Source: Escherichia phage 236Ecol005PP. From it: a stretch of 64,000 nt of DNA. The stretch is taken from the sequence record PP434423.1. The stretch is one strand, 5' to 3'. The translations under genes were made by a program, and so were the position numbers. Shown one piece after another: positions 1 to 64,000 of the stretch. How positions within the stretch are numbered: the stretch's first letter is position 1; every line of letters starts with the position of its first letter. Under the pieces are notes generated by a model. The model made no database searches and was not told the DNA's origin. It saw only the letters and a list, made by a program, of their open reading frames with translations.

Positions 1-146
1 TAAATAGCGTTCAATAGGAGCTGTTTTAGCGTCAAAGCCGTTTCCTATGCGGTCAACGCCGTTTCCTCGGTAAGTCCACTCATCTTTATTAATGCCTTTA
101 GCCTTTTCCACAGAAGCTTCAGCGATAAATTCTTTATACGTTTTCA
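1..146 (-). CDS. internal head protein (ip family), N-terminal 48 codons; CDS runs past window start
   Basis: ATG at 144-146; N-terminus MKTYKEFIAEA matches T-even capsid targeting sequence (CTS); early promoter upstream. Confidence 0.6.
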
Positions 147-175
147 TGTGTTTCCTTGTTTGTTTTGATAGAATA

Positions 176-205
176 ATTATATCATATTAATACTTAAGCG
201 TAAAC
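176..205 (-). promoter_or_regulatory. T4-type early promoter (-35 GTTTAC, -10 TATAAT)
   Basis: minus strand GTTTAC-N18-TATAAT just upstream of ip start at 146. Confidence 0.5.
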
Positions 206-468
206 TGTTTAAGCTTTACCGCCAGAAATAATTCCGAAGTTGTTAAAATCATATCCAATATCGTCACATCTACTTTAGGGCTTGCTACAACATAAGCAAT
301 TTCACTACGTTTTGCATAGGTGTTTATTTCTCTACCATCGCCGCCTAGGAAAGAATACCCATTACGTTTTAATGAGCCAAAATCTTCGGCATCACCAACG
401 AAAGCTTTAACTTTAAATTTGGGGCCTTTGGCATCTGCTTCAGCGATAAATTCTTGATACATTTTCAT
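187..468 (-). CDS. internal head protein (ip family), 93 aa
   Basis: ATG start with AAGGA RBS; N-terminus MKMYQEFIAEA = CTS consensus. Confidence 0.7.
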   Translation of the reverse strand: MKMYQEFIAEADAKGPKFKVKAFVGDAEDFGSLKRNGYSFLGGDGREINTYAKRSEIAYVVASPKVDVTILDMILTTSELFLAVKLKQFTLKY

Positions 469-474
469 TTTTCC

Positions 475-888
475 TTAGTAAATTGATTTACCATAGTATT
501 TGTACCAAGTAGGGCGTTGAGCAATTTTTTCATCTAAGCGAGCTTGACTTATCGCAATGGACGCTTCGGACGGGACATAATTATTACGAAATTCGACAGG
601 GATGTCGGAAATATCCTGGACAGTCGTGTCCTTGATTTTGAAACCACGTTTCAAACATTCAGCGATTAGCTCGATTTGACGTAAACGTAAAAATTCGAGT
701 TTGTCGTAAAAGAATGTTACGTGACCTGTGCCTAAGATAAATGTTGGAGAGATTTTAAAATCCTTTACACGTTTACCGTTTTGAACATGTTTACGGACTG
801 CACCAAATACGCGTGGTAATTCACGATACTCAGCCATAAGATGTTGGTCGGTCAATTCAGAAACAAGTGTTAAATTGATACGGGTCAT
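475..888 (-). CDS. denV: endonuclease V, pyrimidine-dimer DNA glycosylase/AP lyase
   Basis: [12 protein letters not shown]...[11 protein letters not shown]... matches T4 EndoV as recalled; ATG at 888 with GGAGG RBS (track start at 900 is TTG). Confidence 0.9.
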
Positions 889-891
889 AAT

Positions 892-939
892 TTCCTCCAA
901 GTAGTCGATGAATGTATAGTATCAAAACCCTTGGAGGAA
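892..939 (-). promoter_or_regulatory. inverted repeat TTCCTCCAA/TTGGAGGAA able to sequester the denV RBS in read-through RNA
   Basis: 9-bp perfect inverted repeat; downstream arm contains the GGAGG Shine-Dalgarno. Confidence 0.45.
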
Positions 940-945
940 GTAAAC
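916..945 (-). promoter_or_regulatory. T4-type early promoter for denV (-35 GTTTAC, -10 TACTAT)
   Basis: GTTTAC-N18-TACTAT on minus strand, located inside the inverted repeat. Confidence 0.5.
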
Positions 946-947
946 AA

Positions 948-2188
<1,241 letters not shown>

Positions 2189-2192
<4 letters not shown>

Positions 2193-2551
2193 TTTAATTT
2201 CCTGCAATCAATCACAAACTCTTTCATTGATTCATTTTCAATATAAGACATGTAGCTATTATATTCTTTTAATTGTATTTTGTAATCCTTTTTTCTTTGC
2301 CAATTTATTTTAAAATTATCATAATGAAAATATAGAATGATACAAAAGAATGAAAATAATGAAATAATTTTAGTATAGCGAAGTTCACTCCAAACTTCTA
2401 TTATATTTACTGTGCCATCGATGTTTAAAATAAGACAGTCAATTAACAATCCAAAAAGACTACCCGCAAGAGCTGCAGCCAACGCCACAGCAAAAATTAA
2501 AAATGACTCAGGAAGCGAATATTTGACTTTATTTAGTTTTGGCTTTTGCAT
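2189..2551 (-). CDS. hypothetical membrane protein (e.2-like position)
   Basis: ATG start; two hydrophobic segments; positional. Confidence 0.6.
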
Positions 2552-2925
2552 CGTGATTCCTTAACAAATTTCATAATTTCATCAAATTCATACGCAGCAA
2601 GTTTAAGCTGATATTCCTTTTTAATCTTTTTACACTGTGCTTTCCAATCACGTACGCGTTTACGATAATGCCTTCCTTGATACCAGTATCCTACCCAATT
2701 TACAGGTATTAATAAAAGCGGAATTATTAATGGAAGAATTAGCGTTGCTCCAAATATTACACCGGATTCAATATCAGTCATAACGTCTATAACCATTCCA
2801 GCAATTAGCAGAATCACAAATGATACAGCTACCACAGGACCCATTAATACATCAGTAGAAATTATCTGGCGCTTTAGTTCATACTTCACAGGTTTACTTG
2901 GAAGGTATAGTGATGGCTTTGACAT
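2533..2925 (-). CDS. hypothetical membrane protein
   Basis: ATG at 2925 with AGGAA RBS (track start 2946 is TTG); multiple hydrophobic helices. Confidence 0.5.
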   Translation of the reverse strand: MSKPSLYLPSKPVKYELKRQIISTDVLMGPVVAVSFVILLIAGMVIDVMTDIESGVIFGATLILPLIIPLLLIPVNWVGYWYQGRHYRKRVRDWKAQCKKIKKEYQLKLAAYEFDEIMKFVKESRCKSQN

Positions 2926-3502
2926 ATTCTCTACATTCCTTAACAAATTTTTCTAATAATAAATCGCTTTCAAAATTAGGATTTTCTACGAATTTATCAA
3001 AAAGATCATCAATAATAGTCAAGATATTCTTTTTACTAAGAATACGCTTATTTTCATATTTTGTTTCAGAGTCAACTATAAGAGTAAAGAAATATTTCTT
3101 TCCCTGAAATTTTACTGTAGTATCAATATAAAATAAATTTGACTTTTGTAAATTACGTCTAAACCCCGCGTCACTTAAACTATAAATGCCAAGATAGTCA
3201 TAATCGTCGTTTAAATAGCATACCGTCCATTCAGGGGAAATGAAATCAGTAAATTCAACATCAAAATCACATGTCAATGAATGAATTGATTCAATACTGT
3301 TAATAAGTATTCCAGGACGTATTAAAGACTTTTTACCTCTATAAAATCTTCCAGAAAGACTTTCGTCAGTTTCATATGAAGACCCCCAATAGTAATTACG
3401 TCCTTCTGCCATACGTTTAAGAGCATTTAGTAATTGGTCTGGAACATCAACATGTCTTTGGAACTCTTCAAACATTGAATTGAAATCATTTTGCATTCTC
3501 AT
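2894..3502 (-). CDS. hypothetical protein, 202 aa
   Basis: ATG with GGAG RBS; long ORF in early-gene orientation. Confidence 0.6.
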   Translation of the reverse strand: MRMQNDFNSMFEEFQRHVDVPDQLLNALKRMAEGRNYYWGSSYETDESLSGRFYRGKKSLIRPGILINSIESIHSLTCDFDVEFTDFISPEWTVCYLNDDYDYLGIYSLSDAGFRRNLQKSNLFYIDTTVKFQGKKYFFTLIVDSETKYENKRILSKKNILTIIDDLFDKFVENPNFESDLLLEKFVKECREYVKAITIPSK

Positions 3503-3522
3503 TCCTATTTACTCCAGTAATA

Positions 3523-3536
3523 GGGGCCGAAGCCCC
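3523..3536. terminator. GC hairpin GGGGCCGAAGCCCC (GNRA-like tetraloop) between ORFs
   Basis: perfect 5-bp GC stem with CGAA loop; weak U-tract. Confidence 0.3.
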
Positions 3537-3542
3537 TTATCA

Positions 3543-4136
3543 TTATTTCAGAGAATTAATGTATTCCTGAACATCGGCAGAAGTGGTTTCAACCCCAGAA
3601 ATATTACCGTTAAAGGTTTCAACTCGAGCAAGGGTATCTTCAATATCAACCTTAGTTAGCGCTGCGATTTCAACTACATCATCGGCAGTACTAATTCCAA
3701 GGGCATTTGCCGCTCGAGTTTCACGGATATATTCCAATTTAACTGCAAGTTCTTGGCGAGCATCATCTAACTCAACTACTTTCTTGGCGATTTCAATTCG
3801 CATTTCAGCATAACCATCAGCCTTAGTAGTCAACTGCTCAGCTGTTCGACGATATAATAAACCGAGTTTAGCATGCATTGTTACATCTTGACCTTCGGAA
3901 AGAAGCTTGCGAATTTCACGCTCTTTTGATTCGGCTTGTCGATTCTTTTCGATAACAAGTTCACGAATACGCTTTTCTTCATTAATAGATTTAACAGAAG
4001 CAGTTTTTAGATCTTTAATTTTATCAAGTAGTTTTGCTGCTGCAGCAGTATACTGTTCTTCGACAGATAGATTTTTAGCCATAGCAGAACCAAGTTTAGT
4101 GCGAATAAACTCAACAATTTTCTTCAGTGTGTTCAT
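3543..4136 (-). CDS. coiled-coil protein with PspA/IM30-like character, 197 aa
   Basis: ATG start; long charged heptad-like region; resemblance to PspA judged by eye only. Confidence 0.6.
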
Positions 4137-4179
4137 AGTATTTCCTTAGGTTAATTGAGATTTAAAATCCATGGGAGTA

Positions 4180-4356
4180 TTATACTCCAAAGAGTTTATA
4201 AACTATTTTAACATCTCCTTTTGCTACTTTATAGCCTTCAGCCCAAGATACAACCGAGTTTTTATCTGAAGATTCAAAGTCAGGCATTGGACTTTCATCA
4301 ATGTTCACACAGTATGTTTCTTCATTTTCGTCAAACCAAATAGTTAAAGTAGTCAT
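4180..4356 (-). CDS. small hypothetical protein, 58 aa
   Basis: ATG at 4356 preceded by GGAGAAATAA; below the ORF-track length cutoff. Confidence 0.4.
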   Translation of the reverse strand: MTTLTIWFDENEETYCVNIDESPMPDFESSDKNSVVSWAEGYKVAKGDVKIVYKLFGV

Positions 4357-4424
4357 TTATTTCTCCGCTTCTGTGGTTGTTTTGATAAATCTATAATAAC
4401 ACCGTCCTTGGTGTTTGTATACAC

Positions 4425-4688
4425 TTATTTCATATTATTGAAATATTCTTCTGCGATTTCGTCGTTATCATGGTAAACTTTAGAAGACAGTTTAACATAA
4501 CCTTCAGCAGTGAACATGTTAATCACAACTTTTACAGTATACCACTGACCGTCTTCATTACCCATTACTGCGTAAGTTTCAAACATCGGATGGTCAGGAC
4601 CGATAACTTTAATATCATTCACTGTACGACCGAAATCTTCTGAAACGCATTTCATAAAGAAGTTGAACAGTTCGCCGTAATTATCCAT
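4425..4688 (-). CDS. hypothetical protein, 87 aa
   Basis: ATG at 4688 with GGAG RBS (track start 4700 is TTG). Confidence 0.6.
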   Translation of the reverse strand: MDNYGELFNFFMKCVSEDFGRTVNDIKVIGPDHPMFETYAVMGNEDGQWYTVKVVINMFTAEGYVKLSSKVYHDNDEIAEEYFNNMK

Positions 4689-4731
4689 TTCATTCTCCAA
4701 GTTGTTTTCTGTATCAGTAGTTGATATTGAT

Positions 4732-4761
4732 ATAGTACCATGGAAGAACAGGGATGTAAAC
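4732..4761 (-). promoter_or_regulatory. T4-type early promoter (-35 GTTTAC, -10 TACTAT)
   Basis: GGTTTACA-N17-TACTAT on minus strand upstream of ORF 4425-4688. Confidence 0.45.
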
Positions 4762-4894
4762 CATTTTGTGAAAAAATTTTTTTAAAAGTTTTAGGGAATT
4801 CTAGGGCAGGGAGGGGCAATTAAAGGATAGGATAATATATTATAAAGGGTAGAAACTAAATGATGCCTAGAGAGGTCCAAAAAGGCCTAGATAC

Positions 4895-4923
4895 TAAAAA
4901 GCCCCAACCTTTCGGCTGGGGCT
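4895..4923 (-). terminator. rho-independent terminator closing the tRNA/stable-RNA transcription unit
   Basis: minus strand AGCCCCAGCCGAAAGGUUGGGGCU followed by UUUUU. Confidence 0.6.
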
Positions 4924-4971
4924 AAGCCTTGCGGCAACCTTGTCGGGGTTCCACCTGCTAAGGCAAGTGTT

Positions 4972-5066
4972 TGTACGAAACGCCGGGATTTGAACCCGGT
5001 TATTGAGCAGTTGACGCTACTCAATATTTTTAAAAGGCCATATCTCGACCATATCCGAACGTTCCG
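4972..5066 (-). ncRNA. tRNA-like stable RNA (candidate equivalent of T4 RNA species 1/2)
   Basis: canonical T-arm CCGGG-TTCAAAT-CCCGG and 7-bp acceptor-like stem, but no standard anticodon arm. Confidence 0.3.
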
Positions 5067-5210
5067 TCAAAAACGCTACTCGGCTTACGGCAAAGATATT
5101 TCCTCGAATCGATAATTCGGTGCGCCGTTTCTGCTGTGATGTAAGAGGGCATCAATAAACGCAAAGATTATTAACGCAATTCCTTACTCAGGGAACATCA
5201 GTCCGACGAC

Positions 5211-5765
5211 TTACCGGTAGCGACCCGGTTTCTCATTTGGTATTTCAAATTGTGTAGATTTAGTATCTAATTTTTTAACTATGGAACTTATGTCATGAAA
5301 GAAAAACCATTCGCCATTTATATGGTCCTGATTATAAATGCTGTGCATATATTTTTCAAGTTCTACTGCATCCTGGGAATATCTAAATGATACTATTTTA
5401 AAACTTTTAAACGGTGAAAATGTATTTGCTGTTATAACTCTAACATCAGGTTCTATACTTCTTCCTATTTTATAATAATTAGGATTTGTAGTATCTACCA
5501 TTATGTATACGAAAGCCTGTCGATAGCTTTTTTCTATATCAAATTCATCTTTAAATTTCAAAAGATTTAGGGCGGCAGTCCTACAAAATACTTTCCATTT
5601 TGACAAGCGTTTGGCTTCAGTCATAGAAAAGAATTTTTTCTTATCTGTTATTTTAAGAAAAGCAACATTTTCAATTAGTTCTTGTGTTATTTCAAAATTA
5701 CCGCGGTATATTAATCCAGCTTTTATAGCCAAATTAATTTGGTCCCAGTCTACATCACTTCTCAT
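5211..5765 (-). CDS. T5orf172 / GIY-YIG-like domain protein, 184 aa (possible seg-type mobile endonuclease)
   Basis: C-terminal AFVYIMVD...NYYKIGRS...GEWFFF resembles the T5orf172 GIY-YIG-like fold; ATG start. Confidence 0.7.
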   Translation of the reverse strand: MRSDVDWDQINLAIKAGLIYRGNFEITQELIENVAFLKITDKKKFFSMTEAKRLSKWKVFCRTAALNLLKFKDEFDIEKSYRQAFVYIMVDTTNPNYYKIGRSIEPDVRVITANTFSPFKSFKIVSFRYSQDAVELEKYMHSIYNQDHINGEWFFFHDISSIVKKLDTKSTQFEIPNEKPGRYR

Positions 5766-5786
5766 AATATTATTCTCTCAATAATT

Positions 5787-5863
5787 TGGCCAGGGTGAAA
5801 GGATTCTAACCTTTAACCTGCGGTTTAGAGGACCGCTACTCTATACAATTGAGTTACACCCCG
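5787..5863 (-). tRNA. tRNA-Arg (anticodon UCU)
   Basis: hand-folded cloverleaf; anticodon loop CCTCTAA; T-loop TTAGAAT; encoded CCA. Confidence 0.55.
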
Positions 5864-5989
5864 TAATTAGTTCACAGCAATACCTACTCCAACAATCAAG
5901 ATGTCTTCACACGAAATTAAGAGAAGAGTGATCAGTTCAACCACTATAATCGCGTCAAGTAGATATTAATGTGACAACTGTCACAAGTT

Positions 5990-6064
5990 TGGCGGACATG
6001 CATGGATTCGAACCATGGACCAATTGATTAACAGTCAACTGCTCTACCACTGAGCTACACATCC
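5990..6064 (-). tRNA. tRNA-Asn (anticodon GUU)
   Basis: hand-folded: GGATGTG acceptor, GCTC/GAGC D-stem, loop CTGTTAA, T-loop TTCGAAT, encoded CCA. Confidence 0.7.
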
Positions 6065-6068
6065 AAAT

Positions 6069-6155
6069 TGGTGGGGAGTGATGGAGTCGAACCACCCGAG
6101 TCGCAATGACAATGGATTTACAGTCCACACCGCTACCTCTACGGGATAACTCCCC
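6069..6155 (-). tRNA. tRNA-Tyr (anticodon GUA), long variable arm
   Basis: anticodon arm GTGGA-CTGTAAA-TCCAT as in bacterial tRNA-Tyr; type II variable arm; encoded CCA. Confidence 0.7.
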
Positions 6156-6168
6156 TAATTCGTAATTT

Positions 6169-6243
6169 GGTGGCCCTGGGTGGAATTGAACCACCATCTG
6201 GCGATTATGAGTCGCTTGCTTGAACCTTCCAGCTACAGGGCCT
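6169..6243 (-). tRNA. tRNA with CAU anticodon (Ile-lysidine type as in T4, or Met)
   Basis: anticodon loop CTCATAA; T-arm GGTGG-TTCAATT-CCACC; encoded CCA. Confidence 0.7.
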
Positions 6244-6244
6244 T

Positions 6245-6319
6245 GGTGCTGATTGACGGAATCGAACCGCCGACCTTCTCATTACAAGTGAGTTGCTCTA
6301 CCTACTGAGCTAAATCAGC
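6245..6319 (-). tRNA. tRNA-Thr (anticodon UGU)
   Basis: GCTGATT acceptor, loop CTTGTAA, T-loop TTCGATT, encoded CCA. Confidence 0.8.
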
Positions 6320-6325
6320 AAAAAC

Positions 6326-6415
6326 TGGCGGAGGCGATAGGATTTGAACCTATGAGTCGCCGGAGCGACTGCCGGTTTTCAAGACCGGTGCATTAAACCA
6401 CTCTGCCACGCCTCC
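6326..6415 (-). tRNA. tRNA-Ser (anticodon UGA), long variable arm
   Basis: anticodon arm CCGGT-CTTGAAA-ACCGG; type II variable arm; encoded CCA. Confidence 0.8.
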
Positions 6416-6417
6416 AG

Positions 6418-6491
6418 TCTCCGCGGCAGGATTTGAACCTGCGACATTCTGCTCCCAAAGCAGACGCTCTACCAAACTGAGCTACACGGAG
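6418..6491 (-). tRNA. tRNA-Pro (anticodon UGG), CCA not encoded
   Basis: anticodon loop TTTGGGA; T-arm GCAGG-TTCAAAT-CCTGC; 3-prime end lacks CCA. Confidence 0.75.
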
Positions 6492-6501
6492 TAAATTAAA
6501 T

Positions 6502-6575
<74 letters not shown>

Positions 6576-6581
6576 AAACTT

Positions 6582-6668
6582 TGGTACGAGAAGTGGGACT
6601 CGAACCCACAAGGAAATCATTCCGCAGCATTTTAAGTGCTGTGCCTTTACCAATTTGACCATTCTCGC
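6582..6668 (-). tRNA. tRNA-Leu (anticodon UAA), long variable arm
   Basis: anticodon arm CAGCA-CTTAAAA-TGCTG; T-arm GTGGG-TTCGAGT-CCCAC; encoded CCA. Confidence 0.8.
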
Positions 6669-6669
6669 G

Positions 6670-6742
6670 CTGGGAATAAAGGACTCGAACCTTTGCATCT
6701 AGCAGTCAAAGTGCTATGCCTTATCAACTTGGCTAATTCCCA
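6670..6742 (-). tRNA. tRNA-Gln (anticodon UUG), CCA not encoded
   Basis: anticodon arm TAGCA-CTTTGAC-TGCTA; T-arm AAAGG-TTCGAGT-CCTTT. Confidence 0.75.
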
Positions 6743-6811
6743 ATTATTAACAAAGGCTCTCAAGCAAGAACCCTTGATGATAGAGGGTATTAATCAGTGC
6801 GATATGAGTTA

Positions 6812-6835
6812 ATAATAACAAATAATTCTTAAAGC
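6812..6835 (-). promoter_or_regulatory. middle-type promoter (MotA box TGCTTTA, -10 TATTAT) upstream of tRNA cluster
   Basis: minus strand TGCTTTA-N12-TATTAT. Confidence 0.45.
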
Positions 6836-6839
6836 ATAT

Positions 6840-7127
6840 TTACCATTTATGATAATACATGTTTACGATGCATTCAAGACCCAAAGGATTCTTGAAAATA
6901 TCATATTCAAGAGGACCTTTTTCTGTTTCAATAAAGAAATCAAAATTTACTGTATTAAATTTACGGTCTTCCTTCACTAATTTAACTTGAGAAGATGAAC
7001 GGTCAATGTAAACCTTTTCAACTTCAAAACATGTTAAAATGCCATAATCGTCAATCAAGGCTTTAGCCGCGTCTTGATCATATTTATATCCATTTTCAAT
7101 GGATGATACTTTCGCATAAAGAATCAT
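6840..7127 (-). CDS. hypothetical protein, 95 aa
   Basis: ATG start; compact ORF between tRNA cluster and ip locus. Confidence 0.6.
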   Translation of the reverse strand: MILYAKVSSIENGYKYDQDAAKALIDDYGILTCFEVEKVYIDRSSSQVKLVKEDRKFNTVNFDFFIETEKGPLEYDIFKNPLGLECIVNMYYHKW

Positions 7128-7129
7128 TA

Positions 7130-7510
7130 TCAGCCTTCATCAACAATAGTATGCGTATTGGCATTTACGATTTGCCACCAATCAAAGCGATTAGAACCAT
7201 AATCTGGTTTGTTTTCATTTTCTTTGATAATGTCACGAAGTTCATCTTCAGTAGCGGCTTTCGCGATTAAATCAGCATATCCACCACGAGGATAATAATT
7301 ATCACCTGCAAAAAGTAAAAAGTTTGGTTTAATGTCATTGAACTCTTCAAGAGTAATAACTTTTCCTGACGGTTGAACAATCTCTACATATTTATACCCC
7401 AATTTTTGAGCAGCATCTACTGCTTCAAGCAAAGTATCATGAGCCCATCCAATTTGACAACCTGGCTTTTCAGATGGATTAGCCTGATAATCCGCATACA
7501 CTTTGTACAT
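7130..7510 (-). CDS. hypothetical protein, 126 aa
   Basis: ATG at 7510 with AAGGTGA RBS (track start 7519 is GTG). Confidence 0.6.
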   Translation of the reverse strand: MYKVYADYQANPSEKPGCQIGWAHDTLLEAVDAAQKLGYKYVEIVQPSGKVITLEEFNDIKPNFLLFAGDNYYPRGGYADLIAKAATEDELRDIIKENENKPDYGSNRFDWWQIVNANTHTIVDEG

Positions 7511-7511
7511 T

Positions 7512-7697
7512 CTATTCACCTTTAGAAATTTTATCCATAACGATAGCGATTAAACCAATTAAAAATGCTACTACAAGTGAAAACACATTTTCTGCTGTAG
7601 TTAATAATCCGCATATAAATCCAACAAACATTGAAAAACTAAAAGCGGAAGCAGAAATTGCAATAGCAACATTTCGAATTAATTCACAACGTTTCAT
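7512..7697 (-). CDS. small hydrophobic (membrane) protein, 61 aa
   Basis: ATG start; two predicted transmembrane stretches. Confidence 0.5.
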   Translation of the reverse strand: MKRCELIRNVAIAISASAFSFSMFVGFICGLLTTAENVFSLVVAFLIGLIAIVMDKISKGE

Positions 7698-7725
7698 TTT
7701 ATTCTCCTCTGTAGTTGATAGGGTA

Positions 7726-7755
7726 ATAGTATCACTACCCTATCTAAAAGTAAAC
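7726..7755 (-). promoter_or_regulatory. T4-type early promoter (-35 GTTTAC, -10 TACTAT) inside inverted repeat GATAGGG/CCCTATC
   Basis: GTTTAC-N18-TACTAT; 7-bp inverted repeat arms bracket the -10. Confidence 0.5.
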
Positions 7756-7767
7756 TGTTTTTATAAA

Positions 7768-8076
7768 CTATTTTATTCCGCGTGATGCAATTGTATTCTG
7801 TCGTTTAGCACCAGTTTGTTTAAAGTCATGATTGTCGATTTGATCGGTACGAGCAACTCCGAATGATGATTTAATCTTAGCTTTAGATCCTTTAGTTATA
7901 GAAATAAACATCTCGGAAGCCCCTTTCTTAAAGTCCGAAGCAATTACTTCAACACCGTTCTTAGCAAGTGACTTCAGAATTGCCTCCGCGTATTCATCGT
8001 CAAGACTCGCCTGAGTATTAATAACGAATGTCTTTGGCGCAGCCGCTTCATTGATAAATTCTTTAAATGTTTTCAT
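7768..8076 (-). CDS. internal head protein (ip family), 102 aa
   Basis: N-terminus MKTFKEFINEA = CTS; ATG start. Confidence 0.7.
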   Translation of the reverse strand: MKTFKEFINEAAAPKTFVINTQASLDDEYAEAILKSLAKNGVEVIASDFKKGASEMFISITKGSKAKIKSSFGVARTDQIDNHDFKQTGAKRQNTIASRGIK

Positions 8077-8106
8077 TTTATTTTCCTAATTAATTTTGAT
8101 GAGATA

Positions 8107-8136
8107 ATAGTATCACTACCCTATCTAAAAGTAAAC
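8107..8136 (-). promoter_or_regulatory. T4-type early promoter (near-copy of the 7726-7755 element)
   Basis: atagtatcactaccctatctaaaagtaaac repeated; GTTTAC-N18-TACTAT on minus. Confidence 0.5.
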
Positions 8137-8409
8137 TCATTTTAAATAAATTGCGTATTTTTTATAGCCACCAGGCTCGTGTCGAAGACCCCTATCATTA
8201 GCAAAACGCTCAATGTTGTTAATTTGATTCTGGTCAAGTTCAGAGATGTCAAACACGAAATAGTTACGTTTGTTACCAACTGTTACATAGTCAGTTAAAT
8301 CAATACCATATAGGTAATTGATGTCAGCAATCATAGTCTTGACAGCTTTGCTAATTTTTACTTTTTCGTTAAAAGTAGCTTCATTGATAAATTCTTTAAA
8401 TGTTTTCAT
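8137..8409 (-). CDS. internal head protein (ip family), 90 aa
   Basis: N-terminus MKTFKEFINEA = CTS; ATG start. Confidence 0.7.
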   Translation of the reverse strand: MKTFKEFINEATFNEKVKISKAVKTMIADINYLYGIDLTDYVTVGNKRNYFVFDISELDQNQINNIERFANDRGLRHEPGGYKKYAIYLK

Positions 8410-8442
8410 TTTATCCTATCACTCATTTGTTTTGATATGGTA

Positions 8443-8472
8443 ATAGTATCACAACTAAAACCCTGTGTAAAT
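8443..8472 (-). promoter_or_regulatory. T4-type early promoter (-35 TTTACA, -10 TACTAT)
   Basis: third copy of the ggtaatagtatcac motif upstream of an ip gene. Confidence 0.45.
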
Positions 8473-8484
8473 AACTTTGTGAAA

Positions 8485-9181
<697 letters not shown>

Positions 9182-9182
<1 letters not shown>

Positions 9183-9907
9183 TATAGTACCTTTAGTGTA
9201 TTTTTAATTTTAGAAAAAAGTTCTTCAAGAGAACCATCGTTTGTAATTACTAAATCGCCATCACGAATTGGCAATCCAGCTTCTGTAATATGAGTATCAT
9301 TGGATTTTTGACCAGGACGAACTACATGAATTACTGTAGCACCCATCGCCCTAGCCGCATCCATTTCATGATCTTGACGAGTATCAGGAACGATATAATA
9401 ATCATAACCTGAGTTAAATTTATCAAGATAATCTAAAGCAAATAATTTTACCCAATACATGCGGTCGAAGTTATTAACAATCAAATCCGTACCTAGGGCT
9501 TGCATCAGACGACGGACTGACCATTGATCTTCAATATTATTTATAACGTCAGCAATCTTGTTAAATGCTACGAAAGTAACTGATTCTTTTCCTTCGTCAT
9601 CAAAAACAAACACGCCTTTAATTGGGCTTTTACTATTAAGATAGCAAAATGCTTGTTCCATAATCGTAATTACTTCTAATTTAGTCAGATTCAAATTAGT
9701 CTCACGATCATAGTCAATTCCTTCAAACTCTTTACGAGTTAAACAAGGATAGTCAGTGTTTGCTGCAAATACGCCCCATGCATAAGCCAATGCATCTTTA
9801 ATAGGACCAGCAAGTTGATATTTAACTGCAGAATAATTATTCATGATAAAATCTGCAGTAGTATCTTTTCCACTACGCTTTACACCGCTTAAAAAGATTA
9901 GTTTCAT
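9182..9907 (-). CDS. 1: deoxynucleoside monophosphate kinase
   Basis: P-loop GVKRSGKDT; 241 aa as T4 gp1; synteny. Confidence 0.9.
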
Positions 9908-9932
9908 ATGTTTCTCCTCAAATTTAGTTAAG

Positions 9933-9957
9933 ATTATAACACATGAAACTTAAGCAT
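9933..9957 (-). promoter_or_regulatory. middle-type promoter upstream of gene 1 (MotA box TGCTTAA, -10 TATAAT)
   Basis: minus strand TGCTTAA-N12-TATAAT. Confidence 0.45.
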
Positions 9958-10487
9958 TAAACTTCTGCTATAATTTTACCATCTTTTTCTACTTGAAAAT
10001 ACGTATAAGGAATCGTTGCTGTACATACTAAAGCTGGGTCTGAATCTTCTGTGTAGCTAAATTCTACTTCAGACAGGTCAGAAACCCAAGGCTTATAAAA
10101 ATTTATTGACATCACGATTTCAGTTTTACTATTATCTAAAATGTAAAGCGTAATGTATTCAGGACCTGTTTTTTGGGCAGTATTTTCGCCTGTAAGATAG
10201 TTACTAGTTCCTAACATCCATTCATACATTCCTATCCACGACTTAAGCTCTTCATCAACTATAAATCTCACGATGAGTGGGTCGTACTCAAATGTAACAC
10301 CTGGACGTTGTGCTCTGCCCAGTCCAAACGGCCCAGTCACGGTATCAGTAACAGGTATCCTAATTCCCGGAATAGGAACTGACTGAGCATTTAAAGTAAA
10401 AGCAGATGTAGTATTACTATGCGGTATTGATACTACAAAGTTAGTTGTATTTGCTTGGTTAAAAATTTGTTGTAGTGCTTGCGACAT
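9957..10487 (-). CDS. 3: gp3 tail tube terminator / sheath stabiliser
   Basis: ATG at 10487 with GAGGAA RBS gives 176 aa as T4 gp3; synteny 1-3-2-4. Confidence 0.8.
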   Translation of the reverse strand: MSQALQQIFNQANTTNFVVSIPHSNTTSAFTLNAQSVPIPGIRIPVTDTVTGPFGLGRAQRPGVTFEYDPLIVRFIVDEELKSWIGMYEWMLGTSNYLTGENTAQKTGPEYITLYILDNSKTEIVMSINFYKPWVSDLSEVEFSYTEDSDPALVCTATIPYTYFQVEKDGKIIAEV

Positions 10488-10593
10488 ATATTCCTCATAA
10501 TGCTTCATAAATGTTGGTGGTATAATGGGTCTAAGTCCCTTCCATTCAATTCCAATTAGAACAAACAATAGAAAAGAATGGAAGATAATAGAA

Positions 10594-11418
10594 TTAGATA
10601 TTTGACCAGACTTTGTTTGCAGAGAAACGTTTTCCTTTTGAAACGAACTGCTGAAGTGGCATTAACACAACGTTCGCCCAGTCTTTCGGGGCGATTTCAA
10701 CAAGGCTACCCATAATATTACCAGGTATATATGCCTTAATCATTTGGTCTGCACCCCTAAATCCTTTCACTTGACTCCAATCAATTTTTAATTTCGTTTT
10801 ATTAGTAATAGTAGGTGTATTTGAATATTGCTTTAAAAGCTCTTCTAGAAATTGCTGACGAGCTTTAGGTGGAATATAGTGCAAGTTTAATCCGTACATT
10901 AAATTATGCTTACCTAAACCAAGGTAAATTATCAAAGGAAATTTATCCCAGTAAGGAAGAGTTTCTTTGTGTTTAGCATCGTAAGCAAAAGCATATATTC
11001 GTCCCGGCTGCGGGCGAACAACTTTATGTCCTTTTACTTGCTTAATAGTTTCAGCAAACCACTTTCTGGTTTTATTATTAATTGCTGCACCTTCATTACG
11101 AATTTTATCACGCAACGTTTGCCTGAATGAATTTATCATAAGCAGTTGTCTTTCTTGCTTATTGAGTTTATTCATTGGTTTTGATTCAAGCTTTTGAATC
11201 TTTTCAGCCGTTTTAATTCCTGAAGCATATTTTGACATTGCCGAAGTAAACGTAGAATATTTAATTCCTCTTTCTTCAGCAAATTGCTTTCCTGTCATTC
11301 CTTTTGCTTTGGCCTTTTTGTATTCAAGACCTATCTGAATCCATTTCTTTTCGTTTAATGATTGCTTAACCTTTGGAACTTGGGGAGTGCTTTCATTAAT
11401 TATTTGAAAAATAGCCAT
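10594..11418 (-). CDS. 2: gp2 DNA end-protector protein
   Basis: 274 aa as T4 gp2; synteny. Confidence 0.85.
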
Positions 11419-11870
11419 TATGCCCCCTTAAAGCCAAGAGCTCGTAATCCATCTTCTGTTAGAATTCTAAATTTTATTCCACGCTTTTCAGCTAAAGCTT
11501 GAGCTGCTTTCCATTTATCAGTATTAACGGAATATGTATAAATTTCATTCATAAATCTTTTCTTCGCTGCAGTTGTTAGATGTGCCGGTTTAACTGGTGG
11601 TTGTGTTTCTTTTTTAGGTTTTATTTCAATAAAAAATTCTTGCCCAGAAGAATCTTTCATCCAAATATCCATGAAGTATCTACGTTTTTTCCCTTCTGCA
11701 TTACAAAAATAAGGAATTACTGCTGTTTCACTACCCCATGCAATAATTTCTGGATTTTTATCTAACCATTCAAAAAAGAATTTTTCCCAATTTGATCTAT
11801 ACGTAATTTTTTTAGGGTCACCTCTATATTTTGATATATTTTTAGGAACCCATTTTCCAGAATATGCCAT
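11418..11870 (-). CDS. 4: gp4 head completion protein
   Basis: 150 aa as T4 gp4; synteny. Confidence 0.85.
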
Positions 11871-11881
11871 TGGATTCTCCT

Positions 11882-11889
11882 TATAAATA
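11882..11889 (+). promoter_or_regulatory. late promoter TATAAATA for gene 53
   Basis: exact TATAAATA about 30 nt upstream of ATG 11918. Confidence 0.55.
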
Positions 11890-11896
11890 TATTATC

Positions 11897-11904
11897 TATT
11901 TATA
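11897..11904 (-). promoter_or_regulatory. late promoter TATAAATA for 4-2-3 (divergent from the gene 53 promoter)
   Basis: plus tatttata = minus TATAAATA upstream of gene 4 start. Confidence 0.55.
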
Positions 11905-11917
11905 AACAGGAGGGCCC

Positions 11918-12508
11918 ATGCTCTTTACATTTTTTGATCCGATTGAATATGCGGCCAAAACGGTGAATAAAAACGCGCCGACTATTCCTATGACAGATAT
12001 TTTTAGAAACTATAAAGACTATTTTAAACGCGCTCTTGCGGGATACCGCTTACGTACTTATTATATTAAAGGTTCACCACGCCCAGAAGAATTAGCAAAT
12101 GCTATATATGGAAATCCGCAGTTGTATTGGGTTTTATTGATGTGTAATGATAATTATGATCCGTATTATGGATGGATTACTTCGCAAGAAGCTGCTTATC
12201 AAGCATCTATACAAAAATACAAAAACGTAGGTGGAGACCAAATAGTATATCATGTAAATGAAAACGGTGAAAAATTTTATAATTTAATATCATACGATGA
12301 TAATCCATATGTTTGGTATGACAAAGGCGATAAAGCTAGAAAATATCCTCAATATGAAGGAGCACTTGCTGCGGTCGATACGTATGAAGCTGCTGTTCTT
12401 GAAAATGAAAAACTTCGTCAAATAAAAATAATAGCAAAATCAGACATCAATTCATTTATGAACGACCTTATACGTATAATGGAGAAATCTTATGGAAATG
12501 ATAAGTAA
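11918..12508 (+). CDS. 53: gp53 baseplate wedge protein
   Basis: 196 aa as T4 gp53; GGAGGG RBS; synteny. Confidence 0.85.
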   Translation: MLFTFFDPIEYAAKTVNKNAPTIPMTDIFRNYKDYFKRALAGYRLRTYYIKGSPRPEELANAIYGNPQLYWVLLMCNDNYDPYYGWITSQEAAYQASIQKYKNVGGDQIVYHVNENGEKFYNLISYDDNPYVWYDKGDKARKYPQYEGALAAVDTYEAAVLENEKLRQIKIIAKSDINSFMNDLIRIMEKSYGNDK

Positions 12509-14219
12509 TAACCTTAATTGGTTTGTTGGTGTTGTTGAAGATAGAATGGACCCATTAAAATTAGGTCGTGTTCGTGTTCGTGTGGTTGGTCTGCATCCAC
12601 CTCAAAGAGCGCAAGGCGACGTAATGGGTATTCCAACAGATAAATTACCATGGATGTCAGTTATTCAACCTATAACTTCTGCAGCAATGTCTGGAATTGG
12701 AGGCTCCGTTACTGGTCCGGTAGAAGGAACTAGAGTTTATGGTCATTTTTTAGACAAATGGAAAACTAATGGAATTGTCCTTGGCACGTATGGTGGAATA
12801 GTTCGCGAAAAGCCTAATAGACTTGAAGGATTTTCTGACCCGACTGGACAGTATCCTAGACGTCTAGGAAATGATACTAACGTATTAAACCAAGGCGGAG
12901 AAGTAGGATATGATTCGTCTTCTAATATTATCCAAGATAGTAATTTAGATACTGCGATAAATCCTGATGATAGACCACTATCAGAGATTCCAACTGATGA
13001 TAATCCAAATATGTCAATGGCTGAAATGCTTCGCCGTGATGAAGGATTAAGACTAAAAGTCTATTGGGATACAGAAGGATATCCGACAATTGGTATTGGT
13101 CATCTTATCATGAAGCAGCCAGTTCGTGATATGAACCAAATTAATAAAGTTTTATCAAAACAAGTTGGTCGTGAAATTACCGGAAATCCAGGTTCTATTA
13201 CAATGGAAGAAGCGGTAAATTTATTTGAACGCGATTTGGCTGATATGCAACGTGACATTAAATCACATTCTAAAGTTGGCCCAGTTTGGCAAGCAGTTAA
13301 TCGTTCTCGTCAAATGGCATTAGAAAATATGGCATTTCAGATGGGTGTTGGCGGTGTAGCTAAATTTAACACAATGTTAACTGCTATGTTAGCCGGAGAT
13401 TGGGAAAAGGCATATAAAGCTGGTCGTGATTCATTGTGGTATCAACAAACAAAAGGCCGTGCATCTCGTGTTACCATGATTATTCTTACAGGGAATTTGG
13501 AATCATACGGCATTGAAGTGAAAACACCGGCTAGGTCTTTGTCAGCAATGGCTGCTACTGTAGCAAAGTCTTCTGATCCAGCTGACCCTCCTATTCCGAA
13601 TGATTCGAGAATTTTATTCAAAGAACCTGTTTCTTCATATAAAGGTGAATATCCGTATGTTCACACAATGGAAACTGAAAGCGGTCATATTCAGGAATTT
13701 GACGATACCCCGGGACAAGAACGATACAGATTAGTTCATCCGACTGGAACATATGAGGAAGTATCACCGTCAGGAAGAAGAACAAGAAAAACTGTTGACA
13801 ATTTGTATGATATAACAAATGCTGATGGTAATTTTTTGGTAGCTGGCGATAAAAAGACTAACGTCGGTGGATCAGAAATTTATTACAACATGGATAATCG
13901 TCTCCACCAAATAGATGGAAGCAATACAATATTTGTGCGTGGCGATGAAACTAAGACGGTTGAAGGTAATGGAACTATCCTAGTCAAAGGTAATGTTACT
14001 ATTGTAGTTGAAGGTAATGCTGACATTACAGTTAAAGGGGATGCTACCACTTTAGTTGAAGGAAATCAGACTAATACAGTAAATGGAAATCTTTCTTGGA
14101 AAGTTGCTGGGACAGTTGATTGGGACGTTGGTGGTGATTGGACAGAAAAAATGGCATCTATGAGTTCTATTTCATCTGGTCAATACACAATTGATGGATC
14201 GAGGATTGACATTGGCTAA
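12492..14219 (+). CDS. 5: gp5 baseplate hub / cell-puncturing protein with lysozyme domain
   Basis: OB-fold N-term, lysozyme motif GLRLKVYWDTEGYPTIGIGHL, C-terminal VEGNxT beta-helix repeats; 575 aa. Confidence 0.95.
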   Translation: MEMISNNLNWFVGVVEDRMDPLKLGRVRVRVVGLHPPQRAQGDVMGIPTDKLPWMSVIQPITSAAMSGIGGSVTGPVEGTRVYGHFLDKWKTNGIVLGTYGGIVREKPNRLEGFSDPTGQYPRRLGNDTNVLNQGGEVGYDSSSNIIQDSNLDTAINPDDRPLSEIPTDDNPNMSMAEMLRRDEGLRLKVYWDTEGYPTIGIGHLIMKQPVRDMNQINKVLSKQVGREITGNPGSITMEEAVNLFERDLADMQRDIKSHSKVGPVWQAVNRSRQMALENMAFQMGVGGVAKFNTMLTAMLAGDWEKAYKAGRDSLWYQQTKGRASRVTMIILTGNLESYGIEVKTPARSLSAMAATVAKSSDPADPPIPNDSRILFKEPVSSYKGEYPYVHTMETESGHIQEFDDTPGQERYRLVHPTGTYEEVSPSGRRTRKTVDNLYDITNADGNFLVAGDKKTNVGGSEIYYNMDNRLHQIDGSNTIFVRGDETKTVEGNGTILVKGNVTIVVEGNADITVKGDATTLVEGNQTNTVNGNLSWKVAGTVDWDVGGDWTEKMASMSSISSGQYTIDGSRIDIG

Positions 14220-14250
14220 TATACTTCCAATGAGCGCTGATTTAGGAGAA

Positions 14251-14748
14251 TCCATGGAAGGTTCTTCTATCGACGTCACCTTTACCGCTCAATTAGAAAC
14301 AGGTGAAACGTTAGTATCTATAAATATAACTAGTTACGAAGAAACTCCTGGGGTTTTAGTAGAAGAAAATCGTTTATATGGAACGTATGAATCTGTGTTT
14401 GGATTTGGAAATGATGCGTTGAAATATCGTTTAGATAATGAATTTAAAACCGCTGCTTCATGGGAAGACCTTCCAACTGATTCTAATACTCAGTTATATC
14501 TATGGAAAGCTCCTCAAAACCTCCAGAAGACATTCACTTACGAAGTAACATTAATATATGACTACCAAGAACAAGGTGAATCTGGAGGTTCTGGCAGTAA
14601 TTCTAGGTCATCTTTTGATACTACTGAACCAACGAATCCTCCAGCTCCAATAAGAAAAACTCTTGTTAAAAATTATACAAAAACTATAGTTGGAAATTGG
14701 AGTCGTTGGGCTAATAAATTGAGAAGCTACGTGTATGAGAGGCCATAA
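14251..14748 (+). CDS. 5.1: gp5.1-like protein (start uncertain; TTG 14191 and ATG 14194 are alternatives)
   Basis: ATG 14251 has AGGAG RBS; positional between 5 and 5.4. Confidence 0.6.
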   Translation, partial: SMEGSSIDVTFTAQLETGETLVSINITSYEETPGVLVEENRLYGTYESVFGFGNDALKYRLDNEFKTAASWEDLPTDSNTQLYLWKAPQNLQKTFTYEVTLIYDYQEQGESGGSGSNSRSSFDTTEPTNPPAPIRKTLVKNYTKTIVGNWSRWANKLRSYVYERP

Positions 14749-15042
14749 ATGTCAGGATTAAGTTATGATAAGTGTGTTACTGCCGGCCATGAAGCATGGC
14801 CTCCAACAGTTGTGAATGCTACACAAAGTAAAGTATTCACTGGAGGAATTGCTGTTCTCGTAGCAGGTGATCCAATTACAGAACATACAGAAATTAAAAA
14901 GCCATATGAAACACATGGCGGAGTGACACAACCTAGAACTTCTAAGGTATATGTCACTGGAAAGAAAGCTGTTCAAATGGCTGATACAATATCATGCGGT
15001 GATACAGTGGCTCAGGCATCATCTAAAGTATTCATTAAATAG
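14749..15042 (+). CDS. 5.4: gp5.4 spike-tip protein (PAAR-like)
   Basis: 97 aa as T4 gp5.4; Cys/His-containing small beta protein; synteny. Confidence 0.8.
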
Positions 15043-15050
15043 GATTTAAA

Positions 15051-17033
15051 ATGGCAAATACCCCTGTAAATTATCAATTAACAAGAACAGCAAATGCTAT
15101 TCCCGAGATATTCGTCGGGGGTACATTTGCTGAAATAAAACAAAACCTCATTGAATGGCTTAATGGCCAAAATGAATTTTTGGATTATGATTTTGAAGGC
15201 TCAAGATTAAACGTTCTGTGCGACCTTTTGGCTTATAATACATTATACATTCAGCAGTTTGGTAATGCTGCCTTGTACGAAAGCTTTATGCGTACTGCTA
15301 ATTTGCGTAGTTCAGTAGTTCAAGCTGCACAAGATAATGGATATTTACCTACTTCAAAATCAGCTGCTCAAACTGAAATTATGCTAACTTGTACAGACGC
15401 ATTGAATAGAAATTACATTACTATTCCTCGTGGTACTCGCTTTTTAGCATATGCAAAAGATACTTCCGTTAATCCTTACAACTTTGTATCTACCGAAGAT
15501 GTTATTGCTATTCGCGATAAAAATAACCAATATTTTCCGCGTTTAAAATTAGCCCAGGGACGTATAGTAAGAACTGAAATCATTTATGATAAATTAACAC
15601 CTATTATCATTTATGACAAAAATATAGATAGAAACCAAGTTAAACTATACGTTGATGGAGCAGAATGGATTAACTGGACAAGAAAGTCAATGGTTCATGC
15701 TGGTTCTACATCAACAATTTACTACATGCGTGAAACTATTGATGGAAATACTGAGTTTTATTTTGGTGAAGGTGAGATTTCTGTTAATGCGGCAGAAGGA
15801 GCATTGACTGCTAATTATATTGGAGGTCTTAAACCTACTCAGAACTCTACGATTGTTATTGAGTACATCAGTACTAACGGTGCAGATGCGAATGGTGCAG
15901 TCGGATTTTCATATGCAGATACATTAACAAATATAACTGTCATCAACATTAATGAAAATCCAAACGATGACCCAGATTTTGTTGGGGCAGATGGCGGCGG
16001 CGATCCAGAAGATATTGAGCGTATTCGCGAATTGGGTACTATTAAACGCGAAACCCAGCAACGCTGCGTAACTGCAACTGACTATGATACATTCGTTTCA
16101 GAGAGATTTGGTTCTATTATTCAAGCAGTTCAGACGTTCACTGATTCTACTAAACCTGGTTATGCATTTATTGCTGCTAAACCTAAATCAGGTCTGTATT
16201 TAACTACCGTACAGCGCGAAGATATTAAAAATTATCTCAAAGACTATAATTTAGCTCCTATTACGCCATCAATTATTTCTCCTAATTATCTTTTTATTAA
16301 GACTAATTTAAAAGTCACATATGCTTTAAATAAGCTGCAAGAATCCGAACAGTGGCTCGAAGGTCAAATAATTGATAAAATTGATCGTTATTATACCGAA
16401 GATGTAGAAATTTTTAACTCGTCTTTCGCTAAATCTAAGATGTTGACATATGTAGATGATGCAGATCATTCTATCATTGGTTCATCAGCGACAATTCAAA
16501 TTGTTCGTGAAGTACAAAACTTCTATAAAACGCCTGAAGCAGGTATTAAATACAATAATCAAATAAAAGATCGTTCTATGGAATCTAATACGTTTTCATT
16601 TAATTCCGGACGAAAGGTTGTAAATCCTGATACTGGTTTAGAAGAAGATGTATTATATGACGTTCGCATAGTATCAACAGACCGAGATTCTAAAGGAATT
16701 GGTAAAGTTATTATTGGTCCATTTGCTTCTGGCGATGTTACAGAAAATGAAAACATTCAGCCGTATACAGGCAACGATTTTAACAAATTAGCAAATTCTG
16801 ATGGACGCGACAAATACTATGTTATCGGTGAAATAAATTATCCAGCTGATGTGATTTACTGGAATATCGCTAAAATTAATTTAACATCTGAAAAATTTGA
16901 AGTTCAGACCATTGAATTATATTCTGACCCAACAGATGATGTTATTTTTACTCGCGACGGTTCACTGATTGTATTTGAAAATGACTTACGTCCACAATAC
17001 TTAACTATCGATTTGGAGCCTATATCACAATGA
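15051..17033 (+). CDS. 6: gp6 baseplate wedge protein
   Basis: 660 aa as T4 gp6; synteny. Confidence 0.9.
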   Translation: MANTPVNYQLTRTANAIPEIFVGGTFAEIKQNLIEWLNGQNEFLDYDFEGSRLNVLCDLLAYNTLYIQQFGNAALYESFMRTANLRSSVVQAAQDNGYLPTSKSAAQTEIMLTCTDALNRNYITIPRGTRFLAYAKDTSVNPYNFVSTEDVIAIRDKNNQYFPRLKLAQGRIVRTEIIYDKLTPIIIYDKNIDRNQVKLYVDGAEWINWTRKSMVHAGSTSTIYYMRETIDGNTEFYFGEGEISVNAAEGALTANYIGGLKPTQNSTIVIEYISTNGADANGAVGFSYADTLTNITVININENPNDDPDFVGADGGGDPEDIERIRELGTIKRETQQRCVTATDYDTFVSERFGSIIQAVQTFTDSTKPGYAFIAAKPKSGLYLTTVQREDIKNYLKDYNLAPITPSIISPNYLFIKTNLKVTYALNKLQESEQWLEGQIIDKIDRYYTEDVEIFNSSFAKSKMLTYVDDADHSIIGSSATIQIVREVQNFYKTPEAGIKYNNQIKDRSMESNTFSFNSGRKVVNPDTGLEEDVLYDVRIVSTDRDSKGIGKVIIGPFASGDVTENENIQPYTGNDFNKLANSDGRDKYYVIGEINYPADVIYWNIAKINLTSEKFEVQTIELYSDPTDDVIFTRDGSLIVFENDLRPQYLTIDLEPISQ

Positions 17034-20000
17034 CAGTAAAAGCACCTTCAGTCACTAGTCTCAGAATTTCCAAGTTATCCGCAAATCAGGTGCAAGTACG
17101 CTGGGATGACGTTGGTGCTAATTTCTACTATTTTGTAGAAATCGCTGAGACAAAAACAAACTCGGGGGAAAATCTCCCGAGTAATCAATACAGATGGATT
17201 AACTTAGGATATACTGCAAATAACAGCTTCTTTTTTGATGATGCTGACCCATTGACATCATACGTTATTAGAGTAGCTACAGCTGCACAAGATTTTGAGC
17301 AGTCTGATTGGATTTATACCGAAGAGTTTGAAACTTTTGCTACAAATGCTTATACATTTCAAAACATGATTGAAATGCAATTAGCCAATAAATTCATTCA
17401 GGAAAAATTTACTCTTAATAATTCTGATTATGTCAATTTTAATAATGACACTATAATGGCTGCATTGATGAATGAATCATTTCAGTTCAGCCCGTCATAT
17501 GTTGATGTTTCATCAATAAGTAATTTTATTATTGGTGAAAATGAGTATCATGAAATACAAGGTTCTATTCAGCAAGTATGTAAGGATATTAACCGAGTTT
17601 ATTTGATGGAATCAGAAGGGATTCTATACCTTTTTGAGCGCTATCAACCTGTAGTTAAAGTATCCAATGATAAAGGACAAACTTGGAAAGCTGTAAAGCT
17701 CTTCAATGACCGCGTAGGATATCCTTTATCTAAGACAGTATATTACCAATCTGCTAACACAACATACGTTCTAGGATACGACAAGATTTTCTATGGCCGC
17801 AAATCGACTGATGTTAGATGGTCAGCTGATGATGTCAGATTTAGTTCTCAGGATATAACATTTGCTAAACTTGGCGACCAATTACATTTAGGATTTGATG
17901 TAGAAATTTTTGCCACTTACGCAACTTTACCAGCTAATGTATACCGTATTGCAGAAGCTATTACTTGCACCGATGATTACATTTACGTTGTCGCCAGAGA
18001 CAAAGTTAGATACATAAAAACGAGTAATGCACCTATAGATTCTGATCCATTATCTCCGACATATTCGGAAAGACTTTTTGAACCTGATACAATGACTATA
18101 ACCGGAAATCCTAAAGCAGTATGCTATAAAATGGATTCTGTCGGTGATAAAGTTTTTGCTCTTATTATTGGTGAAGTTGAAACATTAAATGCTAATCCTA
18201 GAACATCAAAAATAATTGATTCTGCTGATAAAGGAATATATGTTTTAAATCACGACACAAAAACGTGGAAAAGAGTTTTTGGCAATACTGAAGAAGAAAG
18301 AAGACGTATTCAACCAGGGTATGCGAATATGTCAACTGATGGCAAATTAGTTTCTCTATCATCGAGTAATTTTAAATTTTTAAGTGATAATGTTGTTAAT
18401 GACCCTGAAACTACAGCAAAATATCAGTTAATCGGTGCTGTTAAATATGAATTTCCTCGTGAATGGTTAGCTGATAAGCATTATCATATGATGGCATTTA
18501 TAGCAGATGAAAAGTCTGATTGGGAAACTTTTACTCCTCAGCCGATGAAATACTATGCAGAACCATTCTTTAACTGGTCTAAAAAATCTAACACACGTTG
18601 TTGGATAAACAACTCTGATAGGGTTGTAGTAGTTTATGCTGATTTAAAATACACTAAAGTTATAGAAAATATTCCGGAAACATCACCAGATAGATTAGTT
18701 CATGAATATTGGGATGATGGCGATTGTACTATAGTAATGCCAAATGTTAAATTCACTGGATTTAAAAAATATGCATCTGGGATGCTTTTCTATAAAGCCT
18801 CTGGCGAAATAATTTCTTACTATGATTTTAACTATCGTGTTAGAGACACTGTCGAAATTATTTGGAAGCCAACTGAAGTATTTTTAAAAGCATTTTTACA
18901 AAACCAAGAGCATGAAACCCCTTGGTCGCCTGAAGAAGAGCGTGGATTAGCTGACCCTGATTTAAGACCATTGATTGGCACAATGATGCCTGATTCTTAT
19001 TTGTTACAGGATTCGAATTTTGAGGCATTTTGCGAAGCATATATTCAGTATCTTTCTGATGGATATGGAACCCAGTATAATAATTTACGAAATTTAATTC
19101 GTAACAAATATCCACGAGAAGAGCATGCGTGGGAGTATTTGTGGTCAGAGATATATAAAAGAAACATTTATTTAAATGCTGACAAACGTGATGCTGTTGC
19201 AAGATTTTTCGAATCACGTAGCTATGATTTTTATTCTACTAAAGGAATTGAAGCATCATACAAATTTCTTTTTAAAGTTCTTTATAATGAAGAGGTTGAA
19301 ATTGAAATTGAATCTGGGGCTGGTACTGAATATGATATAATCGTTCAATCTGATTCTTTGACTGAAGACTTAGTAGGACAAACGATTTATACAGCTACAG
19401 GAAGATGTAATGTTACTTATATAGAAAGAAGCTATTCTAATGGTAAATTGCAATGGACCGTAACTATTCATAATCTTTTGGGAAGATTGATTGCTGGTCA
19501 AGAAGTTAAAGCAGAAAGACTTCCTAGTTTTGAAGGCGAAATTATTCGTGGGGTTAAAGGAAAGGATTTGCTTCAAAATAATATAGACTATATTAATAGA
19601 AGTCGATCATATTATGTAATGAAAATTAAATCCAATTTACCTTCTTCCCGCTGGAAATCTGACGTTATTCGTTTTGTTCATCCAGTAGGATTTGGATTTA
19701 TAGCAATTACCCTTTTAACGATGTTTATTAATGTTGGTTTAACTCTTAAACATACAGAGACCATAATTAATAAATACAAAAACTATAAATGGGATTCTGG
19801 ATTGCCTACTGAATATGCTGATAGAGTAGCTAAATTAACTCCAACCGGTGAAATTGAGCATGATTCGGTAACAGGCGAAGCAATTTATGAGCCTGGCCCA
19901 ATGGCTGGTGTAGAATATCCTCTTCCTGATGACTATAATGCTGAAAATAACAATTCAATATTTCAAGGTCAATTGCCGTCTGAACGACGCAAATTAATGA

Positions 20001-20128
20001 GTCCTCTATTTGACGCATCTGGAACAACATTTGCACAATTTAGGGATTTAGTTAATAAACGTCTAAAAGATAATATAGGAAATCCAAGAGACCCTGAAAA
20101 TCCAACACAGGTTAAAATAGATGAATGA
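17030..20128 (+). CDS. 7: gp7 baseplate wedge protein
   Basis: 1032 aa as T4 gp7; synteny. Confidence 0.9.
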   Translation: MTVKAPSVTSLRISKLSANQVQVRWDDVGANFYYFVEIAETKTNSGENLPSNQYRWINLGYTANNSFFFDDADPLTSYVIRVATAAQDFEQSDWIYTEEFETFATNAYTFQNMIEMQLANKFIQEKFTLNNSDYVNFNNDTIMAALMNESFQFSPSYVDVSSISNFIIGENEYHEIQGSIQQVCKDINRVYLMESEGILYLFERYQPVVKVSNDKGQTWKAVKLFNDRVGYPLSKTVYYQSANTTYVLGYDKIFYGRKSTDVRWSADDVRFSSQDITFAKLGDQLHLGFDVEIFATYATLPANVYRIAEAITCTDDYIYVVARDKVRYIKTSNAPIDSDPLSPTYSERLFEPDTMTITGNPKAVCYKMDSVGDKVFALIIGEVETLNANPRTSKIIDSADKGIYVLNHDTKTWKRVFGNTEEERRRIQPGYANMSTDGKLVSLSSSNFKFLSDNVVNDPETTAKYQLIGAVKYEFPREWLADKHYHMMAFIADEKSDWETFTPQPMKYYAEPFFNWSKKSNTRCWINNSDRVVVVYADLKYTKVIENIPETSPDRLVHEYWDDGDCTIVMPNVKFTGFKKYASGMLFYKASGEIISYYDFNYRVRDTVEIIWKPTEVFLKAFLQNQEHETPWSPEEERGLADPDLRPLIGTMMPDSYLLQDSNFEAFCEAYIQYLSDGYGTQYNNLRNLIRNKYPREEHAWEYLWSEIYKRNIYLNADKRDAVARFFESRSYDFYSTKGIEASYKFLFKVLYNEEVEIEIESGAGTEYDIIVQSDSLTEDLVGQTIYTATGRCNVTYIERSYSNGKLQWTVTIHNLLGRLIAGQEVKAERLPSFEGEIIRGVKGKDLLQNNIDYINRSRSYYVMKIKSNLPSSRWKSDVIRFVHPVGFGFIAITLLTMFINVGLTLKHTETIINKYKNYKWDSGLPTEYADRVAKLTPTGEIEHDSVTGEAIYEPGPMAGVEYPLPDDYNAENNNSIFQGQLPSERRKLMSPLFDASGTTFAQFRDLVNKRLKDNIGNPRDPENPTQVKIDE

Positions 20129-21125
20129 TTCAAGTGTTATCTATCGTGCGATAGTTACTTCAAAATTTAGAACAGAAAAAATGTTGAATTTTTATAATTC
20201 AATTGGAAGTGGTCCGGATAAAAACACTATCTTTATCACATTTGGAAGATCAGAACCGTGGTCATCAAATGAAAATGAGGTGGGCTTTGCTCCACCTTAT
20301 CCTACCGATTCCGTATTAGGTGTAACTGACATGTGGACTCATATGATGGGAACCGTAAAGGTTCTTCCATCTATGCTTGATGCAGTTATTCCTCGTAGAG
20401 ATTGGGGAGATACTAGATATCCGGATCCATACACATTTAGAATTAACGATATTGTAGTGTGTAACTCAGCTCCTTACAATGCTACTGAATCAGGCGCAGG
20501 CTGGTTAGTATATCGTTGTTTAGATGTTCCTGATACCGGAATGTGTTCAATAGCATCTTTAACTGATAAAGATGAATGCCTTAAGTTAGGTGGAAAATGG
20601 ACTCCTTCTGTTAGGTCAATGACTCCTCCTGAAGGTCGAGGAGACGCGGAAGGAACAATCGAACCCGGCGACGGATATGTTTGGGAATATCTTTTTGAGA
20701 TTCCGCCTGATGTATCTATAAATAGATGCACGAATGAATATATCGTGGTTCCTTGGCCTGAGGAATTAAAAGAAGACCCGGCTAGATGGGGGTATGAAGA
20801 TAATCTCACTTGGCAACAAGATGATTTTGGATTAATTTACCGTGTTAAGGCAAATACTATCCGTTTTAAAGCATATTTAGATTCAGTTTATTTTCCTGAG
20901 GCTGCATTGCCGGGAAATAAAGGATTTAGACAAATATCAATAATCACGAATCCTCTTGAAGCTAAAGCTCATCCAAATGACCCAAACGTTAAAGCTGAAA
21001 AGGATTATTATGATCCGGAAGATTTAATGAGGCATTCGGGCGAAATGATTTATATGGAAAATAGGCCACCTATTATCATGGCAATGGATCAAACAGAAGA
21101 AATCAATATTCTGTTTACATTTTAA
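20121..21125 (+). CDS. 8: gp8 baseplate wedge protein
   Basis: 334 aa as T4 gp8; synteny. Confidence 0.9.
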   Translation: MNDSSVIYRAIVTSKFRTEKMLNFYNSIGSGPDKNTIFITFGRSEPWSSNENEVGFAPPYPTDSVLGVTDMWTHMMGTVKVLPSMLDAVIPRRDWGDTRYPDPYTFRINDIVVCNSAPYNATESGAGWLVYRCLDVPDTGMCSIASLTDKDECLKLGGKWTPSVRSMTPPEGRGDAEGTIEPGDGYVWEYLFEIPPDVSINRCTNEYIVVPWPEELKEDPARWGYEDNLTWQQDDFGLIYRVKANTIRFKAYLDSVYFPEAALPGNKGFRQISIITNPLEAKAHPNDPNVKAEKDYYDPEDLMRHSGEMIYMENRPPIIMAMDQTEEINILFTF

Positions 21126-21130
21126 CTTAA

Positions 21131-21153
21131 GGGAGCCCATGGGCTCCCTTTTT
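21131..21153 (+). terminator. rho-independent terminator after gene 8
   Basis: GGGAGCCCATGGGCTCCC followed by TTTTT. Confidence 0.7.
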
Positions 21154-21156
21154 CTT

Positions 21157-21164
21157 TATAAATA
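21157..21164 (+). promoter_or_regulatory. late promoter TATAAATA for gene 9
   Basis: exact TATAAATA 25 nt upstream of ATG 21189. Confidence 0.6.
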
Positions 21165-21188
21165 CTATAAACTCATAAGGAAACCGCT

Positions 21189-22055
21189 ATGTTCATTCAA
21201 GAACCAAAGAAATTGATTGATACCGGCGAAATTGGTAACGCTTCTACTGGTGATATCTTATTCGACGGTGGTAATAAAATTAATAGTGATTTTAACGCAA
21301 TTTATAATGCGTTTGGCGATCAACGTAAAATGGCAGTAGCAAATGGAACTGGAGCAGATGGCCAAATTATCCATGCTACTGGATATTATCAAAAACACTC
21401 TATTGCAGAGTACGCAACTCCAGTAAAAGTTGGCACTAGGCATGATATTGATACCTCTACTGTAGGTGTTAAAGTTATCATTGAAAGAGGCGAACTTGGT
21501 GACTGCGTTGAATTTATTAACTCAAATGGATCTATATCAGTTACTAATCCTTTAACGATTCAAGCAATTGATTCAATTAAAGGTGTTTCGGGTAATTTAG
21601 TAGTAACTAGCCCATACAGTAAAGTAACTTTACGCTGTATTTCATCTGATAATTCTACATCGGTTTGGAATTATTCTATTGAAAGCATGTTTGGACAAAA
21701 GGAATCACCAGCTGAAGGTACATGGAATATTTCTACATCCGGATCAGTTAATATTCCACTATTTCATCGCACTGAATACAATATGGCTAAATTGCTAGTT
21801 ACATGCCAATCAGTAGATGGAAGAAAAATTAAAACAGCAGAAATAAATATTCTTGTGGATACTGTTAATTCAGAGGTCATTTCTTCTGAATATGCTGTCA
21901 TGCGAGTTGGGAATGAAACCGAAGAAGACGAAATCGCTAATATTGCATTTAGTATTAAAGAAAATTATGTAACGGCGACTATAAGTTCTCCAACTGTCGG
22001 TATGAGAGCAGCAGTTAAAGTTATCGCTACGCAGAAAATCGGGGTGGCTCAATAA
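21189..22055 (+). CDS. 9: gp9 baseplate protein (long tail fibre socket)
   Basis: 288 aa as T4 gp9; synteny. Confidence 0.9.
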   Translation: MFIQEPKKLIDTGEIGNASTGDILFDGGNKINSDFNAIYNAFGDQRKMAVANGTGADGQIIHATGYYQKHSIAEYATPVKVGTRHDIDTSTVGVKVIIERGELGDCVEFINSNGSISVTNPLTIQAIDSIKGVSGNLVVTSPYSKVTLRCISSDNSTSVWNYSIESMFGQKESPAEGTWNISTSGSVNIPLFHRTEYNMAKLLVTCQSVDGRKIKTAEINILVDTVNSEVISSEYAVMRVGNETEEDEIANIAFSIKENYVTATISSPTVGMRAAVKVIATQKIGVAQ

Positions 22056-23863
22056 TGAAACAAAATATTAATATCGGTAATGTTGTTGATGATGGTACCG
22101 GTGACTACCTGCGTAAAGGTGGTATAAAAATAAATGAAAACTTTGATGAGCTTTATTATGAGCTCGGTGATGGAGATGTTCCATATTCAGCCGGTGCCTG
22201 GAAAACTTATGATGCTTCATCTGGCCAAACACTAAAAGCTGAGTGGGGAAAATCATACGCTATTAATACCTCTTCTGGAAGAGTAACTATAAATCTTCCA
22301 AAAGGAACTGTCAATGATTACAACAAGGTAATTAGAGCTAGAGACGTATTTGCTACATGGAACGTCAACCCAGTTACATTAGTAGCTGCTTCCGGCGATA
22401 CGATTAAAGGGTCTGCAGTACCAGTTGAAATTAATGTTCAATTCAGCGATTTGGAATTAGTGTATTGCGCCCCAGGACGTTGGGAATATGTCAAAAATAA
22501 GCAAATTGACAAAATTACCAGTTCAGACATTAGTAATGTAGCTCGTAAAGAATTTTTAGTCGAAGTCCAAGGACAAACAGACTTTTTAGATGTTTTCCGT
22601 GGAACTAGTTATAATGTAAATAACATCAGAGTAAAACATCGTGGTAACGAATTGTACTACGGCGATGTATTTAGTGAAAACAGCGATTTTGGCTCTCCGG
22701 GCGAAAACGAAGGTGAATTAGTTCCTCTTGATGGATTTAATATTCGATTAAGACAGCCTTGTAATATTGGTGATACTGTTCAAATTGAAACATTTATGGA
22801 TGGCGTATCACAGTGGAGAAGTTCATATACAAGACGTCAAATTAGAGTGTTAGATTCAAAATTAACGTCAAAAACTTCTTTAGAAGGAAGCATTTACGTT
22901 ACTGATTTATCAACAATGAAATCAATTCCGTTTTCAGCTTTTGGATTAATTCCAGGTGAACCTATTAATCCTAATTCTCTCGAGGTCCGTTTTAATGGAA
23001 TTTTACAAGAATTGGCTGGAACAGTTGGAATGCCATTATTTCATTGCGTTGGTGCCGATTCAGACGATGAAGTAGAATGCTCTGTTTTAGGTGGAACTTG
23101 GGAACAGTCTCATACCGACTATTCAGTTGAAACTGATGAAAACGGCATACCAGAAACATTGCACTTCGATAGAGTATTTGAGCACGGCGACATTATTAAT
23201 ATCACTTGGTTTAATAATGATTTAGGTACATTATTAACAAAAGATGAGATTATTGATGAAACTGATAATCTCTATGTATCGCAAGGACCAGGAGTAGATA
23301 TTTCCGGTGATGTAAATTTAACAGACTTCGATAAAATTGGTTGGCCAAATGTAGAAGCAGTTCAATCCTATCAACGTGAATTTAATGCTGTTTCAAATAT
23401 CTTTGATACGATTTATCCTATTGGAACTATATATGAAAACGCTGTTAATCCAAATAACCCTGTTACATATATGGGATTCGGCTCATGGAAATTATTTGGG
23501 CAAGGAAAAGTTTTAGTTGGATGGAATGAAGATATTTCGGACCCTAACTTTGCTTTAAATAACAACGATTTAGATTCGGGCGGAAATCCTTCACATACTG
23601 CAGGCGGAACAGGTGGTTCTACTTCTGTTACATTGGAAAATGCTAATCTTCCTGCAACTGAGACAGATGAAGAAGTTCTAATAGTTGATGAAAATGGATC
23701 AGTCATTGTTGGTGGATGTCAATACGATCCAGATGAATCTGGTCCAGTTTACACGAAATACCGTGAAGCTAAAGCATCTACTAACTCTACTCACACTCCG
23801 CCAACATCAATAACTAACATTCAACCATATATTACAGTTTATCGTTGGATAAGGATTGCATAA
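22055..23863 (+). CDS. 10: gp10 baseplate wedge protein
   Basis: 602 aa as T4 gp10; synteny. Confidence 0.9.
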
Positions 23864-24522
23864 TGAGTTTACTTAATAATAAAGCGGGAGTTATTTCCCG
23901 CTTAGCCGATTTTCTTGGTTTTAGACCTAAAACTGGCGACATCGATGTAATGAATCGTCAATCAGTTGGGTCAGTGACAATTTCTCAATTAGCGAAAGGA
24001 TTTTATGAACCAAACGTAGAATCAGCTATTAATGACGTTCATAATTTTTCTATAAAAGACGTTGGTACAATTATTACTAATAAAACTGGTGTTTCTCCTG
24101 AGGGTGTTTCTCAAACTGATTATTGGGCATTTTCGGGAACTGTAACAGATGATTCGCTTCCTCCTGGTTCTCCTGTTACTGTATTAGTATTCGGTCTTCC
24201 AGTTTCAGCAACAACCGGAATGACAGCTATTGAGTTTGTCGCCAAAGTTCGTGTTGCACTGCAAGAAGCTATTGCGTCATTTACTGCTATCAATTCATAT
24301 AAAGACCATCCAACCGATGGTAGTAAATTAGAAGTTACTTATTTAGATAATCAGAAACATGTATTAAGCACATATTCCACATATGGAATAACTATTTCCC
24401 AAGAAATTATTTCAGAATCTAAGCCTGGATATGGCACATGGAATTTGCTTGGTGCACAAACTGTAACTTTAGATAATCAGCAAACTCCGATAGTACTTTA
24501 TCATTTTGAGAGAACAGCATGA
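23863..24522 (+). CDS. 11: gp11 baseplate wedge / short tail fibre attachment
   Basis: ATG 23863 overlaps gp10 stop (TAATG), 219 aa as T4 gp11; track start 23845 is TTG. Confidence 0.85.
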
Positions 24523-26102
24523 GTAATAATACATACCAACACGTTTCTAATGAATCTCGCTATGTAAAATTTGATCCAACTGGCACAAATTTTCCAGCAG
24601 AGATTACTGATGTTCAGGCTGCTATAGCAGCCATTTCTCCTGCTGGTGTAAATGGAGTTCCTGACGCATCATCAACAACAAAGGGAATTTTATTTCTTGC
24701 CACTGAACAGGAAGTTATCGACGGAACTGATAATACCAAAGCAGTTACACCAGCAACGTTGGCAACAAGATTATCTTATCCAAACGCAACTGAAACTGTT
24801 TACGGATTAACAAGATATTCAACCAATGATGAAGCGATTGCTGGAGTTAATAATGAATCTTCTATAACTCCTGCTAAATTTACTGTTGCCCTTAATAATG
24901 CCTTTGAAACTCGTGTTTCAACTGAATCAAAGAATGGAGTTATTAAAATTTCATCTCTACCGCAAGCATTAGCTGGCGCAGATGATACTACTGCAATGAC
25001 TCCATTAAAAACGCAGCAGTTAGCTATTAAACTAATTGCGCAAATCGCTCCTTCTGAATCCACAGCTACCGAATCGGCCCAAGGTGTTGTTCAATTAGCG
25101 ACAGTAGCTCAAGTTCGTCAAGGAACTTTAAGAGAAGGCTATGCAATTTCTCCTTATACGCTAATGAATTCTACTGCTACTGAAGAATATAAAGGCGTAA
25201 TTAAATTAGGAACACAATCAGAAGTTAACTCGAATAATGCTTCTGTTGCGGTTACTGGTGCAACTCTTAATGGTCGTGGTTCTACAACGTCAATGAGAGG
25301 CGTAGTTAAATTAACTACAACCGCCGGCTCACAGAGTGGAGGTGATGCTTCATCAGCACTAGCTTGGAATGCTGACGTTATCCACCAAAGAGGTGGTCAA
25401 ACGATTAATGGAACACTTCGCATTAATAATACGCTTACAATAGCTTCAGGTGGAGCAAATATTACCGGAACAGTTAACATGACCGGTGGTTATATTCAGG
25501 GTAAGCGTGTTGTAACACAGAATGAAATAGATAGAACTATTCCTGTCGGAGCTATTATGATGTGGGCGGCTGATAGCCTTCCTAGTGATGCTTGGCGCTT
25601 TTGTCATGGCGGAACTGTTTCAGCGTCGGATTGCCCATTATATGCTTCTAGAATTGGAACAAGATACGGCGGAAGCTCATCAAATCCTGGATTACCTGAT
25701 ATGCGTGGCCTTTTTGTTCGCGGCTCTGGTCGCGGCTCTCACTTAACAAATCCAAATGTTAATGGTAATGACCAATTTGGTAAGCCTAGATTAGGTGTAG
25801 GTTGTACTGGTGGATATGTTGGCGAAGTGCAAAAACAGCAGATGTCTTATCATAAACACGCTGGCGGATTCGGCGAGTCAGATGATTCTGGAGCATTTGG
25901 TAATACCCGTAGATCAAATTTTGTTGGTACACGTAAAGGACTTGACTGGGATAACCATTCATACTTCACCAATGATGGATATGAAATCGACCCAGCATCA
26001 CAACGAAATTCCAAATATACACTAAATCGTCCTGAATTAATTGGAAATGAAACACGTCCATGGAACATTTCTTTAAACTACATAATTAAGGTAAAAGAAT
26101 GA
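24519..26102 (+). CDS. 12: gp12 short tail fibre
   Basis: 527 aa as T4 gp12; repetitive fibrous sequence; synteny. Confidence 0.9.
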
Positions 26103-27562
26103 CAGATATTGTACTGAATGACTTACCATTCGTTGACGGCCCTCCTGCAGAGGGCCAGAGCCGCATTTCCTGGATTAAAAACGGCGAAGAAATATTAGGA
26201 GCTGACACACAGTATGGAAGTGAAGGCTCAATGAATAGACCTACAGTTTCTGTACTAAGAAATGTTGAAGTTCTTGATAAAAACATTGGAATACTTAAAA
26301 CATCTTTAGAATCCGCGAATAGTGATATTAAAACAATTCAGGGCATCTTAGATGTATCTGGTGATATTGAAGCTTTGGCCCAAATAAGTATCAATAAAAA
26401 GGATATTTCTGACCTTAAAACGCTAACCAGTGAACATACAGAAATATTAAATGGAACTAATAGTACAGTTGACAGCATTCTTGCTGATATTGGTCCATTT
26501 AACTCCGAGGCTAACTCTGTATACAGAACGATCAGAAATGATTTACTGTGGATAAAGCGTGAACTTGGACAATACACAGGCCAAGATATTAATGGTCTTC
26601 CTGTTGTAGGAAATCCTAGCACAGGAATGAAGCATCGCATTATTAATAATACTGATGTCATCACTTCACAGGGAATACGTTTAAGCGAATTAGAAACAAA
26701 ATTTATTGAATCTGATGTAGGTTCTTTAACTATTGAAGTTGGTAATCTCCGTGAAGAGCTTGGACCTAAACCACCGTCATTTTCACAAAACGTTTACAGC
26801 CGCTTAAATGAAATTGACACTAAACAGACAACAGTTGAGTCTGACATTAGTGCTATTAAGACCTCAATAGGATATCCAGGAAATAATTCGATTATTACGA
26901 GTGTTAATACAAACACTGATAATATTGCATCTATTAATTTAGAGCTAAATCAAAGTGGAGGTATTAAACAGCGTTTAACCGTTATTGAAACTTCTATTGG
27001 TTCAGATGATATTCCTTCGAGTATTAAAGGCCAAATCAAAGATAATACAACTTCAATCGAAGCTCTAAATGGAATCGTCGGTGAAAACACTTCATCCGGT
27101 TTAAGAGCGAATGTTTCGTGGTTAAACCAAATTGTTGGAACTGATTCTAGCGGTGGACAACCTTCTCCTCCTGGGTCTCTTTTAAACCGAGTTTCTACAA
27201 TTGAAACTTCTGTTTCAAGCTTGAACAACGATGTTCAGAACCTACAAGTAGAGATTGGTAATAACAGCACAGGAATTAAAGGGCAAGTTGTAGCGTTAAA
27301 TACCTTAGTAAATGGAACTAATCCAAACGGTTCAACTGTCGAAGAACGTGGATTAACCAATTCAATAAAAGCTAACGAAACTAACATTGCATCAGTTACA
27401 CAAGAAGTGAATACAGCCAAAGGTAGTATATCTTCTCTGCAAGGTGATGTTCAAGCTCTACAAGAAGCAGGTTATATTCCTGAAGCTCCAAAAGATGGCC
27501 AAGCTTACGTTCGTAAAGACGGCGAATGGGTATTACTTTCTACCTTTTTATCACCAGCATAA
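26099..27562 (+). CDS. wac: fibritin (whisker antigen control)
   Basis: coiled-coil repeats and C-terminal foldon [27 protein letters not shown]; 487 aa. Confidence 0.95.
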
Positions 27563-27566
27563 CATG

Positions 27567-27592
27567 GGGCCGCAAGGCCCCAAAGGATTTTT
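27567..27592 (+). terminator. hairpin GGGGCCGCAAGGCCCC with weak T-tract after wac
   Basis: perfect GC stem, GCAA loop. Confidence 0.45.
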
Positions 27593-27594
27593 AA

Positions 27595-29296
<1,702 letters not shown>

Positions 29297-29337
29297 TAAA
29301 TATTATAAACTAATTAAAGCCCAGATTAGGAGAAATC

Positions 29338-32478
<3,141 letters not shown>

Positions 32479-32506
32479 TATTAAAGCATATTAAAGAGGA
32501 TTAAAA

Positions 32507-34486
32507 ATGACTTTATTATCTCCGGGCATTGAGCTCAAAGAAACCACGGTTCAAAGCACCGTGGTTAATAACTCTACTGGTACAGCCGCTCTGGCCGGTA
32601 AATTCCAGTGGGGTCCTGCTTTTCAAATTAAACAGGTTACAAATGAAGTAGATTTAGTTAATACTTTTGGTCAACCTACAGCTGAAACTGCTGACTATTT
32701 TATGTCTGCAATGAATTTCTTGCAATACGGAAATGATTTGCGAGTTGTGCGTGCTGTCGATAGAGATACCGCTAAAAACTCATCTCCGATTGCCGGTAAT
32801 ATTGAATACACTATTTCTACCCCAGGTAGTAACTACGCGGTTGGAGATAAAATCACGGTCAAATATGTTTCAGATGCTATTGAAACTGAAGGTAAAATTA
32901 CTGAAGTAGACACAGATGGAAAAATTAAGAAAATTAATATTCCTACTGCAAAAATTATCGCTAAAGCTAAAGAAGTCGGTGAATATCCAGAATTAGGTTC
33001 TAACTGGACCGCGGAAATTTCTTCATCTTCCTCTGGTTTAGCTGCAGTAATAACTCTTGGAAAAATTATTACTGATTCTGGTATTTTATTAGCTGAAATT
33101 GAAAATGCTGAAGCTGCTATGACAGAGGTTGGCTTTCAAGCAAATCTCGAAAAATATGGAATTCCAGGAGTAGTAGCTCTTTATCCAGGCGAATTAGGCG
33201 ATAAAATTGAAATTGAAATCGTATCTAAAGCTGACTACGCAAAAGGGGCTTCTGCATTACTGCCAATTTATCCAGGCGGTGGTACTCGTGCATCTACTGC
33301 TAAAGCTGTGTTTGGATATGGACCACAAACTGATTCACAGTACGCTATTATAGTTCGTCGCAATGATGCTATTGTTCAAAGCGTTGTTCTTTCAACTAAG
33401 CGTGGTGAAAAAGATATTTACGATAGTAACATCTATATCGATGACTTTTTCGCAAAAGGTGGTTCAGAATATATTTTCGCAACTGCACAAAACTGGCCAG
33501 AAGGTTTCTCTGGAATTTTAACTTTGTCTGGCGGATTATCATCAAATGCTGAAGTAACAGCAGGAGATTTGATGGAAGCTTGGGACTTCTTTGCTGACCG
33601 CGAATCTGTTGATGTTCAGTTGTTTATTGCGGGTTCTTGCGCCGGCGAATCTTTAGAAACAGCATCTACTGTCCAAAAACACGTCGTTTCAATTGGTGAT
33701 GCTCGCCAAGATTGCTTAGTATTGTGCTCACCGCCGCGCGAAACTGTAGTTGGAATTCCTGTAACTCGTGCTGTCGATAACTTAGTCAATTGGAGAACTG
33801 CGACAGGTTCATATACTGATAATAACTTTAATATCAGTTCAACCTACGCAGCAATTGATGGTAACTACAAGTATCAGTATGACAAATATAATGATGTGAA
33901 TCGTTGGGTTCCATTAGCAGCTGATATTGCTGGTTTATGCGCGAGAACAGATAACGTTTCTCAGACTTGGATGTCTCCGGCTGGTTATAATCGTGGCCAG
34001 ATTCTTAATGTTATTAAACTTGCTATTGAAACTCGCCAGGCTCAGCGCGACCGTTTATACCAAGAAGCTATCAACCCGGTAACCGGTACAGGTGGTGATG
34101 GTTACGTATTGTATGGTGATAAAACAGCTACTTCTGTTCCTTCTCCATTTGATCGTATTAACGTTCGTCGTCTGTTTAATATGTTGAAAACGAATATCGG
34201 ACGTAGTTCAAAATATCGTTTGTTCGAATTAAACAACGCGTTTACCCGTTCATCATTCCGCACAGAAACTGCCCAGTACTTACAGGGAATTAAAGCTCTC
34301 GGTGGAATTTATGAATATCGTGTAGTTTGCGATACAACAAATAACACTCCGTCAGTAATTGATAGAAATGAGTTTGTTGCAACATTCTACATCCAACCGG
34401 CTAGAAGCATTAACTACATTACCTTGAACTTCGTAGCAACTGCTACTGGTGCAGATTTCGATGAGTTAACTGGTCTTGCAGGTTAA
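32507..34486 (+). CDS. 18: tail sheath protein
   Basis: 659 aa as T4 gp18; synteny. Confidence 0.95.
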   Translation: MTLLSPGIELKETTVQSTVVNNSTGTAALAGKFQWGPAFQIKQVTNEVDLVNTFGQPTAETADYFMSAMNFLQYGNDLRVVRAVDRDTAKNSSPIAGNIEYTISTPGSNYAVGDKITVKYVSDAIETEGKITEVDTDGKIKKINIPTAKIIAKAKEVGEYPELGSNWTAEISSSSSGLAAVITLGKIITDSGILLAEIENAEAAMTEVGFQANLEKYGIPGVVALYPGELGDKIEIEIVSKADYAKGASALLPIYPGGGTRASTAKAVFGYGPQTDSQYAIIVRRNDAIVQSVVLSTKRGEKDIYDSNIYIDDFFAKGGSEYIFATAQNWPEGFSGILTLSGGLSSNAEVTAGDLMEAWDFFADRESVDVQLFIAGSCAGESLETASTVQKHVVSIGDARQDCLVLCSPPRETVVGIPVTRAVDNLVNWRTATGSYTDNNFNISSTYAAIDGNYKYQYDKYNDVNRWVPLAADIAGLCARTDNVSQTWMSPAGYNRGQILNVIKLAIETRQAQRDRLYQEAINPVTGTGGDGYVLYGDKTATSVPSPFDRINVRRLFNMLKTNIGRSSKYRLFELNNAFTRSSFRTETAQYLQGIKALGGIYEYRVVCDTTNNTPSVIDRNEFVATFYIQPARSINYITLNFVATATGADFDELTGLAG

Positions 34487-34502
34487 TACAGTGCATTCTA
34501 AA

Positions 34503-34520
34503 GGCCTGTTTCGACAGGCC
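34503..34520 (+). terminator. hairpin GGCCTGTTTCGACAGGCC after gene 18
   Basis: 7-bp stem; weak U-tract. Confidence 0.4.
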
Positions 34521-34521
34521 A

Positions 34522-34529
34522 TATAAATA
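34522..34529 (+). promoter_or_regulatory. late promoter TATAAATA (distal) for gene 19
   Basis: exact TATAAATA. Confidence 0.5.
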
Positions 34530-34582
34530 CACTATATCCTTAATTCTTTAATTCTATATGCCCTAGGTTAAACATAGGGATA

Positions 34583-34590
34583 TATAAATA
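34583..34590 (+). promoter_or_regulatory. late promoter TATAAATA (proximal) for gene 19
   Basis: exact TATAAATA 15 nt upstream of ATG 34605. Confidence 0.6.
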
Positions 34591-34604
34591 CTACAGAGGC
34601 TAAT

Positions 34605-35096
34605 ATGTTTGTAGATGATGTAACACGAGCGTTTGAATCTGGTGATTTTGCTCGACCTAACTTATTCCAAGTAGAAATTTCTTATCTTGGACAAAATTTT
34701 ACGTTTCAATGTAAAGCCACTGCTTTACCAGCTGGTATTGTAGAAAAAATTCCAGTCGGATTTATGAACCGTAAAATTAACGTAGCAGGCGATCGTACAT
34801 TCGATGACTGGACTGTTACAGTAATGAACGATGAGGCACATGATGCTCGCCAGAAGTTTGTTGATTGGCAAAGCATTGCTGCTGGGCAAGGGAACGAAAT
34901 TACTGGTGGAAAACCAGCAGAGTATAAAAAGAGTGCTGTTGTTCGTCAATATGCTCGTGACGCTAAAACTGTAACAAAAGAAGTCGAAATTAAAGGCCTG
35001 TGGCCTACTAACGTGGGTGAACTTCAATTAGATTGGGATTCAAACAATGAAATCCAAACCTTTGAAGTAACTCTCGCTCTCGATTATTGGGAATAA
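34605..35096 (+). CDS. 19: tail tube protein
   Basis: 163 aa as T4 gp19; synteny. Confidence 0.95.
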   Translation: MFVDDVTRAFESGDFARPNLFQVEISYLGQNFTFQCKATALPAGIVEKIPVGFMNRKINVAGDRTFDDWTVTVMNDEAHDARQKFVDWQSIAAGQGNEITGGKPAEYKKSAVVRQYARDAKTVTKEVEIKGLWPTNVGELQLDWDSNNEIQTFEVTLALDYWE

Positions 35097-35103
35097 AATG
35101 AAT

Positions 35104-35117
35104 GGGGAGAAATCCCC
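35104..35117 (+). terminator. hairpin GGGGAGAAATCCCC after gene 19
   Basis: GC stem-loop directly after stop. Confidence 0.35.
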
Positions 35118-35128
35118 ATCCTGCTTAA

Positions 35129-36753
<1,625 letters not shown>

Positions 36754-36754
<1 letters not shown>

Positions 36755-36969
36755 TGGAAGGTTTAATTGAAGCTATTAAATCAAACGACCTCGTAGCCGC
36801 TCGTAAATTATTTGCTGAAGCCATGGCTACAAGAACGATTGATTTAATTAAAGAAGAAAAAATCGCTATCGCTCGTAATTTCTTAATCGAAGGTGAAGAA
36901 CCTGAAGACGACGAAGACGAGGATGATGACGAAGACGACGAAGACGACGAAGACGAGGATGATGAATAA
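36754..36969 (+). CDS. 67: prohead core protein with poly-acidic C-terminus
   Basis: 71 aa; C-terminal [24 protein letters not shown]; position between 20 and 68. Confidence 0.8.
36904..36966 (+). repeat. GA-rich tandem codon repeat (GAA/GAC/GAG/GAT) encoding the acidic tail of gp67
   Basis: gaagacgacgaagacgaggatgat unit repeated. Confidence 0.7.
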
Positions 36970-37394
36970 TGCTTCTGATCCCTGAAACTCATGAATTAGT
37001 TCTCGAGCATGTCGAAGCACTTATTCCTGAAGCACAGGGTCGCTTTGACGAATTGTCTTCTGCTTTAAATAAAGACGATATAAATACAATTGTCGAGAAT
37101 ATGCTTGATGATGAAACTGATTTAGCAGTTGCATTAGCTTCTATTAATGAAAATATGCCGTTAAATGAATTCATTGTTAAGCATGTTTCAGCTCGTGGTG
37201 AAATTACACGTACTAAAGACCGCAAAACACGCGAACGTAATGCATTTCAAACCACTGGGCTGTCTAAAGCAAAACGTAGACAAATTGCTCGCAAAGCTAC
37301 CAAAACGAAGATTGCCAATCCAGCAGGTCAATCTCGTGCTCAGCGTAAGCGTAAAAAAGCTCTTAAACGCCGTAAAGCATTAGGATTAAGCTAA
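36969..37394 (+). CDS. 68: prohead core protein
   Basis: 141 aa as T4 gp68; basic C-terminus; synteny. Confidence 0.85.
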
Positions 37395-38032
37395 TGAATG
37401 AACCCCAATTACTAATTGAAACTTGGGGTCAACCTGGCGAAATTATTGATGGTGTGCCAATGCTTGAATCCCACGATGGAAAAGACTTAGGTTTAAAGCC
37501 GGGTTTATACATCGAAGGAATATTCATGCAAGCGGAAGTCGTCAATAGAAATAAACGTCTTTATCCAAAACGCATATTAGAAAAAGCGGTAAAAGACTAT
37601 ATCAATGAGCAAGTTTTAACTAAACAAGCTCTCGGAGAATTAAATCATCCTCCACGCGCTAATGTTGACCCGATGCAAGCCGCTATCATTATAGAAGATA
37701 TGTGGTGGAAAGGAAATGACGTATACGGACGAGCTCGTGTTATTGAAGGTGACCACGGTCCTGGAGATAAATTAGCAGCTAATATTCGTGCCGGATGGAT
37801 TCCAGGAGTTTCTTCTCGTGGATTAGGTTCATTGACTGACACAAATAAAGGTTATCGTATCGTAAACGAAGGATTCAAATTAACTGTAGGTGTTGATGCA
37901 GTATGGGGTCCAAGTGCTCCAGATGCATGGGTAACTCCTAAGGAAATTACCGAATCACAGACGGCGGAAGCCGATACAAGTGCCGATGACGCCTATATGG
38001 CTCTCGCAGAGGCCATGAAAAAAGCGTTATAA
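37394..38032 (+). CDS. 21: prohead core protease
   Basis: 212 aa as T4 gp21; synteny. Confidence 0.9.
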   Translation: MNEPQLLIETWGQPGEIIDGVPMLESHDGKDLGLKPGLYIEGIFMQAEVVNRNKRLYPKRILEKAVKDYINEQVLTKQALGELNHPPRANVDPMQAAIIIEDMWWKGNDVYGRARVIEGDHGPGDKLAANIRAGWIPGVSSRGLGSLTDTNKGYRIVNEGFKLTVGVDAVWGPSAPDAWVTPKEITESQTAEADTSADDAYMALAEAMKKAL

Positions 38033-38035
38033 ATA
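38028..38035 (+). promoter_or_regulatory. late promoter TATAAATA for gene 22
   Basis: exact TATAAATA overlapping the gp21 stop. Confidence 0.55.
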
Positions 38036-38062
38036 TTATTATCTAAACAACAGGACTACAAA

Positions 38063-38872
38063 ATGCTTAAAGAACAACTGATTGCTGAAGCGCAAAAAAT
38101 TGATGCTTCCGTTGCTCTTGATAGTATTTTCGAATCAGTTAGTATTTCTCCGGAAGCAAAAGAAACTTTCGGCACTGTATTCGAAGCTACCGTCAAGCAG
38201 CACGCCGTTAAATTAGCTGAATCCCATATCGCTAAAATTGCTGAAAAAGCAGAAGAAGAAGTAGAAAAAAATAAAGAAGAAGCCGAAGAAAAAGCTGAGA
38301 AGAAAATCGCTGAGCAAGCTTCTAAATTCATCGACCATCTTGCGAAAGAATGGCTCGCTGAAAATAAATTAGCAGTTGATAAAGGCATCAAAGCCGAATT
38401 GTTTGAATCCATGCTTGGTGGATTAAAAGAGCTCTTTGTTGAACACAACGTTGTTGTTCCAGAAGAATCAGTTGATATTGTAGCTGAAATGGAAGAAGAG
38501 CTGCAAGAACATAAAGAAGAATCAGCTCGTCTGTTCGAAGAACTCAATATGCGCGACGCATATATCAATTATGTGCAGCGTGAAGTGGCATTGAGCGAAA
38601 GTACTAAAGATCTGACTGAGTCTCAAAAAGAAAAAGTCTCTGCTCTGGTCGAAGGTATGGATTATTCAGATGAATTCTCAAATAAATTGAGTGCCATCGT
38701 AGAAATGGTGAAGAAGTCTAATAAAGATGAAAGCACTATTACTGAGGGTATAAATACTCCTGATACTGAAGCAGCCGGACTGAATTTCGTCACTGAAGCT
38801 GTAGAAGATAAAGCTGCACCTGGTGCAGAAGATATTGTAAGTGTATATGCGAAAGTCGCATCTCGTTTCTAA
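38063..38872 (+). CDS. 22: prohead core scaffold protein
   Basis: 269 aa, highly acidic coiled-coil; synteny. Confidence 0.9.
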   Translation: MLKEQLIAEAQKIDASVALDSIFESVSISPEAKETFGTVFEATVKQHAVKLAESHIAKIAEKAEEEVEKNKEEAEEKAEKKIAEQASKFIDHLAKEWLAENKLAVDKGIKAELFESMLGGLKELFVEHNVVVPEESVDIVAEMEEELQEHKEESARLFEELNMRDAYINYVQREVALSESTKDLTESQKEKVSALVEGMDYSDEFSNKLSAIVEMVKKSNKDESTITEGINTPDTEAAGLNFVTEAVEDKAAPGAEDIVSVYAKVASRF

Positions 38873-38890
38873 TTTTAAAGGTTAACACAA

Positions 38891-40456
38891 ATGACTATCA
38901 AAACTAAAGCTGAACTTTTGAACAAATGGAAGCCATTACTGGAAGGTGAAGGTTTACCGGAAATTGCTAATAGCAAACAAGCGATTATCGCTAAAATCTT
39001 TGAAAACCAGGAAAAAGATTTCCAGACAGCTCCAGAGTACAAAGACGAAAAAATCGCTCAGGCGTTCGGTTCTTTCTTAACAGAAGCTGAAATCGGTGGT
39101 GACCACGGTTACAATGCTACTAACATCGCTGCAGGTCAGACTTCTGGCGCAGTAACTCAGATTGGCCCAGCTGTTATGGGTATGGTACGTCGTGCTATTC
39201 CTAACCTGATTGCTTTCGATATTTGCGGTGTTCAGCCGATGAACAGCCCGACTGGCCAGGTATTCGCACTGCGCGCAGTATACGGTAAAGACCCGGTCGC
39301 TTCCGGTGCTAAAGAAGCATTCCACCCAATGTATGGTCCAGATGCAATGTTCTCTGGTCAGGGTGCTGCTAAGAAATTCGCTGCTTTGAAAGCAAGTGAT
39401 ACTCTTGAAGTTGGAACTATTTACACCCACTTCTTCCAGGACACTGGTACTGTGTATCTGCAAGCTACAGAAGTTAAGCAAATTGATACTAGTGCAACTG
39501 ACGCAGCTAAATTAGATGCTGAAATTAAGAAACAAATGGAAGCTGGTGTACTGGTAGAAATCGCTGAAGGTATGGCTACTTCTGTCGCTGAACTTCAGGA
39601 AAGTTTCAACGGTTCTACCGATAACCCATGGAATGAAATGGGCTTCCGTATCGATAAACAAGTTATCGAAGCTAAATCTCGCCAGCTGAAAGCTGCTTAC
39701 TCTATCGAATTAGCACAAGACCTCCGCGCTGTTCACGGTATGGATGCTGATGCTGAACTGTCTGGTATTCTGGCTACAGAAATCATGCTGGAAATTAACC
39801 GTGAAGTTGTTGATTGGATTAACTACTCAGCTCAGGTTGGTAAATCTGGTATGACCCTGACTCCGGGTTCTAAAGCTGGTGTATTTGACTTCCAGGATCC
39901 GATTGATATTCGTGGTGCTCGCTGGGCGGGTGAATCCTTTAAAGCTCTGTTGTTCCAGATTGACAAAGAAGCAGTTGAAATTGCTCGTCAGACTGGTCGT
40001 GGTGAAGGTAACTTCATTATCGCTTCCCGTAACGTAGTTAACGTTCTGGCTTCAGTTGATACCGGCATTTCTTATGCTGCACAGGGTCTGGCTACCGGCT
40101 TTAACACTGATACTACCAAGTCAGTATTTGCTGGTGTTCTGGGTGGTAAATACCGTGTATATATCGACCAGTATGCTAAACAGGATTATTTCACTGTAGG
40201 TTATAAAGGTCCGAACGAAATGGATGCTGGTATTTACTATGCTCCATATGTAGCTCTGACTCCGCTGCGTGGTTCCGATCCGAAGAACTTCCAACCAGTA
40301 ATGGGATTCAAAACTCGTTACGGTATCGGTATCAACCCATTTGCAGAATCCGCTGCTCAGGCTCCGGCTTCTCGCATCCAGAGCGGTATGCCTTCTATTC
40401 TGAATAGCCTTGGTAAAAACGCTTACTTCCGCCGTGTATATGTTAAAGGTATCTAA
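38891..40456 (+). CDS. 23: major capsid protein
   Basis: MTIKTKAELLNKWKPLLEGEG... 521 aa, T4 gp23 sequence. Confidence 0.97.
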   Translation: MTIKTKAELLNKWKPLLEGEGLPEIANSKQAIIAKIFENQEKDFQTAPEYKDEKIAQAFGSFLTEAEIGGDHGYNATNIAAGQTSGAVTQIGPAVMGMVRRAIPNLIAFDICGVQPMNSPTGQVFALRAVYGKDPVASGAKEAFHPMYGPDAMFSGQGAAKKFAALKASDTLEVGTIYTHFFQDTGTVYLQATEVKQIDTSATDAAKLDAEIKKQMEAGVLVEIAEGMATSVAELQESFNGSTDNPWNEMGFRIDKQVIEAKSRQLKAAYSIELAQDLRAVHGMDADAELSGILATEIMLEINREVVDWINYSAQVGKSGMTLTPGSKAGVFDFQDPIDIRGARWAGESFKALLFQIDKEAVEIARQTGRGEGNFIIASRNVVNVLASVDTGISYAAQGLATGFNTDTTKSVFAGVLGGKYRVYIDQYAKQDYFTVGYKGPNEMDAGIYYAPYVALTPLRGSDPKNFQPVMGFKTRYGIGINPFAESAAQAPASRIQSGMPSILNSLGKNAYFRRVYVKGI

Positions 40457-40471
40457 TCTTTGACGATTTAA

Positions 40472-40500
40472 GGGACCTTCGGGTCCCTTTAGTTGTTTTT
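40472..40500 (+). terminator. rho-independent terminator after gene 23
   Basis: GGGACCTTCGGGTCCC followed by T-rich tract. Confidence 0.7.
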
Positions 40501-40504
40501 ATGG

Positions 40505-40512
40505 TATAAATA
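40505..40512 (+). promoter_or_regulatory. late promoter TATAAATA for gene 24
   Basis: exact TATAAATA 28 nt upstream of ATG 40540. Confidence 0.55.
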
Positions 40513-40539
40513 AATCATATAAACTGAAAGGAAAGCGCA

Positions 40540-41823
40540 ATGGCTAAAATCAACGAACTTTTGCGCGAATCAACCACAACGAATAGCAACTCAATCGGTC
40601 GCCCAAATCTCGTTGCTTTGACTCGCGCTACCACTAAATTAATATATTCTGACATTGTAGCAACGCAAAGAACTAATCAACCTGTTGCTGCTTTTTATGG
40701 TATCAAATACCTTAACCCAGATAATGAATTTACATTTAAAACTGGTGCTACTTACGCTGGCGAAGCTGGGTACGTAGATCGAGAACAAATCACAGAATTA
40801 ACAGAAGAGTCTAAATTAACTCTCAATAAAGGCGATTTATTCAAATATAATAATATCGTTTATAAAGTATTAGAAGATACACCATTTGCTGATATTGAAG
40901 AAAGCGATTTAGAATTAGCTCTTCAGATTGCAATTGTTCTTTTAAAGGTTCGTCTATTTTCTGATGCTGCAGTAACAAGCAAATTTGAAAGCTCTGATAG
41001 CGAAATTGCGGATGCTAGATTCCAGATTAATAAATGGCAAACCGCAGTTAAATCTCGTAAACTTAAAACTGGCATTACGGTTGAATTAGCACAAGATTTA
41101 GAAGCAAATGGATTCGATGCTCCTAATTTCTTGGAAGATTTGCTTGCAACTGAAATGGCAGATGAAATCAATAAAGATATTCTGCAATCTTTGATTACAG
41201 TATCAAAACGCTATAAAGTTACAGGAATTACTGATAGTGGATTCATCGATTTGAGTTATGCATCTGCTCCTGAAGCAGGTCGTTCATTATACCGAATGGT
41301 ATGTGAAATGGTTTCGCATATCCAAAAAGAATCAACTTATACAGCAACGTTCTGTGTTGCTTCTGCTCGTGCCGCTGCGATTCTTGCTGCATCAGGTTGG
41401 TTAAAACATAAACCAGAAGATGACAAATATCTTTCACAAAATGCCTACGGGTTATTAGCTAATGGTTTACCGCTTTATTGCGATACTAACAGCCCATTAG
41501 ATTATGTAATCGTTGGTGTAGTAGAAAATATCGGTGAAAAAGAAATTGTTGGATCAATTTTCTATGCTCCGTATACAGAAGGTCTTGACTTAGATGACCC
41601 TGAACATGTAGGTGCATTTAAAGTTGTAGTTGATCCAGAAAGCTTACAACCATCTATCGGTTTATTGGTTAGATATGCTTTATCTGCAAATCCTTACACT
41701 GTAGCAAAAGATGAAAAAGAAGCAAGAATAATTGATGGTGGAGACATGGATAAAATGGCGGGTCGTTCAGATTTGTCTGTTTTATTAGGTGTTAAACTGC
41801 CAAAAATTATCGTTGATGAATAA
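40540..41823 (+). CDS. 24: capsid vertex protein
   Basis: 427 aa as T4 gp24; gp23 paralogue. Confidence 0.95.
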   Translation: MAKINELLRESTTTNSNSIGRPNLVALTRATTKLIYSDIVATQRTNQPVAAFYGIKYLNPDNEFTFKTGATYAGEAGYVDREQITELTEESKLTLNKGDLFKYNNIVYKVLEDTPFADIEESDLELALQIAIVLLKVRLFSDAAVTSKFESSDSEIADARFQINKWQTAVKSRKLKTGITVELAQDLEANGFDAPNFLEDLLATEMADEINKDILQSLITVSKRYKVTGITDSGFIDLSYASAPEAGRSLYRMVCEMVSHIQKESTYTATFCVASARAAAILAASGWLKHKPEDDKYLSQNAYGLLANGLPLYCDTNSPLDYVIVGVVENIGEKEIVGSIFYAPYTEGLDLDDPEHVGAFKVVVDPESLQPSIGLLVRYALSANPYTVAKDEKEARIIDGGDMDKMAGRSDLSVLLGVKLPKIIVDE

Positions 41824-41829
41824 AACAAA

Positions 41830-41850
41830 GGGACCGAAAGGTCCCTTTTT
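41830..41850. terminator. bidirectional terminator between gene 24 (+) and rnlB (-)
   Basis: GGGACCGAAAGGTCCC flanked by T-run on plus and A-run upstream. Confidence 0.7.
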
Positions 41851-41852
41851 AT

Positions 41853-42857
41853 TTAACTTACCAATTCAATCCAAGCCGGACGAAGTACATCTTGTACCAT
41901 TTTAACTAATTCCTTTTTAATCAAAGAAGGATTATCCGCTTGAGTTAGAGTAATACCTTCACGAGAAGTTTCTTCCAAAATATCTTGAACAGTTAGCCCC
42001 ATCACCTTTCCAAAATCCTTTGGACCAATTTCGCCAATTTTAGAAATAACGTTATTTACTCGGTTCAGTGTAACGTAGCAAGCTAAAATTCCCAGCAATT
42101 TATTATCAGCTTCTGACAGCTCAACTTTAGCTTTAATAGGCTTATCAGACTTTTTCTTTTCGCTAAATTTAGAGTTCTTGCATTTAATAGCTACACGATT
42201 GCCATTAGGCATCCAAGAAGGATAACAAGGTTTCAATACATATCCTTCAGCAGTAAATACTTCGCCTTTTGCTTCGGCATTCCAAACGCATTTATTTGCA
42301 TCAACTAATCCAGCATGGTCTACTGTAAAATTATAATCCTGGACGACAGAATCTAAATCATTTGGCAATTTAATAAGTTCTTCAAATTTACCACGACCCA
42401 AAAGTGGAGCCGTTTTAAATTTGAATGTATTACAGAATGATTCCATCATATAATCATCGACATAAGTCACATCACCACTTTCTGTAGTAACAATAATGTC
42501 AAATACATAAAAATCTTTATCACCATAATCGACATTCTTCTGAATGCCAGGTCCAGCGAATTCGCCAAAAACTTGATAAGATACAACTGCTGAAGTTTCC
42601 ATAATATCTTGCACTGCTTTAATGGAATCAGCGTAATTCTTTAAAATAATTTCATACCCAAAGAAATCTTCAGCAGGAAGAATCGGTCCAGTACGTTTAG
42701 CACAAGTTGCTTTATCGCGTTCAATAATCAGTGAGAAATTTGTGCCATGAATCTTTTCACGAGCTACCCATTCGCCGTCAGTCAATCCTAAACTGTAAAG
42801 TTTTTCAATGAATTTAGAATTGTAATGATTTTCAAGACTGCTATACTTTTTAAACAT
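41853..42857 (-). CDS. rnlB: RNA ligase 2
   Basis: nucleotidyltransferase motif I KIHGTN; 334 aa as T4 Rnl2. Confidence 0.9.
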
Positions 42858-42866
42858 AATTAATCC

Positions 42867-43145
42867 TCAAAATGTAATTTCTAACCAATCACCATCACGC
42901 TGATCACTATTGACTTTAAAGCTAAATCCTTCTTTTCTCAGCCAATCACCAATTTCTTCAGTAATCAATTTATCGCGAGCGATACAATAATAACTAAAAT
43001 ATGTTTTACCTTGTTCAGCTGCTTTATTGGCAAGTTCCGAAAAATCTTTAATAAAACACTCTAGCTTAAACTGTTTACTTTTTAATGCTTTTTCGCGTAG
43101 TTGATTAGCAAAAGATTCATTTTCATAAAGATCATACTGTTCCAT
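42867..43145 (-). CDS. hypothetical protein (24.2 position), 92 aa
   Basis: ATG start; positional. Confidence 0.6.
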   Translation of the reverse strand: MEQYDLYENESFANQLREKALKSKQFKLECFIKDFSELANKAAEQGKTYFSYYCIARDKLITEEIGDWLRKEGFSFKVNSDQRDGDWLEITF

Positions 43146-43335
43146 TTTTCACCTTTTTATTGATATGTCTTTTTCTATAGACGACTTTTTCTCGAGTTTC
43201 AAATTTATTCTTAGCAGTCATAGCTCGAGCCCATAATACAGCCACTTCTTTCGCCTGTAAGTTCAATTCACGAGCAATTTCAATGAATGACTTTCCAGAC
43301 TCATGAAGAGTAAACACCACAACCTCAGTTCTCAT
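43132..43335 (-). CDS. small helix-turn-helix-like protein (24.3 position), 67 aa
   Basis: ATG 43335 (track start 43341 is TTG); HTH-like segment GKSFIEIARELNLQAKEVAVLWARA. Confidence 0.55.
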   Translation of the reverse strand: MRTEVVVFTLHESGKSFIEIARELNLQAKEVAVLWARAMTAKNKFETREKVVYRKRHINKKVKNGTV

Positions 43336-43403
43336 AATCAATCCCGTATTATTTGGTTTGTGCCATTATATACATCAATCTCAAGATGTGTTTTGTATGC
43401 TTT

Positions 43404-43430
43404 AAAAACGAAGAAAGGGGCCGAAGCCCC
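43404..43430 (-). terminator. rho-independent terminator after hoc
   Basis: minus GGGGCUUCGGCCCC followed by UUUCUUCGUUUUU. Confidence 0.65.
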
Positions 43431-43434
43431 ACGA

Positions 43435-44565
43435 TTATGGATAAGTATAGATGATACCAGTTTCTAAAGCAGTTTTATGAATGATGTATCCATTACGTGA
43501 TTCTTGAACATCAACTTCTGGATAATCTTGAATCATCTTCTGAAGAGTGTAACGATGCAGGTAATATTTACTATCTGGGTCGTCAGTTTTCCAATCTTTA
43601 CCTTCTTCGGTCATTTTTTGGATTTCATCCATAACCCACCAACCGCACCAGATATAAGCTGAAGTACGGTGTGGAAGAGGATGAACATAAGGCAATTCAC
43701 CTTCTGGTTCCGGAGCAACTTTATCAGTCACTTGAACTTGACCTTCTGCTGTAATAGTTTTGCTATCATAATCAGTAGCAGTAACAGTAGCAGTAACTTC
43801 AATGGTTTGACTTCCAACAGATGAGGTATCAACGGTATATACATTAGTTGACCCTTCTACAGGAGAAGAATCTTTCTTCCATGAATAAGTAATTTGCGCT
43901 TCTTCTGGAGCATCAGTAACATTAGCAGTAAATGTAGCCGAAGCATCTTGTTGAACGTTAATAGAAGGAGGAGTCAATGTAACCTGTGGATTCATTGTCT
44001 TCTTATTAACCGTTAATGATACTTCATTAGAAGTAACGCTTAGTGCATCATAATCTGTCGCGGTTACTTGAGCTACACACTTGATTTTTTTAACTCCGCT
44101 TGTGGTAGGAGTGTAATTGAATGTAGCGCTAGTTGCTTCGTCCACAGGAGAATCATCTACATACCACTGATACGTAGCAGATGCTCCATCAGGTTGAGAA
44201 GCTAAGGCAGCAGTAAATTGAACTGGGGTTCCGATTACTCCAGCGTCAGGGCTATCAGGAGTTACTGCTAAGGTGGTCGTTTGTGTCTTATTTTTAACCG
44301 TGATAGTCGTAGTAATTTCTGCTGTTTCGGGACTACTATCGGCAACTTGATTTGTTGCAACAACTTTAATTGTTTTTGTTCCAGCAGGTCCTTTTAATAC
44401 ATAATTAAAAGTTGCTTCAGCTCCATCTTGTGGAACATTATCTACGCTCCAAGCATATGTAATAGGTCCATCTCCAGTTTGACCACTGGGTGTAGCAGTA
44501 AACTGCTGAGTCTGATCTATAACTCCAGTAGGTGTTTTAGGAGTTATATCAACTGTAAAAGCCAT
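43435..44565 (-). CDS. hoc: highly immunogenic outer capsid protein (Ig-like domains)
   Basis: 376 aa as T4 Hoc; repeated Ig-like segments; synteny. Confidence 0.9.
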   Translation of the reverse strand: MAFTVDITPKTPTGVIDQTQQFTATPSGQTGDGPITYAWSVDNVPQDGAEATFNYVLKGPAGTKTIKVVATNQVADSSPETAEITTTITVKNKTQTTTLAVTPDSPDAGVIGTPVQFTAALASQPDGASATYQWYVDDSPVDEATSATFNYTPTTSGVKKIKCVAQVTATDYDALSVTSNEVSLTVNKKTMNPQVTLTPPSINVQQDASATFTANVTDAPEEAQITYSWKKDSSPVEGSTNVYTVDTSSVGSQTIEVTATVTATDYDSKTITAEGQVQVTDKVAPEPEGELPYVHPLPHRTSAYIWCGWWVMDEIQKMTEEGKDWKTDDPDSKYYLHRYTLQKMIQDYPEVDVQESRNGYIIHKTALETGIIYTYP

Positions 44566-44574
44566 AAGTTATCC

Positions 44575-45255
44575 TTATTTTAATGTTACGAAAGAAGAAT
44601 TGCGTGTTTCACGAATTAGAACTGATCCGTCGCGATTAATATAATAAATTAAGCTAAATAAAGTTTGGTGTGCCGACGCATGTTCAAAACTAGTTGGGTG
44701 AGATTTCCAATCCGGAGTTTCAGCTATCCATTGATAAATCCACCAAGGAACAGTGCAGAATCCTGGATTTTTTCCAATCAGCTGAAGATTCGGGCTAAAG
44801 TTTTCCGGAAGAGTAAATACAGACGGCTTTTCAGATTCAATAATCTCAGCTACAGCTTGCTCGAATTTTTCTTCAACAAAAGGAGTATCTTCAATCAAAA
44901 CATCGGTATTTTCGGGAATTTTATCCGTTTCGACTACTTCAATTTTAATGTCAGATTTAACCGGAGAATCAATCAGAAGTGCTGCTTCTGGATTGACTTC
45001 TTCATCGTCATATTTTAATCCCTCTGCGGCATCAGCAGCATTGATTAAGTCTTTAATAGATAACCCATCAGTCTCTGGCATAGGTTCACTAGCGAGCTTC
45101 TGGAGGGCTTCTTCAATATCAACAACGATATTATCAAAAGATTTATTCTTTTTGACCTTTATACCAAACTGTTCAGCGTATTCAGCTAATTTAGCTTTAG
45201 CTTCTTTATTATCATCAAGAGCCTTCAGCTCTGCAATATAATCTTTATCTATCAT
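44575..45255 (-). CDS. inh: inhibitor of prohead protease
   Basis: 226 aa as T4 Inh; synteny hoc-inh-segE. Confidence 0.85.
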   Translation of the reverse strand: MIDKDYIAELKALDDNKEAKAKLAEYAEQFGIKVKKNKSFDNIVVDIEEALQKLASEPMPETDGLSIKDLINAADAAEGLKYDDEEVNPEAALLIDSPVKSDIKIEVVETDKIPENTDVLIEDTPFVEEKFEQAVAEIIESEKPSVFTLPENFSPNLQLIGKNPGFCTVPWWIYQWIAETPDWKSHPTSFEHASAHQTLFSLIYYINRDGSVLIRETRNSSFVTLK

Positions 45256-45268
45256 AATATTTCCTCAG

Positions 45269-45276
45269 TATAAATA
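45269..45276 (+). promoter_or_regulatory. TATAAATA late-promoter motif upstream of segE
   Basis: exact TATAAATA 29 nt upstream of ATG 45305. Confidence 0.4.
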
Positions 45277-45304
45277 TAGATATATTTATTACTCGGAAAA
45301 TAGT

Positions 45305-45922
45305 ATGTACCACTTTGTATATGAAACGACAAATCTAATAAATGGTAAAAAGTATATAGGAAAACACTCTACTGATGACTTGAATGATGGCTACCTTGGT
45401 TCCGGTAAAGCAATTCAGCAGGCTATAAAGAAATATGGTGAAAAGAATTTCTCTAGAACAATACTAAAAGAGTTTAAAACTTCCGAAGAAGCGTACATGT
45501 ATGAAGAAGAAATTATAACTCCTGAACTAATAAAAAGCAAAAATTATTATAATATGAAACCTGGTGGAATTGGTGGAATTGTTATGACTGCAGAGGTTAT
45601 AGCAAAGATGAAAGAATCTTCCGCTAAGAGATTTGAAAACTCACCGGGCACGGTATTAGGTACAACTTGTTACACCAATGGAACTAAAAATATTTTTATT
45701 AAACCTGGAGAACTTGTTCCAGAAGGATTTGTAAAAGGGATGGTTCATCTTAATAGAAAGTCCAGAAAAGGATGTAAAGTCAAACCGACTACCACAGGAA
45801 CTTTTTGGGTCAATAATGGAGCAATAAATAAATTAATACAACCAGACGGTATTATTCCCGACGGATTTATTAAAGGTCGTCTCATGAAAAGAGACTCTAA
45901 AGGCAAATTTAGTAAGGCATAA
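45305..45922 (+). CDS. segE: GIY-YIG homing endonuclease
   Basis: N-terminal GIY-YIG motif (HFVYETTNLINGKKYIGK); 205 aa; position between inh and uvsW as in T4. Confidence 0.85.
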   Translation: MYHFVYETTNLINGKKYIGKHSTDDLNDGYLGSGKAIQQAIKKYGEKNFSRTILKEFKTSEEAYMYEEEIITPELIKSKNYYNMKPGGIGGIVMTAEVIAKMKESSAKRFENSPGTVLGTTCYTNGTKNIFIKPGELVPEGFVKGMVHLNRKSRKGCKVKPTTTGTFWVNNGAINKLIQPDGIIPDGFIKGRLMKRDSKGKFSKA

Positions 45923-45924
45923 TT

Positions 45925-47433
45925 ATGGATATTAAAGTACATTTTCACGACTTCAGTCATGTACGCATCGATTGTGAAGAGAGCACGTTCCACGAATTAA
46001 GAGATTTCTTTTCGTTTGAGGCCGATGGATATAGGTTTAATCCTCGCTTCAGATATGGCAACTGGGATGGACGAATCCGTCTTTTAGATTATAATCGCCT
46101 TCTTCCATTTGGCTTAGTCGGGCAAATTAAAAAGTTCTGTGATAACTTTGGCTATAAAGCCTGGATTGACCCGCAGATTAACGAAAAAGAAGAATTATCA
46201 AGAAAAGATTTTGATGAATGGCTTTCTAAATTAGAAATCTATTCAGGAAATAAAAGAATTGAACCACACTGGTATCAAAAAGATGCAGTGTTCGAAGGAT
46301 TAGTTAATCGTCGTAGAATTCTTAATCTTCCAACATCCGCAGGTAAATCTTTAATTCAAGCTTTGCTTGCTCGATATTATTTGGAAAATTATGAAGGTAA
46401 AATTCTTATCATTGTTCCAACAACTGCTCTGACAACTCAGATGGCTGATGACTTTGTTGACTATCGTTTATTCAGTCATGCAATGATAAAGAAAATCGGT
46501 GGTGGAGCATCAAAAGATGATAAATATAAAAATGATGCACCGGTCGTTGTTGGTACATGGCAAACTGTAGTAAAACAACCGAAAGAATGGTTCTCACAGT
46601 TTGGAATGATGATGAATGATGAATGCCATCTTGCTACAGGAAAAAGTATTTCATCTATCATATCAGGTTTAAATAACTGCATGTTTAAATTTGGTTTGTC
46701 CGGTTCATTGCGTGATGGCAAAGCTAATATCATGCAGTATGTTGGAATGTTTGGTGAAATATTTAAGCCAGTAACGACTTCTAAATTAATGGAAGATGGA
46801 CAAGTAACTGAGTTAAAAATTAATAGTATTTTTCTTCGCTATCCCGATGAGTTCACTACTAAATTAAAGGGAAAAACTTACCAAGAAGAAATAAAAATTA
46901 TTACTGGGCTCAGTAAAAGAAATAAATGGATCGCTAAATTAGCTATTAAGCTTGCGCAAAAAGATGAAAACGCTTTTGTCATGTTTAAGCATGTATCACA
47001 TGGTAAAGCTATTTTCGATTTAATTAAAAATGAATACGATAAAGTTTATTACGTATCAGGGGAAGTTGATACCGAAACCCGCAATATAATGAAAACCTTA
47101 GCTGAAAACGGTAAAGGAATAATTATAGTAGCTAGTTATGGTGTATTTTCTACTGGTATTTCAGTTAAAAATCTGCATCACGTTGTTTTAGCGCACGGTG
47201 TTAAATCTAAAATTATTGTATTGCAAACAATAGGTCGCGTATTACGTAAGCATGGTTCTAAAACAATCGCAACGGTCTGGGACCTCATAGATGATTGTGG
47301 CGTCAAGCCAAAATCTGCTAATACGAAAAAGAAATATGTTCATTTGAACTATCTTTTAAAACACGGCATTGATCGTATTCAGCGCTACGCAGATGAAAAA
47401 TTTAATTACGTAATGAAAACAGTTAATTTATAA
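45925..47433 (+). CDS. uvsW: UvsW DNA/RNA helicase (SF2)
   Basis: Walker A LPTSAGKS, DECH box; 502 aa. Confidence 0.9.
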   Translation: MDIKVHFHDFSHVRIDCEESTFHELRDFFSFEADGYRFNPRFRYGNWDGRIRLLDYNRLLPFGLVGQIKKFCDNFGYKAWIDPQINEKEELSRKDFDEWLSKLEIYSGNKRIEPHWYQKDAVFEGLVNRRRILNLPTSAGKSLIQALLARYYLENYEGKILIIVPTTALTTQMADDFVDYRLFSHAMIKKIGGGASKDDKYKNDAPVVVGTWQTVVKQPKEWFSQFGMMMNDECHLATGKSISSIISGLNNCMFKFGLSGSLRDGKANIMQYVGMFGEIFKPVTTSKLMEDGQVTELKINSIFLRYPDEFTTKLKGKTYQEEIKIITGLSKRNKWIAKLAIKLAQKDENAFVMFKHVSHGKAIFDLIKNEYDKVYYVSGEVDTETRNIMKTLAENGKGIIIVASYGVFSTGISVKNLHHVVLAHGVKSKIIVLQTIGRVLRKHGSKTIATVWDLIDDCGVKPKSANTKKKYVHLNYLLKHGIDRIQRYADEKFNYVMKTVNL

Positions 47434-47445
47434 GGGCTTCGGCCC
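47434..47445 (+). promoter_or_regulatory. hairpin GGGCTTCGGCCC between uvsW stop and uvsW.1 RBS
   Basis: GC stem with TTCG loop immediately upstream of GGAG RBS. Confidence 0.4.
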
Positions 47446-47458
47446 TTTGGAGAAAAAG

Positions 47459-47689
47459 ATGTTACTAGAATTTAAACAATTTCTTTATGAAGCTTCTATT
47501 GATGAATTTATGGGTAAAATTGCCTCTTGCCAAACATTAGAAGGTCTAGAAGAACTCGAAGCTTATTATAAGAAAAGAGTTAAAGAAACTGAATTAAAAG
47601 ATACTGATGACATCTCTGTGAGAGATGCTTTGGCAGGAAAAAGAGCTGAATTAGAAGATTCAGACGATGAAGTAGAAGAAAGCTTTTAA
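47459..47689 (+). CDS. uvsW.1: UvsW.1 small acidic protein, 76 aa
   Basis: ATG 47459 with GGAG RBS (track start 47447 is TTG); different frame from uvsW. Confidence 0.75.
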   Translation: MLLEFKQFLYEASIDEFMGKIASCQTLEGLEELEAYYKKRVKETELKDTDDISVRDALAGKRAELEDSDDEVEESF

Positions 47690-47742
47690 ATTAAAAAAGG
47701 CCCAACCAAAAAAGGAAGGGCCAAAACTATAGACTAAAGGTC

Positions 47743-47913
47743 ACACTATAGCAAAAGTTGTGTTTCATTTAATTGTTCTTCCGAACTTTCTGAAACTGGT
47801 AGTTCTTTAATGTAATTATAGCAAGGCCCAGGATGTACAGGACCTTTGTCTGTTTCAACAACCAATGCAGAATCGATTGGAGTTTTACAGACAACACAAA
47901 TCTTATCTGACAT
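47743..47913 (-). CDS. small Cys-rich protein (uvsY.-2 position), 56 aa
   Basis: ATG 47913 with GGAGA RBS; CxxC...C pattern; below ORF-track cutoff. Confidence 0.45.
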
Positions 47914-47938
47914 GATTGTCTCCTCTAAATTATATATC

Positions 47939-47946
47939 TATTTATA
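47939..47946 (-). promoter_or_regulatory. late promoter TATAAATA upstream of the small Cys-rich ORF
   Basis: minus strand TATAAATA. Confidence 0.4.
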
Positions 47947-48166
47947 TAACTCTCATATGCATATCAATGCCCATATCTTTAGAATAAAAATATTCATCAA
48001 GATATCCGGCAAATTTTCCTTTAATATAAAGTACATCTTCACCGCATGGGTGGTCGGCCAGGATACGAATATCCTGGCGCTTGAGATTATACTTTTTCAT
48101 TAAGAATTGAATTTCCGTTTCGAATTCTTCTTCATAATTAAAAGCATCATCAATGCTATATTTCAT
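47942..48166 (-). CDS. hypothetical protein (uvsY.-1 position), 74 aa
   Basis: ATG start; ATGA overlap with uvsY stop. Confidence 0.6.
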   Translation of the reverse strand: MKYSIDDAFNYEEEFETEIQFLMKKYNLKRQDIRILADHPCGEDVLYIKGKFAGYLDEYFYSKDMGIDMHMRVI

Positions 48167-48579
48167 TATTTTCCAGCCTCAAATGCTCGCATGTCTTGAA
48201 TATGCTTAATAGCAAATCCACGTGATTTAATAGCATCAAGAGCTCCGCTACAGAAATCCAGTAAAATTCCCCAATATTGTAATGAAGTATCAACTTTTAA
48301 AACATCCTTATCAGCTGATAGAACTGTCTTCATTTCTGATTTTTCATAACGATCCATACTAAATTCATCACCATCTCCTCGTCCCGAGTAGTAGTCTAAT
48401 TTAGCTTTAAGAGCAACTTTTTTCTGTGCGTCAATTCTAAGCATTTCCTTTTTAATACTTGAATGCTTATTAAGCCATTTACTATATAACATCACATTAT
48501 TAGCTGCTTCATACTGTAATTTAGTCGAATCTATAAACACATCTTTCTTCAATTCTTCTTGAAGATCTTCTAATTTCAT
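48166..48579 (-). CDS. uvsY: UvsY recombination mediator
   Basis: 137 aa as T4 UvsY; synteny uvsW-uvsY-25. Confidence 0.85.
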   Translation of the reverse strand: MKLEDLQEELKKDVFIDSTKLQYEAANNVMLYSKWLNKHSSIKKEMLRIDAQKKVALKAKLDYYSGRGDGDEFSMDRYEKSEMKTVLSADKDVLKVDTSLQYWGILLDFCSGALDAIKSRGFAIKHIQDMRAFEAGK

Positions 48580-48619
48580 ATTGTTCTCTATTCAATTGTT
48601 ATTGGATGGACTTAGATTC

Positions 48620-48645
48620 ATTATACCACGTTTATACGTGAAGCA
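48620..48645 (-). promoter_or_regulatory. uvsY middle promoter (MotA box TGCTTCA, -10 TATAAT); candidate oriF-type origin
   Basis: minus TAATGCTTCA-N13-TATAAT; T4 oriF maps to the uvsY middle promoter (from memory). Confidence 0.45.
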
Positions 48646-49044
48646 TTATACTCTATTACTGGAAGCCAATTGCAGTTTTATCTGCTCAATATCATCAGGG
48701 TTATCGATGACCGAAAAGCGTATTTCTACTATCAGAGTATAATCATCATAAACCGGTATTACATTAACTGCTAATTTATCAATACGTGGCTCGTAGTTTC
48801 TTACTGCGCTTTCGATGTTACGCTCAACTGTATCAGCAGTAAGAGGAGTCATATTCTCAAAAAGCTGGTCAGATAAATCGCATCCAAATTCTGGGTCAAA
48901 AGGTCTCGACCCTTTTCTGGTTGTAATAATTCCTAAAAGGCTATTTTTAATTGACCTTAATCCAAGAGATCTAGAAACATCTTTGTCCCAATCCATTTTC
49001 ATTTCTGGGTCAATGTCAGAATAAAGCTTATTAATATTTGCCAT
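48646..49044 (-). CDS. 25: gp25 baseplate wedge protein
   Basis: 132 aa as T4 gp25; synteny. Confidence 0.9.
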   Translation of the reverse strand: MANINKLYSDIDPEMKMDWDKDVSRSLGLRSIKNSLLGIITTRKGSRPFDPEFGCDLSDQLFENMTPLTADTVERNIESAVRNYEPRIDKLAVNVIPVYDDYTLIVEIRFSVIDNPDDIEQIKLQLASSNRV

Positions 49045-49670
49045 TACAATAGCTCAAAGAATTCTTTGAGTCCTCTTATTACATGAGCGTGAGTTTTTCC
49101 ACACTCTGGACACTTAATTGGAACAGCCAAATAAACAGTAGGCTTTAAAAGCATATCTTTTATAGCTACAATATCTGACTCTGTGATGATAGAATATAAA
49201 TCTTCCAGTTCCTTTTCATTTAAGTCTTCAACTGGAATGCTTTCCCCGTTAGCATGAATCGTTTCTATGCATGATACTATCATGTGGGCTATATTTTTAT
49301 CATCAAAAATTTTAGGGTAATGGAACTTAATTTTAATGTCACCCAGTGTATACCAGAGGTCTTCTGGTGCATCTATTTGTGTATGTAATAGATTTATATG
49401 GGTTGGTATTTCAGTTCCACAGGTGCACTTCCAGGAGTTTTCATGATTAACTTCTCCAAGAGAATGCGCCCATAAATGAATCAGCAGTAGTTCTGATTCT
49501 TGGCGGTTTAAATCTTTTGCATTTGTGCAGTCTTTGATTAGCTTTTTAACAATCTCTTCGACTGAACCGTTCTTTTTAGCAGTAATAAGTTCTAGATATT
49601 CTTTAAGAGTAAATGCGCGACAGTTGATTATTTTAGAACCAACTCTCACGTCAAATTTGTATTCATACAT
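49044..49670 (-). CDS. 26: gp26 baseplate hub protein
   Basis: 208 aa as T4 gp26; synteny. Confidence 0.85.
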
Positions 49671-49691
49671 ATTTAGCTCCTTTATTTATCA

Positions 49692-49699
49692 TATTTATA
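49692..49699 (-). promoter_or_regulatory. late promoter TATAAATA for 26-25
   Basis: minus TATAAATA overlapping the plus-strand motif. Confidence 0.5.
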
Positions 49700-49703
49700 A
49701 ATA
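49696..49703 (+). promoter_or_regulatory. late promoter TATAAATA for gene 51
   Basis: exact TATAAATA 18 nt upstream of ATG 49721. Confidence 0.55.
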
Positions 49704-49720
49704 GAATAAAAGGAGCATCT

Positions 49721-50470
49721 ATGGCAAACATTATTCGTTGTAAATTACCAGATGGTGTTCATCGTTTTAAACCATTTACGGTAGAAGATTATCGAGATTT
49801 TTTGTTAGTTCGAAACGATATAGAACATCGGTCACCACAAGAACAAAAAGAAATAATTGCTGATTTAATTGCTGATTATTTTGGAGACTATCCGAAGACT
49901 TGGCAACCATTTATATTTTTGCAGGTATTTGTAGGGTCGATAGGTAAAACTAAAGTACCGGTCACATTTGTATGTCCAAAATGTAAAAAAGAAAAGACAG
50001 TTCCATTTGAAATATATCAAAAAGAATTAAAGGAACCTGTTTTTGATGTAGCTAATGTTAAAATTAAATTAAAGTTTCCTTCTGAGTTTTATGAAAATAA
50101 AGCAAAGATGATTACTGAAAATATTCATTCTGTTCAAGTAGATGAAACTTGGTATGATTGGAAGGAAATTAGCGAATCAAGTCAAATAGAACTCGTTGAC
50201 GCCATCGAGATAGAAACATTAGAAAAAATTCTCGATGCAATGAATCCTATTAATTTAACTCTACATATGTCATGCTGTAATAAGTATGTAAAAAAATACA
50301 CTGATATAGTAGATGTGTTTAAGCTATTAGTTAACCCAGATGAAATATTTACTTTTTATCAAATCAATCACACGCTCGTAAAAAGTAATTATAGCTTAAA
50401 TTCAATAATGAAAATGATTCCTGCCGAGCGCGGATTCGTATTAAAACTGATTGAGAAGGATAAACAATAA
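49721..50470 (+). CDS. 51: gp51 baseplate hub assembly catalyst
   Basis: 249 aa as T4 gp51; AGGAG RBS. Confidence 0.85.
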
Positions 50471-51645
50471 TGAGTATGTTGCAACGCCCAGGATATCCAA
50501 ATCTCAGCGTTAAATTATTTGATAGCTACGACGCTTGGAGTAATAATAGATTTGTTGAATTAGCTGCTACTATTACCACATTAACTATGCGGGATTCTCT
50601 TTATGGACGAAATGAAGGAATGCTGCAGTTTTATGATTCTAAAAACATCCATACAAAAATGGATGGAAATGAAATAATTCAGATTTCTGTAGCTAATGCA
50701 AATGATATTAATAATGTTAAAACACGAATTTATGGATGTAAGCATTTTTCAGTGTCAGTAGATTCAAAAGGCGATAACATCATTGCTATTGAATTGGGAA
50801 CTATTCATTCTATAGAAAATCTTAAATTTGGCAGACCGTTTTTCCCTGATGCAGGTGAATCTATAAAGGAAATGCTTGGCGTCATTTATCAAGACCGTAC
50901 GCTATTGACTCCAGCAATAAATGCTATAAATGCTTATGTTCCTGATATTCCGTGGACTAGTACATTTGAAAACTATTTGTCGTATGTCAGAGAAGTTGCT
51001 CTAGCTGTAGGAAGTGACAAATTTGTATTTGTGTGGCAAGACATCATGGGAGTTAACATGATGGACTATGATATGATGATAAATCAAGAACCATATCCAA
51101 TGATTGTCGGTGAGCCATCTTTAATAGGTCAATTCATCCAAGAATTAAAATATCCATTAGCATATGATTTCGTTTGGTTGACTAAATCGAATCCTCACAA
51201 ACGTGACCCAATGAAAAATGCTACTATCTATGCACATTCATTTTTGGATTCTTCATTGCCAATGATTACTACAGGAAAGGGCGAAAACTCTATTGTAGTG
51301 TCAAGATCAGGTGCTTATTCTGAAATGACTTATAGGAATGGGTATGAAGAAGCTATTCGTCTTCAAACTATGGCACAATACGATGGCTATGCTAAATGTT
51401 CTACTGTCGGTAATTTTAACTTGACACCTGGCGTTAAAATTATTTTTAACGATAGTAAAAACCAATTTAAAACAGAATTTTACGTTGATGAAGTCATCCA
51501 TGAATTATCAAATAATAATTCAGTAACTCATCTATATATGTTCACTAATGCAACGAAACTGGAAACAATAGACCCAGTTAAGGTTAAAAATGAATTTAAA
51601 TCTGATACTACCACTGAAGAAAGTAGTTCTTCCAATAAGCAATAA
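50470..51645 (+). CDS. 27: gp27 baseplate hub protein
   Basis: 391 aa as T4 gp27; synteny. Confidence 0.9.
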
Positions 51646-52123
51646 AGAAGTTTCTATTCCTAAAATGGGTCTTAAACATTATAACATTTTAAAAGATGTT
51701 AAAGGTCCTGATGAAAATTTAAAACTTCTTATTGATTCTATTTGTCCGAATTTATCACCAGCAGAAGTTGATTTCGTTTCCATTCATTTATTGGAATTTA
51801 ATGGAAAGATTAAATCTCGTAAAGAAATAGATAGTTATACTTATGACATTAATGATGTTTATGTATGCCAAAGATTAGAATTTCAATACCAAGGAAATAC
51901 ATTTTATTTTAGACCGCCTGGAAAATTTGAACAATTTTTAACTGTGAGCGATATGTTATCCAAATGCTTGCTTAAGGTCAATGATGAAGTTAAAGAAATT
52001 AATTTTCTTGAGATGCCAGCATTCGTTTTAAAATGGGCAAATGATATTTTTACAACTTTAGCAATTCCTGGCCCTAATGGTCCAATAACCGGAATTGGCA
52101 ATATTATTGGATTATTTGAATGA
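51590..52123 (+). CDS. 28: gp28 baseplate hub distal subunit
   Basis: 177 aa as T4 gp28; overlaps 3-prime end of gene 27. Confidence 0.8.
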
Positions 52124-53892
52124 AAAAGCCACAAGAAATGCAAACGATGCGTAGAAAAGTTATTTCAGATAATAAACCAACACAGGAAGCGGCTAAATCC
52201 GCTTCTAACACTTTATCTGGACTTAACGATATATCTACGAAATTGGATGATGCTCAAGCTGCTTCTGAGTTAATTGCTCAAACTGTCGAAGAAAAATCGA
52301 ATGAAATAATTGGAGCAATTGACAACGTAGAAAGCGCAGTGAGTGATACTACCGCTGGTTCTGAGTTAATTGCTGAAACTGTTGAAATTGGCAATAATAT
52401 TAATAAAGAAATCGGTGAATCACTCGGGAGCAAATTAGATAAATTAACAAGTTTACTAGAGCAAAAAATTCAGACAGCCGGAATTCAACAAACAGGAACT
52501 AGTTTAGCTACGGTTGAAAGCGCTATTCCTGTTAAAGTTGTTGAGGACGATACAGCTGAATCTGTGGGTCCTTTATTACCGGCTCCTGAAGCAGTTAATA
52601 ATGATCCTGATGCTGATTTTTTCCCTACCCCTCAGCCAGTTGAACCCAAACAAGAATCACCAGAAGAAAAACAGAAAAAAGACGCATTTAACTTAAAATT
52701 ATCTCAAGCTTTAGATAAATTAACGAAGACTGTTGATTTTGGATTTAAGAAATCCATTTCAATTACTGATAAAATATCGAGCATGTTATTTAAGTATACT
52801 GTCAGTGCTGCTATTGAAGCTGCTAAAATGACTGCAATGATATTGGCTGTTGTTGTCGGAATAGATCTGTTGATGGTTCATTTCAAATATTGGTCAGATA
52901 AATTTTCGCAGGCTTGGGATTTGTTTAGTACAGACTTTACTAAATTCTCTAGCGAAACCGGAACATGGGGTCCTTTATTACAGAGCATCTTTGGTTCTAT
53001 TGATAAAATTAAGAAGCTGTGGGAAGCTGGAGATTGGGGCGGATTGACAGCAGCTATTGTAGAAGGGCTTGGAAAGGTTCTTTTTAATTTAGGAGAGCTT
53101 ATTCAACTTGGTATGGCTAAATTATCTGCGGCAATTCTTCGAGTCATTCCTGGTATGAAGGATACTGCTGATGAAGTAGAAGGAAGAGCACTAGAAAATT
53201 TCCAAAATACTACAAATGCTTCTCTTAACAAAGAAGACCAAGAAAAAGTTGCAAACTATCAATATAAAAGAATGAATGGAGAACTTGGTCCGATAGCAAA
53301 AGGACTCGACAAAATTGCGAACTGGAAAACTCGTGCATCTAACTGGATTCGTGGTGTTGATAATAAAGAAGCACTAACGACTGATGAAGAGAGAGCAGAG
53401 GAAGAAGAAAAATTAAAGCAACTTTCTCCGGAGGAAGCTAAAATTGCTTTAATGAAAGCTAATGAAGCTCGTGCTGCTATGAATCGTTTTGATGAATATG
53501 CTAATTCAGCTGATATGAGTAAAGACTCAACAGTTAAATCAGTTGAAGCTGCCTATGAAGACCTTAAAAAACGGATGGATGACCCGGATTTAAATAATTC
53601 ACCGGCAGTTAAAAAAGAACTTGCTGCTAGATTTTCTAAAATTGATGCTACTTATCAAGAGCTCAAGAAAAATCAGCCTAATGCCAAACCTCAAACTTCT
53701 GCTAAATCGCCAGAAGCAAAACAAGTCCAGGTAATAGAAAAGAACAAAGCGCAACAAGCTCCTGTTCAACAAGCATCTCCTTCGATCAATAATACTAATA
53801 ATGTTGTTAAGAAAAATACTGTCGTTCATAATATGACACCCGTAACGAGCACGACTGCTCCTGGTGTATTTGATGCGACTGGAGTTAATTAA
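52120..53892 (+). CDS. 29: gp29 tail tape measure / hub protein
   Basis: 590 aa as T4 gp29; synteny. Confidence 0.9.
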   Translation: MKKPQEMQTMRRKVISDNKPTQEAAKSASNTLSGLNDISTKLDDAQAASELIAQTVEEKSNEIIGAIDNVESAVSDTTAGSELIAETVEIGNNINKEIGESLGSKLDKLTSLLEQKIQTAGIQQTGTSLATVESAIPVKVVEDDTAESVGPLLPAPEAVNNDPDADFFPTPQPVEPKQESPEEKQKKDAFNLKLSQALDKLTKTVDFGFKKSISITDKISSMLFKYTVSAAIEAAKMTAMILAVVVGIDLLMVHFKYWSDKFSQAWDLFSTDFTKFSSETGTWGPLLQSIFGSIDKIKKLWEAGDWGGLTAAIVEGLGKVLFNLGELIQLGMAKLSAAILRVIPGMKDTADEVEGRALENFQNTTNASLNKEDQEKVANYQYKRMNGELGPIAKGLDKIANWKTRASNWIRGVDNKEALTTDEERAEEEEKLKQLSPEEAKIALMKANEARAAMNRFDEYANSADMSKDSTVKSVEAAYEDLKKRMDDPDLNNSPAVKKELAARFSKIDATYQELKKNQPNAKPQTSAKSPEAKQVQVIEKNKAQQAPVQQASPSINNTNNVVKKNTVVHNMTPVTSTTAPGVFDATGVN

Positions 53893-53900
53893 GGAATAAT

Positions 53901-54995
53901 ATGGCAATTGTTAAAGAAATAACTGCTGATTTAATTAAAAAGTCCGGTGAGAAAATTTCAGCCGGACAGAGTACTAAATCAGAAGTAGCAACTAAAACAT
54001 ACACTGCCCAGTTTCCAACTGGGCGTGCTAGTGGTAATGACACTACAGGGGACTTCCAGGTAACAGATCTATATAAGAATGGATTATTATTTACTGCATA
54101 CAATATGTCATCTAGGGATTCTGGAAGTCTTAGATCGATGAGATCTAACTACTCTTCTTCATCTTCGAGTATTTTAAGTACAGCTAGAAACACTATTAGT
54201 AGTACAGTATCAAAACTATCAAATGGATTAATATCAAACAATAATTCAGGAACAATAAGTAAAGCTCCTGTGGCAAATATTCTTTTACCGAGATCTAAAT
54301 CTGATGTTGATACATCATCACATAGATTTAATGATGTTCAAGAAAGTCTTATCAGCAGAGGCGGAGGTACTGCTACTGGTGTGCTAAGTAATATTGCTTC
54401 AACTGCAGTGTTTGGGGCACTGGAAAGTATAACGCAAGGTATAATGGCTGATAATAATGAACAGATTTATACAACAGCCAGAAGTATGTATGGTGGTGCT
54501 GAGAATAGAACTAAAGTGTTTACATGGGATTTGACTCCACGTTCAACAGAAGATTTAATGGCTATTATTAATATCTATCAATATTTTAACTATTTTTCTT
54601 ATGGCGAAACAGGTAAATCTCAATACGCTGCTGAAATAAAGGGGTATTTGGATGATTGGTATCGTTCTACGTTAATTGAACCTTTATCTCCGGAAGACGC
54701 AGCTAAAAATAAAACACTATTTGAGAAAATGACAGCAAGTTTAACGAACGTTCTAGTAGTTTCAAACCCGACAGTTTGGATGGTGAAAAACTTTGGTGCA
54801 ACATCTAAGTTTGATGGAAAAACGGAAATATTTGGCCCATGTCAAATACAGAGCATTAGATTTGATAAAACGCCTAACGGTAACTTTAATGGATTAGCTA
54901 TTGCTCCAAACCTCTCTAGTACATTTACTCTTGAGATTACTATGAGAGAAATTATCACGTTAAACCGTGCTTCTTTATATGCGGGGACTTTTTAA
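53901..54995 (+). CDS. 48: gp48 baseplate-tail tube junction protein
   Basis: 364 aa as T4 gp48; synteny. Confidence 0.9.
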   Translation: MAIVKEITADLIKKSGEKISAGQSTKSEVATKTYTAQFPTGRASGNDTTGDFQVTDLYKNGLLFTAYNMSSRDSGSLRSMRSNYSSSSSSILSTARNTISSTVSKLSNGLISNNNSGTISKAPVANILLPRSKSDVDTSSHRFNDVQESLISRGGGTATGVLSNIASTAVFGALESITQGIMADNNEQIYTTARSMYGGAENRTKVFTWDLTPRSTEDLMAIINIYQYFNYFSYGETGKSQYAAEIKGYLDDWYRSTLIEPLSPEDAAKNKTLFEKMTASLTNVLVVSNPTVWMVKNFGATSKFDGKTEIFGPCQIQSIRFDKTPNGNFNGLAIAPNLSSTFTLEITMREIITLNRASLYAGTF

Positions 54996-55960
54996 TGTAT
55001 TCTTTAGAGGAATTTAATAATCAAGCAATAAACGCAGATTTCCAACGTAATAATATGTTTAGCTGCGTTTTTGCGACAACTCCATCAACTAAAAGCTCTT
55101 CGTTGATAAGTTCAATTAGCAACTTTTCTTATAATAACTTGGGCCTAAATTCAAATTGGTTAGGATTAACTCAAGGTGATATTAATCAGGGAATTACCAC
55201 GCTAATTACAGCTGGCACACAAAAACTAATAAGAAAATCAGGAGTCAGTAAATATCTCATTGGTGCCATGAGTCAACGTACTGTCCAGAGTTTATTAGGC
55301 TCATTTACAGTTGGTACATATTTAATTGACTTCTTTAACATGGCATATAACTCATCTGGATTGATGATATACTCTGTAAAAATGCCAGAGAATAGATTAT
55401 CCTATGAAACTGACTGGAACTATAATTCTCCTAATATTCGTATAACTGGGAGAGAATTAGACCCTTTGGTTATTTCATTTAGAATGGATTCAGAAGCTTG
55501 TAACTATCGTGCAATGCAAGACTGGGTTAACGCTGTTCAAGACCCAGTAACTGGATTGCGTGCTTTGCCACAAGATGTCGAGGCAGATATTCAGGTTAAT
55601 CTTCATTCTCGCAATGGATTGCCTCATACTGCGGTGATGTTCACCGGATGCATTCCAATATCAGTGAGCGCTCCTGAGCTATCATATGATGGAGATAACC
55701 AAATAACTACATTTGATGTTACTTTTGCGTACAGAGTGATGCAGGCTGGAGCAGTTGATAGGCAAGCTGCGCTTGAATGGCTTGAATCTGCTGCTATAAA
55801 TGGTATTCAAAGCGTTCTCGGAAATAGTGGAGGTGTTACTGGACTATCTAATTCGCTTTCACGACTTAGTAGATTAGGAGGAACTGCGGGAAGCATTTCA
55901 AACATTAATACTATGACGGGAATTGTCAACTCGCAAAGTAAAATATTAGGAGCAATATAA
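54995..55960 (+). CDS. 54: gp54 tail tube initiator
   Basis: 321 aa; gp48 paralogue; synteny. Confidence 0.9.
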   Translation: MYSLEEFNNQAINADFQRNNMFSCVFATTPSTKSSSLISSISNFSYNNLGLNSNWLGLTQGDINQGITTLITAGTQKLIRKSGVSKYLIGAMSQRTVQSLLGSFTVGTYLIDFFNMAYNSSGLMIYSVKMPENRLSYETDWNYNSPNIRITGRELDPLVISFRMDSEACNYRAMQDWVNAVQDPVTGLRALPQDVEADIQVNLHSRNGLPHTAVMFTGCIPISVSAPELSYDGDNQITTFDVTFAYRVMQAGAVDRQAALEWLESAAINGIQSVLGNSGGVTGLSNSLSRLSRLGGTAGSISNINTMTGIVNSQSKILGAI

Positions 55961-55964
55961 CAAT

Positions 55965-55993
55965 GGGGACCTTTCGGTCCCCATATTTTTATT
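55965..55993 (+). terminator. rho-independent terminator after gene 54
   Basis: GGGGACCTTTCGGTCCCC followed by ATATTTTTATTT. Confidence 0.7.
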
Positions 55994-56279
55994 TACGGAA
56001 TGAAATAAAAGCAGCAACTGAAGCAACTAAACTGTCTTCAATATAAACTTCAATTTTTACCGGAGCTTCTGACTCAAATTTACCTGTTACTACACCTTGG
56101 AAAATACTTTCAGTCTGTTCTGGCTTTGAAAAATTTTCAGAAGGAAAAATTCCGAACTTTTTATCTGTTCCAAAAATTTTGATAAATTCATCATAAACTG
56201 CTTCATTAAAAGCATTATCAGCAGGAATAACGCCTTCAACTACAAGTTCTTGACCTAAAAAGCGCAAAGAAGATTTCAT
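55989..56279 (-). CDS. hypothetical protein (alt.-3 position), 96 aa
   Basis: ATG start; SD GAGG 8 nt upstream. Confidence 0.6.
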   Translation of the reverse strand: MKSSLRFLGQELVVEGVIPADNAFNEAVYDEFIKIFGTDKKFGIFPSENFSKPEQTESIFQGVVTGKFESEAPVKIEVYIEDSLVASVAAFISFRK

Positions 56280-56287
56280 TTTGTGTT

Positions 56288-56330
56288 CCTCATGTTATGT
56301 CAGTAAGATTACTATAACACAACATGAGGG
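56288..56330 (-). promoter_or_regulatory. inverted repeat CCTCATGTT/AACATGAGG able to sequester the alt.-3 RBS
   Basis: 9-bp perfect inverted repeat; downstream arm includes SD GAGG. Confidence 0.45.
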
Positions 56331-56340
56331 ACTTGTAAAC
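56311..56340 (-). promoter_or_regulatory. T4-type early promoter (-35 GTTTAC, -10 TATAGT) embedded in the hairpin
   Basis: GTTTAC-N18-TATAGT on minus strand. Confidence 0.45.
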
Positions 56341-56515
56341 TACATTTTGAACTTTTTAGTACGCGTAATAGGCATGCGTCGATTTTATACTGTTTCATTG
56401 TTTGAAGAGCAGTATCAAAAACAGCATTAATGACACCAATTGGATTTCCGCCCAAGTTTTTAAGCTTAACTAATGATAGTTTCTCATTAACACCTATCAT
56501 TACGATATGCATCAT
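56312..56515 (-). CDS. alt N-terminal paralogue fragment, downstream part (similar to Alt residues ~64-125)
   Basis: MMHIV...KLKNLGGNPIGVINAVFDTALQTMKQYKIDACLLRVLKS aligns with Alt MMHIV...KLKGLGPSPINYINSVFTVAMQTMRQYKIDACMLRILKS. Confidence 0.6.
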   Translation of the reverse strand: MMHIVMIGVNEKLSLVKLKNLGGNPIGVINAVFDTALQTMKQYKIDACLLRVLKSSKCSLQVPHVVL

Positions 56516-56697
56516 TTTATCGCCCGGCTTAACGTTTTATTCGTATCACCGCCAGAGGTGTATGTACAAAATCTAAATCCAGGAAGCACACTTTCTTCAC
56601 CGGCTTGAATAGCAAAAATTTGAGGTATTTTATGCTTAGGATTTAAGTTAACAACCGGCGCCGAAGCGCCGTCAAATAATTCTGTAATAAGTTCCAT
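56512..56697 (-). CDS. alt N-terminal paralogue fragment, upstream part (similar to Alt residues 1-60)
   Basis: MELITELFD...KIPQIF...PGFRFCTYTSGGDTN aligns with Alt N-terminus; frameshifted relative to the next ORF. Confidence 0.6.
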   Translation of the reverse strand: MELITELFDGASAPVVNLNPKHKIPQIFAIQAGEESVLPGFRFCTYTSGGDTNKTLSRAIK

Positions 56698-56700
56698 GAT

Positions 56701-58752
56701 TTATCCTTGAACGAACTTGTAAGGCATGTTTGCAATATCTATGCAAGACGCAATAATTCCAAGAGATGATTCTGCTTTCTGTTTAACATTTGATGAAACA
56801 AACGATGCAAAGTCAACTCTATCTTCTATATCACCTGTCATTGTAACCAATTCACCAGTTTCCATTAAACGGTCACCGTCATAAATTACCGATTCGGTGA
56901 GTTCTTCTGTGGTCATAACTTCAGCTTGAATAAGCTTGTTGTTAGTTCTAACTGTTCCATCGTTGTAAGATGCATCAGTTATTTTATTAACTTTGACCAT
57001 TAATCCACGTGGCAAAATGACTTCCATTTCATTTGAAGGCGCTAAACTTCCACCGGGTAAAACAACATTGACTTTATCAGCCCCAGTAATAACCCATCCA
57101 ATTCCAACTAAATTATCGCTAGAATTTACAAGTCCTTCATCAGTTTTATCAATAGAAACACTTAAACGCTTTTCGTCTGGTAAAACACCCACAGATGAAT
57201 CAGTCATCCAAGTACCAAAAATATTTGGATATAATGATGTTGACACAAAGTTTCTAAAATAAAAAACTCGATTTTTTACCATTGCTTCGTATATTGAAGG
57301 TAACATTCGTTGTGAACGATACAAAGTAATACCTTTTGGTAATCGTTCACCATTTTTAAAGGCTGAATCTAAATTATCAATGGCTTGTTCTATTTCAGGT
57401 GCTGTTAAAATACTTGTACGCTCATCTGGATTATATAATCCCAAAAGAGCATTATTCATGTCTACATATCCTGAACCTACATATTCACGAATTCCGCGTT
57501 TTTGCGCTGGTGTGTATTTAGATGAATCTTTATTTTCGACTATAGGATGTAATGACCATCCAGCGGTAAGAGCATATCCACGTAATTCTCTTCGAATAAT
57601 CTTTGTTTTTATTGCATTCCAAGAATTTTGTACTAACTCATTTGCAGCATCTTGGTTTAAATGCGAATGTCTGTTAATATTTCTTTCAAACCAAGCACCT
57701 TTATATTTTTCTAAAGTATCATCGACGATAGAAGCAATAGTTTCTAAAGTTTTTATTGAAGTAATAGATTCTTTTCGTAATTTTTCTAAAGCTTTATTTT
57801 TTATTTCTGCATTAATAATGGATTCTTTATCTTCAGGAATTATAGAAGCTTCTCTGAATGCCATCCCAGCTGTAACACTGCTAAGAGCATTCTCTAATGC
57901 AAATCCTGAAGTAGAAATAACAGTTAATTCGTTAGCATCAGAAATTAAAGGCGCGTCGGCGGGTTTATTTAATTCTGCTGCTGAAGCCTCAAATTTTTGA
58001 AACATTGGTGTTTCAAATCTAGAAGATTCCAATGACTGACTTTGTGCAATTGCTCTACGGGAAATTTTAACTTTAACAATAACAGCTTGGTCAGAACGTT
58101 TATCATTTTCTTGCGCAATAGATGCAGCAATTGCCTCATTTTTAGTTACTTGAGCTCCAGTATCTTTATTGATATAAACATCACCGACCTTCGATTCAAC
58201 TTTAGTAAAGAGCTCGGTGCTAATTTCCGGAACTCCTGGAATGTCTTCTAGTGATACATTTTTGCGATGTATAAGAATATATGCATACTTTTTATCGTAA
58301 TCCCAGAGTTCCTTAAGAAGGACGTATCTGCCACCTGAACGACTGCGGATAAGTCTATCAGCAATAACTTGAATTTGTCGAGCTTGACCAGCAGTTTTAG
58401 ACTTAAGAATACGAAGCATGCAGGCATCAATTTTATACTGACGCATCGTTTGCATCGCAACAGTAAAAACTGAATTGATGTAATTAATTGGGCTTGGACC
58501 GAGACCTTTTAATTTAGCAATTGAACCTTTAGCAGTTAATGTAAAAGGAACGATGTGCATCATTTTATCGCCCATCTTTAAATCACGGTTAGTATCACCT
58601 CCAGATGTATAAGTACATAAACGAAAGCCTGGTTGTTCTATTGCGTCATCAACATGAACTGAAAAAATTTGTGGTATTTTCTTCTTTGGATACAAATTTG
58701 TAATCGGAAGAGTAGTATTTTCGTCAAATAATTCTGTAATAAGTTCCATCAT
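56701..58752 (-). CDS. alt: Alt ADP-ribosyltransferase (virion-packaged)
   Basis: 683 aa; position between 54 and 30 and length as T4 Alt; two adjacent ATG starts. Confidence 0.85.
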   Translation of the reverse strand: MMELITELFDENTTLPITNLYPKKKIPQIFSVHVDDAIEQPGFRLCTYTSGGDTNRDLKMGDKMMHIVPFTLTAKGSIAKLKGLGPSPINYINSVFTVAMQTMRQYKIDACMLRILKSKTAGQARQIQVIADRLIRSRSGGRYVLLKELWDYDKKYAYILIHRKNVSLEDIPGVPEISTELFTKVESKVGDVYINKDTGAQVTKNEAIAASIAQENDKRSDQAVIVKVKISRRAIAQSQSLESSRFETPMFQKFEASAAELNKPADAPLISDANELTVISTSGFALENALSSVTAGMAFREASIIPEDKESIINAEIKNKALEKLRKESITSIKTLETIASIVDDTLEKYKGAWFERNINRHSHLNQDAANELVQNSWNAIKTKIIRRELRGYALTAGWSLHPIVENKDSSKYTPAQKRGIREYVGSGYVDMNNALLGLYNPDERTSILTAPEIEQAIDNLDSAFKNGERLPKGITLYRSQRMLPSIYEAMVKNRVFYFRNFVSTSLYPNIFGTWMTDSSVGVLPDEKRLSVSIDKTDEGLVNSSDNLVGIGWVITGADKVNVVLPGGSLAPSNEMEVILPRGLMVKVNKITDASYNDGTVRTNNKLIQAEVMTTEELTESVIYDGDRLMETGELVTMTGDIEDRVDFASFVSSNVKQKAESSLGIIASCIDIANMPYKFVQG

Positions 58753-58772
58753 ATCCTCTCTAGTGTTTATTC

Positions 58773-58780
58773 TATTTATA
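58773..58780 (-). promoter_or_regulatory. late promoter TATAAATA upstream of alt
   Basis: minus TATAAATA 21 nt upstream of alt ATG. Confidence 0.55.
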
Positions 58781-58786
58781 AAATTA

Positions 58787-58803
58787 AAGGCCCGAAGGCC
58801 TTT
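58787..58803 (-). terminator. hairpin AAGGCCTTCGGGCCTT between gene 30 operon and alt
   Basis: GC stem with TTCG loop overlapping the stop of ORF 58802-58990. Confidence 0.4.
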
Positions 58804-58990
58804 AATAATCTAATGGTAAGAGAGTACGATATATTTCAAACTTTGGCCCTTTTTCATAGGCATCAAATGTTTCTGAAAATTTATTATAAGCATATGCATC
58901 TACAAATTCGAGAATGATTTGTGATACAGAAGTAGAAACATCTCCACCTTCTTTTTGAGCAATGACAATTGTTTCTAAGTAAGCTTTCAT
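58802..58990 (-). CDS. hypothetical protein, 62 aa, translationally coupled to ligase
   Basis: ATG overlaps gene 30 stop (ATGA). Confidence 0.55.
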   Translation of the reverse strand: MKAYLETIVIAQKEGGDVSTSVSQIILEFVDAYAYNKFSETFDAYEKGPKFEIYRTLLPLDY

Positions 58991-60450
58991 AGACCAGTTA
59001 CCTCATGAAAATCGCCAAATACATCCTCGAATGTATTAGCTTTAGTTTTATCTTCACGTAAACGAATCGCAATCGGAAGAAATAATTTAACGTAATCAGT
59101 GCGGCCATCAGATTTTAACCAACCATTGCATTCGCACTCTAGAATTTTTCCAATATAATAATTTTGGTTTTCCATAATGCGAGTACGGTCAAGTTCATGC
59201 GATTTTACACCGGCTTTATCTTTTAAGCCTGAACCAGCATTTACTTTAATTTTTCCACACTCTGACTCAAGAATAAATCCACCTGCTTTAGTAGGGTCTT
59301 TACGGTGAGGATAAATTCCTACAATTTTTAAATCAACATCAATTACTTCTTTAAATTTATAGAGATTTTTTGAACGAGCATTTTCCCATAATCCATCGAT
59401 ATTTTTGAGAATAATACCTTCAAGACCTTGGTCAATATACTTTTTATAAATTACCTTAGCTTCATCTAGGTTATTTACTACCTGGTTTTCAATTAAAATT
59501 ACTTTATCATAGCCTGATGTCATTTGTTCTAGTTTAGAAAAACGTACATCATATTTCAAACGAAATGCAGGAAGACCGTATATTTCTACCAACGGGACAT
59601 AATCCCAGACCTGAAACTTCATGCATTGAGCTTCTTTTTCAGAAATGGTTCCCTTTAAAGATTTATTGGCGATGCCATTAGATGCAGTACGTGATTCAGC
59701 TACTTCTGTGAAGTCTTTAACTTTGCTGTTTTCAGGATGAGCATCAAAAAGAAAATCTAGGCCTTCTGGCTCCTTTTTAACTTGCTCATGGTATACCAAT
59801 TCGCCATCAATTAACACACCTTCTGGATGAATCTGGCGGGCTTCAGCAGTCATTTTGATTAACTCTTCCTTAAGAAGATCTAATCCTAGATATTCATTAC
59901 CGGCTCGTGATAAAAGACGAACATCATCTAATTCATCACCTCGGACTTCAGCAAAACACCGAGCTCCATCTGCTTTTAACTGTGCAAAGGCTGGAAACTT
60001 AATATTCTTATTAATGCCTTTTTCATCATAAGAACTTGCCAGCATTTGAGGTTGTTCAGGAATTAAACCTGACCAAACTTTGTTTGCAATAGATACTGAA
60101 GCACCGCATTCAAGGTCTCGCATCATAACTCGACGCAAAACTTCAACATCATTCTTTTTACCATCAGTGATATATCCAGTCAATTCCTCAATTGCAGCAT
60201 TTCCAGTCAATTTCCGAGTAGCTAATGTGAATTCAATGAAGTCAAGCATATCGGTAAGAGTCAACATTCCAAAACTCTGGGTAGTAATACCAGGTTTAGG
60301 CCATTTCTTGATATAATACTGCAACCCACGAGAATAAGTCAGACGATATACTCGTTTAAGCAATTCATTATCTTTATTCTTTTCAAGAATTGCTTGCTTC
60401 TGCTTAGTTGAACCAATAGATGCTATTTCGTTCAGAATTTTAAGAATCAT
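58987..60450 (-). CDS. 30: ATP-dependent DNA ligase
   Basis: MILKILNEIASIGSTKQKQAILEKNKDNELLKRVYRL... and KADG motif; 487 aa, T4 DNA ligase. Confidence 0.97.
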   Translation of the reverse strand: MILKILNEIASIGSTKQKQAILEKNKDNELLKRVYRLTYSRGLQYYIKKWPKPGITTQSFGMLTLTDMLDFIEFTLATRKLTGNAAIEELTGYITDGKKNDVEVLRRVMMRDLECGASVSIANKVWSGLIPEQPQMLASSYDEKGINKNIKFPAFAQLKADGARCFAEVRGDELDDVRLLSRAGNEYLGLDLLKEELIKMTAEARQIHPEGVLIDGELVYHEQVKKEPEGLDFLFDAHPENSKVKDFTEVAESRTASNGIANKSLKGTISEKEAQCMKFQVWDYVPLVEIYGLPAFRLKYDVRFSKLEQMTSGYDKVILIENQVVNNLDEAKVIYKKYIDQGLEGIILKNIDGLWENARSKNLYKFKEVIDVDLKIVGIYPHRKDPTKAGGFILESECGKIKVNAGSGLKDKAGVKSHELDRTRIMENQNYYIGKILECECNGWLKSDGRTDYVKLFLPIAIRLREDKTKANTFEDVFGDFHEVTGL

Positions 60451-60716
60451 TATTCATCCTTCAGAGTTTGGTTTACAGCTCTATTATAAATCAATTCATC
60501 ATTAAGCTCAGTCAAAGACTTATGATATGTGGTTCTAACTTTATTTCCTTGCATCCAGTGCTTGATATAAATGAAACCTTGCTCTACACATTTTTTAAAA
60601 ATTCGTTCGTCTTTTTGAGCTCGGAACTCTGGATTGCATCTAAAAAATTGATTTACGTGACCGTAATCACGTGTAGTATTACCTTCATTTTCATAAATAG
60701 TGTGAACAACAAACAT
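60450..60716 (-). CDS. hypothetical protein, 88 aa (first ORF upstream of ligase)
   Basis: ATG start; ATGA-type coupling. Confidence 0.6.
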   Translation of the reverse strand: MFVVHTIYENEGNTTRDYGHVNQFFRCNPEFRAQKDERIFKKCVEQGFIYIKHWMQGNKVRTTYHKSLTELNDELIYNRAVNQTLKDE

Positions 60717-61579
60717 TAGAATGCTCCTTGAAAAATATTATCACCACTAGTAAGTCTATTAAAATACCCTGCGTCGCCAGGCTTAATATAACTCCACGTG
60801 TGGAATGGATTCATATGATACGGGTGTGTATAATATGGATTATATGGATGTGTATAATATGGATGATATGGATTTAATCCAGGCGTTCTCCAGGTAGTGT
60901 TCCAAGGAAAAGAATCGTTTTTAACCATCTTCTCAATTACATCTTTTATAGCTTTTTCACTATCAAAACTTTCTTTATTTTCCTTTGGTGAAAAAAGCTT
61001 ATTCTCTACATCGTTCCATGTATAAACTCGCTGTGCAGTTTTTGGAATATTGTCACGCTCTCCTCGCGCCATCCAATAAACAGGAACATTTAATATTTCA
61101 TTCGCATGATCGCAATGGTGAGCAAGATCGTCAATATAACAAATTACGTTATATTTCTCTTTTGCCTTTTTGAATAACTCTTCTTTTGAAGAATCATGAC
61201 CACACATCATTACTTCTGAGAAGGCACCAGGAAAAAGAGCATTCAAATTAAATTGACGATTCAACAGAGCGTCAATAGAATCACCCAATGCTGTAACAGC
61301 TACAAAATTATAATCTTCTTTTAATTTGTTAATTACACACAGAGCATCTTTATACGGAGACAAGTAACGAATAAAATCTGAACGATTGTATTTTTCAATT
61401 AACTTGACGCCAAGTTCTTCATCACAATTAAATAGTTTACCTGGAGAAATAAATTTCTCATCTTGGATCATTTTTAAAATATGTTCTAACGGAAGATTAT
61501 ATTTCTGAGCAAAATAAGGAAGGCCTGATTGCCAGCTTAAACATACTCCATCAATATCAGTCAAAATAGTTGGCTTCAT
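60716..61579 (-). CDS. HAD-superfamily phosphatase (5-prime(3-prime)-deoxyribonucleotidase-like) with C-terminal Pro/Tyr/His repeat
   Basis: HAD motif I LTDIDGV near N-terminus; C-terminal NPYHPYYTHPYNPYYTHPYH. Confidence 0.7.
   Translation of the reverse strand: MKPTILTDIDGVCLSWQSGLPYFAQKYNLPLEHILKMIQDEKFISPGKLFNCDEELGVKLIEKYNRSDFIRYLSPYKDALCVINKLKEDYNFVAVTALGDSIDALLNRQFNLNALFPGAFSEVMMCGHDSSKEELFKKAKEKYNVICYIDDLAHHCDHANEILNVPVYWMARGERDNIPKTAQRVYTWNDVENKLFSPKENKESFDSEKAIKDVIEKMVKNDSFPWNTTWRTPGLNPYHPYYTHPYNPYYTHPYHMNPFHTWSYIKPGDAGYFNRLTSGDNIFQGAF
60825..60872 (-). repeat. 24-bp tandem direct repeat (x2) inside the HAD-like gene
   Basis: gtgtataatatggattatatggat / gtgtataatatggatgatatggat, one mismatch. 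Confidence 0.8.
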
Positions 61580-62034
61580 AGAGAGTCTCTTAATAGGTTT
61601 AACACATCAATAAATTCAGCTTCGGTTAGTATTGTATCATCTTTTGTTAGACCACTAGCCATGCTGTGCTTCAAAACTTTTCCTTTCGAGGCTTGTAATG
61701 CATCGCGAAAGCCCTTGTTTTGGAACGCTGCTTCAAAATATGCATTTGTGTATAATTCTTTCCACGCCGGAGAGTATCTTGAAAACGGAACTCCAAGCCA
61801 AAAGAGGGTCCCACGGTCCTGAGCTCTAGCATAAGACCTTCCAGCTTGTTGGGCGGCAAGCCCGGATAACCCAAATATACGACGCTGTTGTTCAACATTT
61901 TTCACCTTGCATCCTTGGAGGAATCCTTCGAGACCTCCAAATTGAATACCATCCATAACGAAAGGCCATTGGGCGAAATTACTTAATGCGCATGATGGCC
62001 ATCTAAAATTGCTTCTTATCTCTAACTCAGACAT
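61576..62034 (-). CDS. NADAR (YbiA/DUF1768)-like protein, 152 aa
   Basis: SNFAQWPF..DG..F...EGFLQGCK resembles the NADAR core by eye; ATG 62034 (track start 62040 is TTG). Confidence 0.55.
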   Translation of the reverse strand: MSELEIRSNFRWPSCALSNFAQWPFVMDGIQFGGLEGFLQGCKVKNVEQQRRIFGLSGLAAQQAGRSYARAQDRGTLFWLGVPFSRYSPAWKELYTNAYFEAAFQNKGFRDALQASKGKVLKHSMASGLTKDDTILTEAEFIDVLNLLRDSL

Positions 62035-62233
62035 TTTCAATACTTATAATTTCAACATCAGCCCAATGACCATAGCAAGGAAGACGAAATTCAACTGGCC
62101 AGTTAGGGTCCTTTTCTAATATAATAGACTGAACTTGTGGCTCTTCATGTTCATCGGTATACGGACCTTTATACGTTACTTTATATGTGACCTTAATGTA
62201 CTGAATTCCAAAAATCTTATTAATTATATTCAT
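62027..62233 (-). CDS. hypothetical protein, 68 aa
   Basis: ATG start; overlapping-stop coupling. Confidence 0.55.
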   Translation of the reverse strand: MNIINKIFGIQYIKVTYKVTYKGPYTDEHEEPQVQSIILEKDPNWPVEFRLPCYGHWADVEIISIENV

Positions 62234-62427
62234 ATTAATTCCTTTAATCCATAGATAGGAGATAATTCATCACCCATACGAAGGTCTTCATTTCCATCTA
62301 CCCAGGAAACAATATAAGCCTCTTTTATTTGAATACCACTCCATTTAAATGGAGGTAGAACCTTAGAAATTAATCCAGGTATACCAACTCCCTTTAATTC
62401 AACAGTTTGACCCGAAAAGAATTTCAT
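62230..62427 (-). CDS. hypothetical protein, 65 aa
   Basis: ATG start; coupled. Confidence 0.55.
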   Translation of the reverse strand: MKFFSGQTVELKGVGIPGLISKVLPPFKWSGIQIKEAYIVSWVDGNEDLRMGDELSPIYGLKELI

Positions 62428-62714
62428 TAGAACCTCATCTGAAAACCATGCGATTTAACATTACCGCCGCCAATATCAGAAATGTTAATTTCGCGCGCAA
62501 TTGAAGGGTCAATGTCAATTTCACGATTGAGTTTAGTGATAGCTAAAGTATCGCGTCCATTTACAGTACGGAACTCTAAAGGGCAGACTACATTAACGTA
62601 GTTTTTAATCGATTCACTGATAGGTTGCAAATGAGCAGGAAGGTCTTTAGGTGCCTTAGAGAAAACCACTTCACAGAAATTTTTGCGGGTATCAAAATAA
62701 GTAGTCATAAACAT
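62427..62714 (-). CDS. hypothetical protein, 95 aa
   Basis: ATG start; coupled. Confidence 0.55.
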   Translation of the reverse strand: MFMTTYFDTRKNFCEVVFSKAPKDLPAHLQPISESIKNYVNVVCPLEFRTVNGRDTLAITKLNREIDIDPSIAREINISDIGGGNVKSHGFQMRF

Positions 62715-62731
62715 AGTATTTTCCTCAGTAA

Positions 62732-62745
62732 GGGGCCGAAGCCCC
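62732..62745. terminator. GC hairpin GGGGCCGAAGCCCC
   Basis: same GNRA-hairpin sequence as at 3523 and 43417. Confidence 0.35.
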
Positions 62746-62755
62746 TCATTTTATT

Positions 62756-63121
62756 TTAAATATCAAATTCGTTAAGAACTACATCAAAGATCGCTTCAAG
62801 ATGCTCAGGTTTAGCTCTGTTACTCAGAATATGACGAATCCAAGTTTTAACCAGAAGCTTACGATTGACGCCATTCCAGCAAGGATGAGTCCCTAAATCA
62901 CGTTGACGGAAATCATCATCTAATGCGATTTTAAAAGAAGAACCTTCTTTCGTGATTGAAACCGTGATGCCATTTTCAAATCGCATATAAACGTAATTAG
63001 GAGTCATATACTGTTCAATTTCGCATACTGATCCATTTTGATGTTTCCAAAGGCAGATAGTATCAATAGAACCTGCAATACCGTTAGAAACATATTTACG
63101 TTCAAAGTTGATGTAGTTCAT
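62756..63121 (-). CDS. hypothetical protein, 121 aa
   Basis: ATG start; early promoter upstream. Confidence 0.6.
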   Translation of the reverse strand: MNYINFERKYVSNGIAGSIDTICLWKHQNGSVCEIEQYMTPNYVYMRFENGITVSITKEGSSFKIALDDDFRQRDLGTHPCWNGVNRKLLVKTWIRHILSNRAKPEHLEAIFDVVLNEFDI

Positions 63122-63158
63122 TTTTATTCTCCGAGATGTTTAATTGCGGTACAGGTAT

Positions 63159-63187
63159 ATAATATCATATCCTGTACCAAAGTAAAC
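63159..63187 (-). promoter_or_regulatory. T4-type early promoter (-35 GTTTAC, -10 TATTAT) bracketed by inverted repeat GGTACAGG/CCTGTACC
   Basis: GTTTAC-N17-TATTAT; 8-bp inverted repeat arms at 63149-63156 and 63171-63178. Confidence 0.5.
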
Positions 63188-63189
63188 AA

Positions 63190-63522
63190 TTATTTTACTA
63201 CTTTCCATTGCTGCATGTCAAGTTTACCAACTTTTTTCATCTTCTCAATTAAGCGTTCGACACGTTGGCGAGCTGTAACATAATACCATTCACCCAATTC
63301 ATTTTGTTCAATTTTTCCAACGATTACTGTATTCAATTCATAAATCCAACCAGTAAAGAAATTATGAACTTGAATTGTAAAGGTGAAATCTGTTCCCATA
63401 CCTTCTGTTGTTTCTACTTCAATAATATCACCTTCAACTGCCATTAAGAACCACATAGTTTCATCATATTTACCATTGAAGCATTTAATTTTAACTGTAG
63501 CGTTCAGATTAATCGTTTTCAT
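63190..63522 (-). CDS. hypothetical protein, 110 aa
   Basis: ATG with AAGGAG RBS. Confidence 0.65.
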   Translation of the reverse strand: MKTINLNATVKIKCFNGKYDETMWFLMAVEGDIIEVETTEGMGTDFTFTIQVHNFFTGWIYELNTVIVGKIEQNELGEWYYVTARQRVERLIEKMKKVGKLDMQQWKVVK

Positions 63523-63550
63523 TTTATTCTCCTTTGTTTGTGTAAGATAA

Positions 63551-63579
63551 TACTATTACAAAGGAACCATACTGTAAAC
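63551..63579 (-). promoter_or_regulatory. T4-type early promoter (-35 GTTTAC, -10 TAGTAT) bracketed by TGTAA/TTACA
   Basis: GTTTAC-N18-TAGTAT on minus strand. Confidence 0.4.
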
Positions 63580-63597
63580 AACTTTGTGCAATCTTTG

Positions 63598-63627
63598 GAA
63601 AATAAAAAAGGACTCCCGAAGGAGTCC
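63598..63627 (-). terminator. rho-independent terminator
   Basis: minus GGACUCCUUCGGGAGUCC followed by UUUUUUAUUUU. Confidence 0.7.
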
Positions 63628-63632
63628 TCAAC

Positions 63633-63809
63633 TTATGCTTTCTGCTTACCAAAACGAGAAGCATCATCTCGAAGAACCGCACGTGCTCGGCGCATGATCT
63701 TCTCAACAGTTTGATTGATACGAGAGTTCGACCCACGCTTGTAACCAGCGCGTTTAGAATCACCAACTTTCTTTTCAACTGCTTTCTTTGCTTTAGCTTG
63801 TTTTGCCAT
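63633..63809 (-). CDS. small highly basic protein, 58 aa
   Basis: ATG 63809 (M15 of track ORF 63633-63851); MAKQAKAKKAVEKK..., Lys/Arg-rich; terminator directly downstream. Confidence 0.5.
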   Translation of the reverse strand: MAKQAKAKKAVEKKVGDSKRAGYKRGSNSRINQTVEKIMRRARAVLRDDASRFGKQKA

Positions 63810-64000
63810 TATAAATTCTCTTTTAAATGAAAATGCAGGACTTATTGGCATTGCCTGCGCAAGCCCTCAAGGGGAACATAGGTTTTGGATATTTAACGAC
63901 AGGATAACCATAAACCCGTCATCATACCTTATAGCTCTTATCTGTTGCACACCGTTAGCTTAAAGGTTCCGGGTCCGATTTCTCGAGGATAAGATATATA

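Follow-up and report, generated by a model that had tools for sequence, protein, structure and literature searches.

In the T4-like Escherichia phage 236Ecol005PP, the -10 hexamer of an early promoter at positions 7717-7755 lies between the two arms of an inverted repeat, and this locus raises the question of whether such a repeat is an accident of base composition, a structure formed in the DNA, or a structure formed in RNA. The stretch analysed here, hereafter the window, comprises 64,000 nucleotides of sequence record PP434423.1 and belongs to a Tequatrovirus whose early genes are encoded by the minus strand. Over positions 6500-9000 its best match is Escherichia phage HMD-9 (98% identity), and comparison with the annotations of HMD-9 and T4 placed the repeat (site 1) in an ipI-type internal-protein (IP) locus with the gene order 57B, two IP-like genes, a trna.4-like 61-aa ORF, trna.3, trna.2 and the tRNA cluster. 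Site 1 is found between an IP-like gene, which begins with the leader MKTFKEFINEA, and the trna.4-like gene. The two IP-like genes, of 102 aa (7768-8076) and 90 aa (8137-8409), stand in tandem on the minus strand and have this leader in common, the remainder of their sequences being unrelated; in content the locus differs from that of T4, which has a single ipI.

Early promoters were defined by pattern (GTTTAC-N17/18-TAnnnT) together with SD, ATG and ORF context, because the T4 RefSeq and GenBank records carry no promoter features. The scan is incomplete, T4 P(cd.2) having been missed because of its alternative start codon. Loci of the trna.4 and 30.7 homologues were retrieved by protein; exact-match scans of gene starts gave too few loci.

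Read on the minus strand, site 1 is GTTTAC-tttta-GATAGGGTA-GTGA-TACTAT-TACCCTATC-aactaca-GAGGAG-aataaa-ATG, and its parts are as follows.

7750-7755, minus strand: GTTTAC, the -35 of the early promoter that serves the trna.4-like 61-aa ORF, the same promoter as T4 P(trna.4)
7736-7744, minus strand: 5' arm GATAGGGTA, in the promoter spacer, upstream of the predicted start site
7726-7735, minus strand: hairpin loop, which is the extended -10, GTGA (7735-7732) plus TACTAT (7731-7726)
7717-7725, minus strand: 3' arm TACCCTATC, at positions about -6 to +3
7695-7709, minus strand: SD GAGGAG (7709-7704) and ATG (7697-7695) of the trna.4-like gene, outside the hairpin

The arms GATAGGG(TA) and (TA)CCCTATC that the first-pass annotation had noticed around TACTAT were recovered by a repeat search as a perfect 9-bp repeat, 100% complementary with its arms 10 nt apart, and neither arm touches the SD. 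From sigma-70 geometry, transcription is predicted to start at about 7719, inside the 3' arm, and the 5' arm, being upstream of that position, would be carried only by read-through RNA. The read-through leader folds as RNA at -16.4 kcal/mol (z = -3.2), with GUG/UAU wobble (G·U) pairs lengthening the helix to 12 bp and leaving an AUAC tetraloop. On the upstream side a stop codon and an AT-rich stretch adjoin the -35 (TAG tttataaaaaca GTTTAC). No known RNA family was detected in 7300-8700, even at E <= 1.

Further early promoters of the window lie within hairpins, and two of these, which belong to the 30.7 and 30.8 homologues of T4 genes (sites 2 and 3), had been cited by the first-pass annotation as recurrences of the same geometry at 63149-63178 and 63541-63560.

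63148-63187, minus strand: site 2, promoter of the 30.7 homologue, with its -35 at 63187-63182
63178-63171 and 63155-63148, minus strand: site-2 arms GGTACAGG and CCTGTACC, around the -10 TATTAT (63164-63159)
63530-63579, minus strand: site 3, promoter of the 30.8 homologue, with its -35 at 63579-63574 and -10 TAGTAT at 63555-63550
63565-63558 and 63537-63530, minus strand: main repeat of site 3, TCCTTTGT and ACAAAGGA, the 3' arm lying over the SD AAGGAG
56289-56340, minus strand: early promoter in the hairpin CCTCATGTTGTGT / ACATAACATGAGG, with the SD under the 3' arm (class B, see below); -23.4 kcal/mol, z = -3.8
886-945, minus strand: early promoter in the hairpin TTCCTCCAAG / CTTGGAGGAA, with the SD masked (class B); -21.1 kcal/mol, z = -3.2

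Site 2, whose sequence is identical to that at T4 position 129918, bears out the recurrence: arms of 8 bp enclose TATTAT at 63148-63178 with a 15-nt loop, the RNA fold is at -20.1 kcal/mol (z = -4.7), and the stop codon TAA and the -35 are separated by 2 nt (TAA tt GTTTAC). For site 3 the recurrence stands only nominally, since the arms originally noticed, TGTAA/TTACA (63560-63556 / 63545-63541), are just 5 bp long and absent from the minimum-energy fold (-11.1 kcal/mol, z = -1.5), which instead uses the TCCTTTGT/ACAAAGGA helix that covers the SD. The statement that the repeats do not act by simple SD occlusion is correct for sites 1 and 2, whose 3' arms stop 19-26 nt ahead of the ATG, but not for site 3, for the promoters at 56340 and 945, or for about one third of all stems, in which the SD is masked. 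Sites 2 and 3 flank 30.8 and 30.7, so that here too small variable ORFs are flanked by promoter copies.

Perfect inverted repeats are common in this DNA. The window holds 72 of at least 8 bp (loops of 3-25 nt), compared with 34 ± 6 in dinucleotide shuffles, and a lone repeat of 8-9 bp is not rare by itself; of the 72, four lie within early-promoter leaders, which number roughly nine and together account for about 1% of the window. In T4, 16 of 32 GTTTAC promoters with SD/ATG/ORF context have a spacer-leader duplex with z < -2, and when left and right halves were re-paired the observed mean was reached in 0 of 2000 permutations. In a pooled set of 214 unique promoters, taken from T4, from the window and from contigs of IMG/VR, z < -2 was found in 38%, compared with 5.4% of 92 T4 promoterless gene starts scored with the same geometry (Mann-Whitney p = 1.6e-13 for spacer-leader pairing), and a duplex energy at or below -15 kcal/mol in 24% compared with 0%. 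The phages that supplied the promoter sets are related, and the sets are not wholly independent of one another. Viral contigs were also scanned with the pattern GTTTAC-N14-GTGATACTAT, from which the arm positions were left out; perfect stems of at least 7 bp were present in 28 of 76 promoter contexts, in 0 of 21 chance matches outside an RBS context, and in 7.9% of mismatched halves. The enrichment around GTTTAC promoters, for which the first-pass annotation had suggested a statistical test, therefore exceeds chance by permutation, by comparison with control starts and in the arm-free scan.

The arms vary between phages and pairing is retained. Promoters of trna.4 homologues in T4-like phages carry GATAGGGTA/TACCCTATC, ATGGGATA/TATCCCAT, (G)TAGGACTA/TAGTCCTA(C), AGGGTTAT/ATAACCCT or GGGCT-TA/TAGCCC, and in two phages they have SD-masking class-B arms, ATCTCCATTTG/CAAATGGAGAT. 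T4 has GATGAGGTA/TACCTCATC ahead of ipI, which amounts to two compensatory pairs relative to the window arms, and a shifted ATAGGGT arm ahead of trna.4. At the 30.7 homologues GGTACAGG is kept and the stem is lengthened to 11-12 bp or contains a G·T. Covariation was measured in an ungapped alignment of 73 GTGATACTAT-type promoters, across which the 10-mer GTGA + TACTAT is invariant. In the site-1 register covariation was 0.275, against 0.188 ± 0.017 in column shuffles (none of 500 reached the observed value) and 0.11-0.16 when the partners were slid off register, and the number of cells changed on both sides was 94 against 56 ± 8; a separate register for GGTCTAT-type stems was weakly supported in this fixed alignment. 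The absence of conservation at orthologous promoters that the first-pass annotation had named as fatal to its proposal was thus not what we found: pairing is kept where arms differ. Its argument that differing arms speak against a single sequence-specific repressor is upheld, since the arms of different promoters are unrelated and co-vary, which excludes such a repressor and indicates that pairing itself is retained. A common operator or palindromic protein site was rejected, no half-site recurring across promoters. The repeats around the -10 are real and non-random, and their base-pairing is kept.

Sixty-six unique strong stems separate into two classes by the position of their arms, which in both occupy promoter positions without consensus. 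Class A (43 stems, sites 1 and 2 included) has a median stem of 9 bp and a median loop of 11 nt; the 5' arm stops just short of the TGn motif, abutting GTGA and the -10, and the 3' arm begins directly past the -10 and ends at about +3, some 21 nt before the ATG. Class B comprises 23 stems, those of site 3, 56340 and 945 among them; its 5' arm comes after the -35 and its 3' arm overlaps the SD, with loops whose interquartile range is 19-28 nt and whose maximum is 40 nt. The start site, taken as 7 nt past the -10, is predicted to fall inside the hairpin in both classes, and therefore the promoter's own RNA would lack the 5' arm and be unable to form the hairpin. Class-A arms are also strongly polar in composition: over the 43 class-A promoters (T4, window and IMG/VR), G outnumbers C by 144 to 27 in the 5' arms and C outnumbers G by 139 to 27 in the 3' arms. 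This may reflect a preference for C just upstream of the start site in T4-like early promoters, with the spacer evolving to complement it. In IMGVR_UViG_2974754850 and at T4 position 2458 a local hairpin lies wholly within the spacer (CCACAaggaTGTGG), with no repeat bracketing the -10.

Imperfect stems provide a means of telling RNA from DNA. Were the structure symmetric in the duplex, as in a cruciform or a protein-bound palindrome, G·T and A·C mismatches should be equally frequent on the sense strand. When stems were scored with an equal penalty for every non-Watson-Crick pair, the sense strand showed 12 internal G·T mismatches, along with 2 T·G, 2 G·A, a single C·A and no A·C, a bias that rests on about 10-12 independent events and to which a sense-strand C-to-T mutation bias could contribute. 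The G·T excess argues for an RNA hairpin in read-through transcripts and against a cruciform or operator. Among the three structural roles put forward in the first-pass annotation (cruciform, single-strand hairpin, or RNA structure in read-through transcripts) the last is consequently best supported, with G·T and T·G together at 14 against a single C·A, and the cruciform lacks support.

In the IP locus the promoter and its stem-loop form a 49-nt cassette that is present three times, as a direct-repeat family, around the two IP-like genes.

7715-7763, minus strand: cassette copy 1, which contains site 1
8096-8144, minus strand: cassette copy 2, at 90% identity to copy 1, which provides the promoter for the 102-aa IP-like gene
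8432-8480, minus strand: cassette copy 3, promoter of the 90-aa IP-like gene, with a variant -35 (ATTTAC) and degenerate arms

Copy 2 matches the site-1 cassette exactly over the stretch that runs from the -35 to the end of the -10, and thereafter has an ipI-type 3' half. Because of this switch past the -10 its arms are chimeric (GATAGGGTA / TATCTCATC, 8098-8125) and do not pair, and the hairpin is largely lost (z = -0.25). This chimera, and the reassorted arms of other phages, would fit a crossover in the loop. At 8131-8139 the TGA stop of the 90-aa IP-like gene directly touches the -35 GTTTAC of the next promoter; a ribosome terminating at such a stop, or at that of site 2, would extend as far as the 5' arm, and in this way the opening of the hairpin could be coupled to upstream translation. 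A separate observation concerns the T4 record NC_000866, which notes that 14 nt at 133300-133313, at the early promoter Pe133295 (cd.2), are the inverted complement of the sequence previously reported. These 14 nt are exactly the loop TTGTGATATTATAG, which holds the -10, between the arms GGTAGAG and CTCTACC; either an old sequencing artefact at the hairpin or a real inversion of the loop between its arms would explain the discrepancy.

A consensus scan found no terminator-like sites in 7400-8600. A U-tract (at least 5 T in 8 nt) follows 0 of the 43 class-A stems, whose tails are A-rich, and the stems are themselves AT-rich (43% GC). Sites 1 and 2 were rejected as canonical intrinsic terminators, having neither a U-tract nor a GC-rich hairpin. 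One canonical terminator does occur close to site 3.

63608-63629, minus strand: canonical intrinsic terminator, GC-rich hairpin GAGGACTCC-TTCG-GGAGTCCTT followed by the U-tract TTTTATTTT

It sits 25 nt upstream of the 30.8 promoter, and the presence of a textbook terminator near P30.8 means that, at places of termination, the phage uses terminators of the canonical kind. As no terminator stands in between, the IP-locus promoters and P30.8 would be expected to read into trna.4 and 30.7. This terminator is one of two U-tract hairpins (63608-63629 and 63655-63671, minus strand) between a 72-aa ORF (63633-63851) and the 30.8 promoter, the second of which falls within the ORF, at its end. GC-rich perfect repeats of the type AAGGGACC/GGTCCCTT, with 4-nt loops, recur where the window carries late genes, at 21129-21150, 40470-40489, 41827-41848 and 55963-55984; these are probably late-region terminators or RNA stability hairpins.

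How, then, might the repeats be accounted for? That they are accidental products of an AT-rich genome and a promoter consensus might be thought from the 34 ± 6 perfect 8-bp repeats expected per shuffled window, and from a third example that turned out to be 5 bp long in a region folding at z = -1.5, but the enrichment, permutation, control-locus and covariation tests reject this explanation, and we give it practically no credence. A repeat centred on the -10 also invites an explanation at the DNA level, in which initiation is modulated, as in early-promoter shut-off, either by extrusion of a cruciform or hairpin or by the binding of a protein that is structure-specific or dimeric; how T4 early promoters are shut off is unknown, and the DNA hairpin folds have z values of about -3.4 to -5.7. 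As DNA, however, these hairpins reach only -7 to -8 kcal/mol, and for arms of 8-9 bp with loops of 10-15 nt such energies are unfavourable for extrusion. The arms are entirely different between promoters, which leaves no shared operator, the mismatches are asymmetric between strands, and the pairing of class-B stems with the SD over loops of up to 40 nt would be sensible only in RNA. Cruciform extrusion, as raised in the first-pass annotation, is judged unlikely from the short arms, the 10-15-nt spacers, the low energies and the strand-asymmetric mismatches, and a DNA-level role of any of these kinds appears very improbable.

Two further explanations draw on functions that have been proposed for elements of this kind. 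The hairpin might stop or reduce polymerase arriving from upstream, as a terminator or attenuator, so that each cassette would be mainly self-driven; this is the function favoured by the authors who described promoter/stem-loop elements (PeSLs), one of whose RB49 stem-loops cut lacZ expression as strongly as rrnB T1, and the hairpins here do directly follow upstream stop codons. Against it stand the A-rich tails without any U-tract in class A, the empty consensus scan, the AT-rich stems, and the use of a canonical GC-rich hairpin and U-tract 25 nt upstream of the 30.8 promoter, and we regard it as quite unlikely. Alternatively, the repeats may matter for recombination only: repeated PeSL-like promoter cassettes of about 50-70 bp would shuffle small accessory genes by virtue of conserved sequence, perhaps with hairpin or strand-switch events, perfect arms being kept by templated (quasi-palindrome) correction and not by selection, with no role in RNA or transcription. 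The three cassette copies around two IP-like genes, the chimeric middle copy with its junction at the loop, the reassortment of arms among IP-locus promoters of other phages, the mapping of PeSL crossovers to the loop or the -10-to-ATG interval and the T4 cd.2 loop once reported inverted all agree with shuffling of this sort. Recombination requires homology but not dyad symmetry, however, and does not explain why the same geometry appears with unrelated arms at about half of T4 early promoters, single-copy ones included, why the 3' arm is so frequently identical with the SD, or why the mismatches are of the G·T kind on the sense strand instead of being symmetric. As the whole explanation it seems to us unlikely, if less so than termination.

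The reading that we prefer, with a probability of about 0.6, is that the repeats encode RNA hairpins present only in transcripts that come from upstream promoters. Early intergenic regions of the T4 type, at about 60-70 nt, are nearly filled by the UP element, -35, TGn/-10 and SD, and the arms occupy the only sequence-free stretches, namely the spacer and positions -6 to about +3; confined to these, they leave the extended -10 as the loop and the predicted start site in the 3' arm. We infer both the existence of read-through RNA and the position of the start site. RNA started locally would then be unstructured for want of the 5' arm, and read-through RNA would bear the hairpin. In class B the 3' arm is the SD and read-through RNA would be poorly translated, a logic equal to that of T4 e, soc, 49 and I-TevI with an early promoter replacing the late one. 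In class A the hairpin, which has no U-tract, sits past the upstream stop codon and ahead of the next SD, where by analogy with the PeSL proposal it might serve as an intercistronic 3' structure of the upstream cistron, that is, as an exonuclease barrier, pause site or attenuator; candidate roles for class A are a 3' boundary or stabiliser of the upstream cistron, or weak attenuation. This class-A function is the least secure part of the reading, since these hairpins leave the SD unmasked and do not resemble intrinsic terminators. At the DNA level, the repeated promoter/hairpin cassettes would as a by-product be recombination substrates that shuffle small genes such as those for IPs. Such a repeat is missing from half of the T4 early promoters, and IP loci retain chimeric cassettes whose arms do not pair; promoter function can therefore do without the hairpin, on which selection may be weak.

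That a start site within a hairpin is a general T4 device by which early promoters distinguish local from upstream RNA is a tentative idea against which we would place the odds. If it were true, each cassette would be insulated, its read-through RNA being either untranslatable (class B) or a structured 3' boundary (class A), and cassettes, being autonomous in expression, could be shuffled freely; the G·U signature on the sense strand would also be the first sequence-level evidence of selection on RNA and not on a DNA repeat. Such cassettes are thought to drive the modular shuffling of accessory and anti-defence genes, for example those of internal proteins, in T4-like phages. A repeat acting as RNA would clarify how packed, overlapping early transcription units stay independent, and would also explain why cassettes can be moved about while their neighbours stay undisturbed. 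Annotators should label the repeats neither terminators nor operators, and in phage engineering the insertion of a gene at such a junction would alter the structure of read-through RNA.

An early promoter with an overlapping inverted repeat was reportedly described by Repoila and colleagues in 1994. The feature studied here is already known, being the PeSL or IP-locus promoter-inverted-repeat cassette (Repoila 1994; Arbiol 2010; Comeau 2014), an identity that the first-pass annotation had missed. PeSLs were defined in RB49 and phi1, where they are concentrated in hyperplastic regions and consist of an intergenic AT-rich stretch, sigma-70-like -35 and -10, a stem-loop, an SD and an ATG (Arbiol 2010, PMC2839356). 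In RB49 the stem-loop is mostly between the -35 and -10 or overlaps the -10, G-T pairs occur in stems, the one stem-loop tested for termination, a G/C-rich one, behaved as a strong terminator, and crossovers have been located to the loop or to the interval from the -10 to the ATG (PMC2839356). According to the same paper (PMC2839356), PeSL-like elements had been seen in the flanks of T-even IP genes by Repoila et al. 1994, and these T-even elements are T4 early promoters with weaker AT-rich stem-loops, analogues of PeSLs and not homologues. PeSLs have also been catalogued for the T4/PST pair, with a -35 of TTTACW and a -10 of TAYWAT (Comeau 2014, PMC4122927).

All the parts of a PeSL are found here: the promoter, SD and start codon of a small gene, the overlapping stem-loop and the upstream AT-rich stretch, and here too repeated copies flank small variable ORFs in hyperplastic regions. 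The T-even IP-locus elements are alike in their ipI-type locus, in being a repeated cassette and in joining a T4 early promoter to a weak AT-rich stem-loop; nothing essential is different, and site 1 is another allele. RB49 PeSL stems, in contrast, are polyG/polyC and one of them terminates, whereas T-even stems are AT-rich and without U-tracts. In the PST/T4 PeSLs the stem-loops are placed "just upstream" of the promoter (figure legend of PMC4122927) and here they bracket the -10, and the emphasis of the PeSL authors is on terminator and recombination roles, not on a start site within the hairpin. The present analysis adds a quantification, by which about half of the early promoters of T4 are affected, the division of stems into classes A and B, the observation that T-even class-A stems lack terminator features, and the strand-asymmetric wobble that points to RNA. 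In the literature searched, the early-promoter generalisation and the class A/B split are unstated, although Liebig & Rüger 1989 and Miller 2003 may contain them, and no genome-wide maps of T4 5' and 3' ends were found.

With intrinsic terminators the present hairpins share a position right after a stop codon, but they differ in having no U-tract, an AT-rich stem and a loop of 10-15 nt. The T4 genes e, soc, 49 and I-TevI offer a closer comparison in mechanism: there the promoter lies inside a hairpin that masks the RBS, so that only promoter-proximal RNA is translatable. As in those genes, the promoter here is in the region of the 5' strand, and with the start sites predicted above long transcripts would be structured and proximal ones not. 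An SD within the 3' strand of the helix is likewise found at site 3, 56340 and 945, but not at sites 1 and 2. The promoters of e, soc, 49 and I-TevI are late promoters (TATAAATA) that serve temporal control, whereas those described here are of the early type, GTTTAC-N17/18-TAnnnT.

Follow-up and report, generated by a model that had tools for sequence, protein, structure and literature searches.

Two leader-bearing internal protein genes, ip9 and ip7, at the polymorphic ipI locus of a T4-like phage, with features pointing to motif-guided cassette exchange

Introduction

The internal proteins (IPs) of T-even phages are the first phage molecules to meet host defences, and the locus studied here shows how these phages swap such effectors. 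The GmrSD type IV restriction enzyme that E. coli CT596 possesses is a target of T4 IPI*, which inhibits it (PMC3012670). A 2025 study found that Ip1, Ip2, and Ip3 each block a distinct GmrSD, Ip2 and Ip3 being strictly specific, while ip4-10 gave no reproducible match with further GmrSD variants and an apparent interaction between ip7 and CLS_011 was not repeated (PMC12373910). The N-terminal 10 residues of IPIII are sufficient for packaging, with residues 4 and 7 involved in targeting and residues 8 and 10 in processing by the gp21 protease (PMC9026906). The two proteins described below have in common with the T4 IPI/IPII/IPIII and T-even Ip4-Ip10+ series (Black and co-workers; Repoila et al. 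1994) the locus, between 57B and tRNA.4, a 10-residue N-terminal CTS with an I/L-x-E motif, and a small basic size.

Repoila et al. (EMBO J 1994, 13:4181) reportedly described polymorphic IP loci, a leader motif carried by unrelated ORFs, and flanks resembling promoters and stem-loops. Rao and Black (2010) state much the same on IP diversity. A closely related system is that of the promoter-early stem-loop (PeSL) cassettes of RB49/phi1 and other T4-like phages, in which a promoter with a stem-loop flanks small variable genes and chimeric motifs are found at the junctions (Arbiol et al. 2010, PMC2839356; Comeau et al. 2014, PMC4122927). Arbiol et al. class the IP-locus elements as analogues of PeSLs and not as homologues (PMC2839356); according to that article, PeSL-like sequences were seen at the two IP loci by Repoila (1994), and the number of known IP variants exceeds 30 (PMC2839356). 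The cassette-shuffling reading applied here is therefore a published model and already known (Repoila et al. 1994, Comeau et al. 2007, Arbiol et al. 2010). The new detail is modest and consists of a clear chimera among the predicted promoters, a CTS that appears to have been homogenised across two adjacent genes, and CTS-free homologues of the Ip9 cargo.

Here, we analyzed a stretch of 64,000 nucleotides from Escherichia phage 236Ecol005PP (PP434423.1), referred to as the window. Our overall reading, to which we assign a probability of about 0.88, is that a polymorphic ipI locus harbours ip9 followed by ip7, that both would encode CTS-packaged and likely anti-defence proteins, and that the content of the locus would change by motif-guided shuffling of cassettes.

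Results

The window is a Tequatrovirus (T4-like) genome; the best DNA match for the region is Tequatrovirus HMD-9, with 98.4% identity over 2.2 kb. On the minus strand, gene 1, 57A, and 57B are followed by a 90-aa ORF, a 102-aa ORF, tRNA.4, tRNA.3, tRNA.2, and a cluster of ten tRNAs (Table 1), which is the gene order annotated at the ipI locus of T4 and RB32. The two ORFs occupy this classical polymorphic locus between 57B (Acb1) and tRNA.4 and are genuine genes, already named Ip7 and Ip9 in GenBank records. An earlier sequence-only reading had predicted two CTS-bearing proteins of an internal-protein locus at this site. Both frames were found where it had placed them, on the minus strand and with lengths of 102 and 90 aa, and the assignment holds in view of the homology to Ip7 and Ip9, the PHROG matches described below, and the position between 57B and tRNA.4. 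Since 57B encodes Acb1 and adjoins the slot, the IP cassettes follow straight after a further gene for counter-defence. Many relatives have a first CTS gene that overlaps the 57B stop codon (ATGA). The second IP locus, in the region of denV and e, is likewise part of the window; it comprises CTS ORFs at 187-468 and 948-1229 and a further one that is cut by the start of the window.

Table 1 Features of the ipI locus and further genes of the window, with coordinates in the window.
Feature	Position	Strand	Description
gene 1 (dNMP kinase)	9182-9907	minus	
57A	8940-9182	minus	
57B	8485-8940	minus	Anti-CBASS protein/nuclease Acb1 (Pfam PF23474 Acb1, E=4.7e-60; T4 and RB32 annotation); conserved upstream flank
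ip9 early-type promoter (predicted)	8443-8472	minus	ATTTAC, 18-nt spacer, TACTAT with TG extended -10; fold -7.2 kcal/mol, z -1.0, no significant stem-loop
37-nt block, Ip9 copy	8378-8414	minus	ATAAA (5 nt of leader), ATG, CTS codons for MKTFKEFINEA, I8-x-E10 cleavage motif
ip9	8137-8409	minus	ORF, 90 aa; predicted mature form after E10 80 aa, 9.3 kDa, pI 8.9
ip7 promoter, 5' half (predicted)	8105-8136	minus	GTTTAC, 18-nt spacer, TACTAT; 32/32 identical to tRNA.4 promoter
ip7 promoter, 3' half and leader	8077-8104	minus	TCTCATCAAAATTAATTAGGAAAATAAA (28 nt); type found before T4 ipI and G8 Ip7
37-nt block, Ip7 copy	8045-8081	minus	Leader end and CTS codons
ip7	7768-8076	minus	ORF, 102 aa; predicted mature form 92 aa, 9.9 kDa, pI 9.65
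tRNA.4 promoter (predicted)	7724-7755, within 7717-7755	minus	12-bp stem-loop 7717-7744 overlaps -10
tRNA.4	7512-7697	minus	61-aa predicted membrane protein; conserved downstream flank
gp21, gp22, gp23 genes	37394-40456		Encoded within the window

The product of ip7 is 100% identical to Ip7 of RB32, is present in 283 phage records, and matches PHROG 2667 'internal head protein' (E=2e-41). Ip9 matches PHROG 7673, likewise 'internal head protein' (E=2e-53), and its identity amounts to 100% with the HMD-9 'internal head protein', 86-88% with Ip9 of RB15 (UniProt Q38376) and RB33, and 78% with VR7 ip9. Its cargo family was found in 182 phage records, and a HMMER scan of 1.84 billion proteins with Ip9 returned only 13 relatives. 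No significant Pfam family was obtained for Ip7 or Ip9, and a PDB sequence search using profiles gave no match. According to structure prediction, both proteins fold as small alpha/beta sandwiches; the AlphaFold model of Ip7 comprises a folded core of residues ~15-60 and a basic disordered tail (76-102). At the other IP locus, the 93-aa CTS ORF at 187-468 (minus strand; MKMYQEFIAEA) matches the Ip7 family phrog_2667 over residues 1-66 (E=7e-17), and BLASTP against Ip7 of the window showed no significant similarity beyond the leader.

The proposal that both ORFs start with MKTFKEFINEA and diverge afterwards was confirmed, as BLASTP aligned residues 1-11 only (11/11 identical) and a profile-profile comparison of the two families (hhalign) aligned only the N-terminal ~20 columns. 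The proteins had also been called paralogous, which is right for the 11-residue leader, whereas the cargo parts are unrelated. At the DNA level, the shared N-terminus lies in an identical block of 37 nt (Table 1), and such a match was obtained in 0 of 100 shuffles. In both ORFs, MKTFKEFINE resembles MKTYQEFIAE, with the aromatic F at residue 4, F at residue 7, and I and E at residues 8 and 10, respectively. T4 IPI itself begins with MKTFKEF and likewise has F at position 4. Both also contain the gp21 motif (L/I-x-E, cut after E10) as I8-N9-E10 followed by A11, where cleavage is predicted.

In order to follow the slot across relatives, we retrieved 33 related loci from IMG/VR with 57B as the query and catalogued, together with the window (34 loci), all CTS ORFs between 57B and tRNA.4. 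The number of CTS genes per locus was 0 in 4 loci, 1 in 13, 2 in 13, and 3 in 4, giving 51 CTS ORFs that fall into 16 cargo families without detectable mutual similarity. The window and L023 have the order Ip9-Ip7, and L004 has the reverse, Ip7-Ip9. Ip7 stands alone in G8 (L030), L024, and L025, and Ip9 alone in L006; D-Ip9, A-D-Ip9, J-Ip9-Ip7, and K-A-Ip7 are further combinations. Annotated records show T4 with ipI, GiZh with ipV-ipVI, RB32 with Ip5-Ip9-Ip7, and UFV-AREG1 with four genes, ipI-Ip9-Ip7-X. The arrangement of the window is covered to at least 80% by 24 of the 870 phage records matching the region. The comparison thus revealed a variable cargo behind a retained CTS, and an invariant, conserved Ip7/Ip9 pair was not found among the 34 loci. 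M1 and F7 are invariant in the 51 ORFs and E10 is present in 47 of them, the CTS being conserved at the protein level across many DNA variants.

The sequence-only reading had proposed to check whether the promoter is conserved along with the CTS. The CTS is indeed constant, but a private promoter, defined as GTTTAC-N16-18-TAnnnT within 85 nt, precedes only 22 of the 51 CTS ORFs. This indicates that the promoter is not an obligatory part of a cassette and that promoter-guided exchange cannot be the sole route. Many CTS ORFs start at or overlap the preceding stop codon and are translationally coupled. A further CTS ORF of the window, at 948-1229 on the minus strand, has denV (475-900) on one side and the lysozyme gene e (1226-1714) on the other and shares 48% identity with Ip5 of RB32. 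As Ip5 is located at the ipI locus in RB32 and GiZh and its relative at denV/e, cargo families are common to both IP loci.

The promoters of the window were assigned by motif alone. A specific pattern search detected (G/A)TTTAC, an 18-nt spacer, and TACTAT with TG upstream of Ip9, Ip7, and tRNA.4; a generic sigma-70 scan missed two of these three copies, since GTTTAC, the early -35 of T4, is a poor match to TTGACA. We found an exact 32-nt repeat, GTTTACTTTTAGATAGGGTAGTGATACTATTA, which was not matched in 100 shuffles (0/100) and whose two copies lie upstream of ip7 and of tRNA.4 (Table 1). The earlier suggestion of a near-identical promoter element before each CTS gene is thus correct in that an early motif precedes both genes, but the 32-nt copies precede Ip7 and tRNA.4 and not Ip9. 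Over 49 nt, the element that precedes Ip9 (8432-8480) reaches only 65% identity, and the common parts are limited to the -35 ATTTAC and the extended -10 GTGATACTAT. Since the promoter copies flank Ip7 while the CTS copies lie within Ip7 and Ip9, the locus contains two separate, offset repeats of 32 and 37 nt rather than the single duplicated promoter-plus-CTS module that had been envisaged. Intrinsic terminator prediction between 6800 and 9000 gave no hit. A late promoter, TATAAATA, was not found directly upstream of the genes; the nearest on the same strand is at 9538-9545.

The 3' half of the ip7 promoter and the adjoining leader belong to the type found before T4 ipI. To judge by these matches, the ip7 promoter is a chimera of a tRNA.4-type 5' half and a T4-ipI-type 3' half, in which the stem is broken. 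The tRNA.4 copy has a predicted fold of -16.4 kcal/mol (z -4.2; 0/200 shuffles as stable) and the ip7 copy one of -7.3 kcal/mol (z -0.6); that of T4 ipI has -12 kcal/mol (z -3.5), its stem overlapping the -10. A significant stem is therefore present in one of the three promoter copies of the window, and this tRNA.4 stem-loop is a PeSL-like element that forms the downstream boundary of the IP slot. In G8, where this leader type precedes Ip7, Ip7 is the sole IP gene. The element upstream of Ip9 offers a further observation: the 3' part of its leader (8429-8477, minus strand), CCATATCAAAACAAATGAGTGATAGGATAAA, is of the type that precedes tRNA.4 in more distant relatives (L006, L010-L015), in which Ip9 directly adjoins tRNA.4 on its upstream side. 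Not only cargoes but also leaders appear to have been swapped between genes.

When six loci were aligned, homology between phages differing in content was found to break repeatedly at the -10 core GTGATACTATTA, at the ribosome-binding leader, and at the CTS codons ATGAAAAC... The CTS DNA of Ip9 in the window is exactly that of Ip7. RB32 and L023 have an Ip9 gene that departs from it at 6 of 33 nt in this stretch, whereas divergence in the cargo amounts to 5.8-6.2% (Fisher p=0.02). Between the window and RB32, Ip7 shows no difference across the CTS stretch, and Ip9 with Ip7-type CTS DNA is common to the window, HMD-9, and W143. This pattern fits homogenisation of the Ip9 CTS to that of Ip7, which may have occurred in the lineage of the window by a crossover or gene conversion at the junction of leader and cargo, the p value of 0.02 being modest. 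According to the GenBank record of RB32, its Ip9 is 'flanked by 43 bp direct repeat, along with Ip7'.

Discussion

The suggestion that cargoes are exchanged by recombination is supported by the chimeric promoter, the apparent homogenisation of the CTS, and the shuffled cassette content. These footprints match the traces expected of promoter-bounded integration and excision of cassettes, from which we infer the mechanism itself. Short conserved motifs would be the sites at which homologous recombination shuffles the cassettes. These motifs are the early promoter of T4, with its -35 GTTTAC and -10 core GTGATACTATTA and frequently contained in a stem-loop, the leader that binds the ribosome, and the codons of the CTS. 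In this way, cargo genes would be inserted, deleted, reordered, and provided with new leaders. The N-terminal 10-residue CTS would direct each protein into the scaffolding core of the prohead, and the gp21 prohead protease would cut after Glu10, between I-N-E and A, so that small proteins of basic character and 9-10 kDa would remain in the head. Injection together with the DNA would then allow Ip7 and Ip9 to act ahead of all phage gene expression, most likely against a host defence.

A simpler origin of the pair would be a tandem duplication, making Ip7 and Ip9 true paralogues whose bodies have diverged past recognition while the N-terminus was conserved. The genes are adjacent, of similar size, on the same strand, and identical over 37 nt at their 5' end, and both predicted folds are small alpha/beta sandwiches. 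However, similarity ends at residue ~11-20 in BLASTP and hhalign, and we reject cargo paralogy on this evidence. The two cargoes belong to separate conserved families, present in 283 and 182 phage records, and they are found singly as well as in reverse order; the leaderless homologues of the Ip9 cargo in siphoviruses and Ackermannviridae indicate an independent origin. The identity of the CTS is moreover lineage-specific, given the differing Ip9 CTS of RB32 and L023. Taken together, a duplication is hardly credible. It is also very improbable that the N-terminal block serves translation initiation or another kind of targeting and that Ip7 and Ip9 stay out of the virion as ordinary early proteins of the cytoplasm. 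In line with such a role in expression, the identical block takes in 5 nt before the ATG and the promoters are of the early type, with no late promoter TATAAATA directly upstream. In addition, our literature search found no report of virion proteomics on Ip7 or Ip9 that would support packaging. Yet the peptide matches the T4 CTS at the key residues 4, 7, 8, and 10 (PMC9026906), its conservation is at the level of the protein across many DNA variants, and CTS genes are confined to the two IP loci (PMC2839356). An upstream element of this type also precedes T4 ipI, whose product IPI reaches ~360 copies per head. Ip7 and Ip9 are thus probably packed into the head and injected with the DNA, as their CTS suggests.

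The variation of the slot might instead stem mainly from co-conversion by homing endonucleases or from illegitimate recombination and not from homology in promoter and CTS. The homing endonuclease SegB is encoded in the adjacent tRNA cluster of T4, the ORF at 5211-5765 of the window, with a T5orf172/MUG113 domain, adjoins the tRNAs, and many cassettes of distant relatives have no promoter. Against this, the breaks in the six-locus alignment recur at the -10 core, the leader, or the CTS, and chimeric promoters together with a CTS swap are the expected product of crossovers inside these motifs. The direct repeat of 43 bp around Ip9 and Ip7 in RB32 likewise speaks for exchange at short repeats, and co-conversion would move whole flanks together and would not on its own reorder cassettes (Ip7-Ip9 versus Ip9-Ip7). 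We therefore consider it unlikely as the main source of variation and retain motif-guided shuffling as the preferred reading. The ORF at 5211-5765 (minus strand) encodes 184 aa, and its domain is related to GIY-YIG. Unlike in the T4 cluster, segB is absent between tRNA-Arg and the other tRNAs in the window.

Compared to the PeSL cassettes of RB49/phi1, the locus is alike in that the stem overlaps the -10 at the tRNA.4 and the T4 ipI copies. The PeSLs of RB49/phi1 have a sigma-70 consensus, GGGG...CCCC stems, and terminator activity, whereas the window has T4 early promoters, AT-rich stems without polyG or polyC, and no predicted intrinsic terminator in 6800-9000. The CTS codons would furthermore offer recombination a second substrate, located within the coding region and absent from PeSL cassettes. 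By analogy only, the slot also resembles an integron-like cassette array, as it is a fixed site with 0-4 interchangeable small adaptive genes and short bounding repeats. It differs from integrons in having neither an integrase nor attC, and exchange is presumed to proceed by the general homologous recombination of the phage over repeats of ~30-45 bp.

Regarding function, the inhibition of GmrSD enzymes by Ip1-3 makes a defence inhibitor the most likely role of Ip7 and Ip9, by analogy only. They would be injected inhibitors of some host defence, possibly of a further type IV (GmrSD-type) enzyme. Ip7 and Ip9 are unrelated to IPI in both cargo sequence and predicted fold, and no similarity in sequence or predicted fold was found to the known GmrSD inhibitors IPI*, Ip2, and Ip3. 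In contrast to Ip1-3, which have GmrSD targets, Ip7 and Ip9 gave none reproducibly in the published screen (PMC12373910).

The cargo of Ip9 (residues ~18-90) additionally has homologues without a CTS in siphoviruses and inside large proteins of Ackermannviridae. A 72-aa protein of the Kagunavirus UTEC10 (L039:3004-3222) is 49% identical to the Ip9 cargo and lacks the CTS. It heads an early-looking operon of small genes located 3' of an intergenic region of ~500 bp in these ~45-kb siphophages, and further leaderless relatives have 66-79 aa. In Ackermannviridae, the domain is located near the C-terminus of proteins of ~860-960 aa (phrog_3867; L040:1340-4234), beside genes for a 'putative structural protein'. 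These leaderless relatives suggest that the T-even form arose by the joining of a pre-existing domain to a leader. We tentatively consider the Ip9 cargo a stand-alone phage domain that T-even phages may have captured by fusion to the CTS, although we would not call this scenario likely. If all three forms of the domain shared one host target, IP loci would turn early anti-defence genes into pre-packaged, injected effectors, and the siphovirus homologues would then offer an easy route to the target of Ip9.

A CTS is also lacking in the 'ip7 protein' of Escherichia phage OLB35 (P0017, 77 aa), in which residues ~29-72 of Ip7 are fused to residues ~59-90 of Ip9. This fusion looks like the result of a deletion between neighbouring genes in a phage with the order Ip7-Ip9.

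Follow-up and report, generated by a model that had tools for sequence, protein, structure and literature searches.

The window analyzed here, a 64-kb stretch of Escherichia phage 236Ecol005PP (PP434423.1), is a T4-like (Tequatrovirus) segment; at the locus of interest, its identity is about 97% with T4 and 99.9% with phage Pu-Krd-SF4. The plus-strand genes for gp48 and gp54 are followed by a bidirectional terminator and then by the minus-strand genes alt.-3, alt.-2, alt.-1, and alt, an order that matches the T4 annotation. The minus-strand open reading frame (ORF) at 55989 to 56279, which the original prediction had placed at the alt.-3 position, proved to be the alt.-3 orthologue (96 aa, DUF5498) and is the candidate regulated gene. 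Alt.-3 of T4 is nonessential, and C-terminal extensions of it lead to escape from the CmdTAC defense system. Upstream of alt.-3 on the same strand, alt (56701 to 58752) is a late gene for a 683-aa ADP-ribosyltransferase, and alt.-1 and alt.-2 (together 56312 to 56697, overlapping as ATGA) are the remnant of a second alt paralogue according to a note in the T4 annotation. The late promoter of alt, TATAAATA, was read directly from the minus strand at 58773 to 58780. Ahead of it and after alt.1, at about 58803 to 58781 on the same strand, reading of the sequence revealed a GC-stem/UUCG hairpin with a T-rich tail that the terminator scan did not list; in RB69, a terminator was predicted by TransTerm at the equivalent alt.1/alt junction. 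The likely source of read-through RNA toward alt.-3 is the late promoter before alt, and the scan placed no minus-strand terminator-like site downstream of alt until 55984. The sole such site is the bidirectional intrinsic terminator between alt.-3 and gene 54 (55963 to 55984), about 300 nt downstream of the hairpin described below.

An early promoter stands in front of alt.-3. The full minus-strand layout is GTTTAC (56340-56335) AAGTCCCTCATGTTGTGT TATAGT (56316-56311) AATCTT A(56304)CTG ACATAACATGAGGAAC ACAAA ATG (56279). The promoter combines a −35 hexamer of the T4 early type (GTTTAC, 56335 to 56340, placed at −36 to −31), an 18-nt spacer, a TGn extended −10, a −10 hexamer (TATAGT, 56311 to 56316; TATAAT in some relatives), and an A-rich upstream tract, and it was the best sigma-70 match within 55700 to 59200. 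This agrees with the UP/−35/TGn/−10 architecture of T4 early promoters (Nolan 2006; Hinton 2010), and the RB69 orthologue of the promoter was predicted to be early (Pe:125323; Nolan 2006). The predicted transcription start, A56304 on the minus strand, was derived from promoter geometry as the seventh nucleotide past the −10 hexamer; a literature search for a T4 transcription-start dataset found none. RNA starting there would carry a 25-nt leader. The A-rich, UP-like segment upstream of the −35 hexamer (CTAAAAAGTTCAAAATGTA, 56341 to 56359, minus strand) is at the same time the coding end (..KKFKM*) of the ancestral second alt paralogue. The homology of about 400 Tequatrovirus records ends at 56359, indicating an indel breakpoint beside the promoter. 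Three other regulatory assignments were considered and rejected. The −30 region reads ACAAGTCCC and contains no MotA box, (a/t)(a/t)TGCTT(t/c)A, and the site is not among the mapped T4 middle promoters listed, which rejects a MotA-dependent middle promoter. The sequence TATAGTAA, together with a −35 hexamer, is of the early type and not the late type TATAAATA. The Shine-Dalgarno (SD) context UGAGGAAC contains no GGAG, whereas the RegB cleavage consensus has GGAG in the SD followed by an A-rich 3′ context.

The original prediction had described a 9-bp perfect inverted repeat with the SD in its downstream arm and the motif GTTTAC-N18-TATAGT between its arms. The repeat was confirmed on the minus strand (CCTCATGTT at 56329 to 56321 and AACATGAGG at 56296 to 56288), and it extends to 16 nt, GUCCCUCAUGUUGUGU (56332 to 56317) against ACAUAACAUGAGGAAC (56300 to 56285). 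As RNA, the 16-nt repeat forms 15 pairs (14 Watson-Crick and one G.U) plus one C.A mismatch. The SD GAGG (56291 to 56288) lies in the 3′ arm as claimed, 8 nt ahead of the ATG at 56279. The promoter motif was also present, but its position needed correction, as the −35 hexamer precedes the 5′ arm and this arm, which is complementary to the SD region, fills the promoter spacer, its final 3 nt being the TGn of the extended −10. The −10 hexamer starts the loop, and the 16-nt loop holds only the −10 hexamer and the predicted +1, which lies 13 nt 3′ of the 5′ arm, so that RNA started there lacks this arm. This error of geometry matters for the mechanism proposed below. The alt.-2 ORF spans the −35 hexamer and the whole 5′ arm and ends with a TAG (56314 to 56312) in the loop, 21 nt before the SD, in the window as well as in T4. 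Translation of alt.-2, if there is any, would therefore melt the hairpin. A possible outer stem (56359 to 56346 with 56268 to 56255) was also seen; it is weakened in T4 by a synonymous change and is possibly incidental.

A 76-nt RNA containing the repeat folded at −23.4 kcal/mol (z score of −4.5), with none of 200 shuffled sequences as stable, and the hairpin persisted in 126-nt and 180-nt contexts. When the spacer was shuffled with its composition preserved, 9 bp of complementarity to the translation start region arose in 2 of 1,000 shuffles, and the same complementarity to the 50 nt after the −10 hexamer arose in 2 of 2,000. The inverted repeat at alt.-3 is not due to chance. An Rfam scan of 55900 to 56900 returned no family match; the two hits it gave were below threshold, due to chance, and located in other parts of the region. 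An intrinsic terminator at the hairpin was rejected; there is no U run, the stem being followed by ACACAAAAUGAAAUC, and the terminator scan does not flag the site.

We examined how strongly ribosome-binding sites in the window are occluded by calculating the cost of unpairing positions −15 to +5 in a −120 to +40 context for 60 SD-bearing gene starts. The median opening energy was 6.5 kcal/mol and the 95th percentile was 13.0 kcal/mol. The alt.-3 start was the most occluded of the 60, at 18.2 kcal/mol on RNA initiated upstream versus 2.1 kcal/mol on RNA from the predicted +1. Gene e was second (16.4 kcal/mol) and denV was third (14.9 kcal/mol), so that the three genes singled out in the original prediction are the three most occluded starts in the window. 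Tequatrovirus variants of alt.-3 gave 14 to 20 kcal/mol on upstream-initiated RNA versus 1 to 3 kcal/mol on RNA from +1, and for the T4-like variants the upstream-initiated value was 16 to 20 kcal/mol.

The promoter in front of alt.-3 is widely conserved. We compared ten genera (Tequatro-, Dhaka-, Mosig-, Marfa-, Kanagawa-, Karam-, Gelderland-, and Kagamiyamavirus, phage Ursula, and a VR25-type lineage), and in all of them GTTTAC-N18-TAnnnT was invariant in position, with the alt stop codon abutting or overlapping GTTTAC. However, a strong occluding arm at alt.-3 was found only in Tequatrovirus and, in an independent version, in Kosakonia phage 305, where an unrelated 9-bp spacer arm, GAATGAACG, pairs with CGTTCATTC across the alt.-3 start codon (17.7 versus 4.3 kcal/mol). 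Most of the other genera have a short dyad lying wholly within the spacer (for example, CCACA-AGGA-TGTGG), with opening energies of 3 to 8 versus 2 to 4.5 kcal/mol. Conservation in relatives thus holds for the promoter in 10 genera but not for the occluding arm, which is missing at alt.-3 in most of them. Because most other genera keep the promoter without strong occlusion, occlusion is, as far as these genomes indicate, not essential to the alt.-3 locus. Weak anti-SD stretches of 5 to 6 nt between the −10 hexamer and +1 in the alt.-3 leaders of Dhakavirus, Mosigvirus, and Kagamiyamavirus add 3 to 5 kcal/mol and were discarded as too near chance. An alignment across genera with MAFFT and RNAalifold was uninformative, as the arms shift register relative to the promoter and were misaligned, and folds of each lineage were used instead. 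Pattern scans of IMG/VR and metagenome contigs and protein-guided locus searches yielded few extra T4-like loci and many chance matches.

Within Tequatrovirus, the promoter-hairpin cassette was kept in 25 of 25 sequences, which fall into 14 haplotypes when the cassette is taken with its flanks. Among these haplotypes, variation affects seven positions in the arms; five of the changes keep or improve pairing and two each break one pair. One stem position runs through a compensatory series (C-G, U.G, and U-A), and 93.8% of the stem cells are paired in an alignment of 11 Tequatrovirus sequences. Covariation within the genus was not significant in this set of 11 sequences with little variation, as 107 of 500 shuffles reached the observed value.

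A second copy of the cassette was found by scanning 148.5 kb of T4 for GTTTAC-N18-TAnnnT. The spacer AAGTCCCTCGTGTTGTGT followed by TATAGT occurs twice in T4, before alt.-3 and before alc, at the alc early promoter (Pe at about 136336). The two T4 sites have 55 bp in common, from GTTTAC to GAGGA, with one mismatch (GTTTAC AAGTCCCTCGTGTTGTGT TATAGT AGTCTTACTGACATAACATGAGGA), and their flanks are unrelated; at alc, the upstream gene is rnlA and the downstream gene is alc itself. The same copy precedes alc in Pu-Krd-SF4, the nearest relative of the window, and in many Tequatroviruses Megablast found the 54-nt core a second time, in an intergenic site that has no annotation. The window has one copy only, at alt.-3, and alc lies outside it. 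The hairpin at alc is the same as that at alt.-3, with a stem two to three pairs longer, since the AAGUCC that opens the arm is fully complementary to GGACUU in the alc leader and imperfectly so to the alt.-3 leader.

The design is kept across genera at alc and not at alt.-3. When each lineage was folded separately, five of the seven genera proved to have an alc spacer that pairs with the SD region, with differing sequences. The opening energies on long versus short RNA were 20.1 versus 3.3 kcal/mol in T4, with the arms of the alt.-3 cassette; 9.9 versus 2.9 kcal/mol in EcS1 (AUCCUCAUUUUGUUG and CAACAAAAUGAGGAU, 15 bp); 8.8 versus 1.1 kcal/mol in Dhakavirus (UCUCCUCAU and AUGAGGAGA); 19.6 versus 1.7 kcal/mol in Karamvirus (UCUCCAUUUGGUU and AACCAAAUGGAGA); and 13.4 versus 3.5 kcal/mol in Jiaodavirus (AUCCUCAUCAG and CUGAUGAGGAU). 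To judge from these lineages, the design is old at alc. Most likely, alt.-3 received the cassette from alc in the Tequatrovirus ancestor by recombination between the common −35 and SD motifs, because AAGUCC fits the alc leader better and because other genera have a different, ancestral alt.-3 spacer.

Such a transfer raises the question of whether the hairpin at alt.-3 is a passive passenger, selected at alc and tolerated at its new site. The nearly identical 55-bp copy between unrelated flanks, also present before alc in Pu-Krd-SF4, would be expected of a passenger, as would the imperfect match of AAGUCC to the alt.-3 leader and the missing occlusion at alt.-3 in other genera, and shuffling mediated by PeSL cassettes is documented (PMC2839356; PMC4122927). 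However, the cassette has been retained in all 25 Tequatrovirus sequences with one compensatory change, and Kosakonia phage 305 evolved alt.-3 occlusion independently. Moreover, both arms travel in the cassette, which would have a physical effect on read-through RNA whether it was selected or not. We regard a mere passenger as unlikely, and we favor a cassette that acts on alt.-3.

The original prediction had pointed to the same logic at denV, and this was borne out, as denV has an early promoter whose spacer contains an arm complementary to its own SD. In the window, the denV site reads GTTTAC TTCCTCCAAG... TACTAT ...CTTGGAGGAA, with a 10-bp spacer arm and a difference in opening energy between long and short RNA of 13.0 kcal/mol. 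At 30.8, ...TTCCTTTGT... TAGTAT ...ACAAAGGAG has an 8-bp spacer arm and a difference of 11.8 kcal/mol. Both have GTTTAC-N18-TAnnnT and an anti-SD spacer arm like alt.-3, but the arm sequences are unrelated, so the design is the same and the cassette is another one. The denV arms of T4 (UCUCCUGUAG and CUACAGGAGA) differ from those of the window, and both pairs are 10-bp perfect; read as sequence change, this is multi-site compensation between close relatives.

At 5 of the 8 canonical early promoters of the window, the spacer forms a repeat of 8 bp or more with the 50 nt that follow, compared to 1.9% of random positions; throughout T4, 6 of 38 early promoters do so. The T4 promoters with at least about 10 kcal/mol of extra occlusion on long RNA are those of alt.-3, alc, nrdC.8, modB, regB, and 30.8 and one in the ndd region. 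Not all repeats reach an SD. In the window, two of the five end at +1 instead, as do several in T4, and repeats bracket the −10 hexamer at alc of PEi26 and at the window promoters at 7755 and 63187. Since some repeats end at +1 and not at the SD, occlusion does not explain every such stem-loop, and the varied topologies at orthologous promoters mean that the conserved function of the stem-loop may be a different or additional one.

The arms flank the −10 hexamer and +1, a possible position for a repressor, and the repeat could in principle be an operator or a cruciform acting at the DNA level, if not a chance repeat. However, the cassettes of denV, 30.8, alc, and alt.-3 in different phages have no common arm sequence, G.U pairs are tolerated, and the arms match their own SD. 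In a matrix of cognate and noncognate duplexes, the cognate pair ranked first for 6 of 11 spacers, with substantial cross-reaction through the common SD. A chance repeat is excluded by the fold z score of −4.5 and the spacer shuffles, and we give this explanation as a whole hardly any weight.

Stem-loops at early promoters of T4-type phages have been described as parts of PeSL cassettes. A PeSL cassette comprises an upstream stop codon, an A/T-rich region, a sigma-70 promoter, a stem-loop between or overlapping the promoter elements (between −35 and −10 or overlapping −10), an SD, and an ATG, and one RB49 PeSL stem-loop cut reporter expression like a strong terminator (Arbiol 2010, PMC2839356). 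PeSLs are repeated in the genome and mediate modular shuffling (Arbiol 2010, PMC2839356; Comeau 2014, PMC4122927), and the later paper extended them to the T4/PST pair, with the stem-loops drawn upstream of the promoter. The stem-loops were taken to be terminators or attenuators and also substrates for recombination; the 2010 text does not contain the word "translation" (PMC2839356).

The alt.-3 hairpin might accordingly act on RNA as a PeSL-type stem-loop that attenuates or terminates transcription from alt or protects the 3′ end of processed alt mRNA, its overlap with the SD being incidental. Its anatomy fits the definition of Arbiol 2010, the precedents in RB49 and in the T4/PST pair (PMC2839356; PMC4122927) point the same way, and the same promoters carry stem-loops that do not reach the SD, namely, the spacer dyads at alt.-3 in other genera and the −10-bracketing repeats at alc of PEi26 and at 7755 and 63187. 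Against this, the stem is not followed by a U tract, the terminator scan does not report it, and a canonical terminator lies 300 nt downstream. The arms also track the SD sequence in five alc lineages and at denV, which a terminator or stabilizer would not need, and a 16-bp helix over the SD would block 30S binding regardless of any other role. We therefore think it improbable that the hairpin serves RNA termination or stability with no bearing on translation.

In a broader reading, spacer-encoded anti-SD arms would be a general, mobile feature of T4-type early promoters, giving a sizeable subset of early genes translation that depends on the promoter of origin and spreading by recombination at the −35 and SD motifs. 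In T4 this subset would include alc, alt.-3, denV, 30.8, regB, modB, and nrdC.8; of 31 motif-defined early promoters to which a downstream gene was assigned, about 7 gain at least roughly 10 kcal/mol of occlusion on read-through RNA. We put this forward tentatively, at slightly less than an even chance. If it is true, the cassettes shield immediate-early genes from read-through RNA of the delayed-early, middle, and late periods and add a translational function to the PeSL.

For alt.-3 itself, we consider it reasonably probable that the element is a compact early-gene cassette that ties translation to the promoter of origin and keeps Alt.-3 synthesis early. The cassette would begin at the upstream stop codon and end at the start codon of alt.-3, with the spacer encoding the complement of the alt.-3 SD region. 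Early in infection, host RNA polymerase would start at about A56304 and produce an mRNA of about 340 nt that lacks the 5′ arm and has an open ribosome-binding site, from which Alt.-3 would be made. Later, RNA from the alt late promoter would meet no terminator and would cross alt.-1, alt.-2, and the by then silent early promoter. Such read-through RNA has both arms, and to judge from the opening energies and the analogy with gene e, the hairpin would bury the SD and prevent translation of alt.-3. The predicted net effect is that Alt.-3 synthesis is limited to the early period, and probably only RNA started at the embedded early promoter is translated for alt.-3. We infer this coupling to the promoter of origin from sequence, thermodynamics, and comparison. 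The reusable module suggested in the original prediction is upheld by the same design at denV and 30.8, by the cassette copy at alc, and by the covariation of the arms with the SD region at alc and denV, but not by gene e. That gene has the same occlusion signature in the window, with 16.4 kcal/mol needed to open its start; however, it uses late promoters (TATAAATA) that delay translation, whereas the promoters of alt.-3, denV, and 30.8 are early and the timing is reversed.

Expression classes published for T4 (Wolfram-Schauerte 2022, Table S2, which gives classes only) assign alt.-3 to the early class at the RNA level and at the protein level alike. In the same table, the RNA of alt.-1 and alt.-2 is middle class and their proteins are undetected, alt has middle RNA and late Alt protein, and e is listed as "protein late, RNA early," the signature of its known hairpin. 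Because alt.-3 is early but the RNA of alt.-1 and alt.-2 is middle, these classes support a separate early transcription unit in T4 that starts between alt.-2 and alt.-3.

The position of the alt.-2 stop codon suggests a further alternative, in which ribosomes finishing alt.-2 unzip the hairpin and pass on to alt.-3, whose late translation would then scale with that of alt.-2. It would suit such translational coupling that the alt.-2 ORF includes the entire 5′ arm and has its stop codon 21 nt ahead of the SD, and the ATGA overlap of alt.-1 and alt.-2 is in keeping with it. However, in most Tequatroviruses the second alt paralogue is intact and its stop codon overlaps the −35 hexamer, 8 nt ahead of the 5′ arm, and in T4 proteomics Alt.-1 and Alt.-2 are undetected and Alt.-3 is classed as early. 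Coupling to alt.-2 is thus very improbable, and the early-gene cassette remains our preferred explanation.

If this model is right, one small cassette solves a general problem of very dense genomes, namely, the mistimed translation of an early gene that follows a late gene on the same strand. The textbook trick of gene e would then also run in the opposite temporal direction, and PeSL cassettes, so far seen as promoter-terminator and recombination units, would gain a translational role. The 55-bp cassette would be a portable part that ties translation to one promoter. It also bears on when Alt.-3, the protein linked to escape from CmdTAC, is made.

The closest functional parallels are hairpins at T4 genes e, soc, 49, and I-TevI. 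According to the section of the review by Uzan and Miller (2010; PMC3014915) that deals with them, the SD or AUG of these genes is held in a helix on long RNA and the promoter fires inside the structure; the mechanism was shown experimentally for e and I-TevI, for both of which the internal promoter is late, and similar hairpins were predicted for several homing endonuclease genes. The hairpin examples listed there do not include alt.-3, alc, denV, or 30.8. In the e type as at alt.-3, the start site lies in a stable helix on upstream RNA and the proximal transcript lacks the 5′ strand, at alt.-3 on the basis of the predicted +1. In contrast, the e type has a gp55 late promoter (TATAAATA) with no −35 element, and translation is delayed until late, whereas alt.-3 has a sigma-70 early promoter with the 5′ strand in the −35/−10 spacer and a predicted stop of translation from later read-through RNA. 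With PeSL cassettes, alt.-3 has in common the intergenic anatomy from stop codon to ATG, arms that flank the −10 hexamer, a repeated copy (at alc), and an adjoining indel breakpoint at 56359. It is unlike them in that the 3′ arm of its hairpin is the SD itself. The concept is thus already published, in the mechanism of e, soc, 49, and I-TevI and in the description of PeSLs, and the early-promoter version is a further example. In its mode of action the alt.-3 element resembles the gene e hairpin, with an early promoter and the opposite timing, and its construction is that of a PeSL.

The promoter-in-hairpin design of alt.-3 is found at other genes of the window. At denV, the early promoter GTTTAC-N18-TACTAT (945-888, minus strand) carries a 10-bp spacer arm, TTCCTCCAAG, that is complementary to the SD region, CTTGGAGGAA. 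Opening of the denV translation start is predicted to cost 14.6 kcal/mol on RNA initiated upstream, compared to 1.6 kcal/mol on RNA begun at the promoter. The arms at T4 denV (TCTCCTGTAG and CTACAGGAGA) differ from those of the window, yet they are likewise perfect. The early promoter of gene 30.8 (63579-63522, minus strand) is preceded by a terminator, and its spacer, TCCTTTGT, pairs with the SD region, ACAAAGGA; the corresponding predicted costs are 11.9 and 0.1 kcal/mol. A terminator and an early promoter have been predicted at the equivalent 30.8 junction of RB69. At gene 1, which has a middle promoter with a MotA box (9962-9907, minus strand; AATGCTTAA at -30), the predicted cost of opening the translation start is 8.5 kcal/mol higher on upstream-initiated than on promoter-initiated RNA.

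The 5' arm at alt.-3 (56316-56327) is also able to pair with AACACAAAAUGA (56276-56287), which spans the alt.-3 start codon, over 12 nt with 92% complementarity. Because the arm can pair across the start codon as well, read-through RNA has two mutually exclusive initiation blocks. Upstream of alt.-3, alt.-1 and alt.-2 (56312-56697, minus strand) together represent what is left of the N-terminal part of a second alt paralogue, whose last codons (..KKFKM*) are kept in CTAAAAAGTTCAAAATGTAG. The second paralogue is intact in approximately 400 of the 502 related records, and the match of these records to the window starts only at 56359. The alt duplication is already recorded in the T4 annotation.

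Related designs were also found in other phages and contigs. Kosakonia phage 305 has an independent case of a promoter-in-hairpin at alt.-3 (L007, the comparison sequence from this phage, 540-615), in which CGTTCATTC, spanning the start codon, pairs with the spacer GAATGAACG and a longer composite stem has the -10 in its 5' strand. In three Marfa-like contigs (L028, L030, and L037), GTTTAC-N18-TATAGT precedes an unrelated gene and is followed immediately after the -10 by ACTCCT, complementary to the SD AGGAGT of that gene; the anti-SD thus lies between -10 and +1.

In the alt.-3 promoters of other genera (comparison sequences L002-L010 and L085-L098), the spacer contains a dyad of the CCACA-AGGA-TGTGG type. 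The stems covary between genera (GCAC..GTGC, ATCCAC..GTGGAT, ACATCC..GGATGT, and ACGCAC..GTGTGT), and in every case GGA is part of the loop. Three early promoters of T4 (2458, 50973, and 167086) carry the same spacer. T4 has another repeated promoter cassette, in which the early promoters at 55384 and 146875 (L100 and L101) share an identical spacer, AAGCATAAAGCTTTATGG, with a perfect 7-bp palindrome.

Repeats around the -10 do not always reach the SD. The window early promoters at 7755 and 63187 (both minus strand) have the -10 bracketed by a 9-bp repeat (GATAGGGTA and TACCCTATC) and an 8-bp repeat (GGTACAGG and CCTGTACC), respectively; the 3' arm lies at the transcription start rather than the SD, and translation is not occluded. 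In T4, repeats of 14, 13, and 10 bp at the early promoters 65799 (ipII), 57990, and 73939 (ipI), respectively, join the spacer to the stretch just 3' of the -10, with none of the three reaching the SD. These promoters lie within or close to the internal-protein locus, where shuffling is reportedly mediated by conserved intergenic sequences.

Follow-up and report, generated by a model that had tools for sequence, protein, structure and literature searches.

The genes alt.-1 and alt.-2 of a T4-like Escherichia phage: probable relic of a second full-length alt paralogue

Results

Two small ORFs between alt and alt.-3

In the stretch of DNA that was analysed as a whole (64,000 nucleotides of Escherichia phage 236Ecol005PP, record PP434423.1; hereafter the window), the gene order around 56312-56697 is that of the T4-like phages (Tequatrovirus). 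The initial annotation had placed two back-to-back ORFs in this interval, and our analysis confirmed both, on the minus strand (Table 1). The alt ORF lies directly upstream of the first of them, across a gap of 3 nt, and the pair is flanked by alt and alt.-3 and placed upstream of gene 54, which is convergent, in agreement with the annotation of T4T and T4. In the T4 annotation, alt.-1 (186 nt) and alt.-2 (204 nt) both fall between alt and alt.-3, and we assign the 61-aa and 67-aa ORFs of the window to these two genes.

Table 1. Positions, strands and supporting evidence for the features of the locus (coordinates are those of the window)
Feature	Position	Strand	Evidence
Genes 29, 48, 54		plus	ORF map of the window
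Series of 96-aa ORF, two small ORFs, 683-aa ORF, 62-aa ORF, DNA ligase		minus	ORF map and Pfam
alt.-3, 96 aa, DUF5498, phrog_1739	55989-56279	minus	PF17602, E 1.4e-64
Candidate early-type sigma-70 promoter for alt.-3: GTTTAC, 18 nt, TG-extended TATAGT	56311-56340	minus	Scan, 10 of 12 plus TG
alt.-2 ORF, 67 aa	56312-56515	minus	phrog_15247, positions 1-67 of 67, E 8e-49
Deletion junction, single copy of the 9-bp repeat CTAAAAAGT	56351-56359	minus	Alignments to RB14 and T2
alt.-1 ORF, 61 aa	56512-56697	minus	phrog_23015, positions 1-61 of 61, E 1.7e-46
Frameshift site, A4 run (AATAAAACG)	56535-56538	minus	Alignments; intact copies have A5 (AATAAAAACG)
alt, 683 aa, ADP-ribosyltransferase	56701-58752	minus	PF03496, E 1.3e-33, residues 375-615; T4 annotation

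The T4 genes alt.-1 and alt.-2 (UniProt P39495 and P39494) share with the window their place, their lengths (61 and 67 aa), the deletion junction and the A4 frameshift described below. They differ from the window by a few point changes: alt.-1 ends in NQAIK in T4 and in SRAIK in the window, for example, and the window remnant carries a private synonymous change at G83. A probe of 1.2 kb spanning alt.-1 and alt.-2 found matches in 530 phage records, among them Escherichia phage Pu-Krd-SF4 at 99.8% identity and T4 at 97.3%. Codon 17 of alt.-1 reads ACA in the T4 reference AF158101 and AAC in T4T and every other genome compared, a swap of adjacent bases that may represent an old sequencing error or a strain difference. 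In three records (PV287714, which is HMD-9, MN580668 and PQ615101) the fragments carry the automatic label 'ADP-ribosyltransferase' or 'NAD(+)--arginine ADP-ribosyltransferase', and alt.-3 is labelled 'tail length tape-measure protein'; these are misannotations, and they are able to propagate.

Homology to Alt

Alignment of the fragments to the adjacent Alt gave significant similarity for both. By BLASTP, the 61-aa ORF matches Alt residues 2-58 (35/57 identical, E 6e-23) and the 67-aa ORF matches residues 64-118 (34/55 identical, E 1e-21), an identity of 61-62%. All four motifs that had been singled out from the letters (ELITELFD, KIPQIF, CTYTSGGDTN and QTM(K/R)QYKIDAC) are present. The homology that the initial annotation extended over ~125 residues is real, although it covers about 116-118 of them, and against the Alt-like profile phrog_802 the two ORFs match only positions 2-59 and 64-120 of 674.

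When Alt was searched by tblastn against the whole window, the only two extra matches were alt.-1 and alt.-2. Their homology, carried in two frames, overlaps at 56530-56536, and the split is therefore a real 1-nt frameshift. The catalytic region is missing as well, as had been proposed: a Pfam search with the 128-aa unsplit remnant of phage SYGD1 gave no match to PF03496, the family that Alt itself matches at 375-615, and the R, STS and ExE catalytic motifs fall in the deleted part of the second alt copy. Homology of alt.-1 to the N-terminal part of the second Alt takes in codons 1-54; the remaining 7 (TLSRAIK) are out of frame. Residues 1-55 of alt.-2 correspond to residues 62-116 of the second paralogue, and its final 12 residues (SKCSLQVPHVVL) come from out-of-frame reading that passes the old stop codon and enters the intergenic promoter.

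T4 Alt (gpAlt), a packaged mono-ADP-ribosyltransferase, is homologous to the remnant over its N-terminal ~116 residues, MELITE included. Both the catalytic domain and the C-terminal propeptide (LTE-619) of T4 Alt are missing from the remnant, and there is no sign of a protein made from it. Pfam contains no family covering the N-terminal region of Alt, and the Protein Data Bank contains no sequence relative of Alt from which structure-based domain boundaries could be drawn.

An intact second alt copy in relatives

In RB14 and T2, a 2,058-nt gene encoding 685 aa lies between alt and alt.-3, at 6601-8658 in both of the segments compared. We refer to this gene as Alt2. Most Tequatroviruses carry it, Pinarejo, fPS-65, teqdroes, FL33, UFV13, REP4 and RB9 among them, and the frame of 685 codons is open in 10/10 intact copies (nine phages and one IMG/VR contig). 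Alt2 matches PF03496 (Pfam, E 9e-20), retains the Arg, S-T-S and E-x-E motifs, and gives a pN/pS of 0.05 between RB14 and T2. Because its frames are open, the domain and catalytic motifs are retained and pN/pS is low, Alt2 can be regarded as a functional, constrained and apparently active paralogue. Its labels in sequence records are inconsistent, being 'alt.-1', 'alt.-2', 'Alt-like RNA polymerase ADP-ribosyltransferase' or hypothetical, and no functional study of Alt2 was found in the literature searched.

Intact Alt2 (T2, RB14, RB9, fPS-65 and others) is the orthologue of the remnant and has the same start, the same ribosome-binding site and the same alt.-3 promoter downstream. The window remnant has lost codons 117 to about 682, and with them the PF03496 domain, and differs further by its 1-nt frameshift. 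The remnant is thus a paralogue of Alt and not a fragment copied from Alt; its divergence from Alt reflects the old separation of two paralogues rather than decay, since its DNA is 95-97% identical to the first ~350 nt and the 3′ flank of Alt2.

Alt and Alt2 are 41% identical overall. The first ~240 residues are the most similar (60-77%), residues ~240-420 the least (10-15%), and the catalytic part is intermediate (35-50%). Alt itself is a mosaic: when the window Alt is compared with the Alt of RB14 (4504-6597 in the segment compared) and T2, identity is 97-100% over the first ~240 residues, 24-46% over ~240-420 and 81-91% at the C-terminus. Residues ~240-420, which are also the least conserved between Alt and Alt2, may form a swappable, target-determining segment.

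A deletion between direct repeats and a single-nucleotide frameshift

Comparison with the intact gene located the junction exactly. On the minus strand, the window from 56760 to 56351 shows 97% DNA identity to RB14 (95% to T2), running from the end of alt through Alt2 codon 116, and from 56359 down to 56250 it shows 99% identity to RB14 (97% to T2), covering the last 20 nt of the Alt2 frame and its 3′ flank. These two alignments overlap by nine bases, CTAAAAAGT, which the intact Alt2 of RB14 and T2 carries once at codons 114-116 and once more, at a distance of 1,699 bp, 11 nt ahead of the stop. The overlap at the repeat therefore places in the window a deletion of 1,699 bp between 9-bp direct repeats, and a loss flanked by repeats is what slipped or microhomology-mediated deletion would be expected to leave. 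Since 1,699 is 3n+1, the reading frame is not kept and continues beyond the old stop codon, which gives alt.-2 its 12 non-homologous residues. Because the deletion ended 11 nt short of the Alt2 stop codon, the alt.-3 promoter was spared.

A 101-nt probe across the junction was compared with INPHARED and matched 377 records. It was found whole in 89/377 (about a quarter), and in most of the other 288 it splits into positions 1-55 and 47-101, the overlap being the nine repeat bases. Since the probe splits at the repeat in most records, the intact gene prevails and the deletion is derived and found in a minority. Scans of IMG/VR found the junction in 2 contigs and the intact site in 1 contig, numbers too small to serve as a survey. 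One of the readings offered by the initial annotation was a decaying partial duplication; a decaying, truncated and frameshifted alt paralogue is indeed what we find, but partial duplication as the mechanism is ruled out by the complete 685-aa second alt at the same locus in relatives.

The second lesion is the loss of a single base. Intact copies read AAT AAA AAC GTT AAG CCG GGC GAT AAA ATG ATG (N K N V K P G D K M M), with A5 in all of them (n=10). The window and T4 have one A fewer, the first frame then ends at a TGA, and the conserved Met-Met is left as the start of alt.-2, through an ATGA stop/start overlap with alt.-1.

Lesions and constraint among deletion-bearing genomes

We surveyed 18 deletion-bearing genomes, the window included, against the ten intact copies. 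A single genome, SYGD1, has no lesion beyond the deletion and keeps the remnant as one 128-aa ORF. The A4 frameshift is the only listed lesion in 9/18 (the window, T4, T4T, e11/2, HMD-9, LH2, SP1 and two IMG/VR contigs), LH2 additionally having ATG>GTG. A codon-6 change of GAA>TAA stands with an in-frame A5 run in fPS-2, AV119 and EC128 (3/18) and together with the A4 frameshift in pSe_SNUABM_01, ACG-C40 and SP21535 (3/18); both occur with a further 1-nt deletion, in a T run inside alt.-2, in 235Ecol030PP and IME537 (2/18). None of these remnant lesions (A4, codon-6 stop, second 1-nt deletion, ATG>GTG) was found in the ten intact copies. With respect to frame integrity, a check that the initial annotation had proposed, the relatives carry lesions that vary between lineages.

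The codon-6 stop (56680-56682 in window coordinates) and the A4 frameshift occur in all four combinations among the relatives, and the same junction lies downstream of both T4-type alt (2,049-2,055 nt) and T2-type alt (2,088-2,094 nt). Together, these two observations imply that there was recombination within about 150 bp or that mutation or deletion was recurrent. SP21535 also has a substitution adjoining the deletion junction.

Across 348 nt of homology, 13 non-synonymous or nonsense changes, 5 synonymous changes and 2 indels are private to remnants, compared with 2 non-synonymous changes, 28 synonymous changes and no indels among variants seen in intact copies (Fisher p = 3.5e-6, in a test that counts variant sites rather than phylogenetic events and in which the ten intact copies decide what is private to remnants). 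The ratio of 13:5 is near the neutral site ratio of ~3.5:1 (about 271 non-synonymous and 77 synonymous sites). A remnant and an intact copy compared pairwise give pN/pS values of 0.02-0.11; a reading of these low values as a sign of constraint was rejected, as they consist mostly of old synonymous polymorphism common to the intact alleles. The variants private to remnants are the informative ones: the stump evolves without protein-level constraint and is relaxed relative to the intact gene.

Expression signals and the alt.-3 promoter

The alt.-1 ATG is preceded, at 6 nt, by a Shine-Dalgarno sequence (AAGGA) that falls within the end of alt, and on inspection of the sequence no ribosome-binding site was recognisable upstream of alt.-2. 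An ATGA overlap, as found between the two ORFs, is typical of translational coupling. No terminator was seen in the 3-nt gap between alt and alt.-1.

Small proteins are easily missed by shotgun proteomics. In a T4 time course, alt.-1 and alt.-2 RNA fall into the 'middle' class, like alt, and their protein class is given as NA (PMC9697503). In the corresponding proteomics, P39495 (alt.-1), a small protein of the kind that can escape detection, is at zero intensity in each of the 24 columns, and P39494 (alt.-2) is absent from between its table neighbours, whose rows are listed; Alt and Alt.-3 are clearly quantified (PMC9697503). The T4 remnant is transcribed, and no protein from it is seen in the part of the published T4 proteomics table that was covered, in which products of this size are hard to detect.

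The best sigma-70-like site of the region is the candidate early-type promoter of alt.-3 (Table 1), which overlaps the tail and stop codon of alt.-2. The number of promoter-like sites in the region equals the expectation from shuffled sequence. At the homologous position T2 has a perfect TATAAT, and in the fPS-65 record a 'predicted early promoter' is annotated there. The downstream gene is conserved after both intact and deleted second alt copies, and in T4 it belongs to the early class in RNA and protein and is strongly expressed early (PMC9697503). We infer that the promoter is active in this phage. Mutations that extend the C-terminus of T4 alt.-3 to 110 or 117 aa allow escape from the defence system CmdTAC through blocked CmdA degradation (PMC11618068).

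Between the convergent gene 54 and alt.-3, a perfect hairpin with a 9-bp stem lies at 55963-55984 with T runs on both sides. It is a bidirectional terminator, and it is annotated as such in fPS-2, fPS-65, SP1 and e11/2. A terminator-like hairpin at 56361-56379 and plus-strand ORFs within the interval were judged to be due to chance.

Discussion

We propose that the region is the pseudogene relic of a second full-length alt paralogue, Alt2, an explanation that we hold with high confidence. An old tandem duplication gave rise to alt and Alt2. In the lineage of T4 and the window, 1,699 bp were then lost between the 9-bp repeats, removing Alt2 from codon 117 almost to its stop, including the catalytic domain. 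The later loss of one A from the A5 run divided what was left into ORFs of 61 and 67 aa, and the stump has since evolved without constraint at the protein level. Since alt and alt.-1 are only 3 nt apart with no terminator in between, the stump is probably carried on the alt transcript. With its original ribosome-binding site, alt.-1 may be translated at a low level, although neither peptide is likely to have a selected function; the alt.-3 promoter at the 3′ end is probably the only functional element inside the interval.

That the region is a pseudogene relic is already known from GenBank notes and the literature. The note in HM137666 (T4T) describes alt.-1 and alt.-2 as the result of a deletion and a further frame shift in the second alt copy, the note in AF158101 (reference T4) attributes them to an old duplication that covered the beginning of alt, and the fPS-2 record flags its own copy as a 'putative pseudogene'. 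Nolan et al. (2006) listed T4 alt.-1 and alt.-2 as paralogous duplications of alt (PMC1524935). What is added here is the exact junction and its repeat, the lesion in the A run, the catalogue of lesions, the evidence that constraint is relaxed, and the overlap of alt.-2 with the promoter of alt.-3.

The initial annotation had also raised the possibility that the ORFs encode a pair of small proteins retaining an N-terminal module of Alt, in which case they could act as capsid-targeted peptides or as competitors or modulators of the incorporation of Alt into the prohead core. There is reason to consider this, as alt.-1 keeps its start codon and Shine-Dalgarno sequence and begins with MELITE, identical to the ITE-6 site of Alt and ending in the (L/I)-x-E form of a gp21 cleavage motif. 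Mass spectrometry has shown that Alt is trimmed by six residues at its N-terminus (ITE-6) and by 63 at its C-terminus (LTE-619), and short N-terminal propeptides direct T4 internal proteins to the prohead (PMC5694885, PMC9026906) and so to the capsid (PMC5694885). The idea of the N-terminus as a packaging module accordingly holds for the first six residues, MELITE with its gp21 cleavage site, but not beyond them. The N-terminal block conserved between the paralogues reaches about residue 240, of which the remnant keeps only the first ~116, and in 8/18 relatives a stop falls exactly at codon 6; for these reasons function as a retained N-terminal module is unlikely, although it keeps a small probability for the T4-type allele. 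Both ORFs are open in 9/18 deletion-bearing genomes, their RNA is present in T4, and the ATGA overlap could couple translation of alt.-2 to that of alt.-1. The other disabling lesions, among them the extra frameshift inside alt.-2 in 2 genomes, the near-neutral balance of remnant-private changes, the lack of a recognisable ribosome-binding site ahead of alt.-2 and the absence of a protein signal in T4 proteomics all disfavour a retained function, and we consider the small-protein explanation very unlikely.

Recoding of the pair, by a programmed -1 frameshift or by slippage at the A run or at AAA-UGA, could in principle join the ORFs into an Alt-like protein of ~128 aa. The frames do differ by one base at a homopolymer, and at the end of alt.-1, which reads A-AAA-UGA, a P-site tRNA-Lys might re-pair one base back. 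The A4 run, however, offers no X-XXY-YYZ heptamer, and a TAA in the -1 frame overlaps it; nor is the shift conserved, as A5 is found in every intact copy and in SYGD1, fPS-2, AV119 and EC128, three of which four have the codon-6 stop. Recoding is highly improbable on these grounds. Some sequencing chemistries often get homopolymer lengths wrong, and a sequencing or assembly artefact in this record would be another way to obtain the frameshift or the deletion. A4 is present, however, in 14/18 deletion-bearing genomes (the window and 13 records from different laboratories and technologies), and the junction is present in 89 INPHARED records. The artefact reading, to which we assign a negligible probability, is effectively refuted by these independent records.

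A different question is whether the loss of Alt2 was itself adaptive, Alt2 being a disadvantage on certain hosts and the 9-bp repeat a recurrent route to its removal; the stump would still be non-functional. The junction lies downstream of both types of alt and on different remnant haplotypes (fPS-2, AV119 and EC128 share the L76, K80R and G88 variants with the intact copy of T2), and about a quarter of the matching INPHARED records carry it. Frequent recombination among T-even phages can nevertheless spread one deletion onto many backgrounds, laboratory derivatives of T4 inflate the junction count, and intact Alt2 is under strong purifying selection where it is present. We regard adaptive loss as unlikely. 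Two more far-reaching ideas also have a low probability: that an Alt.-1 peptide is translated from the alt mRNA and enters, or competes for, the prohead core, or that repeated loss of Alt2 via the 9-bp repeat is adaptive where Alt2 is a liability.

Truncated or duplicated alt paralogues exist in other T4-like genera. RB49ORF183c, 44RRORF188c and 44RRORF187c have been grouped with T4 alt.-1 and alt.-2 as alt-adjacent paralogous duplications (PMC1524935); on this published description they resemble the remnant in being paralogues next to alt, but they belong to other genera. The occurrence of such paralogues across genera points to repeated gain and loss of alt copies.

The importance of these results beyond correct annotation is small. 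alt.-1 and alt.-2 should be annotated as one pseudogene and not as two hypothetical proteins, and automatic 'ADP-ribosyltransferase' labels on the fragments are misleading. The mechanism of the deletion is now exact, with 1,699 bp lost at a 9-bp direct repeat. The tail of alt.-2 is really the candidate early promoter of alt.-3, a gene now linked to escape from CmdTAC. Alt2, which is present in most T-even phages and missing from laboratory T4, is a worthier object of study than the stump that it left behind.

What the first reader, a model, noticed from the sequence alone, without database searches (positions are those of the whole stretch)
60716..61579. HAD-type nucleotidase-like protein with a tandemly repeated His/Tyr/Pro C-terminal tail
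The N-terminus carries the HAD motif I (LTDIDGV), consistent with a 5-prime(3-prime)-deoxyribonucleotidase-like phosphatase. The C-terminus is NPYHPYYTHPYNPYYTHPYH, encoded by a near-perfect 24-bp tandem duplication (60825-60872). Such repeats are prone to copy-number variation, and the His/Tyr-rich tail could bind metal or mediate interaction. A nucleotide phosphatase in the early region could reshape dNMP pools or remove signalling nucleotides.
Basis: partly seen in the sequence, partly recalled or inferred. Interest (0 to 1): 0.4.

Follow-up and report, generated by a model that had tools for sequence, protein, structure and literature searches.

The report
T4 gp30.2 phosphatase with slippery tail
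This is the T4-type phage gene 30.2, a dispensable, uncharacterised HAD-family phosphatase most like 5'(3')-deoxyribonucleotidases, with a disordered tail that changes length between related phages by repeat slippage; it is a real but fairly ordinary feature.

Summary
The ORF (60716-61579, minus strand, 287 aa) is the orthologue of phage T4 gene 30.2 in a Tequatrovirus. It lies between adfN/30.3 and 30.1/DNA ligase.

Residues 1-195 form a confidently modelled HAD phosphatase with a helical C1 cap. All four catalytic motifs are intact: D8/D10, T96, K132, D150/D151. The closest sequence relatives with solved structures are cytosolic 5'(3')-deoxyribonucleotidases, but those matches are below family thresholds, so nucleotidase specificity is inferred.

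The 24-bp tandem duplication is real and is the only such adjacent duplication in the 64-kb window. It is 21/24 identical, not near-perfect. It sits 32 residues before the C-terminus, not at it.

The duplication lies in a disordered Pro/Trp/Tyr-rich tail. That tail shows at least eight in-frame length classes among 499 related phage records; about 12% share the window's long allele.

Across genera the tail has two conserved short motifs flanking a variable spacer, is missing from many homologues, and occurs on no other protein family. Histidines are not conserved, so metal binding is unsupported.

A published transposon screen scores T4 30.2 as non-essential.

Verdict: a real feature and a new member of a known kind, of low to moderate interest.

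The parts
60716..61579 (-). CDS of the T4 gp30.2 orthologue (287 aa plus stop)
   Evidence: ORF list. The locus is 96-98% identical in DNA to many Tequatroviruses. T4 annotates the syntenic gene as 'gp30.2 conserved hypothetical protein'. PHROG 420 match at E=2e-89.
60995..61579 (-). HAD phosphatase domain, aa 1-195 (Rossmann-like core plus helical C1 cap)
61544..61570 (-). HAD motif I, aa 4-12 TILTDIDGV (D8 nucleophile, D10 acid/base)
   Evidence: D8 and D10 are invariant in alignments A1 and A2. They align with the NMDGV (D12N mutant) motif of mouse cdN 2jao.
61310..61543 (-). C1 cap, aa 13-90, six short helices, with W16 eight residues after the nucleophile
   Evidence: Helices H16-26, 32-40, 46-49, 54-65, 68-71 and 77-86 lie between strand 1 and strand 2. 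W16 is at least 90% conserved even among distant relatives and aligns with F20 of mouse cdN. The cap is the region that matches cdN in sequence.
61289..61309 (-). HAD motif II strand, aa 91-97 NFVAVTA (T96)
   Evidence: T96 is at least 90% conserved. Strand E91-96 in the model.
61184..61186 (-). HAD motif III lysine, K132
   Evidence: Invariant in A1 and A2.
61127..61147 (-). HAD motif IV, aa 145-151 VICYIDD (D150, D151)
   Evidence: D150 and D151 are at least 90% conserved, and invariant in alignment A4. Strand E145-150 in the model.
60920..60961 (-). Linker helix, aa 207-220
   Evidence: Predicted helix H207-220 at intermediate confidence: the 10-residue block 211-220 averages pLDDT 85, block 201-210 averages 61.
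60719..60910 (-). Disordered Pro/Trp/Tyr-rich tail, aa 224-287
   Evidence: pLDDT is about 35-60 in this region, in both the window protein and a Klebsiella-phage homologue. Tails are enriched in P (10.9% against 4.3%) and W (3.4% against 1.3%). A tail longer than 40 aa is present in 57 of 95 homologues.
60878..60910 (-). First conserved tail motif, aa 224-234 FPWNTTWRTPG
   Evidence: The W is invariant and the FP..W..PG pattern is shared with Klebsiella- and Citrobacter-type phage homologues.
60815..60873 (-). Tandem repeat array (period 24 nt, 2.5 copies); full units at 60842-60865 and 60818-60841; encodes aa 236-255
   Evidence: TRF, shuffle test, codon map. The array lies in the variable-length spacer between the two conserved tail motifs.
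60749..60778 (-). Second tail motif, degenerate in this allele: aa 268-277 GDAGYFNRLT (T4: GGIEYLYNRPT; other genera: GTGIEYLNRQPT)
   Evidence: Tail alignments. The motif ends 6-10 residues before the C-terminus in 20 of the 57 homologues whose tail exceeds 40 aa.
61576..62040 (-). Upstream neighbour gp30.3 / AdfN (anti-DarT NADAR); its stop overlaps the 30.2 start (ATGA)
   Evidence: Pfam PF08010 at E=9e-70. UniRef name 'Anti-DarT factor NADAR'. Function shown in PMC11257639.
60450..60716 (-). Downstream neighbour gp30.1 (DUF3045); its start overlaps the 30.2 stop (TAATG), and its Shine-Dalgarno sequence GGAG lies in the last 30.2 codons
   Evidence: Pfam PF11243 at E=4e-64. Sequence. Coordinates.
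58987..60450 (-). DNA ligase gp30, next gene downstream
   Evidence: ORF list and annotation of relatives.

Best explanation
The gene encodes the gp30.2 orthologue of a T4-like phage. Its first 195 residues are a Mg2+-dependent HAD phosphomonoesterase with a helical C1 cap. D8 forms the aspartyl-phosphate intermediate, D10 acts as acid/base, T96 and K132 hold the phosphate, and D150/D151 hold the metal. A capped HAD enzyme takes a small-molecule substrate. The cap resembles that of 5'(3')-deoxyribonucleotidases, including an aromatic residue (W16) eight positions after the nucleophile, so the substrate is most likely a nucleoside monophosphate.

The last ~64 residues are an intrinsically disordered Pro/Trp/Tyr-rich tail that is not needed for catalysis. 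It consists of two conserved short motifs separated by a spacer made of degenerate (N/H)PY(Y) codon repeats. Replication slippage expands and contracts that spacer in frame. The window carries the longest allele seen, through a 24-bp duplication. The conserved motifs probably dock the enzyme onto a partner protein.

Shown here: the fold, the catalytic residues, the repeat and its polymorphism, the disorder prediction, and (from a published screen) dispensability. Inferred: the substrate class, the slippage mechanism and the docking role.
For: Fold and catalytic residues:
- Catalytic residues are conserved in 95 and in 57 homologues.
- The AF2 model is confident for residues 1-190.

Subfamily:
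- The only PDB sequence hits are cdN, and they cover motif I plus the cap.
- Pfam NT5C is the most frequent hit among distant relatives: 18 of 57, best 1.5e-9.
- The family is large, with 1280 cluster representatives at E<=0.001, most about 200 aa and without a tail.

Repeat and tail:
- The repeat is real and unique in the window.
- There are eight in-frame length classes (218-245 nt over the same stretch) in an evenly spaced sample of 499 records, with indels of 3-24 nt falling in the repeat stretch.
- Tail pLDDT is below 60 in two independent models.
- The conserved bipartite tail motifs hold across genera.
- A tail profile retrieves only gp30.2 fragments.

Dispensability:
- T4 30.2 took insertions at 72 of 72 TA sites and is scored 'Non-essential' in HIDEN-SEQ supplementary file 7 (bioRxiv 10.1101/2025.11.20.689424).
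- A natural contig carries a 30.7::30.2 deletion fusion.
Against: - The window protein matches no Pfam or NCBIfam model at E<=1.
- The cdN sequence matches are marginal (E 0.05-0.07) and cover only the N-terminal half.
- The K132-to-D150 spacing includes a helix, as in generic HAD-IA enzymes; in the partial human cdN sequence shown the corresponding stretch looks shorter.
- No partner for the tail was identified.
- The window allele has a degenerate second motif (DAGYFNRLT instead of IEYLxxQPT), which weakens a strict docking requirement.
- No enzymatic data exist in the searched literature.
Confidence: 0.6

Rival explanations
1. gp30.2 is a HAD phosphatase for a non-nucleotide or ADP-ribose-derived small molecule, such as ribose-5-phosphate or a phosphorylated ADP-ribose derivative. 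In this reading it acts downstream of the neighbouring anti-DarT glycohydrolase AdfN (gp30.3) or against NAD-derived immune signals.
For: - The gene is translationally coupled to adfN: the start and stop overlap at 61576-61579.
- adfN is an experimentally shown anti-DarTG1 DNA ADP-ribosylglycohydrolase (PMC11257639).
- The alt ADP-ribosyltransferase gene lies nearby.
- Fold searches rank generic sugar and small-molecule HAD-IA phosphatases as high as nucleotidases.
- 30.3 sits directly upstream of the HAD gene in an Acinetobacter phage and in two other contigs as well.
Against: - The 30.3-30.2 adjacency is absent in Erwinia phage Cronus, a Shewanella phage, a Klebsiella phage and a Salmonella phage.
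- ADP-ribose itself has no phosphomonoester.
- AdfN alone is necessary and sufficient against DarTG1 according to PMC11257639.
- The sequence matches to solved proteins are nucleotidases.
Confidence: 0.22
2. gp30.2 is a nucleic-acid end-healing 3'-phosphatase, like the HAD domain of polynucleotide kinase/phosphatase, that prepares nicks for the adjacent DNA ligase.
For: - The HAD gene lies next to or near DNA ligase in every phage context examined, including a rearranged contig.
- There is a weak PHROG hit to polynucleotide kinase (phrog_415, E=7e-4, aa 74-177).
- Phage PNK proteins appear among the viral fold matches.
Against: - The protein has a 78-residue helical C1 cap over the active site. 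By established HAD classification (Burroughs et al. 2006, from memory) such a cap goes with small substrates, whereas PNKP-type domains are capless.
- PNK matches have lower TM-scores (0.33-0.39) than capped HADs.
- T4-like genomes keep global synteny, so adjacency to ligase is weak evidence.
- These phages already encode a separate PNK, as seen.
Confidence: 0.07
3. The His/Tyr-rich repeat is a metal-binding site that is functionally important.
For: The window allele has six His and nine Tyr in the 25 residues aa 236-260.
Against: - His is depleted in homologue tails relative to the core (1.5% against 2.5%).
- Fewer His are present across the same stretch in T4, T6 and RB32, and none are aligned in other genera.
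- Many homologues, including ones 76% identical in the core, lack the tail altogether.
Confidence: 0.05
4. The tandem duplication is a sequencing or assembly artefact.
For: None found.
Against: The identical allele is present in several independently sequenced phage genomes, with diverged copies (94-99% identical) in others. The two units have accumulated three substitutions.
Confidence: 0.01

Closest known systems
Cytosolic and mitochondrial 5'(3')-deoxyribonucleotidases (cdN/mdN; Pfam NT5C PF06941; PDB 2jao, 2i7d, 4l57) and the bacterial deoxyribonucleotidase-like protein 3bwv
   Same: - HAD fold with a helical C1 cap.
- Motif I of the form hhhDxDGV.
- An aromatic residue eight positions after the nucleophile: W16 aligns with F20 of mouse cdN.
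- A DD motif IV.
- These are the only solved proteins found by sequence.
   Different: - Below Pfam thresholds for the window protein.
- Similarity is limited to motif I plus the cap.
- A helix lies between motif III and motif IV.
- An extra ~90-residue linker and disordered tail.
- No biochemical data.
Generic HAD subfamily IA phosphatases (e.g. PH1655 2hoq, YfnB 3i76, phosphoglycolate phosphatases)
   Different: Only 12-19% identity. Motif I has GV rather than the usual GT. The cap sequence is closer to NT5C.
Phosphatase domain of T4 polynucleotide kinase (PseT; HAD_PNKP)
   Same: A phage-encoded HAD phosphatase with a DxD motif. Weak PHROG 415 hit.
   Different: PNKP-type domains lack the C1 cap and act on polynucleotide ends (from established knowledge). 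Lower structural similarity. A separate pseT-like gene exists in these phages.
Phage T5 Dmp 5'-deoxyribonucleotidase
   Same: A phage-encoded early dNMP phosphatase, so a possible functional analogue (from memory, not tested here).
   Different: As I recall, Dmp belongs to the HD-domain family, an unrelated fold, so there is no homology.

Membership tests
HAD (haloacid dehalogenase-like) superfamily, phosphatase branch | Motif I DxD at the end of strand 1 (nucleophile and acid/base Asp) | tested here: met
   D8 and D10 are invariant in 95 and in 57 homologues. Strand E4-7 precedes them.
HAD (haloacid dehalogenase-like) superfamily, phosphatase branch | Motif II Thr/Ser, motif III Lys, motif IV acidic pair (DD) | tested here: met
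   T96 is at least 90% conserved, K132 is invariant, and D150/D151 are at least 90% conserved. Each lies at the end of a predicted strand or before a helix as expected.
HAD (haloacid dehalogenase-like) superfamily, phosphatase branch | Rossmann-like HAD fold | tested here: met
HAD (haloacid dehalogenase-like) superfamily, phosphatase branch | Mg2+-dependent phosphoryl-transfer activity | not testable with these tools
   Needs an enzyme assay.
HAD subfamily I (C1 cap) | Helical cap inserted directly after motif I, before strand 2 | tested here: met
   Six helices between residues 16 and 86 precede strand E91-96. The best structural matches are C1-capped HAD-IA enzymes.
NT5C 5'(3')-deoxyribonucleotidase family (Pfam PF06941) | Score above the Pfam gathering threshold | tested here: not met
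   No Pfam hit at E<=1 for the window protein. There are weak hits in 23 of 95 orthologues (best 1.2e-4) and in 18 of 57 distant relatives (best 1.5e-9).
NT5C 5'(3')-deoxyribonucleotidase family (Pfam PF06941) | Motif I DxDGVL followed by an aromatic residue at nucleophile+8 that stacks on the base (role recalled from the mdN/cdN structures) | tested here: met
   The profile alignment to 2jao places tDvDGvlvkWqSgL against NMDGVLADFESGL. W16 is at least 90% conserved. The stacking role itself is inferred.
NT5C 5'(3')-deoxyribonucleotidase family (Pfam PF06941) | Significant full-length sequence similarity to characterised members | tested here: inconclusive
   The family profile's top PDB hit, and all four hits of homologue P0079, are cdN, but at E 0.047-0.75, and they cover only residues ~5-104.
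NT5C 5'(3')-deoxyribonucleotidase family (Pfam PF06941) | dNMP phosphatase activity | not testable with these tools
   Needs an enzyme assay.
PNKP-type HAD 3'-phosphatase | Capless (C0) HAD domain, usually fused to a P-loop kinase | tested here: not met
   A C1 cap is present and there is no kinase domain. The match to phrog_415 is only weak.
T4 gp30.2 orthologous group (PHROG 420) | Full-length profile match and conserved position upstream of 30.1 and DNA ligase | tested here: met
   phrog_420 at E=2e-89 over aa 1-276. 97.9% identity to T4 gp30.2 over aa 1-233. Same gene order as T4.

The most novel reading that the evidence does not exclude
The tail may be a modular docking device: two conserved short motifs (FPxxWxxPG and GxGTGIEYLxxQPT) joined by a slippage-prone spacer. 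In this reading it tethers the phosphatase to a specific partner. The partner could be the small protein gp30.1 (DUF3045) encoded immediately downstream, or a replication or host factor. Spacer length and motif variants would then be diversifying under phage-host conflict, making gp30.2 plus gp30.1 an accessory, possibly counter-defence, module next to adfN.

Hints for a gp30.1 link:
- A 30.1-like ORF follows the HAD gene in 5 of 5 tail-bearing contexts examined, against 1 of 5 tail-less ones.
- One lineage has an in-frame HAD::30.1 fusion (P0014, E=5e-17).
- Tegunavirus homologues may carry a weak 30.1-like C-terminal domain (13.8 bits).

The sample is small and phylogenetically non-independent.
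Probability: 0.15. Interest if true: 0.55.

Novelty: new member of a known kind. Interest (0 to 1): 0.27.

Why it matters
gp30.2 is one of the many conserved but unassigned early genes of T4-type phages, and it belongs to a family of more than a thousand sequence clusters that current Pfam and NCBIfam models miss.

Assigning it as a capped, NT5C-like HAD phosphatase gives a concrete biochemical hypothesis for a gene that sits beside a proven anti-defence gene (adfN) and DNA ligase.

The tail is a clean natural example of in-frame repeat slippage in a disordered region of a phage protein, bounded by conserved motifs. It could serve to find the enzyme's partner.

The phosphatase fold is already suggested by some automatic annotations, the gene is dispensable in the laboratory, and nothing here departs from known enzyme classes, so the significance is modest.

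Tried and rejected
- Direct Pfam, NCBIfam and single-sequence PDB searches of the window protein found no informative hit.
- A profile from the diverse alignment A2 against PDB gave a noisy profile, caused by long N-terminal extensions. It produced only weak HAD hits, some of them nucleotide phosphatases.
- A DNA- or RNA-level role for the repeat was checked. Promoter-like sites are not enriched (12 found against 8.2 +/- 2.9 expected), there are no terminators, and the RNA fold z-score is -0.98. Rejected.
- A search for other proteins carrying the tail, using a tail profile, returned only gp30.2 fragments and one deletion fusion. The tail is family-specific.
- A second AF2 run, on a Klebsiella-phage homologue with the best-conserved motif, tested whether the tail docks back onto the core. 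The tail stayed below pLDDT 50, so there is no evidence for intramolecular docking.
- Domain fusions in long distant relatives were uninformative in Pfam.
- Searches for literature on gp30.2 found nothing specific. Hits for '30.2' were journal-issue numbers.
- gp30.3 against PDB by sequence gave nothing. Its function came from the literature instead.
- The afdb50 fold library was unavailable.
- I considered a clamp-binding reading of the IEYL motif, because I recall LDFL-type C-terminal motifs in T4 gp43, gp55 and gp33. I could not test it, and the window allele lacks the motif, so I do not put it forward.
Full report
**Identity of the locus**

The window is a Tequatrovirus (T4-like) genome segment. 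The stretch 60400-62100 matches 659 phage records, 496 of them over at least 80% of its length, at up to 98.2% identity.

The ORF at 60716-61579 (minus strand, 287 aa) occupies the position of T4 gene 30.2. In T4 the gene is 278 aa and annotated 'gp30.2 conserved hypothetical protein'. The two proteins are 97.9% identical over aa 1-233. The exact window protein is deposited as WWT49769.1 of Escherichia phage 236Ecol005PP.

The neighbours on the same strand are:
- gp30.3 (61576-62040; Pfam PF08010, E=9e-70);
- gp30.1 (60450-60716; DUF3045, E=4e-64);
- DNA ligase gp30 (58987-60450);
- alt (56701-58752).

Adjacent genes overlap: ATGA between 30.3 and 30.2, and TAATG between 30.2 and 30.1. The GGAG ribosome-binding site of 30.1 lies inside the last codons of 30.2. 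This arrangement suggests a translationally coupled chain.

**Check of the observation**

The motif LTDIDGV is present at aa 6-12.

The tandem repeat is real:
- TRF reports 60815-60873, period 24, 2.5 copies, 88% matches, score 97. This is the top score in the window.
- In my own scan it is the only adjacent duplication of period 18-60 with at least 87.5% identity in 64 kb. None appeared in 30 Markov shuffles.
- The two full units (60842-60865, HPYYTHPY; 60818-60841, NPYYTHPY) differ at 3 of 24 bases.

The peptide is aa 236-255 and is followed by 32 more residues, so it is not the C-terminus.

The allele is not an artefact. Identical or 94-99% identical copies of the 245-nt tail stretch occur in independently sequenced phages.

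**The enzyme domain**

An alignment of 95 homologues shows D8, D10 and K132 invariant, and T96, D150 and D151 at least 90% conserved. D8, D10 and K132 remain invariant in 57 more distant relatives. These are HAD motifs I to IV.

AlphaFold2 gives pLDDT above 93 for residues 1-190. The model has the strand order of a Rossmann-like core and six helices (residues 16-86) inserted after strand 1, which is a C1 cap.

Fold searches agree:
- Foldseek against the PDB returns only HAD enzymes among the leading hits (103 at E<=0.001). They include cytosolic deoxyribonucleotidase (2jao, 2i7d, 4yih) and the deoxyribonucleotidase-like protein 3bwv.
- BFVD shows orthologues first, then phage proteins that are mostly auto-annotated as 5'-nucleotidases.

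The presence of both Asp residues in motif I points to phosphoryl transfer rather than dehalogenation. This follows from established knowledge of the superfamily.

**Subfamily**

The window protein hits no Pfam or NCBIfam model.

Several results point towards the deoxyribonucleotidases:
- The family profile's best PDB sequence match is mouse cytosolic 5'(3')-deoxyribonucleotidase, at E=0.069.
- All four PDB hits of the Acinetobacter-phage homologue P0079 are the same enzyme, at E 0.047-0.75.
- These alignments cover motif I and the cap. They put W16 opposite F20 of mouse cdN, eight residues after the nucleophile. As I recall, that residue stacks on the base in the cdN/mdN structures.

An exhaustive profile search shows a large family: 1280 cluster representatives at E<=0.001, most about 200 aa. 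Scanned one by one, 18 of 57 of these hit Pfam NT5C (best 1.5e-9) and 10 hit the generic Hydrolase model. Of the 95 closer homologues, 23 hit NT5C and 23 hit Hydrolase weakly.

I therefore place the protein in the HAD superfamily with confidence. I call it NT5C-like, but not a demonstrated NT5C member.

**The tail**

Beyond residue ~195, alignment occupancy and conservation collapse. Model confidence also drops: one helix at 207-220, then pLDDT of about 35-60 from ~224.

A second model, of a Klebsiella-phage homologue with the best-conserved tail, also leaves the tail below pLDDT 50. There is thus no sign that it folds back on the core.

Composition and distribution:
- Tails longer than 40 aa occur in 57 of 95 homologues.
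- They are enriched in Pro (10.9% against 4.3%) and Trp (3.4% against 1.3%), but not in His (1.5% against 2.5%).
- Close relatives with 76% core identity end right after the domain.

Across genera the tail has a recognisable plan:
- an FPxxW-x-x-PG motif;
- a spacer of variable length;
- a strongly conserved G-x-G-T-G-I-E-Y-L-x-x-Q-P-T motif that ends 6-10 residues before the C-terminus.

The window's repeat lies in the spacer. Its second motif is the degenerate 'DAGYFNRLT' variant, shared with T2, G8 and others. T4, T6 and RB32 keep 'GGIEYLYNRPT'.

A profile of the tail retrieves only gp30.2 fragments from 5.8 billion proteins, so the tail is specific to this family.

**Copy-number variation**

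An evenly spaced sample of 60 of the 499 records that match the tail stretch shows these spans:

| Span (nt) | Records | Protein length (aa) | Example |
|---|---|---|---|
| 245 | 7 | 287 | window |
| 242 | 1 | 286 | T-01 |
| 236 | 6 | 284 | phage 107 |
| 230 | 1 | 282 | G8 |
| 227 | 2 | 281 | T6, NBG2 |
| 224 | 4 | 280 | T2 |
| 221 | 20 | 279 | RB32 |
| 218 | 17 | 278 | T4 |

The other two rows of the sample covered only part of the query. All differences are multiples of three. The protein lengths come from eleven translated examples, which also include a 274-aa protein in phage a48.

The DNA alignment shows the indels are gains or losses of 3-24 nt within AATCCATAT / CATCCATAT / TATACACA-type units. 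There is also a separate AGTGGT duplication further downstream.

The window carries the longest allele. About 58 of 499 records (12%) match the window's tail stretch at 90% identity or more, and all seven such records in the sample have the 245-nt span. Another deposited fragment has the two units identical at the protein level (P0245).

This pattern fits replication slippage in a region where length is tolerated but the reading frame is kept. No promoter or RNA-structure signal explains the repeat.

**Context and function**

The upstream gene 30.3 is AdfN. It is a NADAR DNA ADP-ribosylglycohydrolase that is necessary and sufficient to protect T-even phages from DarTG1 (PMC11257639; UniRef name).

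T4 30.2 itself has no published function in the library searched. A transposon-insertion screen scores it non-essential, with 72 of 72 TA sites hit (bioRxiv 10.1101/2025.11.20.689424, supplementary file 7). A metagenomic contig carries an in-frame deletion that fuses 30.7 to the last 19 codons of 30.2.

Gene neighbourhoods:
- The HAD gene lies beside or near DNA ligase in every phage context examined. T4-like genomes are broadly syntenic, so this is weak functional evidence.
- Adjacency to 30.3 is not conserved.

**A lead on gp30.1**

A small 30.1-like ORF sits between the HAD gene and ligase in all five tail-bearing contexts examined: the window/T4, Erwinia phage Cronus, a Klebsiella phage, and loci L018 and L019. 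Among five tail-less contexts it is present in only one. The Klebsiella, Cronus and L018 ORFs resemble 30.1 only weakly, through the shared G-x-I-Y-I and YH-x-x-L-x-E-L patterns.

One lineage has an in-frame HAD::30.1 fusion (P0014; BLASTP E=5e-17 to the window's gp30.1).

Tegunavirus homologues may carry a weak 30.1-like C-terminal domain (13.8 bits).

The sample is small and phylogenetically non-independent, so I record this as a hypothesis only.

**Verdict**

The HAD assignment is sound, the nucleotidase assignment is plausible, and the metal-binding idea is unsupported.

The feature is an uncharacterised member of a known enzyme superfamily, with a family-specific disordered tail that varies by repeat slippage. 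This is modestly interesting, mainly as a handle for assigning a function to a conserved accessory T4 gene next to a counter-defence gene.

Noticed in passing
window 61576-62040 (-): The upstream gene is an intact gp30.3/AdfN orthologue: 154 aa from a TTG start, with Pfam PF08010 matched end to end. AdfN is the published anti-DarTG1 NADAR ADP-ribosylglycohydrolase, so this phage is predicted to resist DarTG1.
   Followed up: partly
L016 270-482 (Logan ERR13962969 contig; protein P0247): A 70-aa ORF fuses the N-terminal half of gp30.7 in frame to the last 19 residues of gp30.2 (…RFENGIEYLYNRPTGGDNIFQGAF), followed by 30.1 and ligase. This is a natural deletion of 30.6 to 30.2, apparently at a short GI/GGAATT microhomology. 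It implies the whole block is dispensable.
   Followed up: partly
P0014 (302 aa, Logan contig of 1378 nt); L023 2501-3439 (Yersinia phage phiR1-RT g203): P0014 is an in-frame fusion of a tail-less HAD domain to a gp30.1 (DUF3045) domain (E=5e-17). Its motif I reads DIDDV instead of DIDGV. The 312-aa Tegunavirus homologue has a ~110-aa folded-looking C-terminal extension with weak similarity to a 30.1 profile, and the next ORF, g202 (58 aa), also matches weakly.
   Followed up: partly
window 60749-60778 (-) and the same stretch in L001-L010: Tequatroviruses carry two sharply different alleles of the C-terminal motif. One is GGIEYLYNRPT (T4, T6, RB32, NBG2, a48). The other is GDAGYF-NRLT (window, T2, G8, phage 107, T-01). 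They differ by about six substitutions in 9-12 nt plus a 3-nt indel, although flanking DNA is nearly identical. This looks like mosaic exchange or rapid local divergence.
   Followed up: no
L003, L004, L007 (T-01, phage 107, T2), aligned to window ~60740-60750: There is a second, independent slippage site in the tail: a 6-nt AGTGGT duplication giving TSGSGD instead of TSGD. T-01 also has a 6-nt insertion in the repeat stretch, upstream of the conserved PFHTW.
   Followed up: no
window 36904-36965 and 13959-14066: Two other tandem repeats occur in the window. One is a GAAGACGAC / 18-nt array (score 85-91, presumably an acidic Glu/Asp run in a structural gene). The other is a 24-nt x 4.5 array with 67% matches.
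   Followed up: no
cluster of P0001: The 90%-identity protein cluster that holds gp30.2 also contains 152-aa gp30.3/AdfN sequences. This is presumably because some gene calls join the overlapping genes. Names drawn from this cluster can therefore be misleading.
   Followed up: no
L020 2229-2504 (Escherichia phage UGJNEcP4): In this tail-less relative the 30.3 (AdfN) gene call is only 91 aa. That could be a truncated adfN like the frameshifted RB69 allele described in PMC11257639.
   Followed up: no

Follow-up and report, generated by a model that had tools for sequence, protein, structure and literature searches.

An intact Tequatrovirus copy of T4 adfN (gene 30.3), encoding a NADAR-core protein that very probably counteracts DarTG1

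The open reading frame on the minus strand at 61576-62034 of the window (the whole stretch of 64,000 nucleotides of phage DNA analysed here) has very probably been correctly identified as adfN (T4 gene 30.3) of a Tequatrovirus, coding for a NADAR-core enzyme that reverses the ADP-ribosylation of guanine as an anti-DarTG1 function. The function of AdfN is already known, having been reported in 2024-2025 for a protein that is essentially the same. AdfN illustrates clearly how a phage can take over an enzyme of the antitoxin type and use it to reverse the chemical damage that a host defence system inflicts on its DNA.

The reading frame begins with an ATG at 62034, terminates with a TGA stop at 61576-61578 and codes for 152 residues. 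A TTG at 62040, two codons upstream, is an alternative start that would give a protein of 154 residues; the T4 annotation takes the ATG. At its ATG the gene shares 8 nt with the end of 30.4, which lies upstream, and its stop codon overlaps with the start codon of 30.2, downstream, in the sequence ATGA. The encoded protein has the same length as T4 gp30.3 and is identical to it at 150 of 152 residues (99%). Both differences, I104F and I125M, are conservative and fall in variable columns of an alignment of 52 diverse homologs, whose identities to the window protein span 34-87% and are mostly 35-45%. Methionine is the consensus residue of this family at position 125. A protein 100% identical to the AdfN of the window is encoded by phage phiC600P9, 67 phage records carry a protein that is at least 99% identical, and homologs of gp30.3 are encoded in 1510 phage records from many host genera.

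The genomic surroundings are likewise those of T4. The 2.4 kb around adfN match 684 phage records with a best identity of 98.3%, and almost all of these records belong to T4-like phages of Escherichia, Shigella and Yersinia, Tequatrovirus included. On this strand the genes follow one another as in T4, namely alt, alt.1, 30 (DNA ligase), 30.1, 30.2, 30.3, 30.4 and so on to 30.8, and comparison with the annotated T4 genome reveals that the products of alt, alt.1, 30, 30.1, 30.2 and 30.4-30.8 are 90-99% identical to their T4 counterparts. As in T4, adfN is situated between rIII and 30, in a dense run of same-strand genes upstream of the ligase gene. The original prediction had described a HAD phosphatase gene adjacent to the NADAR candidate and alt in the vicinity, and this description was accurate: 30.2 follows directly downstream and alt lies about 2.8 kb further on, both on the same strand (Table 1).

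Table 1. Positions of adfN, its functionally relevant codons and the neighbouring genes discussed in the text
Feature	Position in the window	Strand	Description
adfN (T4 gene 30.3) CDS	61576..62034	-	152 aa + TGA stop; stand-alone NADAR-core domain
Codons S18-N19-F20	61975..61983	-	N-terminal NADAR 'SNF' motif; 52/52; aligns to FSNF of E. coli YbiA
Codon E36 (GAA)	61927..61929	-	catalytic Glu of the EGFLQ motif; 52/52; aligns to the E of YbiA 'SEHYFQ'
Codon K43 (AAG)	61906..61908	-	phosphate-coordinating Lys; 51/52
Codon H123 (CAC)	61666..61668	-	stands in place of Glu (YbiA type) or Asp (DarG1 type) in the last strand; 52/52
C-terminal alpha-helix, residues 138-151	61582..61623	-	AlphaFold2 model, predicted with high confidence; intact here
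Gene 30.2	60716..61579	-	HAD-fold, 5'(3')-deoxyribonucleotidase-like core (residues 1-200) and disordered repeat tail
alt	56701..58752	same strand as adfN	about 2.8 kb further on from adfN

The starts and stops of seven consecutive genes, 30.6, 30.5, 30.4, 30.3, 30.2, 30.1 and 30 (58987..62714, minus strand), abut or overlap by 1-8 nt, and this suggests that the run constitutes one translationally coupled unit. The only terminator-like match on the minus strand within the run is weak and lies inside 30.6 (62467..62450); a terminator-like hairpin is also found at 63629..63608 and a promoter-like match (11/12) at 63221..63192, both on the minus strand. A promoter scan of the region 58700..64000 returned 23 promoter-like sites as against 20.7 +/- 4.9 in shuffled sequence. 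There is no excess over chance, and the transcription unit is therefore not definable from the consensus alone.

An ORF of 75 residues is located inside adfN in the +1 frame (61671..61898, minus strand) and corresponds to the reading frame annotated in T4 as 30.3' ('internal translation in a different reading frame'). Of the 14 relatives with more than 80% identity, 13 keep this frame open over 76 codons, although the sequence it encodes drifts. In distant homologs the frame is not open and has a median open stretch of 45 codons.

The window protein matches the Pfam family PF08010 (Phage_30_3) over the entire profile (positions 1-138 of 138) with an E-value of 8.6e-70 and a score of 233.4 bits, the curated cut-off being 36. 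A search against PF08719, the NADAR family, had been suggested as a check with the original prediction and failed for the window protein itself, with no match at E<=1 in the Pfam search; the NCBIfam and PADLOC searches of the protein gave no match either, and phmmer of the single sequence against the sequences of the PDB gave no meaningful one. Since there is no direct match to the NADAR profile, the membership rests on profile-level and structural evidence. PF08719 is matched by 23 of the 52 family members, with a best E-value of 1.5e-7. The profile of the family recovers E. coli YbiA (2B3W) from the PDB at an E-value of 0.0058, and alignment of the family profile with YbiA by hhalign gives a probability of 93.7% and an E-value of 1.8e-7 over residues 15-122. 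The failure of PF08719 on the window protein reflects divergence of the T-even branch and not missing homology.

An AlphaFold2 model of AdfN, built on the 52-member alignment, has a pLDDT of 93.9 and a pTM of 0.89. The predicted structure is of the YbiA-type alpha+beta fold, a helical core flanked by small beta-hairpins, and the top three Foldseek matches to the model are the three solved NADAR structures. Structure prediction with comparison of the active site, another suggested check, thus spoke for the assignment, with both E36 and K43 present. The matches of family members to PF08719, the alignment with YbiA, the Foldseek result and the catalytic residues together uphold the NADAR-type identity first read from the motifs.

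The motifs of the window protein are S18-N19-F20, W23-P24-F25, D28-G29, F32 and E36-GFLQGCK-43. All the elements quoted in the original prediction are therefore present and only its spacings need correction, the real arrangement being SNF-x2-WPF-x2-DG-x2-F in place of SNF-x-WPF-x3-DG-x-F. The SNF motif, E36, G37, F38, Q40 and H123 are invariant in the 52-sequence alignment; with the PF08010 match and the 1510 records that encode homologs, this puts the observation well above anything chance would produce. E36 and K43 align with E48 and K55 of YbiA, preserving an E-x6-K arrangement, and the spacing of 7 between the two is the same as in PnNADAR (E43/K50) and in DarG1 of E. coli C7 (E88/K95). 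The hhalign alignment stops at K122, paired with V124 of YbiA, and an extension by one residue puts H123 opposite YbiA E125. H123 is a hallmark of the phage gp30.3 clade, and the replacement of Glu by His has been published as a hallmark of phage NADARs (PMC11543638, PMC11125620).

The importance of these residues is known from T4 AdfN, where E36A abolishes de-ADP-ribosylation in vitro and K43A weakens the protein (PMC11825919). The C-terminal helix also matters. The allele of RB69 has lost it by a frameshift and is non-functional, RB69 being sensitive to DarTG1, and a truncated T4 adfN allele has reduced activity (PMC11825919). The reading frame of the window runs through to residue 152 as in T4, and the helix is kept. 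Given its identity to T4 adfN, its NADAR fold and the integrity of both the catalytic set and the C-terminal helix, the window allele (I104F, I125M) would be expected from its sequence to act like T4 AdfN, and with such an intact, near-T4 allele the phage should resist DarTG1.

Many homologs with more than 80% identity are truncated or fused, with lengths of 83-154 residues and a query coverage of 26-83% (clusters P0004-P0007, P0013-P0018, P0021, P0056 and P0096). This suggests that broken adfN alleles similar to that of RB69 recur among T-even phages; some of them may be artefacts of assembly or gene calling.

T4 gene 30.3 has been renamed adfN, for anti-DarT factor NADAR (Johannesman et al. 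Nat Commun 2025; PMC11825919). The gene was mapped in the same study with chimeric phages, recombinants of T-even phages that resist DarTG1 with others that are sensitive to it. [quoted passage not shown] Purified T4 AdfN takes ADP-ribose off DNA modified by DarT1, the E36A variant fails to do so, and the protein does not bind DarT1 (PMC11825919). With respect to specificity, T4 gp30.3 hydrolyses ADP-ribosylated guanine (G-ADPr) and not T-ADPr (PMC11125620; Toxins 2024), is inactive on C-ADPr (PMC12945103), and acts on G-ADPr in RNA less efficiently than DarG1 (PMC11833690). In a transposon screen of T4, insertions in 30.3 were lost specifically on DarTG1 hosts, and the gene is non-essential on K-12 (bioRxiv 10.1101/2025.11.20.689424). 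Counter-defence against DarT-like toxins, which had been proposed for the window gene from its sequence, has in this way been demonstrated for a protein 99% identical to it (PMC11825919, PMC11125620, bioRxiv 10.1101/2025.11.20.689424).

On this basis the following course of events is proposed. During infection of a DarTG1 host, DarT1 ADP-ribosylates guanine (at N2) in the phage DNA and blocks replication. AdfN would bind the ADP-ribose moiety, with K43 coordinating the phosphate and with E36 and H123 placed around the distal ribose. Hydrolysis of the N-glycosidic bond between ribose and guanine would then free ADP-ribose and leave the DNA unmodified again, allowing the phage to replicate. AdfN would act here as an 'orphan antitoxin', with no binding to the toxin.

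In uninfected E. coli, however, T4 AdfN fails to relieve the toxicity of DarT1, and non-T-even phages are protected by it only partly. Because of these two observations an additional T-even factor has been proposed in the literature. The picture in which the enzyme alone is enough is incomplete, and the range of natural substrates could be wider.

The practical value of the present assignment is one of annotation, the gene being mostly still a 'hypothetical protein'. Among the matches listed, nearly all carry this label in GenBank despite the published function of AdfN, and the gp30.3 homolog of Klebsiella phage phi1_146015 (L011, 5007..5447) is labelled 'virion RNA polymerase'.

According to one alternative explanation, the main natural substrate is something other than DNA modified by DarT1, for instance G-ADPr in RNA or tRNA produced by other toxins of the host, or adducts made by the phage ARTs Alt, ModA and ModB, with the anti-DarTG1 activity as one facet of a broader role. 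The reversal of G-ADPr on RNA in vitro by the T4 NADAR (PMC11833690) is consistent with this, and the co-expression of such proteins with ARTs in T4-like phages was noted by Iyer et al. The occurrence of homologs in so many phage records and host genera also seems wider than the known distribution of DarTG1 would require. Against these points, the activity on RNA is below that of DarG1, T-ADPr and C-ADPr are not attacked, and the only in vivo phenotype reported is specific for DarTG1, with a gene that is dispensable on K-12 and essential on DarTG1 hosts. We regard this alternative as improbable.

The original prediction had also suggested a module in which the NADAR protein would act with the HAD phosphatase and the product of alt. 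The product of 30.2 is a genuine HAD protein by sequence and fold and resembles the deoxyribonucleotidases. The HAD motif residues D8xD10, K132 and D150-D151 are invariant among 40 homologs and T96 of motif II is nearly so, and the four motifs are carried on a Rossmann-like core with a cap, as expected of the HAD superfamily. A Pfam search of gp30.2 gave no match reaching the threshold. The profile of its family shows a weak similarity to the mouse 5'(3')-deoxyribonucleotidase 2JAO (E-value 0.015). The AlphaFold2 model of the core (residues 1-200) has a pLDDT above 90 and gives 114 Foldseek matches in the PDB at E<=0.001; the best 50 of the 114 are HAD-type hydrolases and include the deoxyribonucleotidases 2JAO, 2I7D and 3BWV.

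The 3' end of 30.2 contains a 24-nt tandem repeat (60815..60873; 2.5 copies, 88% matches) that encodes PY(H/N)PYYTH repeats. The C-terminal 40-60 or so residues of gp30.2, in a tail rich in His, Pro and Tyr, are predicted to be disordered (pLDDT below 50 for residues 250-287). The protein has 287 residues here and 278 in T4, and the length of the tail varies between phages.

The linkage of 30.2 to the NADAR gene was analysed in 89 loci, comprising 9 GenBank phages and 80 IMG/VR sequences, in the flanks within 4-5 kb of the NADAR gene. A homolog of 30.2 is found in 25 of them and is almost always accompanied by ligase 30, so that the linkage is attributed to inherited T4 synteny. The 64 remaining loci are devoid of a 30.2 homolog; two of these (L007 and L033) have kept the ligase alone and the others have neither the ligase nor alt nearby. 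In Krischvirus Phi1, 30.3 directly abuts 30 and 30.2 is missing. A Pfam scan of the genes directly adjacent, on the same strand, to 67 distinct distant NADAR homologs (129 neighbours) found none of the HAD, ART, Macro and Nudix families in the 25 most frequent families, the commonest being SF1 helicase (5) and PD-(D/E)XK nuclease (3).

A conserved NADAR-HAD-Alt module was accordingly rejected, as the linkage follows the T4 synteny block from rIII to the ligase and is gone elsewhere, with no recurrent partner. The proximity of adfN to alt is best read as synteny. Among loci L003-L091, an Acb1 anti-CBASS protein (PF23474, E-value 6e-56) is encoded directly beside one NADAR homolog, which hints that in some phages the NADAR gene sits in a cluster of counter-defence genes.

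It may still be considered whether gp30.2, the packaged ART Alt, or both work together with the NADAR protein, either potentiating AdfN or processing the products it releases. The overlap of the adfN stop with the 30.2 start suggests translational coupling, gp30.2 has all the catalytic motifs of its superfamily, and the additional T-even factor posited in the literature for full AdfN activity would have a place for such a partner. At locus L059 a 30.2-like gene is present nearby and the ligase is not. In Vibrio phage PG216 (L006, 5007..5961), an NT5C-family HAD gene (PF06941, E-value 5e-11) directly follows and overlaps the NADAR gene, in a neighbourhood (gp55/gp47/gp46) unlike that of T4. This gene was tried as an ortholog of gp30.2 and rejected, because the BLASTP match (E-value 0.004) is confined to the region of the DxD motif; the two are unrelated and lie in different genomic contexts. 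On the other side stand the 25 of 89 loci with their pattern of inherited synteny, the arrangement in Krischvirus Phi1 and the neighbours of the distant homologs. In addition, 30.3 is described in the main text of the article on the transposon screen of T4 on DarTG1 hosts and 30.2 is not mentioned there (bioRxiv 10.1101/2025.11.20.689424), and Alt modifies arginines of proteins, whereas the NADAR activity tested is specific for guanine. Cooperation of this kind appears very unlikely.

A narrower form, in which gp30.2 would be a T-even-specific helper that localises or stabilises AdfN or disposes of the released ADP-ribose or nucleotide products, is highly unlikely. If it were true, the adjacency of NADAR and NT5C genes in PG216 would be convergent evidence for a partnership between NADARs and nucleotidases. 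The comparative analysis narrows the search for a helper of AdfN, in that it argues against an obvious partner among conserved neighbouring genes. In our reading adfN stands alone as a counter-defence gene, and the idea of a module is unsupported.

The possibility that the protein is a YbiA-like housekeeping N-glycosidase, clearing intermediates of the riboflavin pathway or ribosyl-amine metabolites and not ADP-ribosylated DNA, is close to negligible: the riboflavin reading offered earlier belongs to the YbiA branch, whose defining last-strand Glu is an invariant His in the gp30.3 clade, the T4 ortholog has a demonstrated G-ADPr hydrolase activity on DNA and a DarTG1-specific phenotype, and no riboflavin genes occur near adfN in the window annotation or the comparison with T4.

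With AdfN as the preferred identification, the closest known system is T4 AdfN itself, with which the window protein shares its neighbours and position, E36, K43 and H123 and the C-terminal helix, differing by I104F and I125M. YbiA of E. coli (2B3W; PF08719) is about 20% identical and has Glu125 where the phage clade has His123. It is a housekeeping N-glycosidase of riboflavin intermediates encoded in a LexA-controlled operon.

DarG1, the DarT1-associated NADAR antitoxin of the BC4488 family, represented by the G. lovleyi structure 8BAT and the NADAR of E. coli C7, has an N-terminal extension of two beta-sheets and a helix that the phage protein lacks, and 8BAT (219 residues) aligns with the 152-residue phage protein, which is a bare core, over only 134 residues. 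The last strand of DarG1 provides a catalytic Asp, whereas phage AdfN has His123 at this place. Unlike DarG1, AdfN is not adjacent to a DarT gene, its neighbours being 30.4 and 30.2 with no system found by PADLOC, and T4 AdfN differs further in its failure to relieve DarT1 toxicity in uninfected cells.

The same role, neutralisation of DNA ADP-ribosylation of the DarT type, is served by AdfA (gp61.2), AdfM (the Tk.4 macrodomain), AdfN-Bas32 and AdfN-Bas60. AdfA binds DarT1 and has no catalysis, unlike AdfN. AdfM and the Bas NADARs are, like AdfN, enzymatic mimics of an antitoxin that occur as orphans; AdfM differs in being a macrodomain directed against DarTG2 and thymidine-ADPr, and the NADARs of Bas32 and Bas60 belong to other NADAR clades that were acquired independently.
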